64,000 bases of DNA from Rhodothermaceae bacterium. Its GTDB lineage: Bacteria > Bacteroidota > Rhodothermia > Rhodothermales > Bin80. Below the pieces are notes generated by a model. It had not been told where the DNA came from, did not search any database, and saw only the letters and a list, made by a program, of their open reading frames with translations. Below, in pieces: positions 1 through 64,000 of the stretch. The stretch's first letter is position 1. Each line of letters starts with the position of its first letter. The position numbers and the translations under genes are program-made. The stretch lies in NCBI GenBank assembly GCA_009838195.1, contig VXSC01000002.1, forward strand, positions 82,139 to 146,138. The letters run 5' to 3'.

Positions 1-878
1 AGTTTGGCACAGAGGAGCAGCGGACGACCTTTCTTCCTCGTTTAGCCACAGGAGAGATCATAGGTTGTTTCGGATTAACCGAACCGAATCATGGATCTGA
101 TCCCGGCTCAATGGAAACGACGGCGGTCCGCGATTCCGGCGGTTGGAGATTGAATGGAGCGAAAATGTGGATCACCAACTCTCCAATTGCAGATATCGCG
201 GTCGTGTGGGCGAAGGCAAAGGAATCCAAGGAGGATCCGGGTGTCATTCGGGGATTTCTCGTAGAGCGGGATAGCGAAGGACTTACAACTCCAAAGACCG
301 GCAATAAGATGAGCCTCCGGGCTTCCATAACGGGAGAAATTGTACTTCGTGATGTATTCGTTCCAGATGCAAGGGTATTCCCGGAGGTTCGGGGACTCCG
401 GGGACCATTCACCTGTCTCAATAGTGCTCGCTACGGCATCGTCTGGGGAGCCTGTGGAGCGGCAGAAAATTGCTTTGAACGAGCACGTCGGTATGTGATG
501 GAGCGAAGCCAGTTTGGACATTCGCTTGGAGCGATGCAGCTCGTACAAACAAAGCTGGCCAACATGCTTACGAGCATCACGCAAATGCAGCTATTGGCGT
601 GGAGGGTTGGCGAACTCATGGACGCAGATCAGGCCATCCCAGAAATGGTCTCGATGGCTAAGCGCAACAATTGCAATACCGCTTTAGAGATTGCGAGAAC
701 TGCACGCGATATGTTGGGCGGTAATGGGATCAGTGGCGAATTTCGGGTAATTCACCATATGGTCAACCTAGAAAGCGTAAATACTTATGAGGGCACCTAT
801 GATATTCACGGCCTTATACTCGGGCGTGCGATCACGGGAATTCAGGCCTTCGTTCCGCGTGGAAACCCACCAGAGTAG
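1..878 (+). CDS. gcdH: Acyl-CoA dehydrogenase, glutaryl-CoA dehydrogenase-like (5' end lies outside the window)
   Basis: The frame is open from position 3 ([34 protein letters not shown]). Motifs are [25 protein letters not shown] and [15 protein letters not shown]. Confidence 0.85.
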
Positions 879-939
879 ACCTGCTATCTCCTGAAGAGTA
901 CTCCCACCAGCTTCCTGAGTCAGGTGTGGAGCTTGCGAA

Positions 940-977
940 ATCGGCCTTTCAGGCACGGATGTAACCGAAAGGCCGAT
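940..977. terminator. Inverted repeat between convergent gcdH and ppdK, possible terminator
   Basis: Perfect 11-bp inverted repeat ATCGGCCTTTC (940-950) / GAAAGGCCGAT (967-977). The U-tract is weak. Confidence 0.45.
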
Positions 978-997
978 CCCTTAGCGTATGTGTCGGC

Positions 998-3634
998 TTA
1001 TTTCTCTGCCAAATGGGCCTGCGCCGCAGACAGCCGCGCAATCGGAACTCTGAACGGAGAACAAGACACGTAATCCAGCCCCAGGCGGTAACAGAATGCA
1101 ACGGACTGTGGTTCTCCGCCATGCTCTCCACAAATGCCAACCTTTAAGCCGGTATTGGCACTTTTGCCACCCTCAGTAGCGACTTGAACAAGCTGGCCGA
1201 CCCCCTCCTGATCAAGAACCTGGAACGGATCATCCGGCAGAATCTTTTGCTCTACGTACCCGGGCAGGAATTTTCCAGCATCATCTCGGCTATACCCGAA
1301 GCACATCTGTGTCAAATCATTCGTGCCAAAGGAGAAGAAGTCTGCTTCCCTTGCGATCTCTTTTGCAGTCAATGCTGCTCGCGGAACCTCAATCATGGTT
1401 CCAATCAGATATTCTATACGGGTCCCCGTTTCTTTGAATACCGTCTCTGCAGTTTCCTGAATCAGGGCTTTCTGATTCCGAAATTCTTCTACCGTTCCAA
1501 TCAGAGGCACCATGATTTCTGGGTGAGGATCAATTCCCGCCTTTTTGGCTTCCACAGCTGCCTCAATAATTGCCCGTGTTTGCATGGTCGTGATTTCGGG
1601 GAAGGTAATCCCGAGGCGGCAGCCGCGATGCCCAAGCATCGGGTTAAATTCGTGAAGTTCCTCAATTTTCGCCTCCACTTCGCCGACAGGGACACCCATC
1701 AGTTCGGCCATTTCCGCTTTGCCGGCTTGATCATGAGGGAGAAATTCATGGAGCGGTGGGTCCAGTAAGCGAATCGTGACTGGCATACCGGACATCGCTT
1801 GGAAGATTCCAAAGAAGTCCTCCTTCTGGAAGGGGAGTAATTTGCTGAGCGCTGCTTCACGCGCGCTTTCGGATTCAGCCAAGATCATTTCCCGGACATT
1901 CTGGATACGATGTCCTTCGAAGAACATGTGTTCCGTGCGGCAGAGCCCAATCCCTTCAGCTCCAAAAGTGATAGCCTTTTCTGCATCTTCCGGGGTGTCA
2001 GCATTGGTTCGGACTCCCATTGGACGAACCTCATCCGTCCACTCCATGAAGGTTGCAAAATCTTCACTCATTTGGGCACTGACAAGTTCTTGAGCCCCAA
2101 GAATGACCTCACCAGATGAACCGTTAATGCTAATCCAGTCCCCTTCGTGGATAATCTTGTGTCCAACCTTAAAAGATTTGGTTGCATAACTGATCACGAT
2201 ATCTCCGCAGCCTGCGACACACGGTTTTCCCCAACCACGTGCCACGACGGCTGCATGGCTGGTCATTCCACCTCTTGAAGTTAAGATTCCCTGGGCCGCA
2301 TCCATCCCGCCCACATCTTCCGGGCTCGTTTCAATGCGGACCAGAATCACTTTTTTGCCATCTTTGGCCCAGGCCTCAGCTTCGTCCGCTGTAAAAACAA
2401 CTCGTCCGACTGCAGCTCCAGGTGAAGCGGGTAATCCGGTAGCCAGGACGTCATCCTGATAGGCAAGCTCATCTTTGAATCCTGGATGGAGCAGTTGATC
2501 AAGGTGCCCAGGCTCAACGAGATCACGGACGGCGGTGACCTTGTCGGTGATCCCTTCGTTCACCAGATCGACAGCCGTACGGAGGGCAGCACGCCCGGTC
2601 CGCTTTCCGTTACGGGTCTGCAAGATATAGAGCGATCCATCCTGGATCGTAAACTCGATATCTTGCATGTTCTGGTAATGTTTTTCGAGTGCGGTCGTCA
2701 TTTCCAGCAACTCTTTATAGGGTCGAGGAAATTCTTTTGTCATTTCCGAGATGGGTTTCGGCGTACGAATACCGGCAACGACATCCTCCCCCTGAGCATT
2801 GACCAGATATTCGCCATAAAGCTCGGGCTCTCCGTTCGAAGGGTTGCGGGTAAAGCAGACCCCGGTTCCACTGCTCTCCCCCATGTTCCCGTAGACCATT
2901 GCCTGCACATTGACAGCAGTACCGAGTAAGCCGGTAATCTTATTAATACGGCGGTACTTGATTGCGCGCATACTGTCCCATGAATTAAATACTGCATTTA
3001 TCGAATGCTCCAATTGTATTTGCGGGTCGGTGGGGAAGGAATGGCCAGTATGTTTTTCGTAGATAGACTTGAATTCCAGTACTAGAATCTTCAGGTCCTC
3101 TGCATCCAAGTCTAGATCATCGGTGACTTTTTTGGCTTTTTTCATCGAAGCAATTGCTTCTTCAAAGTAGTGATGGTGGACTCCCATCACGACATCTCCA
3201 AACATATCAATAAAACGGCGGTACGCATCATAGGCGAAGCGCTCATTCCCGGTTTCCTTGGCAAGTCCCATCACGACATCGTCGTTCAGGCCCAAGTTGA
3301 GCACAGTATCCATCATGCCGGGCATGGACTGTGCGGCACCGCTTCTGACAGAGACGAGAAGTGGACGTTCAGGATCTCCCAGCGTACGCCCAAGAGCTTT
3401 CTCAAGATGATGTATTCCGTCTTGAATCTGTTCCCGAAGCCCTTCAGGCCAAGTATGCTCGTTGCTACTGTAGAAGCGACAGGCTTCCGTCGTTACGGTG
3501 AAGCCAGGGGGAACGGGCAGGCCGATGGAACTCATCTCTGCCAAGTTGGCCCCCTTGCCACCAAGCAAGGCTCTCATTTCTTTTGAACCTTCAGTTGCTC
3601 CGTTACCGAAGCGATATACATATTGGGTGGACAT
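998..3634 (-). CDS. ppdK: Pyruvate, phosphate dikinase
   Basis: 878 aa with [18 protein letters not shown], phospho-His motif [34 protein letters not shown] and GICGEHGG. Confidence 0.98.
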
Positions 3635-3795
3635 GATTAATTTTTTAAATGGTAGTCAGTCTAGTGAAGGCGATTTTCATCACACGGAGCAGCAAATTTA
3701 ATGCAAAAATCGTTATTGGCACCAACGATACAGTCTATATCTTGGAACGTTGTATCTCGCTGTGCGTGTGAACGGCGCCAGAATTCATTTGCCCT

Positions 3796-6201
3796 ATGTC
3801 AAGTTTGGTAATTGTTGAATCTCCTACGAAGGCCAGGACGATTAGTCGGTTTCTGCCTTCATCAAAATATCGGATTATGGCTAGTTGGGGACACATCCGT
3901 GATCTGCCCCGAAATGCAAAGGAGATTCCGGCCAAGTATAAAAAGGAGCCCTGGGCCACGCTTGCCGTACAGATTGAGGACGGCGAGTTTAAGCCTCTTT
4001 ATATCATTCCCCCAGACAAGCGTAAGGTGATCAAAGAACTCAAGGATGCCCTCATTCAGGCTGATGAGTTGTTGATTGCAACGGACGAAGATCGTGAAGG
4101 CGAGGCCATCGGTTGGCATCTGATCGAGGTGCTCAAACCGAAGGTGCCTGTGCGCCGAATGGTGTTTCACGAAATTACAAGAAGAGCCATTGACAAGGCG
4201 CTCACTAATACCCGTGATGTAAATCAGAATCTGGTTGAAGCCCAAGAATCCCGGAGAGTCTTGGATCGCCTGGTAGGTTACAAGATTTCACCGGTATTAT
4301 GGAGGAAGATTGGCAAAGGTACCAGTGCGGGGCGCGTCCAGAGTGTTGCGGTCCGGCTTTTAGTTGAGCGCGAAAAAAAGCGTATGGAATTTTTGCCTGC
4401 TCAGCATTGGGATCTGGAAGCAACCTTACAGGCCAATACCGACCAATTCAAGGCCACGATGACGCATCTTGGAGATCGGAGGTTGGCGACGGGGCGTGAT
4501 TTTGATGATAATACCGGTGAGATCAAAAAATCTCTGAAAGATTCAGGGATCCTTCTTTTAGGAAAACAGGAGGCTGATCAATTGGTCGCCCAACTCCCCT
4601 CGGCAGATTGGCGTGTTGCCAGCATTACCTCCAAAGAACGGAAGCGAACCCCTGCGGCCCCATTTATCACCTCTTCACTGCAGCAGGAAGGTAGTCGTAA
4701 GTTCGGATGGGGAGCTAGCAAAACGATGACGGTTGCTCAGAAACTCTACGAGCGCGGATTCATCACCTATATGCGTACGGATTCGATTACTCTCTCCCAG
4801 GAGGCCCTCACTGCGGCGCGTGAAGCAATTGTGCGTACGTATGGGGAGGAGTACTTGAGTAAGCATGTTCGTCGGTACAAGAGCAAAGTAGCGAATGCTC
4901 AGGAAGCTCATGAGGCAATCCGCCCTGCCGGCCGGGAGATGAAGACCGCCAGTCAACTCGGATTGCACGGAGATGAAAGGAAATTATATGACCTGATCTG
5001 GAAACGCACGGTCGCAAGCCAAATGCCAGATGCCAGGATGCGGGATATCAAGGTGATTTCTATGGCTACCCTTCAAGGTAGTCCGCCAGTACATTTTCGA
5101 TCAACCGGGCGACAAGTGTTATTTCCCGGGTTTTTACTGGTGTACGTTGAGGGCAGTGATAACCCTGAAAAAGTAAAAGAGAGTACTGAGAAGTACCTGC
5201 CAGCGCTTGAAGCTCAGCAGCCATTACAGTGTGTGGATCTCGAATCAAAAGACCACGAGACAAAACCTCCTGCCCGCTATACGGAAGCATCGTTGATCAG
5301 GAAATTAGAAGAGGAAGGGATTGGTCGCCCCAGCACCTACGCCACCATTGTCAGCACAATCCAGGAACGGGGCAGTGCAATCAAGTCTGGCTCAGCACTC
5401 GCTCCAACACTCCGTGGATTTGCGACGAATGCGTTCATGGAGGAACGTTTCGAATCTCTCGTAGATGTCGGCTTTACCGCACAGATGGAGAAGCGTTTGG
5501 ATGAAATTGCACAGGGCAGGGCAAAGGGACAGGAGTTTCTCTACACGATTGATCAGGGAGAGGAGGGACTCCAGAACCGGGTAGAAATGGCCATGGATCA
5601 AGTGGATTCTCGCGCAATCTCCACGATTCATTCCCCCAAATTGAAGCAGTGCATCGTTCGAGTGGGGCGCTATGGACCATATGTGCAGGCAACCATTGAC
5701 GGAAAGGAGTTGCGGAGTACCGTCCCGGACCACTATTTACCTGCCGATGTTGATGATGAAAAATTGCTTGGTCTTCTCAAAGCAGCAAAAGCTCCCGCCA
5801 AACAGTTGGGTATTCACCCTGAAAGTGGCCAAACGATTTTACTCAAGAGTGGTACCTATGGCCACTATATTGAACTTGTGGAACCGGAAGGATCAAAAAA
5901 TAAACCCCGACGAAAATCAATCCCCAAAGGGGTTCAACTAGAGGATGTAAATCTGGAGCTTGCCTTGGAACTGCTCAGGTTTCCGGTTGAATTAGGGGTG
6001 GATGCGAAGACAGGGGAGCGAGTATTCTTTGATAAAGGTCAGTACGGGCCATTTGTAAAGCGAGGAAAACTAAATGCATCGGTTGGAAAAAATCGAGGTT
6101 TAGGAGAGATCACGCTGGACGAGGCGATTGAGCTACTGAACAAGAAGGCTGCAAGCCCCCGCAAGAGTGGGAGGGGGCGAAGGCGGTCAAAAAAGAGATA
6201 G
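3796..6201 (+). CDS. topA: DNA topoisomerase I (type IA) with C-terminal repeats and a basic tail
   Basis: TOPRIM LVIVESPTKARTI, ATDEDREGEAI, SAGRVQS, active site GFITYMRTDS, AQEAHEAIRP and GRYGPY-type C-terminal repeats. Confidence 0.98.
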   Translation: MSSLVIVESPTKARTISRFLPSSKYRIMASWGHIRDLPRNAKEIPAKYKKEPWATLAVQIEDGEFKPLYIIPPDKRKVIKELKDALIQADELLIATDEDREGEAIGWHLIEVLKPKVPVRRMVFHEITRRAIDKALTNTRDVNQNLVEAQESRRVLDRLVGYKISPVLWRKIGKGTSAGRVQSVAVRLLVEREKKRMEFLPAQHWDLEATLQANTDQFKATMTHLGDRRLATGRDFDDNTGEIKKSLKDSGILLLGKQEADQLVAQLPSADWRVASITSKERKRTPAAPFITSSLQQEGSRKFGWGASKTMTVAQKLYERGFITYMRTDSITLSQEALTAAREAIVRTYGEEYLSKHVRRYKSKVANAQEAHEAIRPAGREMKTASQLGLHGDERKLYDLIWKRTVASQMPDARMRDIKVISMATLQGSPPVHFRSTGRQVLFPGFLLVYVEGSDNPEKVKESTEKYLPALEAQQPLQCVDLESKDHETKPPARYTEASLIRKLEEEGIGRPSTYATIVSTIQERGSAIKSGSALAPTLRGFATNAFMEERFESLVDVGFTAQMEKRLDEIAQGRAKGQEFLYTIDQGEEGLQNRVEMAMDQVDSRAISTIHSPKLKQCIVRVGRYGPYVQATIDGKELRSTVPDHYLPADVDDEKLLGLLKAAKAPAKQLGIHPESGQTILLKSGTYGHYIELVEPEGSKNKPRRKSIPKGVQLEDVNLELALELLRFPVELGVDAKTGERVFFDKGQYGPFVKRGKLNASVGKNRGLGEITLDEAIELLNKKAASPRKSGRGRRRSKKR

Positions 6202-6288
6202 GGCAACACCCTTGACTCCGATTTATTGACTTTTTGGGGACAATTTCCTATCCTCAGCTTGGCAATTCCGCACATTTGTTCCGACCCG

Positions 6289-7509
6289 ATGAAGAACCAC
6301 GCTGTAAGCACACCCTCCGCCAACGCAAGGATTGTACTGTACGGAGCCATCGTCCTAGTAGCCATCTATGGGTTGTTGATGTCCGCCACCACGCTTGCTG
6401 CTCAGACGATAGTTGAGAGTGAAGAACCAAGTCGCTCTGACCTGACCCTGTCGGACGAGCCGTTGGCGCGTATCGGTGTCCTTGAAGGTCCAATGGAATA
6501 CATGTTCGGCGAAATAACCGGCGCGATTCGGCTCGAAGACGGAAGTGTAGTTGTGGCGGATGAGCAGAGCTATGAAGTTCGGATGTTCGACGCCAGTGGT
6601 CGGCATTTGTGGACAAGCGGACAACAAGGCGAGGGACCAGGAGAGTATGGGGGACTCCGGTTGCTGAGAGGTTGTCCGGGAGCCGCCATCACGGTTTTCG
6701 ACTGGCATTTGGACCGAATTACCGAACTCGACGCGGAGGGCGACTTGATCGACACCCGGAGGCTCAGCGAGGCCGGAGTAAATCCGTACAGCGAGCCCAT
6801 GTGTGCACCCGATGCCAGTTTAATTTTCACGCCTTGGCCGGACCGCACGGACTACGCATCCTTGAAGGTGGGTGAGATCTTCCGCTGGAGCATGTCGCTG
6901 AGCCGGACGCAGGGTGACAGTGTGATGATCCTGCGTTCTGGGATACCCGGTACGGAGCGTTTCTTTTATGGTGGGGGCACCGGGCCGAGGGAGTGGGGAA
7001 AGGTCATGGTCTTCGCGGCGACTGACACTGGCGTGTGGTACGGGTCGGGCGATGACTACGAACTCGAACACGTCGACTGGAGTGGTCGTGTCACGCGCAT
7101 TGCGCGGTGGACCGGACCAGACCGGGAGGTGACAACTGGGCATCTCGACCGCTATCTGAACGCCTACTTGGCCCGGTACGACACACCTGCGGAGCGCCAG
7201 CGCTTCGAGAGGGAGCGTTGGCCGGACATTCGGAATGACCTACCGGAGCAGTTTCCCGCCTTCGAAACGGACGGGCTTATGGCGCTGCCGGACGGCAGCC
7301 TGTGGGTCACCACCTTCGGTTGGCGGTCGCTGGACCAGGAACTCCACCTGCTGCACCCAAGCGGCGCGTGGGTGGCTCGCCTCATCGTCCCCGCGCGCTC
7401 GACGCTACTGGATGCCGGGTCGGACTGGGTACTCCTTTTGGAGCGCGGCGAATTCGGTGAGCACAGCGTGGCTGTGTATAAGTTGGTGGAGGCGGGCGAT
7501 GCCGGTTAG
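6289..7509 (+). CDS. Secreted 6-bladed beta-propeller (NHL/TolB-like) protein
   Basis: Signal peptide ending in TLAAQ. IGVLEGPMEYMFG and GQQGEGPGEY are blade motifs typical of this family. I prefer ATG 6289 over TTG 6226. Confidence 0.7.
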   Translation: MKNHAVSTPSANARIVLYGAIVLVAIYGLLMSATTLAAQTIVESEEPSRSDLTLSDEPLARIGVLEGPMEYMFGEITGAIRLEDGSVVVADEQSYEVRMFDASGRHLWTSGQQGEGPGEYGGLRLLRGCPGAAITVFDWHLDRITELDAEGDLIDTRRLSEAGVNPYSEPMCAPDASLIFTPWPDRTDYASLKVGEIFRWSMSLSRTQGDSVMILRSGIPGTERFFYGGGTGPREWGKVMVFAATDTGVWYGSGDDYELEHVDWSGRVTRIARWTGPDREVTTGHLDRYLNAYLARYDTPAERQRFERERWPDIRNDLPEQFPAFETDGLMALPDGSLWVTTFGWRSLDQELHLLHPSGAWVARLIVPARSTLLDAGSDWVLLLERGEFGEHSVAVYKLVEAGDAG

Positions 7510-7671
7510 TGCGGATGGCCGGATCGGGCCTGTCACCAAACGGGAAACCAAATGCGAACTCCCTCCTCCACCGCGCGAGATCTTCCGGCGGTGAGGTAGT
7601 CGGCGCCCGGCCATGGGACCTTTAATGCTATGATATCAATTTAATTCGCTTTAGGTAACCGAATCTTTGAT

Positions 7672-7923
7672 ATGTATAAAGCGCGCATCACAGTTACGCT
7701 CCGCCCGGCCATATTGGATCCACAGGGAAAAGCTACGCATCATGCATTGCAGAATTTGGGCTTTGACCAGATAAGCTCTGTTCGAATTGGCAAGTACATG
7801 GAACTTCAGGTCTCTGCAGATACGGAAGAGGATGCAGAGTCTGTGACACGTGCCGCCTGCGAAAAGTTACTTGCCAATCCGATTATGGAAGATTACAAGG
7901 TCCAGATTGAACCGGTAAGTTAG
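7672..7923 (+). CDS. purS: Phosphoribosylformylglycinamidine synthase subunit PurS
   Basis: 83 aa with ILDPQGKA, VRIGKY and CEKLLANPIMEDY. Confidence 0.96.
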   Translation: MYKARITVTLRPAILDPQGKATHHALQNLGFDQISSVRIGKYMELQVSADTEEDAESVTRAACEKLLANPIMEDYKVQIEPVS

Positions 7924-8014
7924 GAGGTCGGAGAGTCTCTGACTACACCCTCTTTACAGAGTGCGTCAAAAAATGTGTCACGTGTTGTTCCGTGGGCACC
8001 AATTGTCCAATTAA

Positions 8015-8570
8015 TCATCGGATCGGACGCGTCGAAAAGTCTTTCTGCAGAGAAGGGAAGTCACGAAATAGTTCTTTCTGTCCCCCAGTGCGCTCATACA
8101 TCACCTCACTTTTGACTCCTGCTACTGCCATCCTTGAGTAGGTGCTCAACTTCGATTCCTTCCTGTACTAGGGCCTCCCCAATCATACCGGATCGGTGGC
8201 ACTGTGTTGGATTTGCCTCGGCACATAGCAGGCAGACGATATAATTTCGCTCGCAGGCCGAACGCAAACGTGCAATACCCTCCTTGAAGAAAGGCATTGC
8301 GCGCACCTTCTCGTAATTCACATGGTTATTATCGTAACAAGATTCATCGTCCGGGCGTCCGCCCAACTGGTGTCCCATGAATCCATACTTCAGTCCTGCG
8401 TTGCGAAGTGCTGTTGCCAGTGGTTTTCGTGCAAACTCAGGCTGATACTTGGAGTAAGAAACCGAGCGAACGTCAATCACAAACTGGATCTCTTTAGCTC
8501 GTATCTGGCGCACAATTTCGTCCACTGTGCGTCCCCCGTGTCCGACCGTATATACACGAAATTTAGACAT
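8015..8570 (-). CDS. DUF488-family protein, probably frameshifted near the C-terminus (the intact ORF is 8106-8570)
   Basis: YTVGHG, VIDVRS, LGGRP and CLLCAEANPTQCHR motifs. A plausible tail continues in the adjacent frame to 8015. Confidence 0.75.
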
Positions 8571-8636
8571 GTCAATTCAAAGATAGGCGATGATGTGTCA
8601 GTTGTCGAGTTACCTGCTTATAAGGCCCAGCTCCGG

Positions 8637-8961
8637 TCAAAAGATTCGGTTAAATACGTAATTGCCAATAAATTTGCCATCGTAACCGTAGACATGAACT
8701 TGTGTATCCATTAGATCGACGTAGCACATAGTACCATTGTGATCGATATCAAAATTCACCAATAACCCGATCATTTCATATGCATTACCCTCATCAACAC
8801 CTACCGTTGCTATATCCATCATGTCCCAACTCGAAGCGGGGATCCGAGGAAATAGGAGTATATTCTTTCGTCGGATGAATTACCGACTGAGCAGATGTTT
8901 TTAACGGAGGCAGCAGAACCACGACCGATAGAACAAGACCACGTCTGACGCAAAGCAGCAA
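8637..8961 (-). pseudogene. Truncated, frameshifted remnant of a secreted beta-propeller gene
   Basis: ORF 8637-8822 (IATVGVDEGNAYEMIG...VHVYGYDGKFIG) resembles the first blade of the 6289-7509 protein. A signal-peptide-like stretch (LVLSVVVLLPPLKTSAQ) lies upstream in another frame. Confidence 0.55.
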
Positions 8962-8995
8962 CTGCCCAGCATGAGGGAAGACGCGGAAATTCGGG

Positions 8996-11503
8996 TTAGT
9001 TCAGAAACTTGTAGCTGAACTTGAGCAACAGCACGTTCACAGGGGGGAGATTGAACGTGTCGGCCAACTGGTTTGACGTGGTTTGATCAAAGGGAGAAAT
9101 ACCGCCCACATCAAACAGGTCTGCGTCATCACTCGTTGAGCGGGCTTGTGACCACACCAGGTACAGCACAGATCCTGGACGGTACTCCCAGCGCAGTACG
9201 GTGTTGGTCTGGAATCTGCTAAAGGCAAAATCGTACTGCTTGGGCCATGCAGGAACCGGGACGAGCGTGTCCCGATTTTGTAGTACTTCAAAGCTGGTGT
9301 ATTGTCCGCGGGCTGCAAAAAGTTGCCCGTAGAACTGGATCACTAAGTTGGGAGACAGGGTGATGCCAGTACGCAAGGTAATATCAGCAGACCGCGTATT
9401 GCGATGACCAAATAGGGGCACGTAATGATTGCCCTCGTCGTCCCAGGGCTCACGTGCCGAGAGTGCATTGTTGAGTGCCGCATTGGTAGGAATTGGACGC
9501 CATGCCTCTATCTCGGACGGATCATCATTACTTTCTTCTCCGATCAATAAAGTATTCCCACTGAAGGAGAGGGCTTCATTGGCGGCCCATTCAGTAGTAT
9601 TGATTTCACGACCCAGCCCAACCTCCAGAGACAGGTTGAGTTTGGGAGTAGCAGTCCACTCCAGTTCCAGTTCAGGCTCTACGACTCGTCCTCCATCCGC
9701 AAACATAACTCCCGCAATAGCGGGCTCGAGGGTCCATTTACGGCGGGTATCGGTTCTGTATCCAACCTCGAATTCGAACTCCCGCGGGCGGGCCCGTGCG
9801 TCCAATCCCCGAGTTTCGTATTCATTGTATCCCCCGAAGAGATAGTCAGTCTGGAAATTCACTTCCACCTCACTGTAGCTGTTCAGGGTCCAGTCAGAAC
9901 GAAAGAATGTGCCAACACCATCGTGCAGTCGCTCGTCGTAGGAAAAGCCGCCCCCACTGAACAAAAAAGCAGATGCACGGCGGAAAGGTCCAAAGGGCGC
10001 CCCTCCATTAATTTGGTGGAAGACTCCACCAGAGAAATTTACATAATTATTTTGGCGTAGGCGTCCAATGTCATTGGGGTTATATCCATCGCTGATGACC
10101 GCCACGTCGGCGGAAAAATTCCATATACTACGTTGGCGATCTGCACTGAGCGTCAATGCATATCCCTGTTCGGACTCGCCATCTTCGATGCGATGAGTTC
10201 CACTAAACTGCCCCGAAATACTGTACATATTGTCCAAGATGCGGATGTCCCAGTCGGTCCCACCCGTATAACTTCGTTCACCATGTTTGTTGTCATAGAG
10301 GGTTGCGATGCCACCGATACTGGAGAGGGTACCGATACGTTGCCGTACACGACCAACACTATAGAGGTTCTCTGGGTTGTAATCATCTCCCGTAGACGCA
10401 CCAAAGAACCCAAAATCGAGCCCTTTTTCTGTTCTTCCAGAGAGTTTGGCTGCACCTAATACAGCGGCGTGTGAGCCAACGCGTCGTGTATACAAGAGCG
10501 ACCCTCCTCGTACGACGTTGTAATTGAAGATAGACACACCCTCTGTGAAGAATGGTCTTCTTTCAGGAAAAAAGGTCTCAAAAGCCGTCAGGTTCAGCTC
10601 GGCAGGATCCGCCTCGACCTGTCCGAAGTCTGGGTTAATCGTTGCGTCAAGCGTGACGTTGGAGGAGATTCCGATCTTCACGTCAGCTCCCACATCTCCA
10701 GAATAGGATGAGGTAGATTCTTCAGAGTCACGGGTAGTACTCCCAACCGTGTACGGGGTGACTTGAATGTTTCGTCGGGGACGAATTTCGATAATTCCTT
10801 CCAGGGTACCATATTGTGCAACCACCCCACTTCTGCGTTCAGCTCGTGGTATGAGTACCCAGTCGCTTACCTCCCCAAGTCTCGGAATGACACGTCGAAA
10901 ATTGATCCCCCAGCGCTGGTTAGGTGTATCGGAAAATCGGAGCATCGTAAAGGGGATTCGCATTTCTACGACCCATCCCTCCGGAGTACTACGCACAGCA
11001 CTTCGCCAAACTGCATCCCAGGAAGTGTCAAAATCAAAGCCCCCACCTCCTCCGCCTCCACCAGGCCCACCGCCAGTGTAAATTCCATCTGCCTGCACGC
11101 CCGCCGCATTGACTCCAAAATTATATGCCGTCTTGCGATCCAGATAGGAGTCAATGGATGCGATAAACCAGTCCGCCTGGTTGAATTCATCTCGGCGACC
11201 CAGTGTGCGTCGAATCTGTTCAGGTTCCGTATCCCGGAGAACGGCACTGATGAAAATCTGACTCTCTCCGTAAAGAACACGAACCTCAGTCTGCTGGGTG
11301 GCGGGATCTCCTTCATTCGGTGAGTATTGGGTAAAATCCGTGGCGATAGCCGCACCAAGCCATGCTTCTTCATTGAGCACGCCATCTATCTCGATATTCT
11401 GCGAGACGTAAGATGCGGAAAGCCTACAGTCCTCAGGGCAGTTGTCAGGGAGGACTGCCGAGGGTAGAGTACCCATCAACAAAGCCGATACTATGAGGAG
11501 CAT
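8996..11503 (-). CDS. Secreted CBM9-like/DUF5916-type protein with a probable C-terminal outer-membrane barrel
   Basis: Signal peptide, IDGVLNEEAW, GWVVEMRIPF, TINPDFGQVEAD, FFPERRPFFTEG and C-terminal LRWEYRPGS...LKFSY. Confidence 0.8.
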   Translation of the reverse strand: MLLIVSALLMGTLPSAVLPDNCPEDCRLSASYVSQNIEIDGVLNEEAWLGAAIATDFTQYSPNEGDPATQQTEVRVLYGESQIFISAVLRDTEPEQIRRTLGRRDEFNQADWFIASIDSYLDRKTAYNFGVNAAGVQADGIYTGGGPGGGGGGGGFDFDTSWDAVWRSAVRSTPEGWVVEMRIPFTMLRFSDTPNQRWGINFRRVIPRLGEVSDWVLIPRAERRSGVVAQYGTLEGIIEIRPRRNIQVTPYTVGSTTRDSEESTSSYSGDVGADVKIGISSNVTLDATINPDFGQVEADPAELNLTAFETFFPERRPFFTEGVSIFNYNVVRGGSLLYTRRVGSHAAVLGAAKLSGRTEKGLDFGFFGASTGDDYNPENLYSVGRVRQRIGTLSSIGGIATLYDNKHGERSYTGGTDWDIRILDNMYSISGQFSGTHRIEDGESEQGYALTLSADRQRSIWNFSADVAVISDGYNPNDIGRLRQNNYVNFSGGVFHQINGGAPFGPFRRASAFLFSGGGFSYDERLHDGVGTFFRSDWTLNSYSEVEVNFQTDYLFGGYNEYETRGLDARARPREFEFEVGYRTDTRRKWTLEPAIAGVMFADGGRVVEPELELEWTATPKLNLSLEVGLGREINTTEWAANEALSFSGNTLLIGEESNDDPSEIEAWRPIPTNAALNNALSAREPWDDEGNHYVPLFGHRNTRSADITLRTGITLSPNLVIQFYGQLFAARGQYTSFEVLQNRDTLVPVPAWPKQYDFAFSRFQTNTVLRWEYRPGSVLYLVWSQARSTSDDADLFDVGGISPFDQTTSNQLADTFNLPPVNVLLLKFSYKFLN

Positions 11504-11528
11504 TGAATAAAATCAGGGTAAATTTTTG

Positions 11529-11984
11529 TTATGTATGCTCTGAAACACGTGAAACGCGTTCGCCCGCGCTTACGGCCAATTGATCGACCCGGTTATTGAG
11601 TTTATTGTTCGCGTGGGCTTTAACTTTGATCCATTGGACGCTATGTTTTTGGGTTTCATTCCATAGGGCCTGCCAGAGATCTTGATTTTTCACTGGCTGG
11701 CGATTTGTAGTCATCCAGCCGTTTGAACGCCATTTATCGATCCAGCCATCCGTAAACGCTCGTTTGAGATATTGACTATCCGTATGAAGTTTTACATCGC
11801 AACGCTCTTTCAAGGCTTTCAAAGCCTGCAAAGCTGCATTCAGTTCCATGCGATTATTCGTCGTTTCCAGTGAGCCCCCTGAAAGAACACGTTCCTCCGT
11901 TCCGTACCGAAGGATGGCGGCCCAGCCGCCTGGTCCGGGATTACCTTGACAACTCCCATCCGTATAGATCGTTACCTTCTTCAC
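11529..11984 (-). CDS. rnhA: Ribonuclease HI
   Basis: IYTDGSCQGNPGPGGW, TTNNRMEL, TDSQY, VKNQDLW, KAH and NNRVDQLA. GTG start. Confidence 0.97.
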   Translation of the reverse strand: MKKVTIYTDGSCQGNPGPGGWAAILRYGTEERVLSGGSLETTNNRMELNAALQALKALKERCDVKLHTDSQYLKRAFTDGWIDKWRSNGWMTTNRQPVKNQDLWQALWNETQKHSVQWIKVKAHANNKLNNRVDQLAVSAGERVSRVSEHT

Positions 11985-11991
11985 TGTCTCA

Positions 11992-13008
11992 ATGCGATTT
12001 ATAGATCAAGTTACCGTTTATGTACGAAGTGGTCATGGGGGTGCTGGAAGCGTAGCATTTCGGCGTGAAAAATATGTTCCAAAGGGCGGTCCGGCAGGAG
12101 GAAATGGCGGGCAAGGCGGTTCTGTAATTCTCCAGGCAGACAAACATCTGTATACGCTGCTGGATTTGCGATACAACCCACACCAGCGTGCGCCCCGGGG
12201 CGAAGGGGGGCAGGGGAACAACCGTGCCGGTAAAGACGGTGGGGACCTGGTTTTGCGCGTACCCTGCGGCACGATTGCCCGGGTGTCGGACAGTGGAGAG
12301 CTCTTGGGTGAAGTGGTAAAGCATGATGACCAGCTTGTACTCGCGAAAGGCGGGCGGGGTGGCAAAGGAAATACATTCTTTAAATCTGCTACGCGACAGG
12401 TTCCCCGTTATGCTCAACCTGGAGAGCCGGGTGAGGAAAAAACGATCCAACTGGAGTTAAAGATGTTGGCGGATGTCGGCCTGGTCGGATTTCCAAATGC
12501 GGGTAAAAGCACGTTAGTTGCCTCTGTTTCTGCTGCGCGCCCGAAAATTGCCGATTACCCATTTACCACACTTGCCCCAAGCCCTGGTGTCGTCCGTGTA
12601 GATGAATATGAGTCATTCGTGATTGCTGATATTCCCGGCATTATTGAGGGGGCAAGTAAGGGGAAGGGGTTGGGGCTACGCTTCCTTAGGCATATTGAGC
12701 GCAATGCAGTACTGCTATTTTTAATCCCGGTGATCTCTGACGATATTGTCTCTGAATTTGAGAATCTTATGCAGGAATTACACAATTATGACCCAAAGCT
12801 TTCTCAGAAACGTCGATTTATTGCGCTGTCAAAAGCAGACTTGCTCCCCGAAGAAGAACATGCATATTATCTCGATCAGGCTCGCCGCCGGTTTGGTTCA
12901 CAAGAGGATGTATTTCTGATTAGCGCAGTAGCCGACTTTGGATTAGATACATTAAAGCGGGAGTTGTGGAAATGTGTTCAAGAGGAGCAGCTGCAGAGCG
13001 AATCATGA
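11992..13008 (+). CDS. obgE: GTPase ObgE/CgtA
   Basis: Gly-rich Obg fold FRREKYVPKGGP, G1 GFPNAGKST, ADYPFTT and G3 DIPG. Confidence 0.98.
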   Translation: MRFIDQVTVYVRSGHGGAGSVAFRREKYVPKGGPAGGNGGQGGSVILQADKHLYTLLDLRYNPHQRAPRGEGGQGNNRAGKDGGDLVLRVPCGTIARVSDSGELLGEVVKHDDQLVLAKGGRGGKGNTFFKSATRQVPRYAQPGEPGEEKTIQLELKMLADVGLVGFPNAGKSTLVASVSAARPKIADYPFTTLAPSPGVVRVDEYESFVIADIPGIIEGASKGKGLGLRFLRHIERNAVLLFLIPVISDDIVSEFENLMQELHNYDPKLSQKRRFIALSKADLLPEEEHAYYLDQARRRFGSQEDVFLISAVADFGLDTLKRELWKCVQEEQLQSES

Positions 13009-13985
13009 AGAAACAAAATGTCCTGGTTGCCAAAACTGAGCAGCGTTTGGATGTGGCCTTGGCATGCATGCCCGATATTGGGTCTCGGAATCAGGCACAG
13101 AAAGTCATTCGAGCTGGCGGTGTGACGGTAGATGAAAAAACTGTGGTGCGTCCATCCCATCCCGTAACCCCAGGTCTCGTCATTCGGTGGACATCGCCCA
13201 CCGTGGAGCCAATGAGTCTTCTTCCTCAGGCATTGCCGTTGGATATTGTCTATGAGGATGAGAGCCTTCTAGTGATCAATAAGCCTGCGCGGATGCCGGT
13301 TCATCCTGGAGCAGGGAGACCAACCGGAACCTTGGTAAACGCATTACTGCATCATGTGGACGGAGATTTACCACATGCGCTGGATGAGCCCTTTCGCCCA
13401 GGGATTGTTCACCGGCTGGACATGGATACGACGGGGCTTTTGGTTGTTGCCAAAAACGATGCGGCGCACCGTGCGTTACAGTCCCAATTTGAAGCGCGAT
13501 CCGTTGATAGACATTATGTTGGAATCGTTTGGGGAGTGCCAGATCCCCGATCAGGTACCATAGATGCTCCAATTAGTAGATCTGCACGTAACCGGACTAT
13601 AATGGCAGTACGTCCTGATGGCCGTCATGCAATCACACATTATGAAACACATGAAATTCTGGGTCCAGCCGCTTTGGTACAGTTCAAGCTGGAGACGGGC
13701 CGAACCCATCAAATCAGGGTGCATTTGAGCCACATGGGACATCCACTTGTCGGAGATGCAGCGTATGGAGGAGCGACTATCAAGCATGGCCCCGTTACAA
13801 GAAATCGGCGGGCATTTTATGCGAATATCTTCGATGTATTGGATAGGCAGGCACTGCACGCACGGTCGCTGGGGTTTTGTCACCCCGATTCTGGGGATAG
13901 GATGGAATTCGTGGCAGACCTTCCGGAGGACATAGTCTGGACTAGAGAGCAGTTGCGCAAAGATGTTGCTCACTTCCGAGGTTGA
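13005..13985 (+). CDS. rluD: RluA/RluD-family pseudouridine synthase
   Basis: S4-like N-terminus, INKP, catalytic VHRLDMDTTG, LETGRTHQIRVH and RQALHA. ATGA overlap with obgE. Confidence 0.9.
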   Translation: MKKQNVLVAKTEQRLDVALACMPDIGSRNQAQKVIRAGGVTVDEKTVVRPSHPVTPGLVIRWTSPTVEPMSLLPQALPLDIVYEDESLLVINKPARMPVHPGAGRPTGTLVNALLHHVDGDLPHALDEPFRPGIVHRLDMDTTGLLVVAKNDAAHRALQSQFEARSVDRHYVGIVWGVPDPRSGTIDAPISRSARNRTIMAVRPDGRHAITHYETHEILGPAALVQFKLETGRTHQIRVHLSHMGHPLVGDAAYGGATIKHGPVTRNRRAFYANIFDVLDRQALHARSLGFCHPDSGDRMEFVADLPEDIVWTREQLRKDVAHFRG

Positions 13986-14000
13986 TAAACCAATAATCCA

Positions 14001-15287
14001 GTGAAGAGCACTTTTCAGACAATAGAGGGAACGAACGATCTGCTGCCTGGCGCCCAGAGGGCACTGGTACGCACAGAGGTATGGCGTTATGTAGAGCGTG
14101 TGATTCATGAGGTCATGCACCGGCATGGATTTTCAGAAATCCGGACTCCCGTTTTAGAGCCTACCGGACTCGTTGCACGGGCCATTGGGCAACTTTCTGA
14201 TATTGTCTCCAAGGAGATGTTTACGTTTGAGCGCGGAGATACGAGTTATGTCCTGCGACCAGAGCTGACTGCCCCCATCATGCGATCCTATTTACAGCAT
14301 CATTTGGATCAGCAGCCGGGGGTACAGCGACTGTACTATATCGGTGCCTGCTTTCGGGCCGAGCGCCCACAGAAAGGACGATATAGGCAGTTCCACCAAT
14401 TCGGAGCAGAAATCATCGGGACCGAAGATCCAAGAGCAGATGCAGACATCATCGCGGTGATGATGGAGGTTTATCAGGCGCTCGAGCTTCTAGGGACCAA
14501 GCTTATCATCAACACACTTGGAAGTGCGGAGACCCGGCCAAAATATCGCGAGGCATTAGTCAATTACCTTGAGCCACACCGGGAGAATCTAACCAAGGTC
14601 AGTCGTGAGCGTCTCTCTCGTAATCCGCTTCGGATCCTGGACACAAAAGTCGAGGCAGAACGCAAGATTCTTGAACAGGCTCCCTGTTTACATGATTACC
14701 TTGACGAAAAGAGTCAGGTGAACTACGAGGCCCTTAAGAGACTTCTTGAGTCGATAGGGATTACGTACGTAGAGGATCCAATGCTCGTTCGCGGGCTGGA
14801 TTACTATACCCGCACGGCCTTTGAGCTTGAGCATGACGGCATCGGAGCACAGAGTGCACTGGCCGGTGGGGGGCGCTACGACCTCCTGGCCCCTGCAATC
14901 GGGGCAAAGAAGCCTGTCCCTGCCGTTGGTTTTGCGGCGGGCATAGAGCGCCTCATTCTTGCCATGGAAGGATCGGAGTTGTCGCTACCGGAGGCGGATT
15001 CATTTGATGTATGGATGATCGCACTGGGAGATGCAGCGGGTGAAAAAGCATTTACATTTGTGCAAGCTCTTCGAAGGGCAGGGGTACGGGCAGGCCTGGA
15101 GTTAACTAGCCGCTCAATGAAGGCACAAATGCGCCTCGCAAATCGCGCAAACGCAAGTTGGGTTGTCATCCTGGCCGAGGAGGAGATGAAAACCGAAAAA
15201 GCAACTGTCAAGAATATGGTCACCGGGGAACAGACGGCCGTTCAATTTTCTAGATTAATACAAAACCTGACTGGAAAACTCAAATAA
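14001..15287 (+). CDS. hisS: Histidine--tRNA ligase
   Basis: LRPELTAP, FRAERPQKGRYRQFHQ, LVRGLDYYT, GGGRYD and GFAAGIERL. Confidence 0.98.
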   Translation: MKSTFQTIEGTNDLLPGAQRALVRTEVWRYVERVIHEVMHRHGFSEIRTPVLEPTGLVARAIGQLSDIVSKEMFTFERGDTSYVLRPELTAPIMRSYLQHHLDQQPGVQRLYYIGACFRAERPQKGRYRQFHQFGAEIIGTEDPRADADIIAVMMEVYQALELLGTKLIINTLGSAETRPKYREALVNYLEPHRENLTKVSRERLSRNPLRILDTKVEAERKILEQAPCLHDYLDEKSQVNYEALKRLLESIGITYVEDPMLVRGLDYYTRTAFELEHDGIGAQSALAGGGRYDLLAPAIGAKKPVPAVGFAAGIERLILAMEGSELSLPEADSFDVWMIALGDAAGEKAFTFVQALRRAGVRAGLELTSRSMKAQMRLANRANASWVVILAEEEMKTEKATVKNMVTGEQTAVQFSRLIQNLTGKLK

Positions 15288-15289
15288 TT

Positions 15290-16180
15290 ATGTATCCACG
15301 TCTCCTTGAGATTCCGATCCCCATTGAATTTTTGGGCATGGAGTCGATTACGATCTATTCATTTGGTGCAATGATGGCCACCGGGTTCCTGGTGGCGGCT
15401 TGGCTCATGCGACGTGAGCTTGATCGATTATATCAAAAGGGAAAGCTTCAATCTGTACAGATTGAAGCAAAGAAAGGGCGTAAGCAAAAACAAAACGTCG
15501 ATACAAGTCCGGCATCGCTGGTGGGCACAATTACAGTGATTGCGGTTATTGGAGGCATTATCGGGGCAAAGGTTTTTCATATTCTGGAAAATTGGGGAGA
15601 TTTCATGGTTGACCCCGGTGGAATGATTTTTTCCCAAGGCGGGCTCACCTTCTATGGGGGCTTGATCTTTGCCGCAGTCGGAATTATCTGGTATGTTCGC
15701 AAGCACGGCGTTCACTTACCTCTTTTTATTGATGCCACACTGCCGACAGTCATGTTGGCGTATGGGATTGGACGGATTGGGTGTCATCTCGCGGGGGACG
15801 GAGATTGGGGGATCCCCTCAAATCCAGACATACAACCAAGCTTTATACCGGATTGGCTGTGGGGAGAGACCTATCCGAATAATATTCTTGGCCAGACATT
15901 GCCCGAATCTGGTGTTTATCCAACATCCATCTACGAATTTGTGATGGCGACAGTATTATTTGCAGTGCTGATGAGCTTACGTAATCATCCATTCCGTGCA
16001 GGTTGGCTGGCATCACTTACCGTACTGTTTTTTGGGGTAGAACGTCTTTTGATTGAGCAGATCCGGGTCAACAATGTGTTTGAATTTATCGGTCTGGAGG
16101 TCACACAGGCGGAAGTGATCTCGGTGATCATGATTCTTATGGGGATCGCGGGGCTGGTATTTACAACCCGGAAGAAATAG
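15290..16180 (+). CDS. lgt: Prolipoprotein diacylglyceryl transferase
   Basis: Multi-TM protein with GGLTFYGG, GIGRIGC, YPTSIYE and RLLIEQIR. Confidence 0.93.
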   Translation: MYPRLLEIPIPIEFLGMESITIYSFGAMMATGFLVAAWLMRRELDRLYQKGKLQSVQIEAKKGRKQKQNVDTSPASLVGTITVIAVIGGIIGAKVFHILENWGDFMVDPGGMIFSQGGLTFYGGLIFAAVGIIWYVRKHGVHLPLFIDATLPTVMLAYGIGRIGCHLAGDGDWGIPSNPDIQPSFIPDWLWGETYPNNILGQTLPESGVYPTSIYEFVMATVLFAVLMSLRNHPFRAGWLASLTVLFFGVERLLIEQIRVNNVFEFIGLEVTQAEVISVIMILMGIAGLVFTTRKK

Positions 16181-16181
16181 C

Positions 16182-17579
16182 ATGACCCAGACCACTGCGG
16201 CGCAGTCGCTCGGGGCCTGGCTCAAAGAGGCAGATCGCTGTGTGAGCACATGGGAAGCACGTTGGGGTCCCTATGAGCCGCATCCATCTCTCCGTGTAGA
16301 TCATGAGGCTCTGAGCGCCTCGTATGAAGCCTATGTGAATCGGCTCACGGGGAATTATCCTTTCTTCCACCCCCGTTATGCAGGACAGATGCTCAAGCCA
16401 CCGCATCCAGTTGCGATTCTGGGTTACCTTACGGCAATGCGCATTAATCCGAACAACCATGCGCTGGATGGTGGGCCGCCAACGGCGGCAATGGAAAAAG
16501 AGGTAGTCATCGAACTGGCCAAGATGTTCGAGTTCCCGATAAATGCGTTGGGACATCTGACCAGTAGCGGAACGATTGCCAATCTGGAGGCGCTCTTTGT
16601 AAGCCGGGAGGAGCACCCAGACAAAACGATCGCGGTCAGCCAGGAAGCCCATTACACGCATGCCCGCATGGGCCATGTGCTGGGTGTATCGGTAGAGAAT
16701 ATTGCCGCTGATACAAATGGTCGAATGGACCTGGAAGCACTCGAAAAGGCTCTCCGGTCGCGGAAGATCGGAACGGTGGTTCTGACTGCTGGCACGACCG
16801 GCTTGGGAACGGTAGATTCGATAGCAGAAGCGATCCCTCTGTGCCGGCAATATGGTGTGCGAGTTCATGTGGATGCTGCATACGGAGGGTTCTTCAGATT
16901 GCTGAGCAGGAGCGAGATATTGGATCCTGTAGTTGCCAGAAATCTTGATGCAGTCAAAGACGCGGATTCAGTTGTTTTGGACCCCCATAAACACGGACTT
17001 CAGCCATATGGCTGTGGATGCGTTCTCTATCGTGACCCAACGATGGCAAAGCACTATTTGCATGATTCTCCATACACTTACTTTACGAGTGAGGACCTGC
17101 ATCTGGGTGAAATCAGCCTGGAGTGCTCACGGGCCGGCGCGGCAGCAGGGGCATTGTGGCTGACTCTGCAGCTGTTACCATTGTCTGCAGATGAGGGGCT
17201 GGGCCCTATACTCTCTTCCTGTTTAGAGGCCGCACAGCGTTGGCATGCTGCACTGGAGGATACCCCACTCAGAAGCTGGGGAAAGCCGGAACTGGATATC
17301 GCGTGTTATTACCCCGAGGCGAATCCAAATTCTGCCAGCGCTATTGACCGGGCTTCTCAGGCACTTTTTGAAAATTCGATGGCTTCCACGACGAACCCGG
17401 TGTTTCTGAGCGTTCTTCGTGTACAGTCGGCAGATTTACGTGCCCGCACGCCCGATATGGAGATGGATCAGGAGAGTGTTCGAATTCTGAGAAGTGTCCT
17501 GATGCGTCCTGAGCAGGCGAATTTTGCAGAGTCGCTGGTAGACTCCCTAGTGGGTTTTGTACAGTCTCATGTCCGTTGA
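16182..17579 (+). CDS. Group II PLP-dependent amino-acid decarboxylase
   Basis: HLTSSGTIANLEAL, AHY, TAGTT, HVDAAYGG and PLP-lysine motif DPHKHG. Confidence 0.85.
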   Translation: MTQTTAAQSLGAWLKEADRCVSTWEARWGPYEPHPSLRVDHEALSASYEAYVNRLTGNYPFFHPRYAGQMLKPPHPVAILGYLTAMRINPNNHALDGGPPTAAMEKEVVIELAKMFEFPINALGHLTSSGTIANLEALFVSREEHPDKTIAVSQEAHYTHARMGHVLGVSVENIAADTNGRMDLEALEKALRSRKIGTVVLTAGTTGLGTVDSIAEAIPLCRQYGVRVHVDAAYGGFFRLLSRSEILDPVVARNLDAVKDADSVVLDPHKHGLQPYGCGCVLYRDPTMAKHYLHDSPYTYFTSEDLHLGEISLECSRAGAAAGALWLTLQLLPLSADEGLGPILSSCLEAAQRWHAALEDTPLRSWGKPELDIACYYPEANPNSASAIDRASQALFENSMASTTNPVFLSVLRVQSADLRARTPDMEMDQESVRILRSVLMRPEQANFAESLVDSLVGFVQSHVR

Positions 17580-18330
17580 TCCCCCACTTATCATTGCCGG
17601 ACGCAATGCAGTCCGGGAGGCATTGGAGCGCACCCCCGAATCACTGGAGAAGGTATGTCTTCAACGAGATGCTCGCGGTTTGAACCAAATTCGAAGCCTT
17701 GCAACCAGAGCGGGGATTCCGGTTCAAATGTTGCCAAAGGACGGACTACGGCGTTTGGCAGATGGGATGACGCATCAAGGAGCTGTAGCATTTCAGGCTG
17801 CGTTTTCCTATGCGGATTATTCGGTGATGTTAAAAGACATTGCAGCAGACCTTGATACGGTACGGGCACAGCGCCCGCGGTTATTGTTGTTGGATGGGAT
17901 TCAGGATCCCCGAAATTTTGGCGCTATCGTCCGTTCGGCTGTTGCATTTGGTGTTCAGGGACTCATTGTATGCGCTCATCACATGGCCCCGGCCAATGCG
18001 GCTATGGTCAAGGCTAGCAGTGGCACTGCGCTGCGGATGCCGATTGCTCGCGTTGGTCGACTTGCAGATGTAATTCCCGAGCTAAAAGAACGGGGTTATT
18101 TTGTGTATGGTACAGCGGCCCACGGAGCGCATTCGATCTGGGAGATGGACTGGAACTGTCCTGTCGCACTGGTGATCGGTAGTGAGGGGAGAGGATTATT
18201 CCCGGATACGGAACGCATTTGTGACCGTCTGGTCTCGATTCCCATGGACGGGGATGTCGAATCACTGAATGCGTCCGTCGCGACCGGTGTCCTCTTGGCG
18301 TTGGCTTTTCAGCCGGGCTATAGGGGCTAA
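17569..18330 (+). CDS. rlmB: 23S rRNA Gm2251 2'-O-methyltransferase (SpoU/TrmH family)
   Basis: GRNAVREAL, HQG, DGIQDPRNFGAIVRS, IGSEGRG and ESLNASVA. Confidence 0.92.
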   Translation: MSVDPPLIIAGRNAVREALERTPESLEKVCLQRDARGLNQIRSLATRAGIPVQMLPKDGLRRLADGMTHQGAVAFQAAFSYADYSVMLKDIAADLDTVRAQRPRLLLLDGIQDPRNFGAIVRSAVAFGVQGLIVCAHHMAPANAAMVKASSGTALRMPIARVGRLADVIPELKERGYFVYGTAAHGAHSIWEMDWNCPVALVIGSEGRGLFPDTERICDRLVSIPMDGDVESLNASVATGVLLALAFQPGYRG

Positions 18331-18405
18331 ACGAAAAAATAGTTTTTTGTCGCGCCCAAGCAGAATCGGTGATGATCTGCTCCAATTCAATCGAGGAATC
18401 AGTCA

Positions 18406-19848
18406 CTATCTGCCTAGTTCAGCCATCACTTGCTGCACTTGGTCTCCGAATGTGCGCGCTCTTTCAATGACCTCTTTTTCGTCCACGGTGAGGACTTTAC
18501 GGTCTTGAACGACGATACGGCCATTCACGATTACAGTATTGACATCGCTTCCACTAACCGCGTACACCAAGTGTGAATAGACACGATAATGCGGTGTCAG
18601 TCCCGCACGATCCATGTCAACAAGTACGACATCGGCGCGCTTCCCCGGTTCTAACGAGCCAATCTCTTCGTGCAGATTCAGTACTCTTGCACTGCCCATG
18701 GTCGCCATTCGGAAAACGGTTTCCGCTGGCAGGGCAGCGGGGTCGCCGAGCGCCAATTTATGAACCTTTGCAGCGGTATCCATTTCATCAAACAGATCGA
18801 GATCATTGTTGGAGGCGGGACCATCTGTTCCGAGTCCCACTGGAATTCCTGCAGAGAGTGCCTTGGTGATCGGGGCGACCCTTTCGATTCCAAGTTTCAT
18901 GTTACTCTGAGGGTTATGTGCGATTCCGGCACCGCTTGCAGCAATTTGTGAAACGTCTTCGTCTGACAGGTAGATCGAATGGGCGAGCACGGTCCCAGGC
19001 CGGAGCGCACCAATAGAGTCGAGCGCCTCAATGACTCCCATGCCAGCTAACTCACGAAAGGTTGGGTTCTCGGAGGAATCTTCAAGTACGTGGATTTGAA
19101 ATGGAGCACTATAGCGCTCTGCAAGCCGGAAAGCAGCTTCGATATCTGAAAGAGGTGTGGTATAAACTGCATGGGCAGCGACAGACGGAACTACAGTGGG
19201 ATGGTCTTGATACTGCTCCATGAATTCTGCCGCATCCGATAGGGATTCTTCGGGAGAGGCGTAGTCTGGCGCGGGAAAGCCGATGACGTGTGGGCCAGTT
19301 ACGATGCGAATCCCAGCTTCGGCCGAGGCTCTCACAATATCATCACGGAAGTAGTACATGTCCGCAAAGGTGGTGGTGCCACTTTTCAGCATCTCAATAG
19401 ATGAGAGCAAGGTGCCCCAGTACACAAAATCCGGCTCCACAAGTGCAGCCTCTGCTGGGAAGATGTAGTCATTGAGCCAGGTGAGTAGGGGGAGGTCGTC
19501 AGCCAGTCCACGCAGAAGAGACATGGCCGCATGCCCATGGGTATTGATCAGGCCGGGAATCACAAGATGCCCAGTTGCATCAATTCGCATGACTCCTTCC
19601 GGTCGAGGTGCATCAAACTCAAGTAACGCAGCAATGCGATCATCCTCAATTAGCACTGCGCCACCTTCGAGGATCGTTCCAGTGCTATCCATCACTACGA
19701 CCGTTCCACCGTCGATCAGAATGGGGCGGGTGTCACCCTCCCCAAGTTCGCGATCTCCCGTACATCCCATACTCAAGGTCAGAAGCAATGCGATCAGCCA
19801 TTTCGAATGAGTAGGGATGCGCTTATTAATATTAATGCCTTGGTACAT
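18406..19848 (-). CDS. Amidohydrolase of MTA/SAH deaminase type with a lipoprotein signal peptide
   Basis: PGLINTHGH, GTTTFADMY, HNPQSNMKL, GLGTDGPASNN and GSLEPGKRAD. N-terminal lipobox-like LLLTLSMG-C. Confidence 0.85.
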   Translation of the reverse strand: MYQGININKRIPTHSKWLIALLLTLSMGCTGDRELGEGDTRPILIDGGTVVVMDSTGTILEGGAVLIEDDRIAALLEFDAPRPEGVMRIDATGHLVIPGLINTHGHAAMSLLRGLADDLPLLTWLNDYIFPAEAALVEPDFVYWGTLLSSIEMLKSGTTTFADMYYFRDDIVRASAEAGIRIVTGPHVIGFPAPDYASPEESLSDAAEFMEQYQDHPTVVPSVAAHAVYTTPLSDIEAAFRLAERYSAPFQIHVLEDSSENPTFRELAGMGVIEALDSIGALRPGTVLAHSIYLSDEDVSQIAASGAGIAHNPQSNMKLGIERVAPITKALSAGIPVGLGTDGPASNNDLDLFDEMDTAAKVHKLALGDPAALPAETVFRMATMGSARVLNLHEEIGSLEPGKRADVVLVDMDRAGLTPHYRVYSHLVYAVSGSDVNTVIVNGRIVVQDRKVLTVDEKEVIERARTFGDQVQQVMAELGR

Positions 19849-20169
19849 AGAGAAATCCTTAGCAGTATGGGTATTTACACTGCGATGTGTTTCGGTGACA
19901 AGGAAGATGTTTTTCTTCTACACTGCCAGAGAGTATAGGTTTTTCCAGAATTATTGAGATTTTTCGGACGGGTCCGTCGTCGCCAGCGGGCTTGGTGGGC
20001 CGTTCTGGGTGGAAATGGGATAGGCTGCCACGCACCAGAATTGTCCCCTTTGGATAGCAGCATTGCGTTCCCTTGGTCCGCAATCTTATTGCGGGAAGTT
20101 ATCAACCTTTAGCTACAATATTGCGGTGGGGCGGCACATACTTTCGTTAGACCCACGGTTTGATCTTCT

Positions 20170-21141
20170 TCAAACCTTGGCACGTGAGGTAATCGCAGAA
20201 GTCAATAGAATCACTCCTCCAATAGCAAGGTAAAGGATCAGTTGTGCGCCGTGAACGAAAATAGCATAGGCCGCCGCATCCGGCCGCGCGATCCCGTACA
20301 CGGATGTCAGTGTCAGGATGGTAATACCGTGGAAGGAGCCCAATCCGCCCGGCGTAGGAACCAGGATGCCCAGCACCCCGATGAACATGATTGCCAGACC
20401 ATCCCAGTAGGATAAATCTAGTTCAAACATTACCAGTGGGATGTAGGCCATAAAGCCGTACATCAGCCACATGATTACCGTTGTCCAGATCAGTCGCCAG
20501 CGTTTGGGCGTACGGTATACCGTTTTAATTCCGTTGGCAAATTGGGTGATTAGTGCTGAAAGTCGATTACGCAGGGATGCAGTGAACTTCAAGCGGAGTC
20601 CAATATAGATTATGATCGCAATCATCAGACAACCGACTGCAATCCATACCCATGGCAGTTGTCGTAATGACAATAGCTCAAACAGAGACTGCAGTTGTTC
20701 ACGGATGAATACCAGAGTGATGAGCAGGCCAAAACCCAACACAAGGAGATCAGCGATACGCTCAATGGCCACCGTTCCCAATAGTGCAGAGAATGAGAGT
20801 TTTTTCCTAGTTGACAAATGCGTACACCTGGCAATCTCCCCGGCACGAGGTATTACATAGTTGACCATGTTTCCGACCATGACGGATGCAAACAGATCCA
20901 GTGTGGAGACCCGGGATTTGGAGTCCTCGGGGAGTGCGATGATCAATGCCTGCCATCTGTATGCCCGGATCCAATGACTCAGCAAGGTGACTCCAATCAC
21001 AGGCAGAATCCACCCATAGTGTGCAAAGCGCACGGATTCAATGAATTGTGCAAATTCAACGTCGCGCAGGGACAGCCAGATTAAAAATGCCGCCAGGAGG
21101 AAGGATAGCAGCAGTATATGCAGGCGAACTGGACGAGTCAC
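20170..21141 (-). CDS. Lysylphosphatidylglycerol synthase TM-domain (flippase-like) membrane protein
   Basis: Multi-TM protein with IRAYRW, NYVIPRAGEIAR, ERIAD and PTPGGLG. Confidence 0.85.
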   Translation of the reverse strand: MTRPVRLHILLLSFLLAAFLIWLSLRDVEFAQFIESVRFAHYGWILPVIGVTLLSHWIRAYRWQALIIALPEDSKSRVSTLDLFASVMVGNMVNYVIPRAGEIARCTHLSTRKKLSFSALLGTVAIERIADLLVLGFGLLITLVFIREQLQSLFELLSLRQLPWVWIAVGCLMIAIIIYIGLRLKFTASLRNRLSALITQFANGIKTVYRTPKRWRLIWTTVIMWLMYGFMAYIPLVMFELDLSYWDGLAIMFIGVLGILVPTPGGLGSFHGITILTLTSVYGIARPDAAAYAIFVHGAQLILYLAIGGVILLTSAITSRAKV

Positions 21142-21791
21142 GATCGCAGGTCAATGACTTCAGCCCCCTCAGGTGCTCTGAATTCAAAGGTCTCAGGGGG
21201 GATGGGTAGGCCGACACGAATATTCTCCAGTTCAATCTCCGTACGAACGGAGCTTTGATCCAGAGCAACGATCTGTTTAATCATACGATCATGTTCACGG
21301 ATCCAGAGTGTCAGCGAAGAAATTGCAAAATCCTCTTCCAGGGGGTAGAGCTCAAGCCGAAAATAAGGGACCCCGTCAAGGATTTCACGCGAGGAAGCGT
21401 GGGGATGGTAGAGTTCTCCGTAGGAACGAAAAAGTGCACCAGGAGAATAGGCCAGACCATCCCTATCTACCGTGGTCATGAGGACTTGGTTGTCTGCTGC
21501 GCGATAAATCCATACTTCTTCACCTTGTCCAGTGATGACTTCATGAAGCGTTTCAATACGGTAACGGTCACCCCAAAGCTGTACCGTTCCCGTCAGGGTT
21601 TGTGATCCATCCCAGGCTTCAGACGTGAGGTGATGCACAAATGTGGCCTCCATGGTATTCTGATAACGGGCGACTACCTCGTCCAACAGCGCCACTGGAG
21701 ATGGCACCTGCGCCAGAACACCGGTAGACACTGGAACGATGTACCCAATAAGAATAAGAGCTACTCTCAGCCCCGAGGCAGAACGAATCAT
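21138..21791 (-). CDS. lolA: Outer-membrane lipoprotein carrier LolA-like protein
   Basis: Signal peptide, G-x-RYRIE, VWIY..DNQV and C-terminal FEFRAPEGAEVIDLR. Start set at MIRSAS. Confidence 0.75.
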   Translation of the reverse strand: MIRSASGLRVALILIGYIVPVSTGVLAQVPSPVALLDEVVARYQNTMEATFVHHLTSEAWDGSQTLTGTVQLWGDRYRIETLHEVITGQGEEVWIYRAADNQVLMTTVDRDGLAYSPGALFRSYGELYHPHASSREILDGVPYFRLELYPLEEDFAISSLTLWIREHDRMIKQIVALDQSSVRTEIELENIRVGLPIPPETFEFRAPEGAEVIDLRS

Positions 21792-21855
21792 AGGAGTCGT
21801 ACTATAACTCAACGTGTGGTGTTCGCTTAGTCTCAGGTCCAACATAACCACAAGA

Positions 21856-22338
21856 GTGTCAGATTCCAAGTTCACAATAATCAGTGGTGGTCAGACGGGG
21901 GTGGACCGCGCAGCGCTTGATGTTGCGATCAAATGGGGACTTCCCTACAAAGGTTGGTGTCCTGCCGGGCGCTGGGCAGAAGATGGGAAAATCCCGGGAC
22001 GATACCTGCTTCGTGTAACCCCGGAGTCAAATCCAGCACAGCGCACGGTCTGGAATGTACAGGAGAGTGACGGCGTACTCATTTTGGGCGGAATAGAGGA
22101 CTCAGAAGGGACCCAGCTTGCCCGGAAAACAGCAGAAGAACTGCATCAACCTGTTCTTCATGCAGAATTGGGAGATCCTGTCGAATTGGTCATTCAGTAG
22201 GTGCGGGCCTTGGAATCTGGTATCGTGAATGTAGCGGGGCCACGCGAGAGCGAACATCCTGGGATCTATGAAGGGGCGTTCGAATTTCTGGACAGGGTCG
22301 TTCAAGGTTACTTGGCCGCAGAGAGAAATACGTCCTGA
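21856..22338 (+). pseudogene. Putative molybdenum-carrier (SLOG) protein interrupted by an in-frame TAG at 22198-22200
   Basis: IISGGQTGVDRAALD, GWCPAGRWAEDG and RTVWNV..SDG precede the stop. The conserved VNVAGPRESEHPGIY follows it in the same frame, ending at TGA 22336-22338. Confidence 0.85.
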
Positions 22339-23438
22339 AGTGCATCAATATCTGCACCGGTGTTATATACGTTTGGAGAAATACGTATTCCACTGCCGCG
22401 CATAGAGACAGAAATTTGTTGTCGTGCCAATTCGCTGCTCAGGTGGGTCTGATCGACATGTTCTGGCAAGGTGATTCCAAATAGGTGTGAAAAGCAGGAG
22501 TCGTGAATCGTATATCCCCTTCTGCGAATGGCGGGTAGAAAATCCTTGATCAGGCTGGAGCAGTACGCCTGAATTTGTTGAGGCTTCCAGTCAAGTATCT
22601 GTTTCAGGGCTTTGACCATCATCGCGGTTTGTGCGAAGCTGTTCGTTTGGCCCCGATCGAATCGAGCTGCCCCAGGGCGATACCGGTCGGTATAGTTAGT
22701 CAGGTTTCCAAAATTATCGCTGCCATCCCTTGCGAGCCAGCCTTCCTCGAGGGGAACCCCGTCGATAAACGACTCCCCCATGTACAAGAATGCAGTTCCG
22801 TAGGGCCCTAAGAGCCATTTGTATCCAGCGCACACCAAAGCGTCCGGCTTAATTGCCTGGAGATCGAAGGGCAGTGCTCCAATAGACTGTGTCCCATCAA
22901 GAATGAGGTATGCTCCGACATCATGCGCACGCTGGCTGATTTCAACCAGATCAAAAGAAGACCCATTCGCCCAATGGAGAGTCCCGATCGCAACAACGGC
23001 TGTCCGGTAGGTAATGGCCTCAAGTATTTTTTGCGTCCACTCTCCACCATGACTGGTCACGGTCCGGATTGTCGCGCCGGTCTCGTTTGACAATCTTTGC
23101 CATGTATACACGTTGCTTGGAAACTGACCATGCGCGAGGATAATGTTGTCGCCGGAGCCGACGGATAGGTTATGTGCAATCGTTGCGATCCCATAGGAAG
23201 TTGCCGGAATCAAGGCAACATTCTCTGATTTTCCATTGATAAGCTGTGCGAATAAGGTTCGGGCGTGATTCACTTCCTCAAAAAACATCGAGGGGGTGAT
23301 CTGAGATGGATCTCTCTCCAATCGAAGCGCTTCTATACCCGCAAGCTCGACACTGCGCATGAGGGGGGACATAAAAGCGCAGTTGAGATAATGCTTATCA
23401 GCAGAGAGAAAGAAATTTTCGTGTTGGCACGTCAACAT
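22308..23438 (-). CDS. Class V PLP-dependent aminotransferase (cysteine desulfurase/selenocysteine lyase-like)
   Basis: YLNCAFMSP, QFPSN, LDGTQSIG, GYKWLLGPYG and IRISPNVYN. Confidence 0.85.
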   Translation of the reverse strand: MLTCQHENFFLSADKHYLNCAFMSPLMRSVELAGIEALRLERDPSQITPSMFFEEVNHARTLFAQLINGKSENVALIPATSYGIATIAHNLSVGSGDNIILAHGQFPSNVYTWQRLSNETGATIRTVTSHGGEWTQKILEAITYRTAVVAIGTLHWANGSSFDLVEISQRAHDVGAYLILDGTQSIGALPFDLQAIKPDALVCAGYKWLLGPYGTAFLYMGESFIDGVPLEEGWLARDGSDNFGNLTNYTDRYRPGAARFDRGQTNSFAQTAMMVKALKQILDWKPQQIQAYCSSLIKDFLPAIRRRGYTIHDSCFSHLFGITLPEHVDQTHLSSELARQQISVSMRGSGIRISPNVYNTGADIDALQDVFLSAAK

Positions 23439-23505
23439 TCGACTAAGATATGCAAAGACCGATAAGGTTCGTACCTTCTTGTGGAATAAAGCTTACTGTC
23501 AGACG

Positions 23506-26136
23506 ATGAACTTAAGAATTTTGATTCTTTTAAGTGCAGTATCCTTCGCCACATTTGGGATCTTGGGTTGTACCCAAATGGGTGGAAGTGCAGATGATGC
23601 GCCCCCGGAGTTGGTTTTACCAGAGGGGTTTCGTTCTGAGGTCCTGTATAGTCCAATGCAGACGGACTCTAGTTCTTGGGTTTCCCTGGCGGTAGACGGA
23701 GAAGATGGCCTCTTTGCCTCGGATCAATACGGAACACTGTACCACATAAAGCCGGCTCCGATTGGAGGGAATCCCGAGAATACGGAGGTTACCGCATTGG
23801 ATCTGGAGCTAGGTCATGCGCAGGGATTGCTATGGGCTTTCAACAGCCTTTACGTAGTCGTCAACAGTGAGGAAGGAATTGCTGAACACAGTAGCGGGCT
23901 CTACCGGGTTATCGACTCGGATGGTGATGCTGTGTTGGATAGCGTACACACATTGGTACAATTTGAGGGATGGGGAGAGCATGGACCTCATGGAATTGTT
24001 CTCGGGCCCGACAGCAGTTCCCTGTATCTGATCGCAGGGAATCATACCGAACTGCCAGGTATCTACACCCCGATTGTCCCTCCAGTTTGGCAAACGGATC
24101 AACTGCTTCCAACACTACGTGACCCGCGAGGTCACGCGGCTGATCGGCAGCCACCCGGGGGGTGGGTCATTCGAACGGATTCACTGGCATCCGAACTGGA
24201 ACTCCTCAGTGTAGGTTATCGCAACGCATACGATCTTGCCTTCAACAGGGAAGGGGAGCTCTTCACATTCGACTCAGATATGGAATGGGATTTAGGTATG
24301 CCATGGTACCGGCCGATTCGTGTCGTGCATGTAACCGGAGGAAGTGAATTCGGATGGCGTACAGGGTCTGGTAAATGGGCAGACTATTATCCTGACAATC
24401 TTCCAGCTGTAGTGGAAATCGGTCAGGGAAGCCCAACAGGAATTGTATCCGGTAAAAATGCGGCATTCCCACCCAAATACCGCCGGGGGCTCTTTGTCTT
24501 TGACTGGAGTTTCGGGACCATCTATCATGTAGCATTGAAGGCGCGTGGAAGTACGTACACGGGAGTGGTGGAAGAATTTCTGAGTGGTGTACCGCTACCG
24601 GTTACCGATGGGGTGATCGGACATGATGGGGCGCTTTATTTTGCAACGGGAGGTCGCCGGCTCAACTCGTTCCTTTTTCGGGTCTACTATGAGGGTGTGA
24701 CAGAACTGGAATCTGATACTGCTCCTGAGCGTTCGCCGCAACAAGTGCTACGACATTCCCTGGAAGCTCTGCATCGCGAGACGACAAATCAAGAGGCACT
24801 GGATGCTGCCTGGGCTAGTTTGAATCATAGTGATCGTTTTGTTCGCTACGCGGCTAGAATTGCTATTGAGCATCAGCCGGTCCGTCAATGGCAATCAAGG
24901 GCGCTGAGTGAGCCGGATCCAATTCGTAGAATTCATGCCATCATCGCCTTAGCACGCCATGCTGATCAGAGTATGGCGCCCCAGGCCCTGCGAGCTCTGC
25001 TGAATATTAATCCATCTGAGCTCTCGCGTGCCCAGGAATTGGATTTGGTTCGAGCAATGGGACTCGTATGTATTCGGCTGGGATTCCCTGAGGACCCGCT
25101 TCGCAGTGAGCTCATTGATCGATTGCAAAAGTATTACCCATCGTCGGACGAGGTATTAAATCGGGAATATGGACGCCTGTTGGCTGCGTTACAAGCACCG
25201 GGGTTAGTAGATCAGATGGTGGCTCGCTTGTTGGAGTTGAGTGGAGCAGGTCCTGAAGAAGCTTTTTTGATTTCAGGCGAGGTGGCCGAGCGGAGTGAGC
25301 AGTATGGCGAAGCAATCACAGAGATGAAAGCCAATCCTCCCAGTCCAGAAGAGATCGAATTGGCCATGAATCTGCGAGGGCAAAAATCAGGGTGGTCAAT
25401 GGAGTTACGGGAAGATTATTTCATGTGGTTCCATGAAGCGATGCGGCGTAGTGGGGGAGAAAGCTATGTAGGGTTTATCGAGGATATCCGTGCTGATGCG
25501 GTCGAGCAATTGACGGACGACGAGAAGGAGGCGCTGGCCGGACTCGTAGACTCTTCACCGGGGCAATCCTTGGCGGATTTACCAGTTCCAGAAGGGCCGG
25601 GTAAGGCTTGGAACCGGCAGGAACTCAGCCAAATGCTTGATGATGCACTTGGAGAGCCACGGGATTTTGCACAGGGGGAGGCCATGTATGCTGCTGCATT
25701 TTGTAGTACTTGTCACCGAATGGGAACGGCAGGGGGAGCGCAAGGACCGGATCTGACCGGGATTGGGTCAAGGTTTTCTCGCAATGAGATCCTTGAAGCA
25801 ATTGATTCCCCCAGCGACGAAATCAGTGATCAATATGAAGCTTCCGTGCTGACCTTAAGTAGCGGTGGCAGGGTTGTGGGGAGAGTCCTGCGGGAGGAGG
25901 AGGGGCGGGTATTTGTTAGTCAGAATCCCTATGATCCGTCTCAGGAGACCAGTGTAGAGGCTTCAGAGGTTCTTTCCCGTGATGCGTCACCTGTCTCAAC
26001 GATGCCTTCTAGGTTATTGGATCGATTAAATGAGGACGAAGTAGCAGATTTGATCGCCTATCTTTTGAGCGGCGCAGACGCAGAGCATAAATGCTTTACA
26101 GGAGAAGACGGCTGCCAGACCGACGAGGATGAATAA
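23506..26136 (+). CDS. Large lipoprotein with a dehydrogenase-like beta-propeller, HEAT-like region and C-terminal c-type heme (PVC-type heme-binding protein)
   Basis: Lipobox ILG-C, GEHGPHG, GYRNAYD, DSDMEWD, CSTCH, GPDLTG and STMP axial-Met motif. Confidence 0.8.
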   Translation: MNLRILILLSAVSFATFGILGCTQMGGSADDAPPELVLPEGFRSEVLYSPMQTDSSSWVSLAVDGEDGLFASDQYGTLYHIKPAPIGGNPENTEVTALDLELGHAQGLLWAFNSLYVVVNSEEGIAEHSSGLYRVIDSDGDAVLDSVHTLVQFEGWGEHGPHGIVLGPDSSSLYLIAGNHTELPGIYTPIVPPVWQTDQLLPTLRDPRGHAADRQPPGGWVIRTDSLASELELLSVGYRNAYDLAFNREGELFTFDSDMEWDLGMPWYRPIRVVHVTGGSEFGWRTGSGKWADYYPDNLPAVVEIGQGSPTGIVSGKNAAFPPKYRRGLFVFDWSFGTIYHVALKARGSTYTGVVEEFLSGVPLPVTDGVIGHDGALYFATGGRRLNSFLFRVYYEGVTELESDTAPERSPQQVLRHSLEALHRETTNQEALDAAWASLNHSDRFVRYAARIAIEHQPVRQWQSRALSEPDPIRRIHAIIALARHADQSMAPQALRALLNINPSELSRAQELDLVRAMGLVCIRLGFPEDPLRSELIDRLQKYYPSSDEVLNREYGRLLAALQAPGLVDQMVARLLELSGAGPEEAFLISGEVAERSEQYGEAITEMKANPPSPEEIELAMNLRGQKSGWSMELREDYFMWFHEAMRRSGGESYVGFIEDIRADAVEQLTDDEKEALAGLVDSSPGQSLADLPVPEGPGKAWNRQELSQMLDDALGEPRDFAQGEAMYAAAFCSTCHRMGTAGGAQGPDLTGIGSRFSRNEILEAIDSPSDEISDQYEASVLTLSSGGRVVGRVLREEEGRVFVSQNPYDPSQETSVEASEVLSRDASPVSTMPSRLLDRLNEDEVADLIAYLLSGADAEHKCFTGEDGCQTDEDE

Positions 26137-26171
26137 AGCGTAAGTGGGATCGGGAATACGGCGATTTTAGG

Positions 26172-28835
26172 TCAACTCGAAGTTGGGTCTTCCTCAATAG
26201 CGTAGACCGTACTCTGGACGGCTCCCTCAAAAGCAATCCCATTGGAGTCAATGAGGTCGTAGGAGATTTCGAGGATCCAGGTTGGTTCCAGACCAGGAAG
26301 ACTCAAAGTGACTGTGGAATCTCGGAGAGATACGGCGGCGAGCCGTAGTCTCTGGACATTGTGGCGTTCGGACCCATAACGGCGCGAGCGCTCAAGATCC
26401 CAGGTATGTACCCGGTAATTACTCGCCTGGGTCGCAGAAGCCTCTTCAAGTGCAGAGGTGAAAGAGAGTTCGACCGCTCCCTCAAGCACTCGCATGGACT
26501 CGGGCATGTGTACTGTCCCACCCGTATATCGAATGCGATAGAGGCCGCCGGTTTGGATCATCTGACTCGTTGCCCACGCGGACATTCCAACGACATAAAG
26601 TTGCCCGTCCGCAGGATTCATGCGTCCTCGCATTAGGCCAGTTGGGAAATCCGGCAAAGGGAGTTGCACAATCCCAGCTTGCTGTACTCCCCCCACCGAT
26701 TGGGGCATCACAAGGAATATACGACCGTACCCATAAGAGAAACTGAGAAGTTTGTTGGACAGTGGCCCCCAGCGATCACTTGTTGTCCAGAGTAGCTCAG
26801 CAGGTGAGCGGTCATACCTCATGTCGATCCATACCAAGGGAGGCTCCATCGCTTCATCTGAGGAGTCTGCGGGGGCCCCATATCCATACATATTCCCGTA
26901 AAACCCTCCAGGTTCAACGACATTGATACGGTTCATTGGATTCCAGTGTCCCTCCTGATCGGTGACCATAAACGTACCATCTGGATTGATCGTAACCCCG
27001 TTCGCTGCCCGAAATCCGGTAGCGAGTATGGTACTTTCTTGGCCGTCCGCACTCACGCGGATTAGGGTGCCATGTTGGGGGATCAGGGCAGGGCGGGCGT
27101 GTCGGGCACTTTTTGCATAGTAAAAATTCCCTTTCTCATCGGTCTGCAACCCCATTGCAAACTCATGAAAATGTTCGGTGACCTGGTGGTCATTATTAAA
27201 GCTCTCGTAGTAATCTGTGAGGCCATCTCCATTAAGATCATGCAGGCGGGCAATCTGATTTCGGCTATTCACATAGATATCTCCTCCGACCGCACGAATC
27301 CCCAGTGGTTGGAAGAGGCCGGATGCAATACGGCGCCATTCAACAGATCCAGATTGTCGGGTAATCCCTGAGAGGTGCCACACCTCGCCGTCAATCGTTG
27401 TGATGACGGCCTCATTCCCGTCGGCCATAAAATCGATCGCGGTTGGACGCATCCGGCTATTCCAGGGATTATCCAAAGGAAGCGTGAGGACATCGGCAGT
27501 GTAGCCTTCCCCGGTTCCAGGGAGAATTGGCGATTCAAGTACTGGAGCTTCGGCGGGTGGGCCGCCTTGGGTATACTGTGTGAGATCATCGGGCGGGGCA
27601 GAGGTTGCATCACTGGCCCCATAGATCAACTTGAGATTAAGATCACGAGGGACGGTCACCAAGTGGGCTCCATTTTCTTGCCTGAGCACCCCACTAGGCA
27701 TTCCATCAGGGGAAGCAATGACGGTCAATGGTACACTGTCAGGGGCTGCGTGAAGAACCAGTGGACGCACTACTCCCGTAATATTTAGCGTTCGGCTCAA
27801 CAGGGTATCTGCTTCCGGGGCAAATGATTCGAGAACTCGGGCCCTTCCAACCGTGTAATGGAGAACGATCTGATCACCATGGACATACAGGCCTTTGTAA
27901 TGGCTCCAGTTTTGGGGTAGGGGTCCAAACTGACGGCCGTCTACGGCGCGAAAGCGTGGATCCTCTGCTGAGCCTGTGGCCGGACTGGCCCAGCCTGGAG
28001 CCATCGCAGTTTCAACGTGTAAGTCTCCCACAATCCGGGGGAAGATGTTATGCTGGTCATCCAGCAGGATATCCTCCCAATCAATGAACCCGTCACCACT
28101 CCAGTAAGCGGCCATGCGCATGAGATCATGGTCAAACAATACAAATGCATTCCCGGCTGCAACTCCACCATCCCCTGGATCAAGTCTGATGGCAATGCCT
28201 TTGTAAGCGAAATTCCGGGAGCGAAAATCTTCATTGGGAATGGGGCTGCCTCGACGGTTGATTCCTTTTGATCCATCAGATGCATGTGCAATCTCATAGG
28301 TCCGCATCAAAAATGTCCCGTAATCCATGTCCTTCCACGGAGTGTTTTGTGCGGGTTCAGGGCCGAAGGAAGTTCCCCGGGGAAGTTCGTCCAGATAGGA
28401 GGAGGTGATCTCAAAGAAAGCATCCGGATTGTGGTCATGCAGAAATTCTTCCCGGATATAAAGGATTACAGCGTACTTTTCCTGCGGAGTTAATTGCGAC
28501 TGAGGTGGCATAAGTTCGCGCCCCAGCGTGAGTGTATTGTATAGGGAGAGCGGATCGCTTCCATACTTGAAGGGATCTTCCCAGAATTGACGTGAATTGG
28601 GGAGTGTGCCCTGGATGCTGGGGGTTCCGTGGCAGGAAAAACAATTGGTTCGGTAGATCTGCAGCCCGCGATGATAGAACTCCTCAGTCCAGTTGTTAAT
28701 GATTCCGGCGTGATCCAGTACATGTTCGTAATCCGGGAGATCGGACGGACTCAGAATGGTAGGACCTGCAGACTCAGGAGTCTGGCATGACGCCAAGGCA
28801 AGTAGGACAAGAGGAAGTAAGTAGCGCTGGAGCAT
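26172..28835 (-). CDS. Large lipoprotein with an N-terminal cytochrome c and a beta-propeller (DUF6797-like)
   Basis: Lipobox LAS-C, CFSCHG...LMPP, HFHEFAMGL, GFRAANG and DQEGHW. Confidence 0.75.
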   Translation of the reverse strand: MLQRYLLPLVLLALASCQTPESAGPTILSPSDLPDYEHVLDHAGIINNWTEEFYHRGLQIYRTNCFSCHGTPSIQGTLPNSRQFWEDPFKYGSDPLSLYNTLTLGRELMPPQSQLTPQEKYAVILYIREEFLHDHNPDAFFEITSSYLDELPRGTSFGPEPAQNTPWKDMDYGTFLMRTYEIAHASDGSKGINRRGSPIPNEDFRSRNFAYKGIAIRLDPGDGGVAAGNAFVLFDHDLMRMAAYWSGDGFIDWEDILLDDQHNIFPRIVGDLHVETAMAPGWASPATGSAEDPRFRAVDGRQFGPLPQNWSHYKGLYVHGDQIVLHYTVGRARVLESFAPEADTLLSRTLNITGVVRPLVLHAAPDSVPLTVIASPDGMPSGVLRQENGAHLVTVPRDLNLKLIYGASDATSAPPDDLTQYTQGGPPAEAPVLESPILPGTGEGYTADVLTLPLDNPWNSRMRPTAIDFMADGNEAVITTIDGEVWHLSGITRQSGSVEWRRIASGLFQPLGIRAVGGDIYVNSRNQIARLHDLNGDGLTDYYESFNNDHQVTEHFHEFAMGLQTDEKGNFYYAKSARHARPALIPQHGTLIRVSADGQESTILATGFRAANGVTINPDGTFMVTDQEGHWNPMNRINVVEPGGFYGNMYGYGAPADSSDEAMEPPLVWIDMRYDRSPAELLWTTSDRWGPLSNKLLSFSYGYGRIFLVMPQSVGGVQQAGIVQLPLPDFPTGLMRGRMNPADGQLYVVGMSAWATSQMIQTGGLYRIRYTGGTVHMPESMRVLEGAVELSFTSALEEASATQASNYRVHTWDLERSRRYGSERHNVQRLRLAAVSLRDSTVTLSLPGLEPTWILEISYDLIDSNGIAFEGAVQSTVYAIEEDPTSS

Positions 28836-28959
28836 GGGGGATAGGATAAGATATTCGCATTTTGTTCGCAAGTCCCACCCCGAGCATCTCATGGAATGCC
28901 CCTACAGGTGCCTTGGGGTTCGAATCAATTGATGTTCAGGGCCCGTTAAGTCGAACGAC

Positions 28960-29724
28960 TTAGATGAGCCTGACGGTAATCCCCGCATCATGCAGAAATT
29001 GTTTTGCCTGTATGATCGTAACCTGTTTAAAGTGGAACATGGACGCAGCAAGAACAGCGTGAGCGCGCCCGATTAGCAGAGCATCCCGTAAATGCTCAAG
29101 TGTACCAGCGCCACCCGAGGCGATAACGGGAAGCTGCACAAGTTCATCTAGCCGTTGCAACAGCTCCAGATCATATCCAATCTGAGTACCATCCCGGTCC
29201 ATGGATGTGACCAATAATTCACCAGCGCCTCGCGTCTCTGCTTCTTTGGCCCACTCAAGTCCATCAATTCCTGTGGCTCGCCGTCCTCCGTGTGTATAGA
29301 CTTCCCAGCCTCCCTGGGGGCGTCGTTTCATGTCAATTGCCACGACCACACATTGGGCGCCGAATGCCTCAGCACATTCTGTTATGAGATCGGGTGTCCG
29401 AATTGCAGCGGAGTTGATGGCGACTTTATCCGCCCCGGCGTGAAGCATTTTTCGCATATCCTCCAAGGTTCGGATACCTCCGCCAACGGTCAGAGGGATA
29501 AAAATCTGTTCGGCCGTTTGACGAACAACATCGTGCATGATATCACGCCCTTCATGGGTTGCCGTAATATCCAGAAATACAAGCTCATCGGCTCCCTCCT
29601 TGTTGTACACATGCGCCTGTTCAAGGGGATCCCCGGCATCAACCAGGTCCACGAACTGGATTCCTTTTACGACGCGCCCCTGATCCACATCTAGGCAGGG
29701 GATAATCCGCTTGGTTAGGGGCAT
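28960..29724 (-). CDS. hisF: Imidazole glycerol phosphate synthase cyclase subunit
   Basis: [29 protein letters not shown] and VIASGGAG. Confidence 0.98.
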
Positions 29725-30461
29725 CTTTTTAATCCTTCGGGCCAAAGAGTATGGTCTGAAAATTTTCCCTCATAGAGTGCCCGGCCAATGATGACTGAAT
29801 CTACACCGACAGACTCCAGTTCGTCCAATGCTGCTAAATCTTCCGGCCCGGATACACCACCACTTGCCATCAGTTTCGCAGATTCAAGCTGCATCCCTAA
29901 AGTGCGATAGGCACTCAGATTGGGGCCAGTCATAGTACCGTCTCGACTGATGTCGGTATAGATAATACGGCGAATTCCGCATCGTTCCATCTCTCTTGCA
30001 AACTCAAAAGCAGCCACCCCGGTCCCTTCAAGCCATCCGCTCACACGGACCTCCCCCCCTTTGGCATCTATGCCAACTGCAACACGTTCTGCTCCATATT
30101 TTGTAACCATTGTACGGACGAGTGAAGGATCCTGAACGGCAGCGGTACCGATGATCACCCGGTGGATTCCATGCTCAAGGATACGGGTGACATCTGCACT
30201 GGACCGAATTCCTCCACCAGTTTGGACCGGAATGGACACTTGTTTTGCGATCGAAGCAATTGTTTCTGTATTGTGTGTCTGTCCTCCGGATCGTGCAGCG
30301 TCAAGGTCGACAACATGCAACAGTGTTGCTCCCTGAGATTCCCATTTTTGGGCAACCGTCAAGGGGTTACGATGATAGTTGGTTACCTGATCGTATGCTC
30401 CCTGCATCAACCGTACACAGCATCCATCCAAGAGGTCAATTGCCGGCACCGGAATAATCAT
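29715..30461 (-). CDS. hisA: ProFAR isomerase
   Basis: [33 protein letters not shown] and IIGRALY. Confidence 0.97.
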
Positions 30462-31078
30462 ACAAGTTGGGCGAAATTTGATAAAATTTGAAGACCAACT
30501 TTGTGACTCTTTTCCGGGTGGAATTGTACCCCGTAGACATTATCTCGTCCCACGACAACCGGGAGGGTTGCTCCGTACTCTGTAGAGGCAATTACGTCAT
30601 TCGGGTCGGTCTTACTTGCGTAGAAGGAATGTGCGAAGTAGCAGCACGCACCATCGGGTAGGTCATGCAGAAGCGGGCTGGGCTGGACCGGCGAAACCAC
30701 ATTCCATCCCATGTGGGGGATTTTCAGAGTAGGATCTTGTGGTTTCAACGCTTCTACATGCCCGCTCAGTAGCCCTAAGCCAACATGTCGGCCTTTTTCC
30801 GAACTAGATTCAAAGAGCATTTGCATTCCCACACAAACCCCCAGGAATGGTACCTTGCGAGCAATTGCATCCAGAATCGGTTGTTCCAGCCCTCTCTTTC
30901 TTACTTCCTGGATACAGGCACCAAAAGCGCCGACGCCGGGAAGTACAAGTCGGTCCGCCTGATCAATGGCTTCTGGGGCATCCGTCCGGATTACCCCCGA
31001 GGCAACATACTGGAACGCTCTCTCAATGGAATGCAGATTCCCGATACCGTAGTCGATAATCGTAATCATGGAGGCCAA
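30458..31078 (-). CDS. hisH: Imidazole glycerol phosphate synthase glutaminase subunit
   Basis: IDYGIGN, LPGVGAF, GVCVGMQ, IPHMGWN and QFHPEKS. Confidence 0.97.
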   Translation of the reverse strand: MASMITIIDYGIGNLHSIERAFQYVASGVIRTDAPEAIDQADRLVLPGVGAFGACIQEVRKRGLEQPILDAIARKVPFLGVCVGMQMLFESSSEKGRHVGLGLLSGHVEALKPQDPTLKIPHMGWNVVSPVQPSPLLHDLPDGACCYFAHSFYASKTDPNDVIASTEYGATLPVVVGRDNVYGVQFHPEKSHKVGLQILSNFAQLV

Positions 31079-31081
31079 CCA

Positions 31082-31903
31082 TCAATTTCCACTGAGTTCC
31101 TTGGAACGTTCTGTTGCGGTCGCAACAGCGTGGATGAACATGGTGCGCAAACCATGCTGTTCCAATTCTGCAATCGCGGAGATAGAAGTTCCACCTGGCG
31201 TGGTAACTTCATCGCGCAGGATCGCAGGATGCTTATCGGTTTGATCTGCAAGTTGCGCCGCTCCAAGTACAGTTTGCTTGGTCAACCTGAAGGCTGTTGA
31301 GCGGGGAAGACCCTGTTTTACGCCGGCATCGGTCAGGGCTTCAATCAGCATGTAGACGTACGCCGGGCCACTGCCACTGAGTCCAGTGACTGCGTCCATA
31401 AGGTACTCCGGGACCCGCTCCACCCTGCCTACGGCCTCAAACATTTCTCGAACTAATTCAACGTGTTCAACAGATGCGGAGGCTCCTGCGCAGATAGCAG
31501 TCGCTCCCTTGAACACCGTCATTGGCGTGTTTGGCATTGTACGGACAACCGGTTGATGGTCCGGGAATTCCTTTGCGATCCGGTCTGTAGTAAGCCCGGC
31601 GAGTACAGAAACAATCAAGGTTCCCGGATTGACGAATTCACGAATTTCTTCCGCGACACTCAGCCAATTTGTGGGTTTAACGGCCAGTACGATGATAGAG
31701 GCATCTTTGACGGCTGCTTTGTTATCTACGCCCGCAGATACGCCGGGAAGTTTTCTATGTAGAATCTCCAAGCCATTTGGATTCCGCCGGGTTACGCGAA
31801 CTCTCGATGGATCCAGGTGTCCGCCTGAGATCAACCCGCCAACGAGAGCACGGCCGATATTGCCTGCACCAATGACAGCTATGGTTTGATGGGAGAGTGA
31901 CAT
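31082..31903 (-). CDS. proC: Pyrroline-5-carboxylate reductase
   Basis: IGAGNIG, LAVKP, RTMPNTP, TGLSGSGPAY and VTTPGGT. Confidence 0.97.
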   Translation of the reverse strand: MSLSHQTIAVIGAGNIGRALVGGLISGGHLDPSRVRVTRRNPNGLEILHRKLPGVSAGVDNKAAVKDASIIVLAVKPTNWLSVAEEIREFVNPGTLIVSVLAGLTTDRIAKEFPDHQPVVRTMPNTPMTVFKGATAICAGASASVEHVELVREMFEAVGRVERVPEYLMDAVTGLSGSGPAYVYMLIEALTDAGVKQGLPRSTAFRLTKQTVLGAAQLADQTDKHPAILRDEVTTPGGTSISAIAELEQHGLRTMFIHAVATATERSKELSGN

Positions 31904-31906
31904 GGA

Positions 31907-32509
31907 TTAGAGGACCCCTTTAGTTGATGGCATCTTTGAATTGTCTTCGCTCTGTTGTACGGCGATTCTTAATGCACGCCCGACAGATTTGAAGATCGCT
32001 TCAATCTTGTGATGCGTGTTGATCCCGTAGAGGACGCTTATATGCAGTGTACAATGTGCATGCTCTGCAAAGCTGTACCAGAAATGCTGGACAAGTTCAG
32101 TTGGGAGGTCTCCCACCGTTGGACGATCAAAATCTCCTTCAAAATAGAGTACGAATCGGCCGGAGAGATCAATCGCTGTACGGGCCAATGCTTCGTCCAT
32201 CGGCACGTATGCATGGCCATAACGTGTGATATGGGATTTATCTCCCAGTGCTTTCCGTAGCGCCTGACCGAGACAAATCCCAACATCTTCGACGGTGTGG
32301 TGTTCGTCAACATCAAGGTCTCCACTGCACTTGGTTTTTAGATCGAATTGACCGTGCTTTGCAAAAAGGTCCAACATATGATCCAGAAACCCAACCCCTG
32401 TCTGGTTTTTGTAATCACCAGTTCCATCAAGGTTGAACTGGACGGAGACATTAGTTTCCCCGGTCTTTCGGGTGATCGAACTTTGCCGATCAGAAGTAAC
32501 AGGTTCCAT
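31907..32509 (-). CDS. hisB: Imidazoleglycerol-phosphate dehydratase
   Basis: RKTGET, FLDHML, DEHHTVED, PMDEAL and NTHHKIEAIFK. Start set at MEPVTS. Confidence 0.97.
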   Translation of the reverse strand: MEPVTSDRQSSITRKTGETNVSVQFNLDGTGDYKNQTGVGFLDHMLDLFAKHGQFDLKTKCSGDLDVDEHHTVEDVGICLGQALRKALGDKSHITRYGHAYVPMDEALARTAIDLSGRFVLYFEGDFDRPTVGDLPTELVQHFWYSFAEHAHCTLHISVLYGINTHHKIEAIFKSVGRALRIAVQQSEDNSKMPSTKGVL

Positions 32510-32640
32510 CACTGGCAAATATGGTTTAATCCGGCTTGTACGCACAAGTACACGGTTTGGCGCGTAGGTACACAATACTGTGGTCAGGATCCGCAGCGAT
32601 GAGTTTTTGTTGAACCGTAACAAGAATATAAGTATGATCT

Positions 32641-34731
32641 ATGCCGGACGAGTCTTTTAAGCGCACCTTGGTGACGTCTGCGTTGCCGTACGCCAATGGT
32701 CCGGTACATATTGGACATCTTGCAGGTGCTTATTTACCAGCGGATATTTATGTTCGCTATCTGAGGTTACAGGGTCGTGATGTGGTATATGTCTGTGGGT
32801 CGGATGAATATGGTGTAGCGATCGTGATGCAGGCAATGCAGGAGAACGTCACTCCTCAGGAAGTCGTTGATCGTTACCATCCCATGATCCGAGACAGTTT
32901 TGAGGGGTTCGGAATTAGTTTTGACAACTATAGCCGCACCACACGTGAGGTCCACACGGAGACCAGTCAGGATTTTTTTCGGAGATTATCCGAGAAGAAT
33001 GAGTTTGTGCTGAAGCGAGAGGAGCATCTTTACGACCCGGAGGCAAAGGTTTTTCTCGCAGATCGTTTTGTGCATGGCACCTGTCCCATTTGTGGTTACG
33101 AGGATGCCTATGGAGATCAGTGTGAAAAGTGTGGCACATCACTCAGCCCCACGGAGATCAAAAATCCGCGGAGCACACTCACCGATGCAGTCCCGGAGTT
33201 GCGCCCGACGACTCACTGGTATTTGCCCCTGGGACAGTGGCAGAGCCGATTGGAAGCCTACATTTCCAGTCATTCTGACTGGAAGCCGAATGTTCTTGGG
33301 CAGATTGGGGCTTGGTTTACAGACGGATTGCGTGACCGGGCAATCACCCGTGACGTTCCTTGGGGAGTTCCCGTACCACAGGAAGCTGCGGACGCAGCTG
33401 GTGTGCAATCAGAGGGGAAAGTGATTTATGTATGGTTTGATGCACCGATTGGATACATTTCATCAACGCGGGAATGGGCGCAGCGCAAAGGTGATCCAGA
33501 GCGATGGAAGCTGTACTGGCAGGATGAGGATTCCAGACTAATTCACTTTATTGGCAAGGACAATATCGTATTCCATACACTGATGTTTCCCGCGATGCTG
33601 ATGGGCTACGGGGAGTATGTAGTGCCGGATCAGGTTCCTGCGAATGAGTTTCTGAACATTGAAGGCAGCAAGTTGTCAACGAGTCGAGGATGGGCGGTGT
33701 GGTTGCACGAGTACCTCAATGATTTTCCTCCAGACTTGCTACGTTATGTACTCACTAGTACGCTCCCCGAGTCCAAAGACTCTGATTTCAACTGGAATGA
33801 TTTTCAGACGCGCGTCAACAGTGAGCTAGCGGATATATTAGGCAATTTTGTCAATCGTGCTCTGACATTTGCCGAGCGCGAGTTTGACAATAAGGTCCCT
33901 CCACTGTCTTCTCCTTCTGCAGCAGATGAAGCAGCTCTTGCAGAATTGGCAGGGTACCCGCAGCAGATCGGGGCAGCCTATGAGCGGTTTCGGTTCCGCG
34001 AAGCAGCGCGTTTGACGATGAATATGGCGAGACTGGGGAATAAGTACTTCAATGACCAGGTTCCATGGGTTACGCGGAAGACCAACCGGTCTCAGTGTGC
34101 CAATACAGTTCATGTATCTCTACAGATTGCGGCAGCGTTGTCAGTACTGATGGATCCGGTTCTTCCGTTTTCGGCAGAAAAGCTTCGAGGTATGTTGAGG
34201 TTCGGGGGAGTTCGATCCAGTCTACCTGACTCCGATCATTCGGAGGGGATTGGTTGGTCGGAGGCAGCTTCCTCTCCACTTCCAGCAGGACATGAACTTG
34301 GTCGCAAAGAAATTCTCTTTCATAAAGTAACGGACGATACCATTCAGACACAGATCGAAAAATTAGAATCCACCGACCCGGAATCGGGTCCCCCGTATGT
34401 GGAAGCAAAACCCACAATCAGCTACGATGATTTTGCAAAACTGGATCTTCGGACCGGTCGCATACTTAGTGCAGAGCCAGTTCCAAAATCCAAAAAACTG
34501 CTAAAGTTGCAGGTAGATCTTGGCTATGAAACCCGTCAGATCCTTGCGGGGGTTGCAGAACATTTTCAACCGGAGGAAATGATCGGGCAGTCCGTTGTGG
34601 TAGTCGCGAATTTGGCACCTAGGAAGATGATGGGGCTTGAGAGTCAGGGAATGCTTCTGATGGGGGAAGACAGAGAAGGACGTCTGTCACTCATTTCTTC
34701 AGGAAGCGAGGAGGGATCCATTATCTGCTAA
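32641..34731 (+). CDS. metG: Methionine--tRNA ligase with C-terminal tRNA-binding domain
   Basis: ALPYANG..HIGH, Zn knuckle CPIC/CEKC, YVWFDA, KLSTS and Trbp111-like tail (ANLAPRKMMG.ESQGM). Confidence 0.98.
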   Translation: MPDESFKRTLVTSALPYANGPVHIGHLAGAYLPADIYVRYLRLQGRDVVYVCGSDEYGVAIVMQAMQENVTPQEVVDRYHPMIRDSFEGFGISFDNYSRTTREVHTETSQDFFRRLSEKNEFVLKREEHLYDPEAKVFLADRFVHGTCPICGYEDAYGDQCEKCGTSLSPTEIKNPRSTLTDAVPELRPTTHWYLPLGQWQSRLEAYISSHSDWKPNVLGQIGAWFTDGLRDRAITRDVPWGVPVPQEAADAAGVQSEGKVIYVWFDAPIGYISSTREWAQRKGDPERWKLYWQDEDSRLIHFIGKDNIVFHTLMFPAMLMGYGEYVVPDQVPANEFLNIEGSKLSTSRGWAVWLHEYLNDFPPDLLRYVLTSTLPESKDSDFNWNDFQTRVNSELADILGNFVNRALTFAEREFDNKVPPLSSPSAADEAALAELAGYPQQIGAAYERFRFREAARLTMNMARLGNKYFNDQVPWVTRKTNRSQCANTVHVSLQIAAALSVLMDPVLPFSAEKLRGMLRFGGVRSSLPDSDHSEGIGWSEAASSPLPAGHELGRKEILFHKVTDDTIQTQIEKLESTDPESGPPYVEAKPTISYDDFAKLDLRTGRILSAEPVPKSKKLLKLQVDLGYETRQILAGVAEHFQPEEMIGQSVVVVANLAPRKMMGLESQGMLLMGEDREGRLSLISSGSEEGSIIC

Positions 34732-35169
34732 GATCAATCTGGAGCTAAAAGATTGGAAAGGAAACTCGAATCCAGATTGAATAGCAGATCAACGTCTGTA
34801 CACATACTGTACCAGAGGCTCATTGTATGTGGTCATGCTCCAAGCCCGGTTTGTTCTTGCTAGGAATAACGACGGTTGTGCAAATCCCCTACGGACTGAC
34901 ATCATTGCCACCGATGTTGGATAAGCATTGAGTCTGACTTCCGTTCCGACTCAACATATCCGAGGTTGTCAGAAAATCATTCACACGTTCATAAATGATT
35001 TTCAGAGAATCTCACAAATGACTGCAATTCGGATGTGCTAGCTTAAGTATCGGGTGGTTTTTGAGAGGCCATCGGGTCGTGGACGCCGCTGCAAATTGTA
35101 GTATATTGAACCGGAGCCTGAAACAAATCTGGCTAAGAAAATGGGATTGTACCGAAAACGGATACACCA

Positions 35170-36720
35170 GTGACGGCAACCACATCTACCCAGGATAATT
35201 TGAGCGCCACGGCACACCTGTCTTTCGATCGCGAAAGGCAAAGCGTAGCTGGCCCCACCGTTGCTGGCAAAGGAGGTTTTTCTGATTATTCGATAGAAAG
35301 CCGTTTTCGCGACGAGATGTTCCACGACGATAGGACACTGCGGACGGTAGCGGAACGTCTAGGTACGGCGCTTAACAATGCCACACCAGAGCAGTTGATG
35401 CAGCTTCAGGATGGTGTTCGGCGGCAGTTCCTTCACGAGGGGATTACCTTCACTGTTATTGGCAAAGAAGAAGTCACCGAACAAATTATTCCCATCGACT
35501 GCGTGCCGAGGGTTCTAACTGCTTCTGAATGGGATCATATTGACCAAGGGCTTCGACAGCGCTTGCGCGCGATCAATCTGTTCCTGAAGGATATTTATCA
35601 TGAAGGATGGTCATTGCGTGACGGTATCGTGCCCTACGAATTGGTTTTGGGATGCCCCCAATACCGCATGGAGATGTTGGGTACAAAGGTGCCCCACGAT
35701 ATCTATGTATCAGTTTGCGGCACCGATATAGTCCGTACTCGCGATGGATTTGCCGTCCTCGAGGACAATCTTCGCGTACCATCCGGTGTCTCCTACATGC
35801 TCGCCTGCCGTGCTGCGATAAAGCAAGCAATGCCGCGACTGTATCGGGCACATAATGTGCGAGAGGTCCTTCCATACCCAGGACAACTTTATTCCCAGTT
35901 GGCCTCACTCGTTACTTGGACACAGAGTCCACGGATAGCCGTGCTGACTCCCGGCCGGTACAACTCAGCGTACTACGAACATGCCTTTCTCGCTGGCGAG
36001 ATGGGCGCCGAACTCGTTGAGGGACGGGACTTGGTCGTGCATGATGGTCTGGTGTACATGCGAACGGTCACCGGGCTCAAGAAAGTTGATGTAATCTACC
36101 GAAGGGTGGACGACGATTTTCTGGATCCGGTGACTTTTCGTAATGATTCCCTCTTGGGAGTCCCGGGACTGTTCCACGCATATAGGGTGGGCAACGTCGT
36201 AATCGCCAATGCTCCTGGTACCGGTGTGGCTGATGACAAGGCGCTTTATGCCTATGTACCCGACCTTATTCGATATTTTCTTTCCGAGGAACCGATTCTT
36301 TCCAATGTCGAGACGTACCTGTGCCGGACCACCGAGGGACTAACATATACACTGGAAAATCTTGACAAATTAGTCGTGAAGGAAGTTGGAGGATCTGGAG
36401 GATATGGGATGCTGGTCGGGCCGCATGCATCGGCAAAGGAGAAGAAGGATTTTGCTGAACGGCTGCGAACCGATCCGTCGAATTTTATTTCCCAGCCGAC
36501 GCTCGCACTTTCTCGGGCACCGTGCTTTATTGACGGAAAGGTGGTGCCACGCCATGTAGACGTTCGCCCTTTTGTGCTGCAAGGAAGAAAAGAAACCTGG
36601 ATAGCGCCTGGGGGGCTCTGTCGCGTCGCACTTCGTCAGGGAAGCCTAGTTGTCAACTCGAGTCAGGGCGGAGGTTGCAAGGATTTGTGGGTCATTAACG
36701 AAGAAGAAAGGAATTCGTGA
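35170..36720 (+). CDS. Circularly permuted type 2 ATP-grasp protein
   Basis: GITF, VLEDNLRVPSGVSY, NSAYYEH, IYRRVDD, ANAPGTGVADDK, GSGGYG and VVNSSQGGG.KD.W. Confidence 0.92.
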   Translation: MTATTSTQDNLSATAHLSFDRERQSVAGPTVAGKGGFSDYSIESRFRDEMFHDDRTLRTVAERLGTALNNATPEQLMQLQDGVRRQFLHEGITFTVIGKEEVTEQIIPIDCVPRVLTASEWDHIDQGLRQRLRAINLFLKDIYHEGWSLRDGIVPYELVLGCPQYRMEMLGTKVPHDIYVSVCGTDIVRTRDGFAVLEDNLRVPSGVSYMLACRAAIKQAMPRLYRAHNVREVLPYPGQLYSQLASLVTWTQSPRIAVLTPGRYNSAYYEHAFLAGEMGAELVEGRDLVVHDGLVYMRTVTGLKKVDVIYRRVDDDFLDPVTFRNDSLLGVPGLFHAYRVGNVVIANAPGTGVADDKALYAYVPDLIRYFLSEEPILSNVETYLCRTTEGLTYTLENLDKLVVKEVGGSGGYGMLVGPHASAKEKKDFAERLRTDPSNFISQPTLALSRAPCFIDGKVVPRHVDVRPFVLQGRKETWIAPGGLCRVALRQGSLVVNSSQGGGCKDLWVINEEERNS

Positions 36721-37685
36721 TGCTAGCTAGAGCTGCTGGGGATTTTTACTGGATGGGTCGATATTTCGAGCGTGCTGAGCATACTGCACGCCTGTTGGAC
36801 TATCATCTTGCACACTTGGTCGATACGCCTGCTGATGTGCTGGCACGCGGTTGGCAACTCTTGTATGCAGCACTGGCACAACCTCCTCCCATATCTCCCA
36901 CGGAAACTGGCGATGCAGAGGCCTTTTTGGTTCCCGATGCCTTTGCTCTTGCCGCTCACCTGATTGAGGACACCGAAAACCCAGATGCCATCATCCAGAG
37001 TTGGACCAAAGCACGCGATAATGCTAAACAGCTTCGCCCGTGGTTACCGGTTCGGGTTTGGACATGTCTCAATGATGGTTTTCTATGGCTTCGAGACTGC
37101 GACTTTACGGAGTATTGGGCCCAGGGGCCCAATAGGCTGCCTGCAGGGGTCGTTGACCGACTGAGGCATTTATCCGGCGTCGTCGAAGCCAGGATGTCTA
37201 GGGACAATGCGTGGAGATTCCTCGAGCTAGGCCGTTTTGTCGAACGGCTGCAGCTCCAGACAGCCCTGTTGCGAGCATGGTCCAATCCCTCAAATAAAAA
37301 CTCTCAAGTGTGGGCAGGACTGTTGGAGGTGTGCGCTGCCTACGAGGCATACTGCCGAACGTGTTCAATGGTAATTCAACCTAGACAGGCACTGGCATTT
37401 TTGATAGCCAATCCTGAGGTTTCGCGTTCCCTGAGTTTCGCAACGCGGTCCGTTCAAGTTTTGCTATCAGATATAGATCCGGCAGGTGGACGGTATCCGC
37501 GAAGAGCGCCGCACCGCCGCGCACTGCGTTTGGCCGGCGCAATTGAGACAAACCTGCACGCATCCGCGGAAATTGCAGATACACAGGAATTCCTGGGGGA
37601 CTTTGCTGAAGAGTGCCGCACACTTCATGATCTCATCATTGCAGAATATATAGATTATCCCTTGGAGCAGGGATTACCGTCATGA
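36717..37685 (+). CDS. Alpha-E domain protein
   Basis: YWMGRYFERAEHTAR and FLELGRFVER (two ER motifs), plus SRSL.F. GTGA overlap with the upstream gene. Confidence 0.9.
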   Translation: MMLARAAGDFYWMGRYFERAEHTARLLDYHLAHLVDTPADVLARGWQLLYAALAQPPPISPTETGDAEAFLVPDAFALAAHLIEDTENPDAIIQSWTKARDNAKQLRPWLPVRVWTCLNDGFLWLRDCDFTEYWAQGPNRLPAGVVDRLRHLSGVVEARMSRDNAWRFLELGRFVERLQLQTALLRAWSNPSNKNSQVWAGLLEVCAAYEAYCRTCSMVIQPRQALAFLIANPEVSRSLSFATRSVQVLLSDIDPAGGRYPRRAPHRRALRLAGAIETNLHASAEIADTQEFLGDFAEECRTLHDLIIAEYIDYPLEQGLPS

Positions 37686-38542
37686 CTTCCCGCTACTCAA
37701 TACGTCACGAGTTAGAATTCACGTACGAAAGTGCAGTGACTGGTTCGGTGATTACGCTTTTTCTGGCACCTGCTCGTAATCTTCGCCAGTTGGTCCACAG
37801 CTTTTCACTTAGTAGCGATCCGGGGGGATCTATCTTTACTTTTACCGGCCCTTATGGTAACCGGGGGCATTTTTTTGATCGCCCCAGCCCACATCACGAA
37901 CTTCATATCCGTGCGCTTTCTGAGGTTGGTGTGGTTCCCGAATCTCCGCTGCCTGAATCTCTCGGCATCTTAAGCTGGGCCGCGCTCGAAGCTGCTATAC
38001 AGGCTCCAGAACAGTGGATAATGCTCCAGCCCAGCCACTTCGCACGGCCCTCATCCGCCACGCTGAAGCGATTCATGAAGGAATTCGGGATAGAGAAAGC
38101 CAACACCCCCTTGAGCAGCATCCAGGAACTTAAAGCGGCACTGCGTGCGGCCTTTGTCTACGAGCCCGGGAATACCACAGCGCAGTCGCCGATAGATCAT
38201 ATACTTGAAAGTGGTCGGGGTGTCTGCCAAGACTATGCTCACGTGATGATTTCAATATTGCGGAGTTGGGGCATTCCCTCTCGTTACGTGTCAGGATATC
38301 TTGGGCCGGACGGTAATGTTGGCGGGCGCAGTGAGAGTCACGCATGGGTTGAATGCTGGTTGCCGGACGCAGGATGGTTTGGTGTGGATCCCGTCAACGA
38401 TGGAGACTGCGATGAGCGGCACATCCAGGTCGCAGTCGGGAGGGATTATAATGATTTTCCTCCAGTACGCGGCGTATTTAGCGGTATGTTGGATTCTAAG
38501 CTTGTCACTCACGTAGAGATAGTTCGCCAGGGACCAAATTGA
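37682..38542 (+). CDS. Transglutaminase-like protein
   Basis: GVCQDYAH, RYVSGY, SHAWVE, GVDPVN and VAVGRDY (Cys-His-Asp triad). Confidence 0.92.
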   Translation: MTSRYSIRHELEFTYESAVTGSVITLFLAPARNLRQLVHSFSLSSDPGGSIFTFTGPYGNRGHFFDRPSPHHELHIRALSEVGVVPESPLPESLGILSWAALEAAIQAPEQWIMLQPSHFARPSSATLKRFMKEFGIEKANTPLSSIQELKAALRAAFVYEPGNTTAQSPIDHILESGRGVCQDYAHVMISILRSWGIPSRYVSGYLGPDGNVGGRSESHAWVECWLPDAGWFGVDPVNDGDCDERHIQVAVGRDYNDFPPVRGVFSGMLDSKLVTHVEIVRQGPN

Positions 38543-38642
38543 TCCACTTCCCCGCTAACTTTGGGGTGTCTCCGTATCAATGATGTGGCACTTCAAGGAT
38601 TAATCCACCGCGTCCTAACCCAAAACAATCAATGGGAGAATG

Positions 38643-40058
38643 CTAAATATTGATGGACTGCCCCAGTGCGTCACGCGTTGCTTCCATGATAGCCTCGGAC
38701 AGGGTTGGGTGCGGATGAACCGCGTCCAGAATTTCATGATACGTGGTCTCAAGCGTACGCGCAGTGACGACCTCCGCGATGAGTTCCGTAGCATCATGGC
38801 CGATCACATGGCAGCCAAGAAGCTCACCGTACTTCGCGTCATAGATCACCTTTACGAAACCATCAGTGTGTCCAGCCGCAGAAGCTTTCCCAGATGCAGA
38901 AAAGGGGAATTTGCCAATCTTGATATCCAACCCTTTTTCACGGGCAGCATGCTCAGTATACCCCACGGAGGCAATCTGGGGTTGGCAATAGGTACATCCT
39001 GGAATATTTTCCTTGTCCAGCGCATGGACTTCTTTTCCGGCGATGTTTTCAACGCAGAGGATACCTTCATGACTCGCCTTGTGGGCAAGCCACGGCGGAC
39101 CGGCCACATCCCCGATTGCATAGACGCCTTTAATTTTGGTGCGGGATAATGCGTCCGTTTTAATAAATCCACCATCAGTTTCGACCCCAACATCCTCCAG
39201 CCCCAAGTCTTCAATATTTCCTGTAATTCCAACCGAACTAAGGACCTGATCAACCTCAATGACCTCTTTTTTCCGGGAGGTTTTCAGATGCACTTTGAGG
39301 GTCTTACCGTCTTCTACACGTTCAACTGTTGCACCAGTACTGACCTTGATTCCAGCTTTTTTGAATGACCGGGCTAACTGTTTGGATACATCCTCGTCTT
39401 CAATCGGCACAATGCGATTTTGAAGCTCAACCAGATGCACTTCTGTGCCCATGTGATGATAAAAATATGCGAACTCCACTCCGATCGCACCTGCGCCAGC
39501 AATCAGCAATCGGGCGGGCCGTGTTTCTTGGAGCATCGCTCCCTTATAGTCAATAATTTTTTCTCCGTCAATCGGAAGAGGGGGAATCTCCCTGGCTCGT
39601 GCCCCTGTTGCTAGGATAATGTGCTTTGCCTTGAGCTTACGCGCACGCCCCACTTTTTTACCATCCATATCCACAGATGGACTGACACTCAATGCACCGC
39701 TTCCAGTCAACTTCGCATGTCCAAATATCACCTCGATATTATTCTTTTTCATGAGGTACTGTACACCAGAGTTCATTTTCTTGGCAACCGTTCGACTGCG
39801 TTCGATCACCTTTGGGAAATCAGCACGAACTGTTCCTTCCAGTTCCAAGCCATAAGAACTCAAATTATTGGCATAAGACACAAGCTCTGCACTTTTCAGA
39901 AGTGCCTTGGTGGGAATACAGCCTACATTCAGGCAGACCCCACCCAACTTATTTTTTTCAACCACCGCAGTCTTGAAGCCAAGTTGTGTGGCCCGGATTG
40001 CAGTTTCATATCCGCCGGGTCCTGTCCCGACTACAATGACATCGAAGGTATTTGACAT
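38643..40058 (-). CDS. lpdA: Dihydrolipoamide dehydrogenase
   Basis: GTGPGGY, GGVCLNVGCIPTK, GAGAIGVEF, LAHKASHEG and HPHPTLSE. Confidence 0.98.
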   Translation of the reverse strand: MSNTFDVIVVGTGPGGYETAIRATQLGFKTAVVEKNKLGGVCLNVGCIPTKALLKSAELVSYANNLSSYGLELEGTVRADFPKVIERSRTVAKKMNSGVQYLMKKNNIEVIFGHAKLTGSGALSVSPSVDMDGKKVGRARKLKAKHIILATGARAREIPPLPIDGEKIIDYKGAMLQETRPARLLIAGAGAIGVEFAYFYHHMGTEVHLVELQNRIVPIEDEDVSKQLARSFKKAGIKVSTGATVERVEDGKTLKVHLKTSRKKEVIEVDQVLSSVGITGNIEDLGLEDVGVETDGGFIKTDALSRTKIKGVYAIGDVAGPPWLAHKASHEGILCVENIAGKEVHALDKENIPGCTYCQPQIASVGYTEHAAREKGLDIKIGKFPFSASGKASAAGHTDGFVKVIYDAKYGELLGCHVIGHDATELIAEVVTARTLETTYHEILDAVHPHPTLSEAIMEATRDALGQSINI

Positions 40059-40103
40059 GAGAGAGATAAATTCAAGAGAATGGTTAAAGATAAAGGTCTG
40101 CGC

Positions 40104-40859
40104 TTATTCTTCAGGTAATGGAACGCGATTTACATCATTGGGCAGGTCAAGAGACATGGAGGCAATGGGTTCATCGATCAAGAGAGATCGGTAGTACAGA
40201 ATTGCATTTGTACTTATCGCCGGGTTCCGGTAGATGATCTGGCGTGGAAAGAACTCTTCGCCAACCGCAAAAAAATCGTTAAAGTAGAGGGCTTCCATAA
40301 GTGTCCCAGACGCGTCATGTTGCACCATCTGGACCGTGCGCCAGTGCTCAGGATCAACCGTATAGGTTCTGTGCATAAGTGAATCCGTAAGGACTAATCC
40401 ATCTTGGGTTGACTTCAGTTGAAGGGGAGTTCCTCGGATTGGGCGAACGTAGCCAAGCATCTGCTCAATTGCATTCTGAACAGAAAATAAAGCTGGCAAT
40501 GCTGGATGACCACTGCCTGCTATACCTAATGTTTGCGCAAATCGATCATAGAAGAACAAGCTGTCTTGCGTAACCAATAAACGGCCGCCCTCTATGTTAA
40601 GACCTCGGACACGGAAGACCATAAGCAGTGAATCGGCCCTGCGATGTGAGATCTCAGCGGTCACTGTACCCGAGTAGAGCGGGGTCTTCATCGACAGATC
40701 CCCCCTTGCTTGCAGGGAGGTGGGGAGCGAATGAGCCCAAACGCTATCCAACACGGATTCGACCTCATAGATCGTAGCTGGATCAATCCGATCAAGGGCA
40801 GGGCGGGAGCTGGCACATCCGGCAATGATTAATACAATCAGTATGACAGTGACTCTCAT
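40104..40859 (-). CDS. Lipoprotein, DUF4292-like
   Basis: Lipobox IIAG-C and a DSL...G.EG.R.LVTQDS pattern. Confidence 0.65.
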   Translation of the reverse strand: MRVTVILIVLIIAGCASSRPALDRIDPATIYEVESVLDSVWAHSLPTSLQARGDLSMKTPLYSGTVTAEISHRRADSLLMVFRVRGLNIEGGRLLVTQDSLFFYDRFAQTLGIAGSGHPALPALFSVQNAIEQMLGYVRPIRGTPLQLKSTQDGLVLTDSLMHRTYTVDPEHWRTVQMVQHDASGTLMEALYFNDFFAVGEEFFPRQIIYRNPAISTNAILYYRSLLIDEPIASMSLDLPNDVNRVPLPEE

Positions 40860-41737
40860 GGAATCATTTGAGGCCCCATTCCCCAGGAAAGTTTGGACCG
40901 AAGGGTGCCGAAATAATGCGTATCCTCAAGCCGGATCAGCTTGATGGAGTGATCGGCCCGGCGTATCGTGTAGGGTTCCTGCTTTTGAGTAATGAGGTGC
41001 GTTCGCCCATCCAGAGCAATCGTACAATCTGATGAGCTTGATGCCAACTGCAGGGTCAGGGTTGATTCTGCAGGTAATACAATCGGACGAACAGTCAGAC
41101 TGTGCGGGGCGACAGGACTCACGAGGATCACATTGCTCCCGGGCATGACGATAGGCCCCCCAACGGCCAGCGAATAGGCGGTTGACCCAGTCGGGGTCGC
41201 AATAATCAGCCCATCTCCCCAGTAACGGTTTAGTTTGGTCCCGTCAACCAGCATATCTATCGCCGCAAGGCCACCTGCAGGTTGCCGGGTGACGACGATG
41301 TCATTGAGGGCCCAGCCGGTATGCGGTCCAGTCAGGCTCAGGGCACTTCGTTGTTCAATCTGGTATTGGTCAGTATTCAGTAAGTGCAGTGCGTGCTGGA
41401 TCCGGCTGGCTTCAACATCGGCCAAAAACCCGAGATGTCCAATGTTGATTCCCAGAATTGGAACGCCAGTTCCACCAACTTCGAAGGCTGTGTGCAGAAG
41501 GGTTCCATCTCCCCCGATGGAAAGGATAATACTGCTCGTGTGGGCGAGAGCATCCGAAGATACTTTTTCTGCACACTCGGCAGATATGAGAGAACGCTCC
41601 AGAAGACCCTCAGCAATAGGGGTGTGTAGCTGATAGTCGATCTCTTCCGTCTCCATCCAGGCGATCAATCGCTGGATGAGCGGCCACAACTCATCCTTTG
41701 CTGTATTCCCGGCAATCCCGTAGATCATCTTCGGCAT
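40856..41737 (-). CDS. nadK: NAD kinase
   Basis: GGDGT, GINIGHLGFL, ALND and GDGLIIATPTGSTAYSL. Confidence 0.96.
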   Translation of the reverse strand: MPKMIYGIAGNTAKDELWPLIQRLIAWMETEEIDYQLHTPIAEGLLERSLISAECAEKVSSDALAHTSSIILSIGGDGTLLHTAFEVGGTGVPILGINIGHLGFLADVEASRIQHALHLLNTDQYQIEQRSALSLTGPHTGWALNDIVVTRQPAGGLAAIDMLVDGTKLNRYWGDGLIIATPTGSTAYSLAVGGPIVMPGSNVILVSPVAPHSLTVRPIVLPAESTLTLQLASSSSDCTIALDGRTHLITQKQEPYTIRRADHSIKLIRLEDTHYFGTLRSKLSWGMGPQMIP

Positions 41738-41808
41738 GAGCGAGTCAAACGTTAAGGTGTTGATATGTTATATCTCCTAGCGTAACTTCCTGTAAATCAT
41801 TATGTGTC

Positions 41809-43065
41809 ATGGCTCGGCGTATCGTCATTATTGGAAACGGGATCACAGGCGTTACCGCTGCACGGTTTATACGCAAGTTAAGTGATGACAGCATCACAGT
41901 GGTGTCCAGTGAAACCGATCACTTTTACGCACGAACTGCTCTGATGTACATTTACATGGGGCATATGCGTTATCAGGAGACCAAGCCCTATGAAGATCAT
42001 TTCTGGTCCAAGAATAGAATAAACCTTGTTCGGGGGTATGCATCCCGGATTGATCCCGAACAGAAAGTGGTCCGGATTGCGGATGGGAACGATATTGCTT
42101 ATGATGCACTTCTTCTGGCAACGGGGTCACAGTCAAACAAATTCGGTTGGCCCGGACAGGATTTAATGGGGGTACAGGGGCTGTACGGAATGCAGGACTT
42201 GGCATTGATGGAACAGAATACTCAGAACATCTCCCATGGGGTGGTAGTGGGAGGAGGCCTGATTGGCATAGAGATGGCAGAGATGCTTCATGCCCGGCAC
42301 ATCCCCGTAACGTTTCTTGTTCGGGAAAAAAGTTATATGGACTATTTGCTGCCCAAAGAAGAGTCAGCACTGATCAATCGTGAGATTTATGAGCACGGGA
42401 TTGATCTAAGACTGGATACAGAGTTGAAGTCCATTCTTGGATCCAAATCCGTTGAAGCGGTTGAGACCAGCAACCATGAGTGTATTGAATGTCAATTTGT
42501 CGGTCTCACGGCGGGTGTCCATCCCAATATGGATCTTGCAAAAGCTTCGGGGATCGAGACAAACAAAGGCATTGTGGTCAATGAGTTTTTTGAAACCAAT
42601 GTGCCGGACATCTATGCCGCCGGGGACTGTGCGGAATTCAATGCGGATGGTATCGGGAGTAGGCGGATTGAGCAACTATGGTATACCGGCCGAGCTCATG
42701 GGAAAGTAGTCGCCCGGACACTCTGTGGGCATCGGACCCCGTACCGGCGGGGAATATTCTTTAATTCGGCAAAATTTTTCACCATCGAATATCAGACCTA
42801 CGGAGACGTACCTGCCCAACCGGAGTCACATATTCGGTCACAGTTATTTCAAGGGGAGAAAAAACTTCTACGGATCAACAGTGATCGCCATACTGGCAAG
42901 GTGCTGGGGTTCAATGCGATGGGGCTTCGCCTGCGACAGGATCAATGCGAAGGATGGATTCGAAGTGGCACTTCTGTAAAGGAGGTCCTCGCATCCATTG
43001 GGAAAGCTCGGTTTGATGCCGAATTTTATTCAAACGCGGTTTACCGTCAGGCCGCAGCGGTATAG
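41809..43065 (+). CDS. NAD(P)/FAD-dependent oxidoreductase (ferredoxin-reductase/NirB N-terminal-like)
   Basis: IIGNGITG, LLLATGS, VVGGGLIGIE and IYAAGDCA. Confidence 0.88.
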   Translation: MARRIVIIGNGITGVTAARFIRKLSDDSITVVSSETDHFYARTALMYIYMGHMRYQETKPYEDHFWSKNRINLVRGYASRIDPEQKVVRIADGNDIAYDALLLATGSQSNKFGWPGQDLMGVQGLYGMQDLALMEQNTQNISHGVVVGGGLIGIEMAEMLHARHIPVTFLVREKSYMDYLLPKEESALINREIYEHGIDLRLDTELKSILGSKSVEAVETSNHECIECQFVGLTAGVHPNMDLAKASGIETNKGIVVNEFFETNVPDIYAAGDCAEFNADGIGSRRIEQLWYTGRAHGKVVARTLCGHRTPYRRGIFFNSAKFFTIEYQTYGDVPAQPESHIRSQLFQGEKKLLRINSDRHTGKVLGFNAMGLRLRQDQCEGWIRSGTSVKEVLASIGKARFDAEFYSNAVYRQAAAV

Positions 43066-43073
43066 AGATCCAA

Positions 43074-44495
43074 ATGGAATATCAGGCAAGTTTACAGCTT
43101 ACATCGTCAGGATCGACCTACTCTACACGTCAAAAAATTGGCTTAGCCCTCATTGGAGTTGGTCTCTTGGCACTTCTGGTTACTTTTTTGGGGGAAGGGG
43201 CGCTGAATCCTACGGTTACGTTTGCATTTTCACTTGTGGGGCTGCTGTTTGGCAGTGGGATTCTTTTTGCAGAGTTGCTTCGACAGCCAGCAGGGGTCAA
43301 CAATAATAGCGTATGGTTTTCCGGGGTGACTGCACGTGGGATGGCAGGATGGATACTGGGGATCGTATTTACCGGTTTCTATATCATCCTTTACTGGGCT
43401 CCCTCAAACCTTGAACAGCTCGTGCGGGCCACCGATGGCCTGAGTGTGGCGATACGTGGGGGCCCTGCGGACCAATGGTTTTTGTATGGACTTTTTTATA
43501 CCCTCGCCGTGCTCGTGATGGGAGCCCGGATGCTCATCAAGTACCGGGATAATCGCTACCAGATTCTGCGCACAATTTCGGTGATGTTTTTCCAGTTGGG
43601 GCTGGCGTTTTTGATCCCCAACCTTATGGTACTCTTGAATGAGCCAGAGTTTTATTTCAGTTATTTCTGGCCCCTCAAGTACGATTACCTGTGGCCGAGT
43701 ACGTTTAGCTCCTTGACACAAGGGCCTGGTCTGGGGATTTTTCTGTTATTCTGGACCGCTGTAATGACCGTGATTGCCACGCCGGTCTTAACCTATTTCT
43801 ATGGGAAGCGCTGGTATTGCTCATGGGTCTGTGGTTGTGGTGGTCTCGCAGAGACGGCAGGGGACCCGTTCCGGCATCTTTCTGACAAGTCAACCAAGGC
43901 ATGGAAAATAGAGCGCTGGATGGTACACAGCGTTCTCGTTTTCGTGGTAGTGACGACCCTGATGCTCTGGGGCAATCAGTGGATGGGCGGCAGCCTGCTG
44001 GGTGGGATGTCACAAGAGTTTTCAAGATGGTATGGATTCTTTATCGGGTTGATTTTTGCCGGAGTGATCGGCGTTGGTTTCTATCCAATCATGGGATCCC
44101 GTGTGTGGTGTCGATTTGGATGCCCAATGGCGGCTGTGCTTGGTATTTTGCAAAAGTATTTCTCCAGATTCAGGATCACGACCAACGGCGGGCAATGTAT
44201 TTCGTGTGGGAACTGCTCAACCTACTGCGAAATGGGGATTGATGTAAGGTGGTATGCGCAAAGAGGCCAGAATATTGTGCGTGCCTCCTGTGTGGGATGC
44301 GGGATGTGTGCGACGGTGTGTCCCCGAGGTGTGCTCCGTTTGGAGAATGGGCCGATGGAAGCCAGGTATAATGGTCCGGTGTTAATTCACCATGATGACA
44401 TGTCTGTACAGCTAGATGATACGTGGAGGAAATCCCGCCCTCTCATGCCGTCGTTCCAGGAGGATCTACCCATCCTGACGGATGATGATCTTTGA
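43074..44495 (+). CDS. Polytopic membrane protein with 4Fe-4S dicluster (NapH/MauN-like)
   Basis: Multiple TM helices, WYCSWVCGCG, WCRFGCP, CISCGNCSTYC and CVGCGMCATVCP. Confidence 0.88.
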   Translation: MEYQASLQLTSSGSTYSTRQKIGLALIGVGLLALLVTFLGEGALNPTVTFAFSLVGLLFGSGILFAELLRQPAGVNNNSVWFSGVTARGMAGWILGIVFTGFYIILYWAPSNLEQLVRATDGLSVAIRGGPADQWFLYGLFYTLAVLVMGARMLIKYRDNRYQILRTISVMFFQLGLAFLIPNLMVLLNEPEFYFSYFWPLKYDYLWPSTFSSLTQGPGLGIFLLFWTAVMTVIATPVLTYFYGKRWYCSWVCGCGGLAETAGDPFRHLSDKSTKAWKIERWMVHSVLVFVVVTTLMLWGNQWMGGSLLGGMSQEFSRWYGFFIGLIFAGVIGVGFYPIMGSRVWCRFGCPMAAVLGILQKYFSRFRITTNGGQCISCGNCSTYCEMGIDVRWYAQRGQNIVRASCVGCGMCATVCPRGVLRLENGPMEARYNGPVLIHHDDMSVQLDDTWRKSRPLMPSFQEDLPILTDDDL

Positions 44496-44540
44496 GTATG
44501 TGCTTATGAAGTTGATCTCAGAGTAAACCCAATCTGAACC

Positions 44541-45464
44541 GTGCAGCTTCTGAGCAGCGAACTTCCTACATGGCTGGTGGATGTGCAATTTCGTGGGCGA
44601 CCACGTCTGATTGCCTGTGCAGTGCTTGAAACGAACCAGGGATTGACGTTGATTGACCCAGGGCCTTCAAGCACGCTGCATATGCTGGAACAGGCATTGA
44701 AATCTCATGGTGGATTGAAGGCAGTTCAGAACGTGGTTCTAACACATATTCATTTGGATCACGCCGGCTGCTCAGGCCGATTGGCAGCAGTTCTGCCGAA
44801 GCTGAACATTTATGTGCATCCAGTCGGAGTACGTCATCTGATTAACCCTGAACGGCTGATTCAGAGTGCTCGGCGGATTTACGGAGAGCGAATGGATCCG
44901 TTATGGGGAGAGATCCTGCCAATTCCTGCAAGCCAGGTTCATACGGTAGAAGATGGAGCTGTCCTGGATATAGGTGGTCGCAAATTAAGGTCCTGCTATA
45001 CGCCCGGACATGCCTCTCATAATATTGCGTGGCTAGAGGATGAAGCGGCAGTGGCATTCACCGGTGATGCTGTAGGGATGAGGATTGAAGGTGCAGACTA
45101 TATTATTCCTGTCGCGCCACCACCGGATATCGATCTGGTTCTCTGGGAGGAGTCGCTTACAAGACTGGAGGAGGAGGCCCCCAAGAAGCTGTTTCTGACC
45201 CATTTTGGCGTTGTACACGATGTAAAGAAACATCTATCTGAAATGCGTAGACGACTGCGTGCATGGGCGGGTGCAGTTCAGAACTCCCTGAAGGATGATT
45301 CCGAATCCGATGCCGTGCGGGCAAAAGCCTTTCATGCCTCAGAAATGAAGCAGATGCACACCCTGGTGGACGAATCATTTCGAGAGCCATACAACTATAT
45401 GGGGCAGCCGTGTGAGAGCTGGTACGGCTTTGCGCGCTATTGGCGCAAAAAGGAAGGGAAATAG
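44541..45464 (+). CDS. MBL-fold metallo-hydrolase
   Basis: THIHLDHAG, TPGHASH, FTGDA and LTHFG. Confidence 0.9.
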   Translation: MQLLSSELPTWLVDVQFRGRPRLIACAVLETNQGLTLIDPGPSSTLHMLEQALKSHGGLKAVQNVVLTHIHLDHAGCSGRLAAVLPKLNIYVHPVGVRHLINPERLIQSARRIYGERMDPLWGEILPIPASQVHTVEDGAVLDIGGRKLRSCYTPGHASHNIAWLEDEAAVAFTGDAVGMRIEGADYIIPVAPPPDIDLVLWEESLTRLEEEAPKKLFLTHFGVVHDVKKHLSEMRRRLRAWAGAVQNSLKDDSESDAVRAKAFHASEMKQMHTLVDESFREPYNYMGQPCESWYGFARYWRKKEGK

Positions 45465-45598
45465 GGTCGCGCGTAGCCATGTCATCCGCTCCATCTTGCG
45501 GCTCAGGTGGTGCAAGTAAAATAGATAGATCTCCATCCAGCGGCAGATATTCGTGTATGCGCGTATAAGTTTGGATATTTATAAAAATTTCGAATAAT

Positions 45599-46072
45599 AT
45601 GGCGAAAATCTGGAAAAGTGATATAACCGTGGAACGACTGAACAGTCGAGGAAAAGGGACGATGGTGGAGCACCTTGACATCAGGTTCACGGAGATCGGT
45701 CCTGATTACCTGCGCGCATCCATGCCGGTAGACCATCGCACGAATCAACCCATCGGACTGTTGCATGGGGGAGCTTCGGTCGTACTGGCGGAAACCTTGG
45801 GGAGCGTTGCAGGGGTCCTGTGTGTGGACGTCAGGAAACAGTTTGTGGTGGGGCTTGAGGTCAATGCAAATCACTTAAGGCCAGTCCGAAGTGGCCGTGT
45901 AACAGGCACAGCACGTCCGCTGCATCTTGGACGAAAAACTCAGGTCTGGCAAATCGATATCGTAGACGAACAGGACTGGCAGGTTACAGCCAGTCGCTTA
46001 ACCGTAGCGGTTCTCGAGTGGGGAGCAAATACCCCGGGGCTTGAAGAGCGAATTGCATGGCTTACGCAGTAA
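45599..46072 (+). CDS. Hotdog-fold thioesterase (YdiI/MenI-like)
   Basis: MPVD.RT.QP.GLLHGGASVVLAETLGS, GLEVNANH and TQVWQI. Confidence 0.9.
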   Translation: MAKIWKSDITVERLNSRGKGTMVEHLDIRFTEIGPDYLRASMPVDHRTNQPIGLLHGGASVVLAETLGSVAGVLCVDVRKQFVVGLEVNANHLRPVRSGRVTGTARPLHLGRKTQVWQIDIVDEQDWQVTASRLTVAVLEWGANTPGLEERIAWLTQ

Positions 46073-46698
46073 AAGAGATTTACTATACACTTCAGGGAGA
46101 GGGCCATATGACAGGGCGCCCTGCAGTCTTCCTGCGGTTTACCGGCTGTAACCTCTGGAGTGGGCATGAAAAAGATCGTTCCAGTGCAACCTGCCAGTTC
46201 TGTGACACAGACTTTGTCGGTACGGATGGAATTGGAGGCGGGCGCTTTGCAACACCGGCAGCACTTACGAATGCAGTTTGCGCAGCTTGGCCTGGTACAG
46301 CATCCACCCGTGCCAAACCCTATGTGGTCTGTACGGGGGGAGAGCCTCTTTTACAGATGGATCGCACCTTGATTCGGGCCCTTCAGGAACGTGGTTTTGA
46401 GGTTGCTGTGGAAACCAACGGTACACTGCTTCCACCTGATGGATTGGACTGGATTTGCGTAAGCCCCAAAGCAGGCGCCCCCTTAGTGCTGAAGAGCGGC
46501 AATGAACTCAAACTCGTGTTCCCGCAACCGGATGCAATGCCAGCGGAGTTTGAAATGCTGGATTTTGAGTATTTCTTTTTACAACCAATGGACGGTCCCA
46601 ATCTTGCTGAGAATACCCAGAAAGCCCTGAGCTACTGCCTTGAACATCCGCAGTGGAGGCTCAGTGTTCAGACACATAAAGTCTTGGATATTCCCTGA
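46057..46698 (+). CDS. queE: 7-carboxy-7-deazaguanine synthase
   Basis: EIYYTLQGEG, CX14CX2C radical-SAM variant (GCNLWSG...CQFCDT), TGGEP, ETNGT, VSPK and QTHK. Confidence 0.96.
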   Translation: MAYAVKEIYYTLQGEGHMTGRPAVFLRFTGCNLWSGHEKDRSSATCQFCDTDFVGTDGIGGGRFATPAALTNAVCAAWPGTASTRAKPYVVCTGGEPLLQMDRTLIRALQERGFEVAVETNGTLLPPDGLDWICVSPKAGAPLVLKSGNELKLVFPQPDAMPAEFEMLDFEYFFLQPMDGPNLAENTQKALSYCLEHPQWRLSVQTHKVLDIP

Positions 46699-47604
46699 TT
46701 AGAATGGCAAGGGGGTTCCTTCGGACCTAGTCTTTTCCCAGTAGGCGTCACGCAGTTGCAAGGTGAGAGGGCCTGGCTTGCCAGTGCCAATGATTCGTCC
46801 ATCCACTTCGAGGACAGGGGTCAACTCCCCCATTGTGCCAGTGGTGAACATCTCGTTTGCCGTATACATGTCGGTGATGGAAAGATTCATCTCACGACAG
46901 GGAATATTCAGGTCCCGGGACATTCCGAGAATTTTTGCACGTGTAATTCCGGGTAGACAGCTGTCTGGCCAGGGGGTCAGGAGTCGTCTGTTTTTCACGA
47001 GAAAGATGTTTGTTGCATTGGTTTCAGAGAGGTATCCGTGGATGTCCAGCATGACTGCATCATCCACCCCGGCTAAGTTCGCCTGGATTTTCGCGAGGAT
47101 ATTGTTGATGAGGTTATTGTGGTGAATTTTGGAGTCCAAACACTGTGGAGTATTGCGGCGGATGGAAGAGGTGATCAAGCGAATGCCGCTTTCTGCATAA
47201 ACCGGTTTTTTCCACTCTGCCAGCACAATGAGCGTGGGGCCGTGTACATTGAGGCGGGGATCCATCCCGGAAGTGGTTTTTTCTCCTCGGGTCAAGGTCA
47301 GTCTTACGTGGGTATCGTCACGCATCCCATTGGCTTTTAGGGTGGCAAAGAGGGCATCACGGACAAATTCATGTGTAGGGAGGTCTACAAATCCCATGGC
47401 ATGTGCAGATTGCATGAGCCGAGCCATGTGTGCATCCAACTCAAAGACACGTCCATCGTAGACGCGCAGGCCCTCCCAAACCGCATCCCCGCCCTGGACA
47501 ACGCTGTCAAATACAGAAACCTTTGCCTCAGATCGGGGCACCAGGCGATCCTTGACCCATACCATGATGGTGTTGTTACGCTCGTCGGGTAGAGAGATGT
47601 GCAT
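46699..47604 (-). CDS. Class IV PLP aminotransferase (BCAT-like)
   Basis: VSVFDS..QGGDAVWEG, KIHHNNL, ETNATN, CLPGITR and TGTMGEL. Confidence 0.9.
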   Translation of the reverse strand: MHISLPDERNNTIMVWVKDRLVPRSEAKVSVFDSVVQGGDAVWEGLRVYDGRVFELDAHMARLMQSAHAMGFVDLPTHEFVRDALFATLKANGMRDDTHVRLTLTRGEKTTSGMDPRLNVHGPTLIVLAEWKKPVYAESGIRLITSSIRRNTPQCLDSKIHHNNLINNILAKIQANLAGVDDAVMLDIHGYLSETNATNIFLVKNRRLLTPWPDSCLPGITRAKILGMSRDLNIPCREMNLSITDMYTANEMFTTGTMGELTPVLEVDGRIIGTGKPGPLTLQLRDAYWEKTRSEGTPLPF

Positions 47605-47611
47605 GATTGGT

Positions 47612-48331
47612 TTAAGCTTTTAGAGCGTGGTGATATAAGTAATTATAATAGGGAATACACTCATTGAGTAATGGACGCAGAAAATCAGGGAAGGGAGCTG
47701 ATTTATGTGTGTAGGGTGCGAAGCCTGTAGACTTATGAAGCACATGATACCAGTGCGGGGCCCAGACACCATCCTCCGGGATTGGTTTTGCTTCCCAGTG
47801 GAGCATGATTGGATCAAAATTGATTCCAAGTTCTGAACACAGATTGCGAAGGATTTTTTCAGGGTCGGTTAAGACTTCGCGTGCATCAAGAACGCATGGA
47901 GATTTTCCACGGTGTGTCAGATAGTCGAAAACTTTCCGCTGCATGGCTAATGCTGTATCCGCAAGTTTGGGCCGCGGAACCTGATTGATGAGTGAGGGGA
48001 GCATCTGTTCGGGGTCACGAATCAGGATCACCGTGGTCATCTGATCCAGGAATCCCCAGTCTAGATCAATCAAATGATGTCCCATATTTTTGACGAAAAG
48101 TATAGGATGATCGCACGGCTCCAGGAGAGTTTCCTGGACGACCTTTTCCCCGGAATGCTCCATTGTGGCCAGGATCTCATCTCGGCCGGGATGTGATGCA
48201 CCCGTACTTCGAAGGTAATGGGCATAAAGCGGCTCGTCAATCACATGTGTATCCGGGCGTTGGGCGAATGAATACATGAGTGCTGTAGACACATTGCGGG
48301 GGCCACTGCACAAGTGAATTCGTAAGCACAT
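47612..48331 (-). CDS. Sulfotransferase-like P-loop protein
   Basis: SGPRNVSTALMYSFAQR, DEPLYA, LIRDP, ML.W and DGVWAPHWY. Confidence 0.8.
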   Translation of the reverse strand: MCLRIHLCSGPRNVSTALMYSFAQRPDTHVIDEPLYAHYLRSTGASHPGRDEILATMEHSGEKVVQETLLEPCDHPILFVKNMGHHLIDLDWGFLDQMTTVILIRDPEQMLPSLINQVPRPKLADTALAMQRKVFDYLTHRGKSPCVLDAREVLTDPEKILRNLCSELGINFDPIMLHWEAKPIPEDGVWAPHWYHVLHKSTGFAPYTHKSAPFPDFLRPLLNECIPYYNYLYHHALKA

Positions 48332-48433
48332 GGCAAATTTGTTTCAGATGGAGAAATACGGTAACATGTACGGGTCACGCGTATCAAACAACCTGCCTTG
48401 GTACATGTTGACGATCAATCCACCGTTAAATTC

Positions 48434-49228
48434 ATGGAGTCACTGGAAAATTTTTTCCGTACGCTATTAGAGGAAGCTGGGCGTCGTGCAATGAGCTACT
48501 TTCTTCGCACGACTCATGAGATCAAACGGGACGGTTCACCGGTTACCGCCGCAGATAAAGCTGTTCAGGAATATCTGGTCGCTGCGATTATGCGCAAGTT
48601 TCCCCAAGATGGAATCATCGCGGAGGAAGATGAGGTGTTACGCAGCCCGCGGCAGGGCTCACGCTATTGGACAATCGACCCGATTGACGGCACCGTTTCG
48701 TTCATGGCGGGGATGGCAAGTTGGGGGATCGCCGTTGGATTGATCGAAGAAAACGTACCGGTTGCGGGGTTCATCTATCTTCCTGCAACCAGGGATCTGT
48801 TTTATTCGAATGGAACACATGTATGGAGAAATTCTCAACCCAGGTTACTTACCACGGATCGTTCCTTGCACACAAACACCATCTTGCTGACTCATGCACG
48901 TCCTCATCAGCGCTATACACTTCGGCGGTCGTTTCCAGGCCGTGTTCTATCTCTAGGAACGGCATCGGCGCATTTGAGCCTGGTAGCAACTGGGGGTGCT
49001 CATGTGGTTCTGATCGGCCACGATAAAGTCTGGGATCTGGCTCCAGGCTATGCGATGCTATCTGCCAATGGCGGGGTTCTACGCTATCTCGATGGAACAG
49101 ACTGTGACCTCTCTACTCTCTTGGATGGGCGGTCGGCACCGTTGCCAATGCTCGGAGGCCCGGCGTCTTTGGTAGAAGAAATCCTGTCTCACCTGGATTA
49201 CTGGGCGATCCCCAGCGTAGCGGTTTAG
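48434..49228 (+). CDS. Inositol monophosphatase family protein
   Basis: PVTAAD, AEE, WTIDPIDGT and WDLA. Confidence 0.9.
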   Translation: MESLENFFRTLLEEAGRRAMSYFLRTTHEIKRDGSPVTAADKAVQEYLVAAIMRKFPQDGIIAEEDEVLRSPRQGSRYWTIDPIDGTVSFMAGMASWGIAVGLIEENVPVAGFIYLPATRDLFYSNGTHVWRNSQPRLLTTDRSLHTNTILLTHARPHQRYTLRRSFPGRVLSLGTASAHLSLVATGGAHVVLIGHDKVWDLAPGYAMLSANGGVLRYLDGTDCDLSTLLDGRSAPLPMLGGPASLVEEILSHLDYWAIPSVAV

Positions 49229-49294
49229 GGATAGGATAGAAGGCGAAGGATTGTTGTGCAAGTAGGGTCTCGGAATAGCTCAAAATCCGAAGTC

Positions 49295-50809
49295 CTACAT
49301 GAATTCGTCCACACAAATTCGACGTGCATCCTGTCCAGCATGTGCTAGAATGCCGTCCGCGATGTTGCGCTGATCACTCATTCTGGGGACCTTTGTCTGG
49401 CTACGGATCTGTCCCTTACTGGTTTTCAGCCATGCGTTGAAGGTCCCCTCTGGGACAAGCACGATCTCGGGTGGCCGGAAGGCTTTCGCCTCACGGCGAG
49501 TTTGATAATGCCGGTTTATATCACAAAGTGCAAAATCCAGTGATCGGATAAATGCCTCGCAGTCGTGAGGGATTCGGCTAAACTCAAGGAGCCATTCATG
49601 GGTCGGAGTCTGCGTACCATTTGGGGGAATGGCAGAAACGTGGTATTCCCGAACAAGACTATCTGTAACGTCACAGGTCTTGTTGATTGCTTCACGGGCA
49701 TCCTCGCCGAAAACGGCTTCTCCATATTTGTCAATCATCTCTGATGTTCTGCCGGCAACCACAATCTTGTGCGGGGAGGTATTGGTAAAACGAATCACAT
49801 CGCCCAATACGTAGGACCAGAGTCCACTGCATGTGGTGAGGATTGGAGCATATCTTACCCCGGTTTTTACATGCTCGATGGTCAATCTCCTCGGATTCTC
49901 TGATGTGAGTTCATCTAGTGGGACAAACTCGTAGAAGACACCATTATTTAGATGCAGATGCATGGCGGGGTCGCTTAAGTCGGTTTGATAGGAAAAAAAT
50001 CCCTCCGAAGCACCGTAGACTTCCAGAAAATCTATGTTAGGTAAGCCAATCTGCTCTTCAAGAATGGATCGATAGGAGCTAAGGGCGACCCCTCCTGAAA
50101 TATACAGTTGCAGTTTGGGCCATACCTCTCCAACGGTTCTCACACTGGTTCCATTCACCTCATTGTACCGCTCAATTAATAGCCCAAAAACTACCAGGGC
50201 CCATGTTGGAGCCATCGCTACCAAACGAATATCTTGGTTCATCGTTTGGTCGACAACAGAGCGCAATTTTGTATCCCAGTCAGGAGCAAACGCAATCGAA
50301 GACGGAAGTGCCTGCAGGAAAAGCCTGAAGACTCCAGGGGCAAAAAGAGTTTGCAATCCACTGACCTCCCCGATGAGTGTACTGGGGAAATTGGGATCGC
50401 CTTCAATGGTTCCGGGAAGTGTTAGATGTTTACCAAGAAGAGTTTTGACAGACCTTGAGCGCATCAAATACTGCAAGGTAAGCGTCACTGCAAAACTGCG
50501 ATTCAACTGGAGCATATCCTTACTGAGAGGAATTACTTTCCCTTTTGAAGCAGTTCCACTTGAGACGGCAAAATGTTTAATCCCACCGGGCCAAAATAGA
50601 TCTTCTGCACCCGCTCGCACTTGATCCACGAACGGTTGAATATCATCATAAGTGTGAATGGGTACGCGGGCCTGATATGCTTTCACGACATCCGATTCTT
50701 GGGCAATTCGTGCAAACTCAAACCTCTGCCCCCACTCGGTGTTTGAAGCGCGACGTAGCAAGCGGCGCAGCAACTTGGCTTGTATTTTGGCAGGTGCGCG
50801 TTGATTCAT
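49295..50809 (-). CDS. GH3 auxin-responsive-family (adenylating ligase) protein
   Basis: FAVSSGT, YGASEGFF, FYEFVP, Y.LGD, GRT and QTKVPR. Confidence 0.88.
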   Translation of the reverse strand: MNQRAPAKIQAKLLRRLLRRASNTEWGQRFEFARIAQESDVVKAYQARVPIHTYDDIQPFVDQVRAGAEDLFWPGGIKHFAVSSGTASKGKVIPLSKDMLQLNRSFAVTLTLQYLMRSRSVKTLLGKHLTLPGTIEGDPNFPSTLIGEVSGLQTLFAPGVFRLFLQALPSSIAFAPDWDTKLRSVVDQTMNQDIRLVAMAPTWALVVFGLLIERYNEVNGTSVRTVGEVWPKLQLYISGGVALSSYRSILEEQIGLPNIDFLEVYGASEGFFSYQTDLSDPAMHLHLNNGVFYEFVPLDELTSENPRRLTIEHVKTGVRYAPILTTCSGLWSYVLGDVIRFTNTSPHKIVVAGRTSEMIDKYGEAVFGEDAREAINKTCDVTDSLVREYHVSAIPPNGTQTPTHEWLLEFSRIPHDCEAFIRSLDFALCDINRHYQTRREAKAFRPPEIVLVPEGTFNAWLKTSKGQIRSQTKVPRMSDQRNIADGILAHAGQDARRICVDEFM

Positions 50810-50921
50810 AATTTAGGCGGAGATCGCAACGGACAGAAAATGGGATTGGTCTGAGTAGTTATGTTGGCCTCCAGCCACGCACGTTTATGATTGATTCGCA
50901 CCGTTAAACACACATAGGAAG

Positions 50922-51842
50922 ATGCAGGATCCACAGAATATCACAGATCACTCCGCAAACGAGAGGCCTTCTGGCTTGATCTGCCGAGATCAGTGGCTTG
51001 ATTGTGCTAACGGTACTGTGATCATGGGGATTTTGAATGTGACCCCGGACTCTTTTTATGACGGTGGTAAATATACCAGCACATCTGAAGCATTAAGCCG
51101 CGCCGAGGTCATGCTTGAGGAAGGGGCAGCGATTATTGATGTCGGAGGTGCCTCATCGCGCCCACGTGGTAGTGTTTATGGTGCGGGTGCGGAGCATGTC
51201 CCAGATGAATCCGAGATCAAGCGTATTATTCCTGTGATCAAGGCAATCCGGCAGTCATTTCCTGAGGCGATTATTTCCGCAGATACATTCAGCCCCACCG
51301 TTGCACTAAGGGCGCTTGATGCCGGAGCACACATGATCAATGATGTGTCTGGTCTGCAGAATGGATCTGCTTCGGCAGAGTATGCGGCTGAGGTGGGTGC
51401 AGCATATGTGGTGATGCATTCGGTTCGTCGTGAAGGCAGCTTAGTTCACGCTGCGGACTACAGTGATGTAGCTGTTGCAGTGTATGAAAGCTTGGCAGAG
51501 TCGGCAGAGCGGGCCCAAGAGGCGGGTGTAAAGAGCATTGTGATTGATCCTGGGTTTGGGTTTGGCAAACGGCACAGGGATAACTTGCGCTTGATCAAGC
51601 GCCTTGACTTACTCACCGAATTGCGGTATCCTGTACTGGTAGGGATATCTCGCAAGAGCACAGTTGGTCAGATTCTAAGTGATAATGGGGCACCGGCATC
51701 AGTCCATGATCGCTTGTTCGGATCACTTGGGATCGCGGCTGCGGCGGTACTTCGGGGAGCAAAGATTATCCGAACTCATGATGTTCGTGAAACCCGTGAA
51801 ATGATTCAAGGCTTGGAAGCAGTTTTACACGTCTCATCATGA
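50922..51842 (+). CDS. folP: Dihydropteroate synthase
   Basis: MGILNVTPDSF.DGG, INDVSG, DPGFGFGK, GISRKS and RTHDV. Confidence 0.97.
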   Translation: MQDPQNITDHSANERPSGLICRDQWLDCANGTVIMGILNVTPDSFYDGGKYTSTSEALSRAEVMLEEGAAIIDVGGASSRPRGSVYGAGAEHVPDESEIKRIIPVIKAIRQSFPEAIISADTFSPTVALRALDAGAHMINDVSGLQNGSASAEYAAEVGAAYVVMHSVRREGSLVHAADYSDVAVAVYESLAESAERAQEAGVKSIVIDPGFGFGKRHRDNLRLIKRLDLLTELRYPVLVGISRKSTVGQILSDNGAPASVHDRLFGSLGIAAAAVLRGAKIIRTHDVRETREMIQGLEAVLHVSS

Positions 51843-52633
51843 ATCTTTTTGGCATCATCCCTGTGCGGTTGATTGATCTGTTCGAGATCCTGCTGGTAGC
51901 CGTCGTGTTCTATCGGCTCTACATAACCATGCGCGGCACGTTGGCAGTGTCACTGTTTGTGGGGCTGCTGGGTCTTTTGTTTATCCAGTTTCTGGTCGAA
52001 GTGACGGACATGAAGGTTTTACAATTCATGTTTTCAGCTCTCAACGATATCTACGTATTGGCAGCAATCATTGTATTCCAGCCCGAGATTCGGCGGGTAT
52101 TGATCTTTTTGGGACAAACCCCGCTCCTTCGCCGCCTCTTTGCACCTGTAGGTAAAGAAGAGGTAGTCACCGAAATTGTTGCCGCGACTAGCACGTTGAG
52201 TCAGCAGAAATTGGGGGCGTTGATTGCATTCAAGCGTACCGATGGACTCCGAAGTTATGAGGAAACGGGAGAGTCTTTACGGGCGGTGATTACCAGAAAT
52301 CTCTTGGTGTCTATCTTTCACACGACTAGCCCTTTGCATGATGGAGCGGTCATTATTTCGGATAATCTTATTGAGGCAGCGCGCTGTATCTTGCCCGTTT
52401 CTCGCAGTAAGCGCTTAGGAGGGCAATTTGGAACAAGGCACAGGGCGGCTGTTGGGCTCACGGAAGAAACAGATGCATTTGTAGTGGTGGTATCCGAGGA
52501 AACCGGGAAAATCTCCGTTGCAGAGCAAGGTGTAATGATATCCGGACTCACGACAGAAGAGCTAAAAAGTCAATTATCTGAAGCTCTGAGCGCACGGATG
52601 TCCTCAGGTGGACTGGGGCAAACAGAAAAATAG
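51839..52633 (+). CDS. cdaA: Diadenylate cyclase CdaA
   Basis: Three N-terminal TMs, FQPEIRR, PLHDGA, GTRHRAA and VSEETG. Confidence 0.96.
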   Translation: MNLFGIIPVRLIDLFEILLVAVVFYRLYITMRGTLAVSLFVGLLGLLFIQFLVEVTDMKVLQFMFSALNDIYVLAAIIVFQPEIRRVLIFLGQTPLLRRLFAPVGKEEVVTEIVAATSTLSQQKLGALIAFKRTDGLRSYEETGESLRAVITRNLLVSIFHTTSPLHDGAVIISDNLIEAARCILPVSRSKRLGGQFGTRHRAAVGLTEETDAFVVVVSEETGKISVAEQGVMISGLTTEELKSQLSEALSARMSSGGLGQTEK

Positions 52634-52640
52634 TTTTAGT

Positions 52641-53300
52641 ATGGCGAAATCAGGTGGGGTTTATATCCGAAGGAGAGCGGAGTTGGTCGAAACGGTCAGA
52701 GAAAATGGTGTGACAGACGAGCGTGTTCTAGCTGCGATTGGACGGGTCAAGCGAGAACAGTTTATCGAGCCAGCCTTGCGGCATCGGGCCTACGAAGATT
52801 TGGCTCTGCCAATCGGTATGCGGCAGACAATTTCTCAACCGACTACGGTAGCATTTCAGACGATGCTGCTGGATACAGAACCGGGTGATAAGGTTCTCGA
52901 GATTGGTACCGGTAGTGGGTATCAAGCAGCGGTGCTTTGTGAGATGGGGGTCCGAGTCTACTCAGTTGAACGGCATCGAAGATTGCATGAGAGGGCAAAA
53001 TCAGCTCTGAATAAGCTTGACTATCGAGTATTACTGCGTGTTGGAGACGGGACCCAGGGATGGCCAGGTATCGCTCCATTCGATGGGATTATCGTAACCG
53101 CAGGAGCACTTGAAATTCCACAGAGGCTCCTTGAGCAGCTACGGGAGCCCAATGAACAAAAACGCGGTGGGCGTCTGGTCGTGCCGGTGGGAGATAAGAA
53201 CGGACAACTTATGACAAAGGTGACTCGGACTGGTAAAGACTCTTATGAATCAAGTAAGCGCGGAGATTTTTTATTCGTCCCGCTGGTGAGTTCTAAATAA
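52641..53300 (+). CDS. pcm: Protein-L-isoaspartate O-methyltransferase
   Basis: AYED.ALPIG..QTISQP, VLEIGTGSGYQAA, GDGT.GW and FVPL. Confidence 0.96.
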   Translation: MAKSGGVYIRRRAELVETVRENGVTDERVLAAIGRVKREQFIEPALRHRAYEDLALPIGMRQTISQPTTVAFQTMLLDTEPGDKVLEIGTGSGYQAAVLCEMGVRVYSVERHRRLHERAKSALNKLDYRVLLRVGDGTQGWPGIAPFDGIIVTAGALEIPQRLLEQLREPNEQKRGGRLVVPVGDKNGQLMTKVTRTGKDSYESSKRGDFLFVPLVSSK

Positions 53301-54555
53301 TCACTGTTTCAGCCGGGCCCTCATAGGCCTTGATCAAGGCACGCTTGGCATCATCACGCAAGTGGTCGGCGGTTTGATGTTCATTGGTCATGGCCACTGC
53401 GCCAATGAATGCTCCTCCGGTGAGCAACCCTCCCTGATTTGCAATCTCACTTTGAACCTTGTGGTGCCAGTCCGCGAGTGCATCTTTTTGGCAATTCTTA
53501 AAGACGCCGTACAGTAGTTCACCAAATTTGATCACACGGCTATTTGGATCTACACGAAGCAAGCAATCTGAGAATGTTTTTTCGATATCATCAAGAAAAT
53601 CCCCGTACATTTTGGCCAGTGTCTCTGACCTCTGAGGAACCACGAGGGCAAATACGAGGTCTTTATCCTCAGCTCTTGCCGTCATCATTTCCTCGTAAAT
53701 TATCTCGTGCCGAGGGCGATTCGGGTCTTCCCTGTAGAACAGTAGCGCGAGCGTCTGCCCGAGGTTTTCGAGTAACTCTTTGGCACGGGGGTGAGACAGT
53801 CCGCTCTTAGTTATGGTGTCTACAATTAGTAGCTTATCAGTTTCTCCAATGGAAGCAACTCCGATGTAGGTGATGCTGGCTGGTTTCCTGCTGTAGGTCA
53901 GGTGATTCGACTGCAGACCTTGGGAACCAACAGGATGAATTGCCACAGATTCGGATTCCTCCAGAAGGTTATACTTCAGAACAAACGACTCTCCACGTGA
54001 GCGTATCCAGTCGAAGCCCGCGGTACCACAAACCTCGTACTCGTAGTCATCCGAGATCGGGCGAATAATTCCGACTGCATGAGCGTCAAGTACGGCACGG
54101 AATCCTTGCAGGATTGGAACTAGAATATGTTTATCAAGCGGATTGTTGGGCACGTATGGAGTGGGTGTGTCTCCAGGACTAGGTTGGGGAGTCTCTGTTA
54201 GCAGGCTCAGTTGAACCACCCCGGGTGCATCTGCGGCTGCGTCCTGGGTTTTCTGGTCAGAAAGTAATTCTTCCGAGTCTGCAGGAGATTTGTCCGAGTC
54301 TACCGGGCGAATATCCAGGATTCCTAAATCAGCTAATGATTCTTCTTCATTTAGTGCCTGAGCCTCTGAATCTGAGGTTTTTGGCTTACGGTTACGTTTC
54401 GAGGAAGGAATAGCAATCCACAGGATCAGCGAGATCAGAATGAGGCCTGCCATTGGGATGTATTTCCACCACTCATTGATCCCAATTGAGTTGACAGTGA
54501 AGAGCGTAATGGTCGACGCTACGATGGCCAGGATAGTAAAGGTGATTCGCAGCAT
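53293..54555 (-). CDS. Hypothetical membrane protein (2 TMs, acidic linker, possible GAF-like and degenerate GGDEF-like domains)
   Basis: 420-aa ORF with two N-terminal hydrophobic helices. The C-terminal pattern IKFGE...FIGAV...DAKRALIKA loosely resembles a GGDEF fold. Confidence 0.6.
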   Translation of the reverse strand: MLRITFTILAIVASTITLFTVNSIGINEWWKYIPMAGLILISLILWIAIPSSKRNRKPKTSDSEAQALNEEESLADLGILDIRPVDSDKSPADSEELLSDQKTQDAAADAPGVVQLSLLTETPQPSPGDTPTPYVPNNPLDKHILVPILQGFRAVLDAHAVGIIRPISDDYEYEVCGTAGFDWIRSRGESFVLKYNLLEESESVAIHPVGSQGLQSNHLTYSRKPASITYIGVASIGETDKLLIVDTITKSGLSHPRAKELLENLGQTLALLFYREDPNRPRHEIIYEEMMTARAEDKDLVFALVVPQRSETLAKMYGDFLDDIEKTFSDCLLRVDPNSRVIKFGELLYGVFKNCQKDALADWHHKVQSEIANQGGLLTGGAFIGAVAMTNEHQTADHLRDDAKRALIKAYEGPAETVII

Positions 54556-54725
54556 ACGTAGTCGTTAGAATAGGTGTATTATAAGGGGCAAAAATACCGA
54601 AACATCGCCCAAAATACAAACCGCTGAACACAAGGATCCGTTTGGGCTTCCATCGTTCCGCTAGGATACAATTCAGAGCATCTTTTCACCAATGCCGATT
54701 CAGTTTTCTTGGCTGTTGAAGGCCG

Positions 54726-55154
54726 TTATTGGATGTCCAGTGAGTCAGGTAGATCGTTTCGCTGCAGATTTGGGTTGAGCAGTGGGCCGGTCAGAGGGAG
54801 ATCAAAACTTGTTAGAAAATGTGCAAGCGTAGAAAACCAGAATTCTTGTTGGAATTCAACCCACCTGTCTTCATCGGACAGATCTGTCATTTTGTGTTCT
54901 TCTATATCAAGGTAGAAACTACGCGGCCAATCAGGGAATCGGTCCTGTGCATCTTTGACGATCTGGAATGCTGCCTGAGCGGCTTCTGGAAAACTCATCT
55001 CCTGGGTTACAATCATGTAGATTGATACCGTGTTGTCAAAATTCATCCAGATTCCAGGAGATTCCGGTTTGTTGTACTCTGGAATAAAAGGGGGATTATC
55101 AGTGTGGTCCCCCATGATAACAGATGGAAATGATAAGCTGAGTGTATCTCCCAC
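54726..55154 (-). CDS. Hypothetical acidic protein
   Basis: 142-aa ORF filling the gap between tRNA-Leu and the next gene on the same strand. No recognised motif, and the start is uncertain. Confidence 0.6.
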   Translation of the reverse strand: MGDTLSLSFPSVIMGDHTDNPPFIPEYNKPESPGIWMNFDNTVSIYMIVTQEMSFPEAAQAAFQIVKDAQDRFPDWPRSFYLDIEEHKMTDLSDEDRWVEFQQEFWFSTLAHFLTSFDLPLTGPLLNPNLQRNDLPDSLDIQ

Positions 55155-55260
55155 ACATCGGCCCGTTGACGTGAGAATCCAATTGAGAAAAAGTTCTGTG
55201 TTTGATCACAACGGGCCGGTGAATCGGTCTTTACGCATTGCGAAAAGATGAAAAAAACGG

Positions 55261-55344
55261 TGCCCGGGACTGGAATCGAACCAGCACGCCCGTAAGGGCA
55301 CTGCCCCCTCAAGACAGCGCGTCTACCTATTCCGCCACCCGGGC
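55261..55344 (-). tRNA. tRNA-Leu(GAG), CCA not encoded
   Basis: GCCCGGG/CCCGGGC acceptor stem with A73, D-arm GGCGGAATAGGTAGACGC, anticodon arm CTGTC-TTGAGGG-GGCAG, long variable arm and T-loop TTCGATT. Followed by CCG and then T7. Confidence 0.96.
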
Positions 55345-55347
55345 TGA

Positions 55348-55751
55348 TGGTGATCCCGCCAGGGCTCGAACCTGGGACCCTCTGATTAACCTACCACACC
55401 GGCTTTCACCGGCCATCTGGATTCATGTTGTGGTCTGGACCATCTCTTCACCCTTCCATTTGATGGGGTAGGGTGGGCTGCGTATGGCCTCTGAGGGCTC
55501 TCTCGAATCCGCACCACGCGGAAAAGGGTCCAGAATGAGTCCCAATAACCCGGCACGGTTAACGGGAACGGACTGGATTGCCCAATTCAAGGTTGCCTGC
55601 TGATTACCCATCTATCCGCCGCATTTTTACGTGTGACGACGTAGCGACGACTTTAGGGCGTCCCAGCATACAGCAGCCTCCACTCATACAGTTTCCTGCA
55701 TGAGGCTCCATGACTTAAAGTCAGATGCTCTTCCAACTGAGCTACGGGATC
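55348..55751 (-). tRNA. tRNA-Lys(UUU) split by an intron (exon 1 55718-55751, exon 2 55348-55389)
   Basis: The joined exons give a 76-nt cloverleaf: GATCCCG/CGGGATC acceptor stem, A73, encoded CCA, GCTC/GAGC D-stem, TCTGA-CTTTTAA-TCAGA anticodon arm and CCAGG-TTCGAGC-CCTGG T-arm. Confidence 0.93.
55390..55717 (-). ncRNA. Group I intron (self-splicing ribozyme, IC3-like), 328 nt, no homing endonuclease
   Basis: Exon 1 ends in U and the intron ends in G. P1 is CUU/GAG, P2 is a GAAA-capped hairpin (55683-55704), P3 is GGCUGC/GCAGCC and P4 is UGCUG/CAGCA. Q is AAUCAGCAGG. R (UCAGAGGCCAUA) pairs with S (AAGAGAUGGUCC) to form P7. P8 is CACCC/GGGUG and P9 is a GAAA hairpin. Confidence 0.92.
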
Positions 55752-55780
55752 AGAATTTAGAGAACTAACAACCCACCAAT

Positions 55781-56212
55781 TTACGGCAAATTTTCCGAAT
55801 GCTCAATCCTTTGCTCCTGCATTTCCCAGAGTATTTTCATGGGGAAGCGAAGGATCAGTTGTCCCTTTAACTTCGAAGGATCAAAATTGATGAACCCATG
55901 CGCCAGATAAATCTCTGTTGGGAGGCAGCGCCAGAGAAATTTAATCTCCCGGTCTCCTTGTCGGTAGTCGCGTGTGATAATCATTCCAACCAGATGCTCT
56001 AGACCAGAGCCAACAAATACATCCACTCCAGAACCGTCAGAGCTTATAGTATTACGGATGAACCCATAGTCCATCGGATAAATAATATCTGGATATCGGG
56101 GATGGGGCGTTTCTCTGGGGCGATCCAGCAGGATGCCCTCGGAGAGGATTAATCTTTCCCAGCGCTCCCAGGGAAATCGGTCTTGTAGCAATAATGCATA
56201 GGCATCGGTCAT
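55781..56212 (-). CDS. Small inorganic pyrophosphatase-like protein
   Basis: DRP...HPRYP..IYPMDYGF..NT.S.DG..VDVF resembles the family I PPase core. ATGA overlap with aspS. Confidence 0.7.
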   Translation of the reverse strand: MTDAYALLLQDRFPWERWERLILSEGILLDRPRETPHPRYPDIIYPMDYGFIRNTISSDGSGVDVFVGSGLEHLVGMIITRDYRQGDREIKFLWRCLPTEIYLAHGFINFDPSKLKGQLILRFPMKILWEMQEQRIEHSENLP

Positions 56213-58038
56213 TCAGGTTCCGGAACAGACCGAATGTTTAATTCACTGAGTCGTTCAGGTTCAACCGTTGAGGGGGTGCCAGACATGGGCTCCTGTGCAC
56301 TTTGTGTTTTTGGAAATGCAATCACTTCACGGAGAGACGTTGATTGTGAAAGTAGCATGACAATCCGATCCAGCCCCATGGCGATTCCTCCATGCGGAGG
56401 GGCTCCATAACGCAGAGCTTCCAGTAAAAATCCAAATCGCTCTTCACTCTCTTCGTCGGGAATTCCCAGAGTATCGAACATCTGTTTTTGAACTTTTTGA
56501 TCATGGATACGGATTGACCCTCCTCCAATCTCCATTCCATTGAGCACGATATCATAGGCGCGGGCTCGAACATGTGCCGGATCGCTCGAAAGCAGCTCCA
56601 GATCATCTGTTTTTGGGGAGGTGAATGGATGGTGCATGGCTGAATAGCGTTTTTCCCGCTCATCCCATTGCAGCAGCGGAAATTCGGTAATCCATGCAAA
56701 CTGCCAGGAGCTCTCATCGATACAGCCAAGCTCGCGGGCCATATGCAGCCGGAGGGCTCCCATTTGCTCCTGTACCGTGGGCCATTTGCCACAAAGGATC
56801 AGCAGGAGATCTCCCGTCTTGGCCCCAGATACCTGGATTGCTTCGGTTACAAATTCCTCTGGAAGTACATGACTTTTTACAGAGCAGTTTGGAGGGGTGC
56901 CGTCGGAAGGGATTCGCACATGAATCAGGCCACCGGCTCCGATTCGTTTCCGCACCACCGTCTTATCCAGGCGATCCATATATCCTCTGCCTTTGTCGCC
57001 AAACTCTGGAATAACCAGCCCCAATACCGACCCTCCTGCAGAAAGGGCCTGATCGAATACCCGGAATCCTGAATTTTTGAACGCAGAACTGAGATTGCAT
57101 ATCTGAAGATCAAAACGCAGGTCAGGCTTGTCGGAGCCATATCTCCAGAGTGCATCTTGGTAGGTCAGCCGCGGAAAAGGGGTGGGCAGCTTAATGCCGA
57201 GAACCTCGTCCCAGAGTGCTACCATCAAGCCTTCGGTCAGGGAATAGATTGCATCCTCCGTTGCAAAGGCCATTTCCACATCAATCTGCGTGAACTCCGG
57301 TTGCCGGTCGGCACGCAGGTCCTCATCTCTGAAGCATTTAACAATCTGAACATATTTGTCCAATCCCCCGATCATCAGGAGCTGCTTATAGGTCTGTGGG
57401 CTCTGAGGAAGGGCGTAGAAGGCCCCTGGATGCACCCGGCTTGGAACCAGATAGTCGCGTGCACCTTCTGGCGTTGATTTCATGAGGGTTGGCGTTTCCA
57501 CTTCAAGGAATCCCTCTGCATCAAAATAGCGGTGGATCACCTGGTAAACCTGATGTCTCAGGATCATTTTCTGCAACAAATCCGGTCGCCTGAGATCAAG
57601 GTACCGATATCTCAGGCGCAGATCTTCAGAGGCTAGCTTCGTCTTTTGTGTGTGACTGGAGATAGAAAATGGTAAGGCCTCCGATTCGGCAAGAATACAG
57701 AGGCTCTCAACCCGAACCTCAATCCTCCCCGTTGGGAGTTTGGGATTCACGGTTTCGGGTGAGCGCAGTGCGACAAAGCCCATGACGGATATGACGTACT
57801 CGCTGCGCAGGCGGTCTGCAAGTTCATGCGCAGCGGGGTTGTCCTGAGGCGAGAACACGATTTGCGTAAGGCCATAGCGATCCCGGAGATCTACAAAAAT
57901 GACCCCTCCGAGATCACGCCGTGTATCTACCCAACCTTTTAGTACAACCTGCTCGCCTAGATGTACGTCCGAGAGCTTGCCACAGGTATGTGTTCGATCT
58001 GGATGTTGATTTGTAATGTTTTCGGAAAAGCCAGACAT
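56209..58038 (-). CDS. aspS: Aspartate--tRNA ligase
   Basis: RTHTCG, RRDLGG..FVDLRDR, TPEGARDY, LPQSPQ, CFRDEDLRADRQPEFTQID, GAD domain and GAPPHGGIAMGLDR. Confidence 0.98.
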   Translation of the reverse strand: MSGFSENITNQHPDRTHTCGKLSDVHLGEQVVLKGWVDTRRDLGGVIFVDLRDRYGLTQIVFSPQDNPAAHELADRLRSEYVISVMGFVALRSPETVNPKLPTGRIEVRVESLCILAESEALPFSISSHTQKTKLASEDLRLRYRYLDLRRPDLLQKMILRHQVYQVIHRYFDAEGFLEVETPTLMKSTPEGARDYLVPSRVHPGAFYALPQSPQTYKQLLMIGGLDKYVQIVKCFRDEDLRADRQPEFTQIDVEMAFATEDAIYSLTEGLMVALWDEVLGIKLPTPFPRLTYQDALWRYGSDKPDLRFDLQICNLSSAFKNSGFRVFDQALSAGGSVLGLVIPEFGDKGRGYMDRLDKTVVRKRIGAGGLIHVRIPSDGTPPNCSVKSHVLPEEFVTEAIQVSGAKTGDLLLILCGKWPTVQEQMGALRLHMARELGCIDESSWQFAWITEFPLLQWDEREKRYSAMHHPFTSPKTDDLELLSSDPAHVRARAYDIVLNGMEIGGGSIRIHDQKVQKQMFDTLGIPDEESEERFGFLLEALRYGAPPHGGIAMGLDRIVMLLSQSTSLREVIAFPKTQSAQEPMSGTPSTVEPERLSELNIRSVPEPE

Positions 58039-58178
58039 CGTTAGTATGTGATTTTTCGGCCTAAGCCAAACAATCGGTAAATATACCGGATACGCGCGTA
58101 GGAGTAACTATTTTTCGTGAGAAGATTTCACAAAATCAAACAGACCTCGTATCTTGCGTCGCTACACTACAGATAAAA

Positions 58179-59684
58179 GTGATGACAACAGGCACTAAAC
58201 CCCCACATGCGGCACAATGGTTCGGCCATCCCCGGGGGCTTTCTACATTATTCTTTACGGAGCTCTGGGAGCGGTTTAGCTATTACGGGATGCGAGCGCT
58301 TTTGGTGCTATTTATGACGACTGCAGCTGCGGAAGGGAACCCGGGATTGGAGTTTGGGGAAGGCAAAGCTGGAGCGATCTACGGCTTATACACTTTTTTC
58401 GTGTACGTCCTGGCTTTACCTGGTGGATGGATTGCAGATAATCTTTGGGGGCAGCGTAAGGCGGTTTTTGTTGGAGGATGCATTATTGCATTGGGGCATT
58501 TCACGATGGCTGGCCCACTGGTAGGTTTCCCGGATAACGGCAGTTTTTTCCTAGGGTTGATGTTCATTGTCATTGGCACAGGTCTGCTTAAGCCGAATGT
58601 AAGTACCATGGTCGGAGACTTGTATCCAGAAGGTGGTGCAAGGCGGGATGCAGGGTTTTCGATTTTTTATATGGGAATCAATCTTGGGGCATTTGCCGGG
58701 CCAATCCTGACCGGATTACTGGGCGAAGCCTACAATTGGCATTATGGATTCTCTCTGGCAGGCGTAGGCATGATCTTCGGACTGATTCAGTATCGTATGG
58801 GCACAAAATATTTGGGGGATGCCGGCTTGCTGAAATCAGATGTATCCGAAGATACATTAAAGAGAAAAACGCGCGTTACTTATATCGTTTTGGCTTCCTC
58901 ATTTGTGATTGCTGCTGTGGCAGGCACGCTACTTTTGCAGGCGCTCCCCCTGGAGACACTCGCTGCCTGGCTTGGGTATGCGGTGATCGGAATTGCAGTG
59001 GCATTTTTTGCTTACCTCCTCATTTTCACTAACCATACCAAATTGGAAAAGAAGCGTTTGGTTGTCATTTTCTGGTTATTCATTCTGGCCGCCATTTTCT
59101 GGTCGGGATTTGAGCAGGCAGGATCATCCCTCAACCTATTTGCCCGTGATTCTACGGATCGGATGTTGGGTGGATGGGAATTGCCGGCCAGTTGGCTTCA
59201 ATCGGTCAACTCCACGTTCATCATCATTCTTGCACCTGTATTTGGTTCTCTCTGGATTACGTTGGCCAGACTTAAGCGAAATCCATCCATTCCCGCAAAA
59301 TTTGCTCTTGGATTATTAGGGCTGGCGGGGGGCTTTTTTGTCATTGCCTGGGGCGCGGCGAATGCAGAGGATGGGTCCCTGGTATCTCCGGTCTGGCTAG
59401 TTGTCATGTATTTTCTGCACACGGTGGGAGAATTGAGCTTAAGTCCGGTTGGGCTTTCTTCAATCACCAAGTTGGCACCTGTAGGAAGGGTGGGGCAAAT
59501 GATGGGGGTATGGTTTATTGGAACTGCACTGGGCAACTTGTTCGCAGGACTCGTTGCAGGGCAACTGGAGACGCTGGATGCGGCGGCTCTATTTGGCAAC
59601 GTAGCGATGATCATTGGGGTTTCAGGGGTTGTGGCCCTTGCCGCGTTCCCATTCATCAAGCGTCTGATGGGAGACGTAGATTAG
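58179..59684 (+). CDS. POT/PTR-family proton-dependent oligopeptide transporter
   Basis: FGHPRGL, ELWERFSYYGM (ExxERF), GTGLLKPN, FYMGINLG and GELSLSPVGLS. Confidence 0.95.
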   Translation: MMTTGTKPPHAAQWFGHPRGLSTLFFTELWERFSYYGMRALLVLFMTTAAAEGNPGLEFGEGKAGAIYGLYTFFVYVLALPGGWIADNLWGQRKAVFVGGCIIALGHFTMAGPLVGFPDNGSFFLGLMFIVIGTGLLKPNVSTMVGDLYPEGGARRDAGFSIFYMGINLGAFAGPILTGLLGEAYNWHYGFSLAGVGMIFGLIQYRMGTKYLGDAGLLKSDVSEDTLKRKTRVTYIVLASSFVIAAVAGTLLLQALPLETLAAWLGYAVIGIAVAFFAYLLIFTNHTKLEKKRLVVIFWLFILAAIFWSGFEQAGSSLNLFARDSTDRMLGGWELPASWLQSVNSTFIIILAPVFGSLWITLARLKRNPSIPAKFALGLLGLAGGFFVIAWGAANAEDGSLVSPVWLVVMYFLHTVGELSLSPVGLSSITKLAPVGRVGQMMGVWFIGTALGNLFAGLVAGQLETLDAAALFGNVAMIIGVSGVVALAAFPFIKRLMGDVD

Positions 59685-59863
59685 GGCCAGGCATTCATTT
59701 GCGGCGATTGACCGACGTTGCCAGCCTAGCGGGGTATCTGATTCAGTTGAGGAAAATCATCGGATTGGAACATGGCTCTGTCGTAAATCGTGGTAAATGA
59801 AAGATTTGAAACTCCAAATCAACCACAGTCCGAATCGGATAGATTCTAACCAATTCTGGCACC

Positions 59864-60604
59864 ATGCCATCTAGTGAAGGGCCAAAACATTACATTAAGC
59901 GTTTTGCACGACGCCTCGGTTTTGATGTCATACGATTCAACGCGCGCTCTTCACCTGTGGCAAGACGAATTAAGTTATTCCAGCACTTTGAAATAGGTTG
60001 CGTGCTTGATGTCGGAGCAAGTACCGGCGGATATGGCGCTGAGCTCCGTTCCACTGGCTATGATCAGCGCATTATCTCATTTGAACCATCTTCTGATGCG
60101 TTTCGCGTGCTTGAAGCCCGTGCAAGCCGGGATGCCCTCTGGGACACAGTTCAGCTCGCACTCGGAAAGGAATCAGGTGAAGCGACGCTGAACCTCTCTA
60201 ACAATCTTGAGAGCAATTCCATTCTACGTATAAAGGATCGCCACACAGCGGCTTACCCCCAAGCGAAGTATGTCGGGCAAGAGGTCATTGCAGTAGATAC
60301 TCTTGACCATGTGTTTGATCGCTACTGTACCACCGATACTCCTATCTTTTTGAAGATTGATGCCCAAGGTTACGAGCACCAAGTACTCTTGGGTGCCGAA
60401 GCTTCATTAGCGCACATCAGAGGAGTCCAGGTCGAATTATCGCTCGAGCCGATGTATGAGAATGAGACGCCTTTCTTGGAAGTCATCACATACCTCCAGG
60501 CACACGGGTTTAACCTCATGTCTCTTCAGCCGGTCATTGACGATCCTGTTACAGGTCAATTGCTCCAGGTTGATGGACTTTTTTTCAGGCCACTCACCGA
60601 GTGA
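59864..60604 (+). CDS. FkbM-family methyltransferase
   Basis: VLDVGA..G, IISFEP, FLKIDAQGYE..VL.G and LLQVDGLF. Confidence 0.92.
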   Translation: MPSSEGPKHYIKRFARRLGFDVIRFNARSSPVARRIKLFQHFEIGCVLDVGASTGGYGAELRSTGYDQRIISFEPSSDAFRVLEARASRDALWDTVQLALGKESGEATLNLSNNLESNSILRIKDRHTAAYPQAKYVGQEVIAVDTLDHVFDRYCTTDTPIFLKIDAQGYEHQVLLGAEASLAHIRGVQVELSLEPMYENETPFLEVITYLQAHGFNLMSLQPVIDDPVTGQLLQVDGLFFRPLTE

Positions 60605-60732
60605 ACGGAGGCCTTGCACCGGTAGGTCAGCGTATTATCTGGTCTTTCCCACCCAGATCAATTTGCCGCTATAATGAGGTTTAGTGCGCCCGACAGGAAA
60701 ATGCGCATTCTATGGCACATTTTAAAACCGAG

Positions 60733-61938
60733 TTAAGCGAGGTGACCATAAATCTGGTTAAAGATGACTTCAGAAAAGCCCTCTGCTGTATGATGATCAC
60801 CAAACGTTGAAGCTTTTATTGTGTCAAATGGAAAGTTTTGTGGCGATTCTAACCACTGCGACATACCGCTGGCTATGTCATCTGGTCTGGAAGATTCGAC
60901 TTCAATACCGAGTCCAAAATCACGGATGTAACGCCCGATAAGTCCATAATTGCTTCCCAATACTGGTTTACCAGCCTGGGCAGCACGAACCAGAATGCCA
61001 CTGGATCCGGCGTGTCGCTGATAGGGCAACAGAATAAGATCAGAGGCGGAAAATAGATTGATCATCTCCGTATCGGATACAAATCGCAATACCTTTACTA
61101 TCTGCACTCTGGACGACTTTTTTAAGATATCTAACTGTTCCATTAGTGCGTCCTGATAAGCAGGTGCCACGTGTCCAACGAGTGCCAAGCACAGTTTGGT
61201 TTGATTTTCGCGGGAAAGTAAGCGGACTGCATCCAACGTTTGAGTGACACCTTTACGTTCGGCTAAACTGCCAAAGAAGAGTGCTAATCTACGTTCGGAT
61301 TCCACGCCCCATTTACACCGTGTCTCTGATGGACTGATGGAAGGAAGCTGTGGCTCAACGCCGTCTGGCAGCGGAAGAATACGCACAGTTGGAGAACTGT
61401 ATTCTTCTGCGAAGTACGGATCAAGGCTGAAAAGATGTTTAAAATGTGGATTGCGAAGTGCCGCGGCTAAAAAAATACGTTTGCGCATATATCGCGCAAA
61501 ATCACCAAGACCATCCCGAAACCTGATCCGCTGTCCAGCACGTAGAAAAGGCCGAAAATATATTCCTGAAATTGAAACTGGATGTTTAAACCTGAGTCCG
61601 AAAGAGAGAGAGAGTTGGAAATGGTCAAAATCCAATAGCAGGCAGTGTGTAGGCTTCAACTCGTTCAGAGAATTCTTAAGGATGTGCCCCTGCATTCTGG
61701 CAGTCTGGACAAGGCTTCCTGACGAGGGCAGCTCAGGCAATTCCCGGATATCAGCACGGTCACATCGCTTGACCAGCTCAACTAGGTCGGGATGTTTTTT
61801 CAAGAGCGAGGGCGTGACCATAATAGATAGGTGGCCTCGAAATGTTCGCGCACACCAATATTGCGTGAGCTGCTTTACATACTGGCCATGATGGCCAGTA
61901 GCATTCAGGTCAAAAAGAACAAGGTGCGGCATATTCAT
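60733..61938 (-). CDS. GT4-family glycosyltransferase
   Basis: TGHH..Y, FFGSLAERKG and SDLILLPY...SSGIL..A...GKPV. Start set at MNMPHL. Confidence 0.85.
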   Translation of the reverse strand: MNMPHLVLFDLNATGHHGQYVKQLTQYWCARTFRGHLSIMVTPSLLKKHPDLVELVKRCDRADIRELPELPSSGSLVQTARMQGHILKNSLNELKPTHCLLLDFDHFQLSLSFGLRFKHPVSISGIYFRPFLRAGQRIRFRDGLGDFARYMRKRIFLAAALRNPHFKHLFSLDPYFAEEYSSPTVRILPLPDGVEPQLPSISPSETRCKWGVESERRLALFFGSLAERKGVTQTLDAVRLLSRENQTKLCLALVGHVAPAYQDALMEQLDILKKSSRVQIVKVLRFVSDTEMINLFSASDLILLPYQRHAGSSGILVRAAQAGKPVLGSNYGLIGRYIRDFGLGIEVESSRPDDIASGMSQWLESPQNFPFDTIKASTFGDHHTAEGFSEVIFNQIYGHLA

Positions 61939-61978
61939 TTGTTGGCTCTCCCTTGAATGAGATGGGTCTTCTTCCCGG

Positions 61979-62194
61979 TCAGGCACATTGCAAATTGGTT
62001 GCCGATCCATCTATTTTTGCGTTAGTGCATCGGTAGCCTGGGGCAAGGCCACGAGATAGTCCTTCAAAAGAAGGATCACGGAAGGTACCTGCACACACAA
62101 TGAGCCGTCCAACTGACTGTTTACTCAGTTTTTCCAGAATGGGACACTGATACTCGGATACGAAACGTGCCACATAGGCAATCGGGTGGTTCAT
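61979..62194 (-). pseudogene. Probable N-terminal fragment of a deleted glycosyltransferase gene
   Basis: ATGA overlap with the upstream GT stop. IAYVARFVSEYQCPILEKL resembles a GT-B N-terminus, but the ORF is only 71 aa. Confidence 0.45.
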
Positions 62195-63366
62195 GCAGAT
62201 GCCTGTTTAAGGACATGCTCAAACTGATCGGTGATTTTACCGATCTCAAATTTTTCGTCTGCCCATCTCCGAGCACTTTCACCCATGGCCTGACATAACT
62301 CCGGTTCATCTAGAAGTAGTTGGGCTTTCTGAACAAATCCAACGTGATCGTTTGGATCTATGATAAATCCTGCCCCTGAGTCCTCAATTATCCGCGCTGC
62401 AAGATTTTCCTTGGGGATGGCCGCAAGAACTGGCCGGCCCGCGCAGAGACAGGTCAGCACTTTTGATGGCACGGAAAACTGTCCTGCATCCTCAGTGAGT
62501 AAAACCAGAAGCAGTTGTGCACTGGCATACATCGCAGGTAGTTGATCCGCTTCCTGGTAGGGTAAAACCGTCAGGTTATCGAGATTATGCTCAGTAATTA
62601 CTTTCGTAAGCCAATCTGCACCTGCTCCCTGAGAAACGACTATAATTTGAGCACGACTACCGACCTGTTGTGCAAGATGTAGCAGGATAGCAGGATTGTG
62701 CTTCATGCTCAATGTACCCGCATAAAGTAGAATCGGGCGTTGATTGAGTTTATTTCTTTGTGCCCATATCGAAGGATTACCTTGAAATCTATCCAGAGTA
62801 CCCCAGTTTTCGATCACATAGCAGCGATCAGGTATAATCCCAAATTTCTGAAGGGCAGGAGTAAAATCCTCCGTGATTGAAATTACAGCATCACTCCTTC
62901 GAAGCAATCGTCCCTCAAGTGACTGAAAGTAGCGACCAATGACAGAAGAAATAAGGGGTAGCTTCGATTTGAGGACCCTGGAAGTTGCCAATCCAATCAG
63001 GTCCTGGAGCCAGAACACAAATGGGATACCGTTTTGTTTGCATGATCTCAGGATGCGTTCCTGTGCACTGAGCGGTGCATTTGCAGAAATCACGATATCC
63101 GGGTTAAAATTCAGAATGACACGAGCAGCCAAGCGCCCATATTCCTGTTCCTGAATCCACCGCTGAACGAGATTGTATTTGTTGAGTGGGCGAGAGGTTT
63201 GGACAGGTAGGAGCGTGAAGTCGGCAGGGCTATCACATACATTATGAGGGGTTGTGACTAGGCTGTCACAATAGGCGTGACCGACATCATGTCCACGATC
63301 TTGAAGAGCTTGACTCAGCGTAACCGGGAAGGCGTAGGCCCCGAAATCGTGGATCAATACTCGCAT
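62191..63366 (-). CDS. GT4-family glycosyltransferase (WbuB/WcaI-like)
   Basis: MRVLIHD, FWLQDL, VIENW, LYAGTL..KH and SVPSKVL..L.AGRPVL. Confidence 0.88.
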   Translation of the reverse strand: MRVLIHDFGAYAFPVTLSQALQDRGHDVGHAYCDSLVTTPHNVCDSPADFTLLPVQTSRPLNKYNLVQRWIQEQEYGRLAARVILNFNPDIVISANAPLSAQERILRSCKQNGIPFVFWLQDLIGLATSRVLKSKLPLISSVIGRYFQSLEGRLLRRSDAVISITEDFTPALQKFGIIPDRCYVIENWGTLDRFQGNPSIWAQRNKLNQRPILLYAGTLSMKHNPAILLHLAQQVGSRAQIIVVSQGAGADWLTKVITEHNLDNLTVLPYQEADQLPAMYASAQLLLVLLTEDAGQFSVPSKVLTCLCAGRPVLAAIPKENLAARIIEDSGAGFIIDPNDHVGFVQKAQLLLDEPELCQAMGESARRWADEKFEIGKITDQFEHVLKQASA

Positions 63367-63579
63367 GATTCAACAGTTCAAAAGCATGATATCTCACCGC
63401 TAATCAACCATGCATGGCTGATTTATTCCCAGGTGCTGCTCAAGTAATACGTATGTGTCAGGGTAGCATGCATATGGAATTTACGGTCCGATGCATCATT
63501 GATTTTGCACAACCTCTCATCGTACGGAGGAGAGAATCCAATAATTCATTTGAGGGGGCAGACTTACGTAAGATGTCTC

Positions 63580-64000
63580 TTAGGTATGGCTATTAGGCGC
63601 AACAGCCCGATTTGATGATCGCTCGCCGGCGCCAACCGCTAATCCTGCCGCGATGGCAATAATAAATAACTGATTCTTCAGAAAAAATGGATTCCCAACC
63701 AGGGTGGTAATGGTCAATGCGATAAGGGGGATAGCACCCGCCAAGCCAGCCAAACGAGTCCAGTGATCTGCTGTATCACTCCGAAATGCATGCAGTCCCA
63801 GTTTTACAGTCGAATACCAGAAATATAGTACTAATCCGAGCCCCCAAAGGCCATATTTGTACCAGAGACCGACATATCCATTGTGCACAAACGAATCTAT
63901 GTCCGTTGACTGATGAACGATATCGTAAAACACGTAGGATACGCCAGGCCCATATCCGATCAGGGGATTCATTATAATTTTCTCGAGCACGGCTTGAGTC
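63580..64000 (-). CDS. O-antigen ligase/polymerase-like membrane protein (C-terminal part, open to the window edge)
   Basis: NPLIGYGPG...VHNGY...YGLWGL motif followed by TM helices. Confidence 0.8.
   Translation of the reverse strand, partial: TQAVLEKIIMNPLIGYGPGVSYVFYDIVHQSTDIDSFVHNGYVGLWYKYGLWGLGLVLYFWYSTVKLGLHAFRSDTADHWTRLAGLAGAIPLIALTITTLVGNPFFLKNQLFIIAIAAGLAVGAGERSSNRAVAPNSHT

Follow-up and report, generated by a model that had tools for sequence, protein, structure and literature searches.

The only tRNA-Lys(UUU) gene of a Rhodothermaceae genome is split by a group I intron between U34 and U35

What interrupts the anticodon of the only tRNA-Lys gene found in a Rhodothermaceae genome, and how would the interruption be removed? 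The locus lies in the window, by which we mean the whole 64,000-nucleotide stretch analyzed here (GenBank assembly GCA_009838195.1, contig VXSC01000002.1, positions 82,139 to 146,138 of the forward strand). On its minus strand, a 34-nt 5′ exon (55718..55751, tRNA positions 1–34, ending in C32-U33-U34) and a 42-nt 3′ exon (55348..55389, positions 35–76, with an encoded CCA at 55350–55348) can be read directly. Joined, they give a 76-nt tRNA with the anticodon loop CU-UUU-AA, discriminator A, the encoded CCA, the acceptor strands GAUCCCG/CGGGAUC, a D arm, the anticodon stem UCUGA/UCAGA and the T arm CCAGG/CCUGG. The 328 nt between U34 and U35 (55717–55390) were described as an insert between these two halves in a first-pass annotation made from the letters alone, and direct reading bears this out. 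The exons joined by script, a test proposed there, are called as a tRNA-Lys(ttt) of 76 nt, so removal of the insert would restore the host RNA; the product is 74/75 identical to an intron-less orthologue from a sister family (L031). In intron-less orthologues the sequence matching the 5′ exon abuts the 3′ exon, and the 5′ exon sequence is identical in the 22 other genus genomes aligned.

The gene is followed after 3 nt by tRNA-Leu(GAG) (55259..55344, minus strand; found by ARAGORN and by RF00005 at 48.6 bits). This neighbor recurs in relatives, some of which have an intron-less tRNA-Lys, and is probably co-transcribed with the tRNA-Lys precursor. Upstream on the same strand lies an aspartyl-tRNA synthetase gene (56209–58038; PF00152 at 403.9 bits). 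A 143-residue ORF (55781–56212, minus strand) sits between it and the tRNA genes and has a sub-threshold inorganic pyrophosphatase Pfam match (23.2 bits versus a cut-off of 23.5, over 37 residues). Scanning 55150–56300 for promoters (sigma-70-type models only) and terminators returned none.

The insert matches the group I intron family RF00028. In a search of 701 nt (55200–55900), the model aligns over its full length (positions 1–253) to 55727–55422 with 42.1 bits and an E-value of 2.6e-9. The first-pass annotation had proposed this comparison for its group I assignment. The match is full-length, but its score stays below the gathering score of 50, and in a whole-genome search the locus reaches 27.1 bits. 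The low scores go along with large insertions relative to the model, in P5 (45 nt) and in P6 (87 nt). The intron (55390..55717, minus strand) has no ORF of its own, and neither of the two mechanically called ORFs within it matches Pfam. Folded alone, it reaches −126 kcal/mol (z = −3.05 compared with shuffled sequences).

We placed the helices from the RF00028 alignment and the sequence, and every pair is a standard pair (all coordinates on the minus strand). In P1 (55706..55720), C32-U33-U34 and intron nucleotides 1–2 (55720–55716) pair with the internal guide UGGAG (55710–55706). U34 (55718) forms a U·G wobble and immediately precedes the 5′ splice site; the conserved U·G of RF00028 aligns on this same pair. 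P2 (55683..55704) has 9 base pairs and a GAAA tetraloop (55695–55692). The 5′ strand of P3 (55673..55678) pairs with 55481–55476, P4 is formed by 55668–55663 with 55603–55598, and P5 by 55658–55656 with 55609–55607, topped by the P5a extension (55655–55610). The P6 region (55495..55597) consists of P6 (55597–55596 with 55496–55495), P6a (55591–55585 with 55508–55502) and a length-variable extension of 76 nt (55584–55509). The 5′ strand of P7 (GGCCAU, 55484..55489) aligns to the RF00028 P7 consensus, pairs with AUGGUC (55443–55438) and forms a pseudoknot with P3. The 3′ strand of P3 (55481–55476) and P8 (55474–55471 with 55453–55450) are supported by the RF00028 alignment and by both comparative alignments described below, and J8/7 (55449–55444) lies between P8 and the 3′ strand of P7. 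P9 (55434–55430 with 55397–55393) encloses the P9a hairpin (55413–55398), placed from alignment and sequence, with a GAAA loop at 55407–55404, and the intron ends in a terminal G (55390). The conserved GNRA loops of P2 and P9a presumably make tertiary contacts like those of other compact tRNA introns. Each element named in the first-pass annotation (the P1 U·G, P2-GAAA, P3, P4, P7, P8, P9-GAAA and the terminal G) is thus present. The core helices P3–P8 and the P3/P7 pseudoknot are complete, with 100% of their cells paired.

The same structure can be followed through the relatives. A BLAST search against 40 of them recovered the full split gene in 23 of 23 other genomes of the genus (80–98% identity), and a split tRNA-Lys with a different middle part in one genome of the same family (G024) and in one of another family (G039). 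Our family alignment contains 23 sequences (the window, G024 and 22 of the 23 other genus genomes; the contig-end copies of G014 and G010 were left out). In it, 97.8% of the pair cells are paired and 19 pairs are doubly changed; 0 of 500 shuffles did as well, and sliding the partners by 1–3 columns leaves 32–41% paired. The double changes are located in P2 (6 of 9 pairs), P5a (4 pairs), P6a and the P6 extension, where compensatory pairs accompany the variation in length, and the core helices are invariant. A cross-phylum alignment of 15 sequences (the window, 3 genus members and 11 loci from Chloroflexota and Solirubrobacterales/Thermoleophilaceae) has 95.4% of its cells paired and 24 doubly changed pairs, among them pairs in P3, where one pair is GC, AU, UA or UG, and in P9, where one is GC or AU. 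In the family alignment P3 is paired in 100% of cells. Even across phyla P4, P5, P6, P7 and P8 are invariant (P7 in 23/23 family and 15/15 cross-phylum rows); these helices are therefore consistent with the model but provide no covariation evidence of their own. The U34·G wobble of P1 is retained in 23/23 family and 15/15 cross-phylum sequences, and G is the last intron base in all 26 intron-bearing relatives listed. Judged by the RF00028 E-value, the covariation compared with shuffles and the folding z-score, the split gene and its group I intron are beyond chance, and the intron lies in the tRNA-Lys(UUU) anticodon, between positions 34 and 35, as first proposed.

The gene is the only tRNA-Lys that we could locate in the assembly (3.0 Mb, 48 contigs, 99% complete). 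None of its 42 uninterrupted tRNAs is Lys(UUU) or Lys(CUU), and blastn with the Lys(UUU) and Lys(CUU) genes of relatives returned only the two exons (C1) as tRNA-Lys. As the split gene is the only one, all lysine decoding (AAA and AAG) would depend on intron removal, as far as the 48-contig assembly shows. The first-pass annotation had made the dependence of AAA decoding conditional on there being no other copy, and had expected standard annotation to overlook the gene; both points hold. ARAGORN with default settings misses the gene, Rfam at gathering thresholds reports only tRNA-Leu in the whole window, and the Rfam tRNA model gives a false partial fit of 16.5 bits at the locus. Among 15 Lys-type loci scanned with RF00028, 13 match at 29.8–54.1 bits, one of them above 50, and the two with the largest inserts have no match.

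Two further single-copy tRNA genes of this genome, both outside the window, are interrupted in the same manner. A tRNA of initiator type, with a C1/U72 mismatch, an anticodon stem containing three G-C pairs and a CAU anticodon, is interrupted (G000:C12:189152-189492, plus strand; locus L022:1442-1782) by a group I intron that scores 55 bits with RF00028. ARAGORN miscalls this gene as Leu(cag) with a 268-nt intron; under group I rules we read the junction as lying after U33, with an intron of about 270 nt. We take the two other CAU tRNAs of the genome, from their appearance, to be elongator Met and Ile2. The only tRNA-Arg(UCU) gene, located between tRNA-Pro(UGG) and tRNA-Cys, is split after U36 (G000:C41:35942-36220, plus strand; locus L021:1477-1755) by a 202-nt group I intron of 60.7 bits, above the gathering score. 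The split initiator tRNA and the split tRNA-Arg(UCU) each occur in 37 of 38 family genomes; together with tRNA-Lys, three single-copy tRNAs of the family thus each carry a group I intron. With default tRNA finders and Rfam gathering thresholds, the genome would appear to have no tRNA-Lys, tRNA-Arg(UCU) or initiator tRNA, and studies of genome quality, codon usage or tRNA repertoire in this family would go wrong unless the split genes are recognized. One may ask whether the family keeps ORF-less introns in fMet, Lys(UUU) and Arg(UCU) because the ribozymes gate tRNA maturation rather than being selfish passengers, for instance by tying translation capacity to the supply of guanosine nucleotides or Mg2+; we consider this idea a long shot.

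To what extent is the Lys intron shared? With the intron alone as query against 285 genomes of the order (E ≤ 1e-10), 39 genomes match. Within the window's own family (f1) it occurs in 37/37 other genomes, spanning 12 genera; the one genome (G039) of a second family (f16) also has it, and there is no match at this threshold among the 246 genomes of 25 other families. It is fixed across the whole family. Inside the family its identity drops from 97% to about 70%, roughly with kinship, which together with its presence in 37/37 genomes fits old vertical descent from the ancestor of the family; the window's copy was most likely inherited vertically. The Lys intron of G039 is 691 nt long and contains a 177-residue ORF (L029:157-690, minus strand) that matches PF11645, a PD-(D/E)XK endonuclease family, at 80.5 bits. 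This reading frame begins in the P6 loop, the site of the window's 76-nt extension, and its 3′ end overlaps the downstream ribozyme core. This homing-type endonuclease indicates that the intron lineage is, or was, mobile. We detected no endonuclease gene in the window's intron by Pfam or in the rest of the genome by tblastn. An endonuclease remnant in the window's intron was considered and rejected, the tblastn matches covering only the part of the ORF that overlaps the conserved ribozyme core. One member of the family has, on a separate contig, an additional stretch resembling the beginning of the Lys intron (G051:C1:50416-50526; 79% over intron positions 20–131), which may represent a second related intron or a fragment.

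A wider scan of a public genome collection, of which 5 of 64 parts were covered, used an 18-nt motif common to the three introns of this genome, GGTGAAGAGANNGTCCAG, which the Lys intron also shares with Arg(CCU), fMet and Leu(UAA) introns. We estimate about 1700 such stretches in the collection and retrieved at least 120 loci (L043–L162). ARAGORN in intron mode places the motif inside split tRNA genes at 78 of 120 loci, and finds no split tRNA at the other 42. The tRNAs named are Arg(CCU), fMet/Met(CAU), Leu(UAA), Arg(UCU), Lys(UUU), Thr(UGU), Tyr(GUA) and others; the program often shifts the junctions and so misnames tRNAs (Lys as Asn, Arg(UCU) as Ser(GCU), fMet as Leu(CAA)). Twelve of the 120 loci are of the Lys type, ten of them called 'Asn(gtt)' and two more plainly miscalled. 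One 'Asn(gtt)' locus belongs to a Rhodothermales MAG with the same 328-nt intron, and the 11 others belong to Chloroflexota and Solirubrobacterales/Thermoleophilaceae. All 12 share the window's junctions, with ...ACUU preceding the intron and ...GGYAGG at the intron end followed by UUAAUC... in the 3′ exon. We calculated an intron-only tree from 72 sequences and 196 columns, with exons cut off and introns longer than about 400 nt left out; the sample was picked by the one shared motif, and the tree covers motif-bearing introns only. In this tree 16 Lys-type introns form an exclusive clade (support 1.0), whose sister group consists of tRNA-Arg(UCU) introns inserted after U34 (support 0.93).

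The suggestion that this may be an undescribed host site is not supported: with 5 of 64 parts of the collection covered, the same lineage already occupies the same site in at least three phyla. The Lys site is common in public genomes. With the window's copy, an intron lineage that also occurs in Chloroflexota and Actinomycetota gains a branch in Rhodothermales, and the locus provides a clean example of a group I intron long fixed in an essential single-copy gene, with no new mechanism.

Taken together, the guide, the wobble, the P7 helix and the terminal G lead us to infer guanosine splicing with exon ligation, and we are confident in reading the insert as a group I intron between U34 and U35 of this single tRNA-Lys(UUU), predicted to remove itself by the usual two-step pathway that guanosine initiates. 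Its precursor, which probably shares a transcript with the tRNA-Leu(GAG) 3 nt downstream, would fold so that the internal guide UGGAG pairs with exon CUU and two intron bases, the invariant wobble marking the 5′ splice site. P7 would hold the guanosine site, as homology to the model suggests. In the first step a free guanosine would cleave the precursor behind U34 (55718); in the second, the liberated 3′-OH of U34 would act on the bond that follows the terminal G (55390), the predicted 3′ splice site. U34 would thereby become joined to U35, yielding the anticodon UUU. That the reaction would proceed without a protein helper is an assumption on our part.

Assembled transcripts offer a view of related loci. 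Four sponge metatranscriptome runs (X1–X4, from two studies) contain unspliced tRNA-Lys/tRNA-Leu sequences of close relatives, which could be RNA, precursor or carried-over DNA. These contigs are up to 642 nt long and mostly 90–99% alike to the window locus, so members of the genus are present in the sponge samples. No contig of the four runs joins the exons across 55200–55900, total-RNA contigs rarely holding mature tRNAs. The only joint found in RNA contigs links 55513 to 55587 with 93 other letters between them, and corresponds to the different P6 extension of a relative. Loose contig ends at 55717 and 55388 belong to intron-less tRNA-Lys and tRNA-Met genes of other organisms.

Could the split gene encode another tRNA? 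The one-base ambiguity of its junctions is absent from the first-pass annotation. ARAGORN in intron mode (-i), which had been proposed there, does find the split tRNA with its 328-nt intron, but reports it as Asn(gtt) i(34,328), placing both junctions one base upstream. In this genome the shifted reading also has a U at −1 and a G at the intron end, and ARAGORN accepts the alternative joined product as tRNA-Asn(GUU). It would, however, leave U33 at the splice site, which pairs with A rather than G in P1, whereas the U34·G pair is the one held invariant in both alignments. In five species of the genus (G011, G002, G013, G020, G015) the penultimate intron base is A, and the shifted intron would end in A in these species. 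In G007, G009, G024 and G039 the intron starts with C, and the two sets of genomes together exclude the Asn reading, which we regard as next to impossible. Moreover, the exons are 85–99% identical to intron-less tRNA-Lys(UUU) genes and have no similarity to the genome's own tRNA-Asn, a separate Asn(GUU) gene being present and no other Lys. The discriminator of the split tRNA is A, and Lys has A73 whereas bacterial Asn has G73. In the sampled genomes, intron-less orthologues are tRNA-Lys(UUU) genes with the loop CUUUUAA in 11 other families and Lys(CUU) in a twelfth, and 2 of those fetched from other families adjoin tRNA-Leu(GAG). Relatives, synteny and the tRNA inventory resolve the identity as tRNA-Lys, as far as this can be read from sequence.

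Given a tRNA-Lys identity, the intron might still be a ribozyme in decay, dependent on a host protein such as a maturase or chaperone or else incapable of splicing, which would leave a crippled gene or a pseudogene. The sub-gathering RF00028 score, the large insertions in P5 and P6 and the lack of an endonuclease or maturase ORF in the window's intron would all agree with such decay. Yet this is the only tRNA-Lys of a 99%-complete genome, and 38 species-level genomes of the family keep the intron with an invariant core and compensatory peripheral changes, which is not the pattern of a pseudogene; we judge decay to be unlikely. A different possibility is that the window's copy is still homing and reached this genome recently by horizontal transfer. 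The endonuclease ORF in the copy of another family (G039) and the occurrence of one intron lineage at one site in three phyla point in this direction. The window's genome has no such ORF within the intron or elsewhere, and full occupancy of the family with kinship-graded divergence speaks against a recent arrival, which appears still less probable than decay. We favor a vertically inherited group I intron in tRNA-Lys(UUU) that is predicted to splice itself.

How does this intron compare with known systems? The survey of Williams 2020 (bioRxiv 10.1101/2020.01.27.920355) raised the bacterial tRNA settings of group I introns from 4 to 21 (17 new), the four classical ones being Leu.3Ug, Arg.5Ug, fMet.2Ug and Ile2.5Ug, all of subgroup IC3. 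The word Lys does not appear in the main text of that work, the list of settings itself being carried by its Table 1 and Fig. 3. In its nomenclature, as given in the main text, our intron qualifies as 'Lys.3Ug' (tRNA-Lys, insertion after loop position 3, U at −1 and a terminal G). Our literature searches turned up no searchable text in which a bacterial tRNA-Lys(UUU) is named as the host of a group I intron. 'Group I introns' of 22–49 nt have been claimed in cyanobacterial tRNAs, Lys(CTT) included (PMC5733544); we do not accept these as prior art, such lengths being far too short for group I ribozymes.

The closest counterparts are the 11 Lys-type introns of Chloroflexota and Solirubrobacterales/Thermoleophilaceae, which form the exclusive clade with the Rhodothermales copies (support 1.0). 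The window's intron is longer than these (328 versus 238–258 nt) because of its P5a and P6 extensions. Insertion after U34 is also seen in the sister group of the Lys clade, the tRNA-Arg(UCU) introns of Gammaproteobacteria, in a different tRNA and different hosts. The introns of Azoarcus tRNA-Ile(CAU) (Ile2.5Ug) and Agrobacterium tRNA-Arg(CCU) (Arg.5Ug) likewise interrupt bacterial anticodon loops, but after position 36, as does the Arg(UCU) intron of the window's own genome, and not after 34; we take their J6/7-P7 sequence to differ from that of the Lys intron. The endonuclease ORF of G039 (PF11645, PDDEXK_5), absent from the window's intron, resembles in its setting I-Ssp6803I, the PD-(D/E)XK homing endonuclease from the tRNA-fMet intron of Synechocystis, in that both reside in a tRNA group I intron. 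The cyanobacterial and plastid tRNA-Leu(UAA) intron ('Leu.3Ug') occupies a different tRNA, and in the intron-only tree it is well separated from the Lys clade. It shares with the Lys intron the 34/35 position, the U·G and terminal-G rules and, overall, a compact fold in which GNRA loops cap P2 and P9.
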